A DNA stretch of 13,267 bases, taken from NCBI GenBank assembly GCA_000388065.2, contig KB932203.1. One strand, written 5' to 3'. Positions 1 through 13,267 of the stretch are shown here, piece by piece (the stretch's first letter is position 1; every line of letters starts with the position of its first letter). The notes under the pieces were generated by a model that saw only the letters and a program-made list of their open reading frames with translations, searched no databases and was not told the DNA's origin. This DNA comes from Fonticula alba ATCC 38817. Taxonomy: Eukaryota; Protista; Nucleariida. The position numbers and the translations under genes are program-made.

Positions 1-324
1 GGGGGCGAAATCCGCCTCCGGCCGATGCCTCCCAGCGCGGTGCCATGTGGCGGCCCGGCCGCCGGGTCCCGCGGTGCGCGCGCGCACACGCCCCGGAGTG
101 CCCCAGGCCTAAGCGCCCTCCCGGCCGCCGCGACGGGGAGAGCGGAGGGACCGGGGGGCCGAAGGCCCCGGCCGTTCTTGGGGGCGCCTCCTCCTTGGCG
201 CACGGTGCCGGGCCCGATCTCCCCCCCCCCTCCGGTCCTGGGGGCGGGAGGCCAGCGGGCCACCGCGCGGGCGCCCGTCCTCTCCCCGTCGGGGGGCGGC
301 ATGGAAGCCCCCTGCTCGGGCTGG

Positions 325-333
325 TGTGGGAAA
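325..333 (+). promoter_or_regulatory. Candidate CSL binding site TGTGGGAAA
   Basis: Exact match to the established YGTGRGAA consensus; function untested. Confidence 0.45.
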
Positions 334-432
334 ATCCTCCCTCCGCGGTCTCTCGGCGTGTCCACTCGGCCTGCCCCTCCCCCCCCGGTCCCCAGGCCCC
401 GGGCCGTACCGTGGGTACACGCCCCGCTGGCC

Positions 433-460
433 GGGGGGGGGGCGGGGGGGGGGGGGGGGG
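433..460 (+). repeat. Poly-G tract (G10 C G17)
   Basis: Read directly. Confidence 0.9.
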
Positions 461-865
461 CGCATTCAGGAAGCTTCCGCCACGCATGCCCAGTCATGCC
501 CCCGCCCCCCCTTCGGGCGTGGGTGCGAGCTGGCAAGGGCGACCGGTCGGGGGCCGGAAGCCCGGGAGCCGCCGCCCGGTGGTCGCCCAGTCTCCTGCTG
601 GCTTGGGCTCCGGGTTCTGTTGCTGTTCCTGTGTCCGGCCGCTGCTCGCCCTCTCCTGGCGCCCTCTGTTGTTCCCTCGCCCGGCATGGTGAGAGAATGC
701 AGCCGGGGGGACGGGCCAAGCAGCCGTGCCCGTGTCCGGGGCCGCCGCCGCCGCCGCCCCCCGGTCGGGGTACACACGCCTGACGCAACTGGAGATCTCC
801 CTGCCCCCTGCGCCGGCCGGCGTGCGGCCGCACGCGCGCGCCCTTGCCCCCGGCGTCGGGACTTC

Positions 866-875
866 TTTTCCCACC
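866..875 (-). promoter_or_regulatory. Candidate CSL binding site (GGTGGGAAAA on - strand)
   Basis: TTCCCAC core at 868-874; G rather than Y at the first consensus position. Confidence 0.35.
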
Positions 876-1094
876 CCAGGGCACCGGCCGCGAGCCAGTT
901 GTGTGCACGCGTGCTCGGAAGCCCCCCCCCCACCCGGCAGTCGGCCGCCAGGGACACAGACATGGGACATTCCTCCGTGTCTACCAGAGTGCCCCGGGCC
1001 GCAGCGGGGGCAGATCACATCCCCCGCCGGATGGTCCGGCCAACACACCCTCGCAATTGGGGTCTCTCGGCCACCGCGCGTTTCCCGCACCCCT

Positions 1095-1177
1095 GGGGAG
1101 GGGGAGGGGGGGGGGGGGGGGGGGGCGGGCGCCCCGGGGTTTTTTCTTTTCTCCCCCCCCCCCCCCCCCCGCCCCCC
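1095..1177. repeat. Poly-G / T-rich spacer / poly-C inverted homopolymer pair
   Basis: G20 at 1106-1125, T-rich 1140-1150, C18 at 1153-1170. Confidence 0.9.
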
Positions 1178-1439
1178 TCTGCCCCGACCCCGCCCAAGGA
1201 CACTCTTGAGGGGAAAACAGGTGGCACGCGGGAAAGCCCCCCGGGTGAGAGGGGCCGGGCGAGAGCAACGAGCACAAGCCGCAGGCTCCTGCTGCCAGGG
1301 AGGCGCGCGGGGTGCAGGGGGGGGGGGGCGCATCGACACACCGCAGGGAGGGGTCTACACTAGATCTCCCCCACCCCGGGGCGCGCCGTTGCACGCACAC
1401 CCGGGCCGTCGTGGGACATTCCTCCTGCCAGCCTGGCGC

Positions 1440-1447
1440 TTCCCACC
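1440..1447 (-). promoter_or_regulatory. Candidate CSL binding site (GGTGGGAA on - strand)
   Basis: TTCCCAC core at 1440-1446, about 290 nt before the ATG. Confidence 0.35.
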
Positions 1448-1730
1448 CCCGGCTGGTCGGCGCGCGGGAACGCCCCGCCCGGGGCATGAGAAATTTTTCG
1501 GCCGCCCGCAAACACCGGCCGGCCGCCGAGCTGGCACTTCCCTCCACGCCCGTAGTCGCGCCTGTTTCACCCCCTCCCCCCCCCCTCTACCTTTAGCTCT
1601 CTGAGAACCGTGGTCCTCCGTGCACTGCTTCCGGAAGGCCCTCCCCTCTCCTCCCTGCGCGACCTCCTGCTTCGTCCCCCTCCCCCGGCCCCCTCCCGGT
1701 TGAAGGGAACCCCCCTCCCTCCACGACGCA

Positions 1731-2247
1731 ATGACGTCCTCCGCTGCCCACCCCTCCAAGGCGGGCCGGCCTGCCTCCTCGGCCCCTGGCGATGGCCATC
1801 ATCTTCCCCCGGGCGACAGCCAGTCCTCATCCGCCGGGTCTGATCTCCCTGCCGGCCTCTCGGGCCTGACCCTGCTCCTGGACATTGTGGCCTCGCAGCG
1901 CGAGCAACTCGACGCTCCGGCCGCCGCCGCCGCCGCCGCCACCGCCAACCCTGCCGACACCACCAGCACCGGCACCACCACGGGCGCCACCGGCCCGGCC
2001 GCCCCCTCGGGCTCATCGCTCATCAAGGCGGAGCCCCTCTCGCCAGCCGTCCCCATGGCGGAATTCTCGCCAGGCGTGCCGGCTCCAGCCCCGGCCGGGG
2101 CCCCTGGCCCGGCCCCGATGGACCTGGCCACATCGCACCCGAAGAAGCGCAAGGCCTCCAGCGGTCCGACCGCCGATGCCGGGGTCGCGTCCAACGGCGA
2201 GGCGCCCCTGCCACTCGCCCGGCCGGTCAAACGCCACGCGCCGGCCG
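1731..2247 (+). CDS. CSL: CSL exon 1 (putative first coding exon; disordered N-terminal tail)
   Basis: ATG at 1731 has G at -3 and an in-frame TGA upstream at 1701-1703. Encodes LTLLLDIVAS, IKAEPLSP and PKKRK. Ends at G|GTACGC, phase 1. Confidence 0.75.
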
Positions 2248-5200
2248 GTACGCGCCATGGTCCTCCCCTTCTTGCTGGCAGCCCCCTGGGCTGACCGACC
2301 TGTGTGTCTCCGGCTCCCGGTGCTGACCCTCCCTCCCTCTCCCTCCCACGCAGACCTTGCCTCGGCCGACGCGATGGCTGTCATGAATGCCGGTGCGATT
2401 GTCCCCTCCACTGTGCCGATGATCTCCGCTTCGCTTCTCCCGAAGTCCAGCCCCGCCACTGGCCAGGGTGCGTTTCTTCCCTCCTGCCCACCAGTCCCGG
2501 CGCGATCGCCCACTGACCTGGCTGCTGCCCGTGCAGATCCCATGTTTGGACTGCTGGCCCCCTCGGCGTCGGACTCGCGCCTTGCGTCGCCGATGGTGTC
2601 CCCCTTGAACCTGCTCCCCCAGTCGGATCTCCTCTCTTCGATGGGTCTCTCCCTCGGCGGTGATGGCAGTCCGAATGCCAGCCCGGCACTGACCCAGCTC
2701 CTGACCGGCGGAGGCGCGGTCGGCGCGGTCGGCTCGGTCGGCTCGGTCGGCTCGGTCGGCTCGGTCGGCTCGGTCGGCTCGGTCGGCTCGGTCGGCTCGG
2801 TCAATACTTCCGGTGCGCGGCCCTTGACATGTCGTTCTTCCCTGCGCGTGGCCGTCCCACTCTTCCTGACACACACACACACACATGCACCCGCGCGCAC
2901 ACAACTTCCCTCCTGGACTCAGGCATCATTCCCGGTGTTCTGCCTGGCTGCTTCTCCAACCTGTCCATTCCGCTGGTGCAGAACGCCCAAGCCGGTACAC
3001 TGATCGGCAGTCCTGGCGGCGGCCAGACCATCCTCACTGTTCCATCCCCCCTCACCCAGCAGTTTGGTGCGCCACTCTCCACTTGCCCCCCCCGCCACAC
3101 GCACACGCACGCGCACACGCACACACTCACACGCCTGCATGTGCGCCGGTCACAGTTGCCACCGCCTCTCCCGGGAGCTCCATGGCACAAGTCGGCGCCG
3201 GGTCCTCGGCCGGGCGTGGGCTTCTCCTGCCGATGGCCGATCAGCGTCTGCCCTCCAGTCTCAACTCCGCCAATTCGCTCTTCCTCCAGAGCATCAATCC
3301 CCGACTGAATGCCGGGGCCATCGGGCCGGCCATGTCCCCGCCGGCCCTGCTCTCCCGGTCCCCCTCTTCGGACATCCTGGTCCCCTCCAGCATGCAGCAC
3401 TATTCGCTGGTGCTGCTGCACGCGTGCGTGGCCCAGAAGTCCTACGGCAGTGAGAAGCGCTTCCTCTGCCCGCCGCCGTTGATTCACTCGCTGCCGGCCT
3501 TGCCGTCGTTGCCGCTGGCCACCGATGCCACCGGCGCCGGTGGTGCTCCCGGCGGAGCGTCCGATGGCAAATCCCCGGCCAGTCGGCCGCACGTGCGCAT
3601 GCGCATCCTCCATGACGGCGCTCCGGCCCTCCTTTCGGCCAGCGGGGCCGGCATGTCGCCGGTTGTCACTCCGGGCGCCTCGCCGACCATCGGCTCCGGG
3701 CGTCGGGCCGGTGGCTCCTCCGGTCCGGCCTCCCCCGTGGGGTCGGCTTCTTCACTGGACAACCTGCTGCTTGGCGGGTCGACCGCCGCCGCCGCCGCCG
3801 GCCCCGGGGCCCAGGGCAGCGGCAAGCTTTCTGCCCGGCGTGGGGGATCTCCCTCCATGCAAAGTGGCGGCATGGTCAATCAGGCAGCCGTGACGGCCGC
3901 TGCGGCTGCCACCATCGAGCATCGCGAGTTTTTGGAATCCCCTCACCCCCTCGGGCCGCCGGCCGCGGTGCCTGGTGCCGCGCGGGCCGTCTTCAAGTAC
4001 ATGCACGTCAATGGCGCCGGGTCTGCCGACTCCACCGGCAATCGGTTTAAGTCCTTCATCCTCCGGGCTGGGGTGCGTACTGTTGTTGCATTTTCCCCTC
4101 TGCCCTCTTCCCCTTGTGTCCACTGGTGTCCCCCCCCCCCCCCCCCCCCCCCCCCCCAGGGTGGGTGGGGGGTTGTCGCCGCCGGGGAAAGTCATCGATC
4201 TTGGTCCCTTCGGGCTCTTGATGTTCGGTTGGGCATGTGCTTGCCAAGCGTGTCCCTGGTCTTTTGCTGACGCTCCTTCCTCGCTCCCCCCCCCCCGTCC
4301 CCCTCTTGTCTCCTCTCTTCTCGTGCGCACACGCACACACGCACACAAAAACACCCCCCGCTCCATGGCCAGGTGTACCTCGACGATCACTCGCCCCTGC
4401 TGTCCTTCGACAGCGCTCCGGTGTCCATCATCAGCAAGCCCTCCAAGAAGACCACGCGCATGCGCAATAACTTGCTGGTCATCACTTCCGGCGTGCTGGT
4501 GGCCCTCTTTAATCGTGTCAACTCGCAAACCGTCCGCACCAAGTACATGGCCATGGACCCGCCCGGGACCGGGGGCCCGGACACCGGCCCCACCGGCCTC
4601 CGACCGGCAACCGCCACCACCAGCGCCGGTTCCTCCGCCTCCAGCTCCTTCGACAACCTGGCGGCCGCGGCCGCGGCCTCCACCTCGGCCTCGACCGGTG
4701 GCAGCACGGCCGGTAGCTATCGGCTGGTGGCCCGGTCCGGCACCTGGGCTCCTTTCATCATCCATGGGATCGGTCGCGATGGGCGCCTCCTGCCCAAGGG
4801 CACCCCGCTGCTGTATAACATGCCGGTGGTTTTGGAAAGTCGCCCTCTGGAGGCGCTGCTCGATGTGGCCGAGGCCGGCCTCGATGAAGGCACCGCTGTC
4901 GGCGGGGGCGGTTCCATGATGGTGCTGTCGACGCCCGGTGCCGAGGCCACCGGCGGGATGGATGCTTCCGGGGGGGGTCTCCCCTCGAATGGCAGCGGGG
5001 CTGGCGGTGGCGGTGGCAATGGGGCCGGCGGCCTGCAGCAGGTGCCCACCCCCACCGGCGCTCTGTCCGATGTGATGATTCTGCGCCGGGTGACGCGTGA
5101 TGCCATGGTGCAAAATGGCCGCTCGGCCCCCTATGCCGATCAGCAAAATGCCGGCTCGGTGAGCCAGCTCCAAAAGGTGGCCCTGCAATTGGCCAATGCC

Positions 5201-6694
5201 CCGGCCGGGTGGCCGATCCTCGGCCCGGGTCCGGATGCCGGGACGACCGCCGGCGGTGGCGGTGGCGGCGCGACCGGCGCGACCGGCACGACCGCCGGCC
5301 ATGGTGGCTGCTTGCGCATGGTCCCCGGCCGTGATACCTCCCAGGCGGGGGTCAGTGTCGGGTGCTGCCGGCCACATTCCTCCCCGGCCGGGGGGCGTAA
5401 TGCCGCGGCGGCGCTTGACATGTGCTCCGCCTCCTGCCCGTGCGGCTGTGCTTCGGCCCAGGCGGCCGATGAGCCGCTCTATCTGAGCACCAGCAATGGC
5501 GATTCGCTGTGCTACCATCGGGCCATCTCCACCGGGACGGGCGATGCGGCCGGGTCCCGGCCCGTCGGGGGCAATGCCCCCGGCAGTGGTGGTGGGTGCA
5601 GCGGCCATGCGCCGGTGGATGGTGCGGCCGACCGGCGCGCGGGCATGGCACTCGAGCCGGCTGGCAGCGGCAGCAGCGGCTCGCTGGTCCCCTCGGAGCT
5701 GAACCTATGTGGGGTCCTGAGTGATGCCTTCATGTGCTGGACCATTGTCTGTGTGGATGCGCGCCATGTGCGCTTCTCCATCCGCACGGATGCCCCGGCG
5801 GCGGCGGTTGCGGCGGCGGCGGCAGCGGCGGCGGCGGCCGCCGTGTCCCCCAGCCCCAGCGGCGATCTTCTGCCGATGGTCGGCCGGCCGGCGCTGGTGA
5901 ACTTGCGCGCGCCGTCGCGATCGGTGGCCGGGGCACAGGCCAGCCCGCCGATGGCCGGCGCGCCGCCATCTGCCACTGGTCCTGGGTCCGATGTGACGGC
6001 ATTTGTCACCAGTGTCGGCGGCCGGCGGCGCGTGTCGCCCATCCCCCCCCCGACGGCTGGGACTCTCCTGCCGACGGCCGGGGGCGATGTCATGGGCGCC
6101 AGCTCCGGACAGTTGCCCTTTGGCGTCATGTCCGTCTCGTCCATGGCGACGGCCGTGACCTCGGATCTGGTTCCTGGTGGCGGCTCGCCGCTGCTCAGCA
6201 GCCAGTCGCAGCAGCTCCACCAGGCCTTCCATCATCATCACCTCGGCCTGCATCACCAGCACCATCAGCAGTCGCAGCAGCAGTCGCAGTCACAGTCGCA
6301 GCAGCAGTCGCAGCAGCAGTCGCACTCGGCACCTGGCACACCGTTGATGCCCCTGAACCTGCTCGGCGGGCATCAATTTGCCTTCAACGCGGGTGCCCCC
6401 GCCGGCAGCGGCAGCAGTGGCAATACCCAGAGCGGCATCAACACGCCCGTCATCTTGAGCCCGGTTCTGTCCGATGGCTCCGGGGCCGCGGTGTCCGGGG
6501 GCCTGCACCAATCTCTTGGTGCCGGGGCCGGGCTTTCGCTTGGCGATCTGTCCAAGCTGACCCCGACGCTGGACTCGCTGTCGAGCTCGCCGCTGTTTGG
6601 CGGGACTGCCTCAGGCAACAATGTCGGCCTGTCCGCCGCCAGCATGGGTCTCACCCTGGGCAATGTCAGCCAGCTGAGTGATATCCTGGCTGCT

Positions 6695-6754
<60 letters not shown>

Positions 6755-7279
6755 NNNNNNNNNNNNNNNNNNNNNNNNNNNNNNNNNNNNNNNNNNNNNN
6801 NNNNNNNNNNNNNNNNNNNNNNNNNNNNNNNNNNNNNNNNNNNNNNNNNNNNNNNNNNNNNNNNNNNNNNNNNNNNNNNNNNNNNNNNNNNNNNNNNNNN
6901 NNNNNNNNNNNNNNNNNNNNNNNNNNNNNNNNNNNNNNNNNNNNNNNNNNNNNNNNNNNNNNNNNNNNNNNNNNNNNNNNNNNNNNNNNNNNNNNNNNNN
7001 NNNNNNNNNNNNNNNNNNNNNNNNNNNNNNNNNNNNNNNNNNNNNNNNNNNNNNNNNNNNNNNNNNNNNNNNNNNNNNNNNNNNNNNNNNNNNNNNNNNN
7101 NNNNNNNNNNNNNNNNNNNNNNNNNNNNNNNNNNNNNNNNNNNNNNNNNNNNNNNNNNNNNNNNNNNNNNNNNNNNNNNNNNNNNNNNNNNNNNNNNNNN
7201 NNNNNNNNNNNNNNNNNNNNNNNNNNNNNNNNNNNNNNNNNNNNNNNNNNNNNNNNNNNNNNNNNNNNNNNNNNNNNNN

Positions 7280-7342
<63 letters not shown>

Positions 7343-7348
7343 TTCCGT

Positions 7349-7389
<41 letters not shown>

Positions 7390-7471
7390 GCAACAGCAGG
7401 CACAGCAAGCTCAACTCCAGCAACAATACCAACAGTATCGCCAACTCCAGCAGGCTCAACTTCAGCAGGCC

Positions 7472-7503
<32 letters not shown>

Positions 7504-7861
7504 GCAGCAGCAATCCTCCGAAGAGGATGCCCTCCTCTCGGGCGGCATTCAGCTCCAGCGCCTGCATCAGCTCCAGCAGCTCCAGCAATTCCGCCAGCTG
7601 CAGCTCCAGCAGCAGGCCAACATGGTCCAGCTCCAGGGGAGTGGCAGCAGTGGCAGCCTCCCTCTGATGGCATCAGTCTCCGGGGGACAGCAGTTGTCCT
7701 TCTCTCCGGGCTTTGGCAGCCTCATGTCCAATGGCCTGGCGGCCGATGCCAGTGGCGGGCTTCTCCTCTCGGGCAGCAGCTCCGACACGCTGGTGGTCGG
7801 TGATCGCTCGGACTCACAGGCAAGCCAGACGGGCGGCAACACGGCCGTCATGCGCACCTGA
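1731..7861 (+). CDS. CSL: CSL-family transcription factor (RBP-J/Su(H)/LAG-1; fungal Cbf11/Cbf12 family), five exons: 1731-2247, 2354-2812, 2923-3066, 3156-4072, 4373-7861
   Basis: The spliced translation shows the ordered CSL motifs: [22 protein letters not shown] (3413-3478; RBP-J [22 protein letters not shown]), FKYMHV...KSFIL (3992-4063), FDSAPVSIISKPSKK (4406-4450), VALFNRVNSQTVRTKYM (4499-4549; RBP-J VALFNRLRSQTVSTRYL), WAPFII (4745-4762), LYNMPVVLE (4811-4837), VMILRRV (5072-5092), VSQLQKVAL (5159-5185), LYLS (5477-5488), CWTIV..ARHVRF (5735-5776). Four GT-AG introns join different ORF-track frames with matching phases (1,1,1,0). Total 5526 nt, divisible by 3. Family call is from remembered motifs, not a database search. 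Confidence 0.95.
2248..2353 (+). other. Intron 1 (106 nt)
   Basis: GTACGC donor, CTGAC branch motif 2323-2327, pyrimidine tract, CGCAG acceptor. Splicing removes the TGA at 2292-2294 and G+AC gives Asp in frame. Confidence 0.8.
2354..2812 (+). CDS. CSL: CSL exon 2 (Ser/Pro/Leu-rich, ends in SVG repeats)
   Basis: Protein-like frame of ORF 1885..3003 (DLASADAMAV...SVNTS) bounded by AG| and G|GTGCGC. Confidence 0.8.
2716..2802 (+). repeat. Coding 9-nt minisatellite (KCGGTCGGC), about 9.7 copies, encoding (AVG)2(SVG)7SV
   Basis: GCGGTCGGC x2, then TCGGTCGGC x7, then TCGGTC; read directly. Confidence 0.97.
2813..2922 (+). other. Intron 2 (110 nt)
   Basis: GTGCGC donor, CTGAC 2866-2870, (AC)8 at about 2869-2885, CTCAG acceptor; phase 1 preserved. 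Confidence 0.85.
2923..3066 (+). CDS. CSL: CSL exon 3 (IIPGVLPG...LTQQF)
   Basis: Frame of ORF 2829..3308 bounded by AG| and G|GTGCGC; 144 nt, phase 1-1 symmetric. Confidence 0.8.
3067..3155 (+). other. Intron 3 (89 nt)
   Basis: GTGCGC donor, CAC/GCAC repeats 3097-3133, CTCAC branch-like motif 3126-3130, CACAG acceptor. Confidence 0.85.
3156..4072 (+). CDS. CSL: CSL exon 4 (most of the LAG1-type N-terminal DNA-binding domain)
   Basis: Contains [28 protein letters not shown] and FKYMHV...KSFILRAG; ends at GGG|GTGCGT, phase 0. Confidence 0.92.
4073..4372 (+). other. Intron 4 (300 nt)
   Basis: GTGCGT donor, CTGAC 4267-4271, CA-rich 4327-4353, CCAG acceptor. The junction FILRAG|VYLDDHSPLLSFDS aligns without a gap to remembered RBP-J [20 protein letters not shown]. 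Confidence 0.92.
4373..7861 (+). CDS. CSL: CSL exon 5 (end of NTD, beta-trefoil domain, His/Gln-rich and polyQ tail)
   Basis: Uninterrupted 1162-codon frame holding all beta-trefoil motifs; TGA at 7859-7861. The part after the N gap assumes the same frame and no hidden intron. Confidence 0.88.
6203..6325 (+). repeat. His/Gln/Ser low-complexity coding tract
   Basis: QSQQLHQAFHHHHLGLHHQHHQQSQQQSQSQSQQQSQQQSH, with CAGTCGCAG-type units. Confidence 0.9.
6695..7513 (+). repeat. CAG/CAA trinucleotide repeat (polyglutamine) spanning an assembly gap
   Basis: 20 Gln codons at 6695-6754, gap, 21 Gln codons at 7280-7342, further Q runs to 7513. Confidence 0.95.
6755..7279. other. Assembly gap (525 N)
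   Basis: N run flanked by CAG repeats on both sides. Confidence 1.
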
Positions 7862-7870
7862 GGTGGCCCT

Positions 7871-7930
7871 TGTGTGTGTGTGTGTGTGTGTGTATGACCC
7901 GCCGCACCGCACCGCGCCGCACCGCACACG
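7871..7930 (+). repeat. (TG)11 microsatellite followed by CGCAC pentamer repeats in the probable 3' UTR
   Basis: TG repeat 7871-7892, 10 nt after the stop; CGCAC units at about 7900-7930. Confidence 0.9.
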
Positions 7931-8668
7931 TGTCTCCCCTTCCTCTTTCTTCCTGCACCCCTCCTTTTGGATGTTTTTTTTTGTTCCGACATAGAATCCT
8001 GTGTCCTCCCCTTTTTGTACACACAGACCCCCCGCTTCAATAGATCCCCCTCAGGGTATGCACGCGCCCGCTGGCTTGGGCGCGCACCCTAGTCCCATCC
8101 GTTGTTGTCTCGTGTATTGTGTTCCTTCTCCCGCCGCCCCCGCCGCCCCGGGTATTCGCCTCACTTTGCGGCCTGCAGGGATGATGGGGGGGGGGGGGGG
8201 GCATCTGCGCCGATGGTGTATGTTTTTTTTTTTTTTTTTTTTATTTGGGCGCTCCCCCCTTCCTGCCTCAGAAGGTCGCCCTGCGCCCGGGACAGAGTCG
8301 CCCATGCAGAGCCGGAGCAGGAGGCACACGATGACGACATGGCGTCGAGTCGAACACGCTGATCAGCCGAACGCGCACAATATCACGCGCAGAGTCGAGT
8401 AAGCACGTGAGCACATCACCCATAGACTGTGGGTGATACGCTTGCCGACGGGCAACCAGGGTGCTCCACGCCCGGCAGCTCGCCGGCCTCGCCAGGACAC
8501 TCCCCCCCGCGTCCGCCTTCTGGGCGACGGCAGCGCGGCGGCGGCGGGTGCGGCGGACTTCGCCATGGGGTAGATTGGCTTTGAACGTGGGGGAGCCCCG
8601 GGGTCGCTGTGACCCCGCCCGCTCCCCGCCCCCCTCCGGTCTCCTCCCTTGTTGTCTCCTTCTCCCTG

Positions 8669-8780
8669 CCCCCCCCCCCCCACACCCCCCCCCCCCCCCC
8701 CCCCCCTCCCCCCCCCCCCCCCCCCCCCCCCCTTTTTTTCCCCTCCCCCCCCCCCCCCCCCCCCCCCCCGCCTCCCCCCC
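8669..8780 (+). repeat. Near-pure poly-C tract of about 110 nt
   Basis: Read directly; interrupted by ACA, single T bases and T7 (8733-8739). Confidence 0.9.
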
Positions 8781-9626
8781 GGGTTCCTGCCTCGACGCTG
8801 CGCGGTACGAGTCTACCTGGCGCAAGACCGCTCGCATATTGGCTGTCTAATCCTTGACTCATTAATAGCCCTGGGAGTGAAACCCTCCAGCCTTTGGCAA
8901 GTCAGTCTGGAGGCCCAGCAGAAAGTGGGCGGAAAAATATTCCGCACCCAGCCGGGATGCAGGTGTGGATTTCTGCCAGTAAATGTGAGTGTCATATATG
9001 TATATGCATCGTCATGGATGTGTGCTTGTGTATGTGTGTGTGTGTGTGCGTGTGAGTCTGGCCGCCGGAGCGGGAAAGGGCAGAAAGAGCACTGGGTGGC
9101 AGATGGGCTGGGGGGCCCTCTCCGACTTGCGGATGTGGACGCGCACAGGCGCGCGTATGGGGGATGTGTGCGCCTCTCCTCGTGGTACCTGGGCGCGGGG
9201 CAGGGGCCGGGCGGGGCCGAGGCGAACCCCAGGGCCGGAAAAACATCGGACAAGGGGGCAACCGTCCCCCCCGGGCGGGGCACAAAGGGTGACCTGCCGG
9301 TCTGCCGGCCTGGCCGCGAGGGGCCCGGCGTTTGCGCGCCTCCCGCCAGCCGGCGGCCGGCATCGGGGTGGCCCACGGAGGACCGGACGCCCATGTGGAT
9401 GGGCGCGCGGCCACACCAGCACCCAAGGCCCCGCTTGCCCGGCACCGGGGTCGAGGGGGACGGAGTGCGTGCATGCGTGTGTGCATGCATGGACATGGGG
9501 ATGTGAGGCACGGCGGAGGCACGAAGGGGCCGGGAGGGCAGGCCCTCTGGCTCTGGCGCCTCTTTTTTTTTTTTTTCCCCGGAGTGAGGCCCAGCCAGAA
9601 TGTTGATCGTGGTCAAGGGTCGCGGT

Positions 9627-9650
9627 GCGCGCGCGCGCGCGCGCGCGCGC
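9627..9650. repeat. (GC)12 dinucleotide repeat
   Basis: Read directly; self-complementary. Confidence 0.95.
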
Positions 9651-11538
9651 CTCCCTGGAGATGGGGACCGCATATTGGCTCGCCAAGACTTGGGGGCATC
9701 GCGCTTGCGCCATTGGCGCGACACAGGCGCGGAGCTCGTGAGCCCGCGAAGGAACAAGCCCGAGAGGTGCTGTGTAATGGAACATGCTCAATGCATGCGC
9801 AAGCCCCTTCACAGAGCACCTTCGAGCTTGGTGCGCATGGGATGAGGCAGGGGCGGCCGGGGGGCCCGGGCCGCCCGGTGCCTAATGGCCGGCCGAGTGG
9901 GACGATGCCGCACCAAGGTCGCCAGTGCGGGCCACCGGGCGAGTTTGGGCCGCAGGGAAGGCCGGGACGGGGCCCGAAGGCGGAGGCGCAGGAGGTGGGG
10001 GGCTTATCACTGGCGATCATGGGCCCCGGGGAATATGCCCGGCGCGCGAGACGGGCGGACATCCCACCTCGAAAGCGAGGGCGGCGCCAGAGGCTGACCG
10101 CCTCGAGGGAGAGAGGGAGAGAGAGAGGAGGGGCACCGACGTGTGACGTTACCCGGGTCATGCTGTGGTCAGTGCCAATCTCGGAGATGATCTTGACGCC
10201 GGCGCACGCACGCTGAGGGGTAGATACCGAGCGGCACACGAGGCGGCAGGCCGGCCGGCCGGCAGGCATGCGTGCATGCAGGCAAGCAGCCAGATGTGGT
10301 GGGCGCGTGTTGGGCGCATGTGCGCAGAGGCCGGGGAAGGGGGACAGGGTGCACAATGCTACACGTAAGAAAACTCGAGCGCCACACCCGGCGGGGGGTA
10401 ACTTGCGCCACGATCGTGCCCGGCGCACAGATACCGCACGGGGGTGTGCGTCACCATGACCACAGGTCTGCCCACAAACAGCCCCGCCGGACGAGGCAAG
10501 CACAGGCTTTCCCCTCATGGCCACCCTTCGGCCCCCGAGATACAGTGCATGCTGGGCCCGCGTCAGGCGCGTCAGTCAAAGCCGCTCCGGGGGCCAAGCA
10601 GGGAAATGTTGCCTCGAGAAAGGGCAGAACCGCGGCCCTTTCGCACGATGCCGGCGTCCAGGTGAGGCGAGGGCGGGGGGGGGGGACGCGGGGACCGCGA
10701 CCAAGAACTGAGCTCCTTCTCGGGAGGGAGGCAAGGGGGGTCGGCCTGAGGGGGAGGCGGGGGGGCGGGACGGACATTTACCTCATGGTCGCGCGGCTGG
10801 AGAAGATGGCAGGCAACAACCACCGGCGTGGCAGCGAGCGCTGAGTGGGGGGGGGCGGGAGAGGGAAGGGGGTAGCCGGGGCCAAGAAGCTTCGTCCTAC
10901 CCCCCACCCCCCCCCAGCCCCATACACACACATCCCGCAGGCCGGCCCGCCCCTCGGGTCGCTGGTTTCGCCGCGGCGTGGCCTGACCGTGAGGCCCTCG
11001 GCGGAGATAGCACCATGCAGGCACCCACCTCAGGAGGCGCGGCGCGGGCCGGCCTGCGGGGAGGGGTCATTCTCCATGGGGGGAGGCGGAGCGCGCCGTC
11101 GCCGCCTCTCATCTCGGTCGGGCCCGGGCCCGGGCCCGGCGCGAGTCGGAGATATTTGGGCGCCGGGTGGGATGGCGCACGGCTCGGGCGTAGGCCCGCG
11201 GCCTCCGATCGGGCCCGGTTGTTTGTTACACCCGAAGAGCGGGCCGCGACATCCGACAGCCGGACAGCCCGGGACAGCCGGCGCCAGAGCCGGGGACGGG
11301 AGTGCTCACGAGGCCGGCCGGCGCGACAGGCAGCCGCACCGCCACAACCTAGCTGCCTCCTGAGTGAATGAGTAAGGCGCGGTGTGGGCCAGCGGGCCAG
11401 TGGGTGTGTGGGATGTTGTTTCCAAGGGCGACCGAGCCCCTGTGTACCTTCAAAGCCCAACCCTGGGCGCCCCGGGGCCATCATGCCCATGCGCTTCGAT
11501 GCCTGCCCCCCCTCTTTGCACAGGCATGGGGGCGCCTT

Positions 11539-11753
11539 NNNNNNNNNNNNNNNNNNNNNNNNNNNNNNNNNNNNNNNNNNNNNNNNNNNNNNNNNNNNNN
11601 NNNNNNNNNNNNNNNNNNNNNNNNNNNNNNNNNNNNNNNNNNNNNNNNNNNNNNNNNNNNNNNNNNNNNNNNNNNNNNNNNNNNNNNNNNNNNNNNNNNN
11701 NNNNNNNNNNNNNNNNNNNNNNNNNNNNNNNNNNNNNNNNNNNNNNNNNNNNN
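11539..11753. other. Assembly gap (215 N)
   Basis: N run. Confidence 1.
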
Positions 11754-11884
11754 GCTGTGCCGCGGGCAGGCACCGCTGGCGTTTCGTCGGACCGAGCTGG
11801 CGGGGGCCACAGCGCTCTGAGGCCAGTCGCTAGGTTCGCGCGCGCGCCGGGCGTTTTCCTCGGTGCTCGTGCGCTTTCCCCCTT

Positions 11885-11910
11885 TCTCTCTCTCTCTCTT
11901 TCTCTCTCTC
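11885..11910 (+). repeat. (TC)n microsatellite
   Basis: Read directly. Confidence 0.85.
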
Positions 11911-12376
11911 GCTGTCGCCCCCCCCCCATGCCTGCCTGTTTCCTTCGAATGCAGCTTGAGTTGCGGCCCTTCATGACGCCTTCCGGCCCAGTCTCGCCAA
12001 CAGAGGCCCACTGTGGGAGCCGCCCAGCGTGGGGTCGCAAGGGCAGGGAGAGGCAGGCGTGTGTATGTGTGTGTGTGTATGGGGGGGGGGGGCATCCCCC
12101 GCCGCATGCATTCGCAGAGAGCGCCCCGCAAAAAGAAGGGGGCAAGTGACGAGAGGGGGGGGGGGGGCATCGCCGCGTCGGGGGCCAATGTGCCAGCAAT
12201 CGTGCGTCCAGCTCCCGAGGCTTGCGCTGGACTGCTTGTGTCGCTTGCCGGCCGGCCGGCGGACCGATGCGGCCCCGCGGCCCCCGCCTTCTTTTCTGGT
12301 CGGCGCGGGCGCGGGCACAGCCCCGCCGAGAGTGTCTGCCTCGTGCCGGCGGGACAGCTTGCAGCAGAGCTTCTTG

Positions 12377-12385
12377 CCCCCCCCG

Positions 12386-12418
<33 letters not shown>

Positions 12419-12451
12419 CCCCCCGCCCGCCGCGGGGGGGGGGGCGGGGGT

Positions 12452-12491
<40 letters not shown>

Positions 12492-12564
12492 CGGGCGGGG
12501 GGGGGGGGGGTCGGGTGGCGGGCCGGGCGGTGCTCTCCGTGGGGGGGGGGGGGGGGGGGGGGGG
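12377..12564. repeat. Poly-C / poly-G inverted homopolymer block
   Basis: C31 at 12386-12416, G40 at 12452-12491, G14 at 12497-12510, G24 at 12541-12564. Confidence 0.9.
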
Positions 12565-13214
12565 CCTCGGGACAAATCAGACCCCGCGCCTGGCGAGACA
12601 CCTTGTATTCCGGAAGTTCACGCTCTGTGGTAAGCCCCCGCCCCTCGGGATAGCGCAGCCAGATGCCCCTCGCCGGGCTGTCGATGTCCCCCCGCCCGGG
12701 GCTTTCCTATGTGGTGCGCGCGCGTGCGCACATACCTGCACACGCCCACCCGCAAGCCAGAGGGTGCCCATCCACGGGGCCCACGGGAACTGCTGTTTCC
12801 CCCGCACCGCGCATGTGAAGCCCACAATCACAATTACTCCCCGCTGATAATCTGGCCCCGCGCGATCTCACCCTCCCGGTGGAATCCCCACCGGCCATAG
12901 CTTGGTAGGCCGCGTGCCGCCGCCCCGGCCGCCCCCCACCCCCGCCCCGGCCGCCCGCCCCCGCTTTGGCCCAGTCACCGTCCTGCGGCACCACGCACCA
13001 GCCGAGACAACAACCACGCACTTGGCTGCCGCCCCCCCTGGCAGCCGCGCGGTGGACGCCGTGAGCCTGAGCCCCCCCCCCCCCCCCAGCCGCCGCAACT
13101 CCACTCCCGGGGGACGGGGGGCGGCCCACACAATGCGGGGGGCAGCGGCGCGCGGGGATCCCATCGGACGCCGCGCGGTCCCCCAGCCCACCCCGCCGAC
13201 GGGCGCGGCCCCGC

Positions 13215-13220
13215 CCCCCG

Positions 13221-13267
<47 letters not shown>
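13215..13267 (+). repeat. Poly-C run at window end
   Basis: Read directly; length may be unreliable. Confidence 0.85.

Follow-up and report, generated by a model that had tools for sequence, protein, structure and literature searches.

Candidate CSL-binding sites upstream of the CSL gene of Fonticula alba and their recurrence in the promoters of fungal CSL genes

CSL proteins owe their fame to Notch signalling in animals, of which they form the nuclear end, and one may ask what role they played before Notch. To our knowledge, Notch input is not to be expected in Fonticula alba. The CSL gene of this organism is preceded by three exact copies of GTGGGAA, the core of the known CSL recognition site, and the locus therefore raises the question of whether the gene responds to a CSL protein, and possibly to its own product. 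If own-promoter CSL sites were a general property of the CSL genes of fungi and of the amoeboid lineage that is sister to them, such a self-regulating switch would be old and independent of Notch.

Circuits of this kind are already known. In Schizosaccharomyces pombe, binding of Cbf12 to its own promoter was seen by ChIP-chip, and the level of native Cbf12-GFP increased more than three-fold when Cbf12 was supplied ectopically (Kwon et al. 2012, PMC3516552). The novelty implied by a preliminary description of the locus was thus overstated, since Notch-independent positive autoregulation of a CSL gene in a unicellular eukaryote had been published for Cbf12 (PMC3516552). The authors of that paper were unable to derive a Cbf12 motif from their data (PMC3516552); fission-yeast CSL proteins do bind the canonical GTGGGAA element in vitro (PMC3598750), and a Su(H)-like motif is present at the lipid genes to which Cbf11 binds (PMC4569565). 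In Drosophila, an autoregulatory enhancer located just downstream of the Su(H) gene contains five Su(H) sites (PMC3390367). Our literature search found no paper on CSL in Fonticula, and the locus described here is one further candidate example beside those of fission yeast and flies.

The window (the whole stretch of genomic DNA that was analysed, 13.3 kb in length) has a G+C content of about 72% and contains two assembly gaps (6755-7279 and 11539-11753). The structure of the CSL gene was derived by placing the joints of assembled RNA contigs at GT..AG boundaries:

1731-7861, plus strand: CSL gene, with the ATG at 1731 and six exons in one open frame
1731-2247, 2354-2467, 2537-2812, 2923-3066, 3156-4072 and 4373-7861, plus strand: exons of the CSL gene
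1557-1730, plus strand: minimum 5' UTR, as spliced RNA contigs begin at 1557 (X1) and 1596 (X3)

All five introns are of the GT..AG type, and the frame comprises 1,818 codons, including 175 unknown residues, because the gap at 6755-7279 falls inside a polyQ tract. The contigs from two 2012 runs (X1 and X3) cover 1557-6000 and contain the five GT..AG joints, so that they represent RNA and the gene is both expressed and spliced. The 5' ends used here are the ends of RNA contigs, hence a minimum, and all distances to the transcript are given relative to the 5'-most contig end. As these contigs begin near 1557, all three GTGGGAA copies lie upstream of the assembled transcript. No RNA contig depth was seen over 201-1200; on the other hand, some of the depth in the 1401-1600 bin is not explained by the listed contigs, so that the site at 1440 may be very near the start of transcription. 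The presence of a hidden gene in 1-1730 was considered and rejected, as the five long open reading frames in this stretch have no Pfam hit and no RNA contig depth is found over 201-1200. The candidate sites thus belong to the promoter or enhancer DNA upstream of an expressed CSL gene and do not lie within another gene.

The N-terminal Rel-like DNA-binding domain of the CSL family was found in the encoded protein and aligns to the RBP-J, Su(H) and LAG-1 chains. Its first block matches LAG1-DNAbind (PF09271) with 43.6 bits (Pfam cut-off 25), and its last block, which follows a long low-complexity insertion and an intron, with 22.9 bits. The DNA-contact motifs, described earlier as intact, are so: HAxVAQKSYGxEKRFxCPPP, SKPSKK and ALFNRxxSQTV are all preserved in the alignment to the solved RBP-J, Su(H) and LAG-1 chains, and phmmer aligned the segment IISKPSKK...ALFNRVNSQTVRTKYM to the same three structures. 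The Pfam BTD model (PF09270) gave no match even at E <=10; residues 11-62 of exon 6 were aligned by phmmer to the start of the BTD of solved CSL proteins. Beyond the CWTIV block no Pfam hit was obtained, and hence none to the C-terminal Rel-like/TIG domain. Three colinear blocks match an Amanita CSL (71% identity over 52 aa), and the best single protein match is the Pseudohyphozyma CSL. In fact, all the database relatives that we found are fungal CSL proteins, several of them named cbf11 at the source, and NSQTVRTKYM is shared with them; classification of the gene as Cbf11-like (class F1) is a lead based on best hits and source names only. The FNR motif retains its arginine, at about position 704 of the protein, and this residue does not vary among the nine fungal relatives that were aligned. 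We take it to be the equivalent of mouse R218 (Cbf11 R318; Cbf12 R644), presuming the numbering of the crystallised construct. Mouse RBP-J, Cbf11 and Cbf12 all lose DNA binding when this arginine is mutated (PMC3598750). As the protein is very diverged, with BTD unmatched by Pfam and LAG1-DNAbind split by insertions, we treat its DNA specificity as an assumption.

The exact cores reported in the preliminary description were all confirmed in the window, and the two near matches listed with them are present as well:

326-332, plus strand: exact GTGGGAA, in the context TGTGGGAAA / TGTGGGAAAATCC, at -1405 from the ATG and -1231 from the 5'-most RNA contig end
868-874, minus strand: exact GTGGGAA, in the minus-strand context GGGGTGGGAAAAG, at -863 from the ATG and -689 from the 5'-most RNA contig end
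1440-1446, minus strand: exact GTGGGAA, in the minus-strand context GGGGTGGGAAGCG, at -291 from the ATG and about -117 from the 5'-most RNA contig end
3450-3456, plus strand: GTGAGAA, inside the CSL coding sequence (codons for GSEKRF)
410-417, plus strand: near match CGTGGGTA (GTGGGTA)
1410-1417, plus strand: near match CGTGGGAC (GTGGGAC)

There is no fourth copy of GTGGGAA in the 13.3-kb window, of which about 5.2 kb on the downstream side of the gene are non-coding DNA of a similar kind. The earlier statement that neither GTGGGAA nor GTGAGAA occurs in the other 11.5 kb thus holds for the former word, whereas the GTGAGAA at 3450-3456 had been missed. The preferred pyrimidine before the core is found only at the site at 326, and a G precedes the sites at 868 and 1440, which is not a strong objection because a purine is common at this position in fungal sites (see below).

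The three upstream copies could be a coincidence in intergenic DNA that is of low complexity and rich in G-runs and C-runs, noticed because the look was directed by the motif. The count for the whole window is in line with such a view, as the 3 copies observed compare with a mean of 1.67 in dinucleotide shuffles, and 49/200 shuffles reach 3; moreover, two of the sites have the GGGG/CCCC context that is typical of the region. The upstream 1,730 bp alone present a different picture. A mononucleotide model predicts 0.14 copies there vs the 3 observed, dinucleotide shuffles give 0.27 (P(>=3) = 0.002), and 0.16-0.29 copies (P = 0.001-0.003) are expected from Markov models of order 0-4, whether or not the upstream stretch was part of the training set, so that P stays at or below 0.003 in all the shuffles and in all the models of these orders. 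The about 0.15 cores per 1.7 kb estimated in the preliminary description was a fair figure, if a little low. On the other hand, with a Markov model of order 5 as many as 0.45 copies are expected, and P becomes 0.011. Only 2/105 letter permutations of GTGGGAA reach 3 copies upstream, as do (with at least 3) 4/2,240 canonical 7-mers with three A/T letters, and the absence of any copy from the roughly 5.2 kb of similar DNA downstream likewise speaks against coincidence. For the site at 1440 taken alone, 1 copy compares with about 0.08 expected in 500 bp. All of these chance estimates use the background of the window, and the P-values would be too optimistic if GTGGGAA-like words were common in the G/C-run-rich promoters of this genome. 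In addition, the case was picked from a scan of very many windows, among which some at P of about 0.002 are expected, and the nominal P is weaker for that reason. Overall, consensus GTG(G/A)GAA sites do cluster above chance, relative to the window background, at the CSL gene's own locus.

To the question of coincidence the promoters of related genes bring evidence of another kind. The loci of 11 basidiomycete CSL genes, from Amanita (2), Tilletia (2), Parajaminaea, Pseudohyphozyma, Trametes, Suillus, Russula, Pleurotus and Coniferiporia, were taken from the results of the protein searches together with 6 kb of flanking DNA per locus, and the density of GTG(G/A)GAA was compared among the parts of these loci:

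CSL upstream intergenic DNA (at most 500 bp each): 20 sites in 4,152 bp, 4.8 per kb
51 control promoters at the same loci: 3 sites in about 14.8 kb, 0.20 per kb
other intergenic DNA at the same loci: 6 sites in about 15.7 kb, 0.38 per kb
genes at the same loci: 30 sites in about 127 kb, 0.24 per kb

The motif is thus enriched about 20-fold in CSL promoters over control promoters, and a general enrichment of this word in fungal promoters can be dismissed given the 0.20 per kb of the 51 controls. At least one site was found in 10/11 CSL promoters vs 6/51 control promoters, and at least two in 7/11 vs 0/51; two of the six site-bearing controls share the CSL intergenic region. Among the one-letter variants of the core, only GTGGGAA (14 observed vs 0.53 expected) and GTGAGAA (6 vs 0.50) are clearly enriched, a pair that is exactly the known CSL specificity. 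In an unbiased enrichment ranking of 2,942 seven-letter words from the CSL promoters, GTGGGAA came first. The fungal sites lie at -33 to -352 from the ATG, most of them 10-70 bp downstream of a TATA-like box, and 16/20 read TTCYCAC on the sense strand. The two species of Amanita have them in common, as do the two of Tilletia, and their number and spacing vary from one order to another, a variation that speaks for their having been maintained and not simply inherited.

The one negative among the 11 basidiomycetes is Pseudohyphozyma, the CSL promoter of which contains no site. Outside this set, the orthologue from the mucoromycete Phycomyces has one GTGGGAA at -191, so that 11/12 fungal relatives (a set that comprises no nucleariid) carry at least one site within 500 bp upstream. 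Since these species are related, Poisson P-values overstate the independence of the counts; the pattern is still clear by lineage, with Agaricomycetes, Ustilaginomycotina and Mucoromycota positive and one Pucciniomycotina negative. The call of the preliminary description for site conservation upstream of orthologues has thus been answered in the affirmative among the fungal relatives, and, as far as promoter sequences can tell, the closest fungal CSL genes repeatedly carry clusters of GTG(G/A)GAA in their own promoters, a feature that is both strong and specific. We found no publication describing this pattern in our literature search, and own-promoter sites are not mentioned in a 2007 survey of fungal CSLs.

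The specific enrichment of the same motif at the same place in 11/12 fungal relatives raises the prior for genuine sites, and coincidence is less favoured for that reason. It can still appeal to the fact that only one of the three Fonticula sites (that at 1440) is inside the fungal range of -33 to -352, and on balance we regard it as a rather unlikely account of the cluster, albeit one that deserves to be kept in mind. Both the position and the orientation of the site at 1440 agree with those of most fungal own-promoter sites, and by its fungal-like orientation and distance from the ATG this candidate appears the most likely of the three to be functional.

The same comparison led us to reject the idea that the two near matches are weak CSL sites. 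Neither of the corresponding words is enriched in the fungal CSL promoters (2 observed vs 0.55 expected for GTGGGTA; 1 vs 0.74 for GTGGGAC), so that this part of the original proposal is left without comparative support. What has stood of the proposed autoregulatory loop are real and locally enriched exact sites upstream of an expressed CSL gene with intact DNA-binding motifs, together with the recurrence of such sites in the fungal relatives.

The reading that we prefer is that the three upstream GTGGGAA copies would be genuine CSL response elements, through which a CSL protein of F. alba would feed back on the transcription of the CSL gene. The acting protein would be the gene's own product, possibly together with a CSL paralogue. 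Binding of the protein to the sites, an effect of this binding on transcription and the sign of the loop are the inferred steps of this scheme. From the sequence evidence taken together, we lean slightly towards a functional CSL feedback at this gene (self-regulation, possibly with the contribution of a paralogue).

If a CSL paralogue were the binder, the circuit would be one of cross-regulation and not of autoregulation. In its strict form, this alternative takes the sites as real CSL elements used by another CSL paralogue only, in a cascade or a switch and not in a self-loop. It finds a parallel in S. pombe, where two paralogues bind the same element in vitro (PMC3598750) and act antagonistically (PMC4569565), and the heavy interruption of the CSL protein encoded in the window by low-complexity insertions also speaks for it. 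However, the DNA-contact blocks of this very protein are intact, which leaves no reason to exclude self-binding, and an exclusive use of the sites by a paralogue seems to us improbable.

Feedback through the gene's own product (with or without a paralogue) has its closest functional counterpart in S. pombe Cbf12, a Notch-independent CSL factor of a unicellular opisthokont from the fungal side that acts on its own promoter (PMC3516552). The two cases differ in that occupancy (by ChIP-chip) and induction of the native gene were measured for Cbf12, whereas the loop of F. alba is a predicted one; furthermore, the Fonticula gene appears nearer to the Cbf11-like group (by best hits and source names only), and F. 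alba itself stands outside Fungi proper. The Drosophila autoregulatory socket enhancer (ASE/ASE5) is similar in that consensus CSL sites cluster beside the CSL gene itself, and the Su(H) cluster serves to maintain expression (PMC3390367). In contrast to the sites of F. alba, which are upstream and three in number, ASE5 is located downstream, combines five high-affinity sites with motifs for partners, and shows cell-type-specific activity that is initiated by Notch signalling (PMC3390367). The clusters of the basidiomycete Cbf11-like genes have the same word, which is found a short distance upstream of the genes of the closest protein relatives and mostly in the same orientation (sense-strand TTCYCAC). 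Nevertheless, the basidiomycete clusters are tight and mostly associated with a TATA-like box, as noted above, whereas the Fonticula sites are spread over 1.1 kb, two of them being distal, and no TATA box was seen.

These likenesses suggest a possible, if tentative, generalization, to which we would give somewhat less than even weight: own-promoter CSL sites may be ancestral to the Cbf11-like CSL genes of Holomycota, as represented by Basidiomycota, a mucoromycete and F. alba. If so, self-regulation of CSL would predate the split between the fungi and the amoeba lineage, would have been independent of Notch, and would have been kept through turnover of the sites. In this respect the conserved own-promoter CSL box of the fungal Cbf11-like genes is the more interesting by-product of our analysis, as it makes the idea of an ancient self-loop directly testable.

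The region upstream of the Fonticula gene contains other repeated words besides GTGGGAA, some of which overlap the candidate sites or accompany them at short distances:

327-340, plus strand: 14-bp element, copy 1, TGGGAAAATCCTCC, with 2 mismatches to the other two copies
963-976, plus strand: 14-bp element, copy 2, TGGGACATTCCTCC, exact
1412-1425, plus strand: 14-bp element, copy 3, TGGGACATTCCTCC, exact
216-222, plus strand: GATCTCC, copy 1, 110 bp before the site at 326
793-800, plus strand: AGATCTCC, copy 2 (GATCTCC at 794), inside the palindrome GGAGATCTCC, 75 bp before the site at 868
1362-1369, plus strand: AGATCTCC, copy 3 (GATCTCC at 1363), 78 bp before the site at 1440

The site at 326 overlaps copy 1 of the 14-bp element, and the near match at 1410-1417 falls within copy 3. 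The site at 868 lies within a shared 13-mer, TTCCCACCCCAGG, with TTCCCACCCC(A/C)GG being the form common to the sites at 868 and 1440. Because two of the three sites share a 13-mer and the third overlaps a 14-bp repeat, the three may be non-independent or parts of other elements. We rejected the possibility that the repeated sites arose by a segmental duplication of recent date, since in a MAFFT alignment of the site neighbourhoods the flanks do not align and only short motifs are in common.

This leads to another possible explanation, by which the functional unit would be a composite module of another factor, made of the 14-bp element and GATCTCC (three of each), and GTGGGAA would be partly its by-product. 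The consensus of the 14-bp element, TGGGA(A/C)A(A/T)TCCTCC, has 6 matches with at most 3 mismatches vs 1.5 expected, a number reached by 0/200 shuffles. All three GATCTCC words stand 75-110 bp before a GTGGGAA, and the flanks of the repeat copies fail to align, so that the copies do not stem from a recent duplication. Against this account, the sites at 868 and 1440 do not overlap the 14-bp element, and the core of the latter, GTGGGAC, is not enriched in fungal CSL promoters while GTGGGAA is, so that we give it little credence as a replacement for CSL binding. As a complement it does not conflict with CSL binding, since CSL and partner sites may be joined in one module, as they are in animal enhancers. 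The upstream stretch, judged from its repeated words, may in fact be viewed as three loose composite modules about 570-580 bp apart, an arrangement compatible with a regulatory region. The 14-bp element bears a resemblance to the TEAD (CATTCC) and kappaB (GGGRNWYYCC) motifs. The same upstream region also contains the following feature:

1095-1183, no strand assigned: a G-run followed by a T-rich patch and then by a switch to a C-run

The stretch upstream of the CSL gene (1-1730; ATG at 1731) carries, besides its three exact GTGGGAA cores (326-332, plus strand; 868-874 and 1440-1446, minus strand), two other repeated words:

216-222, 793-800 and 1362-1369: the GATCTCC word, three copies in the upstream stretch
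327-340, 963-976 and 1412-1425, all on the plus strand: the 14-bp element TGGGACATTCCTCC, two copies exact and one with 2 changes

Each of the upstream GATCTCC copies (3/3) is followed by GTGGGAA at a distance of 75-110 bp, and one of the three takes the form of the palindrome GGAGATCTCC. No further copy of AGATCTCC was found elsewhere in the window. For the 14-bp element, 6 matches with no more than 3 mismatches were counted over the whole window vs 1.5 expected. It contains CATTCC, which resembles a TEA-domain site, and it satisfies the kappaB-like pattern GGGRNWYYCC.

The variant CSL site GTGAGAA occurs within the coding sequence, at 3450-3456, where it forms the codons for G-S-E-K in the DNA-binding motif of the CSL protein itself; this location is probably a coincidence. 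Two in-frame repetitive tracts were recognized in the same coding sequence:

2716-2800, in exon 3: tandem repeat (GGCTCGGTC)n with a unit length of 9 bp
6690-7530: long CAG/CAA polyglutamine tract, enclosing the assembly gap 6755-7279

As this gap falls within the polyglutamine tract, any length of the CSL protein read from the assembly is provisional.

In the more than 5 kb 3' of the CSL gene (7862-13267) inspection by eye revealed no convincing gene; homopolymer runs, microsatellites of GT/CA and another assembly gap occur in this DNA. The comparison with RNA contigs covered positions 1-6000. Very long runs of G, T and C are found in the non-coding DNA of the window at 1095-1183, 8187-8243, 12360-12570 and 13200-13267, and among these long homopolymer stretches is a switch from a G-run to a C-run ~600 bp 5' of the CSL ATG.

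The CSL promoters of Agaricomycetes (loci L002, L005 and L007-L011, with the ATG at locus position 6001) have in common a TATA-like box with between one and four TTCYCAC boxes (the CSL consensus read on the opposite strand) after it, at positions around -120 to -230 relative to the ATG. Farther 5' they share a word of the GGGACCCCG type (GACCCCG, seen 9 times vs 0.72 expected), as well as CGTGAGA (12 seen vs 0.67 expected). The gene order is also kept at the Agaricomycete CSL loci (DEAD helicase, TM7S3-like gene, small ORF, CSL, pyruvate kinase). Two database proteins returned by the CSL searches, P0047 and P0134, each join CSL domains to pyruvate kinase domains; since pyruvate kinase is the conserved downstream neighbor of the CSL gene in Agaricomycetes, these apparent fusions are probably merged gene models.
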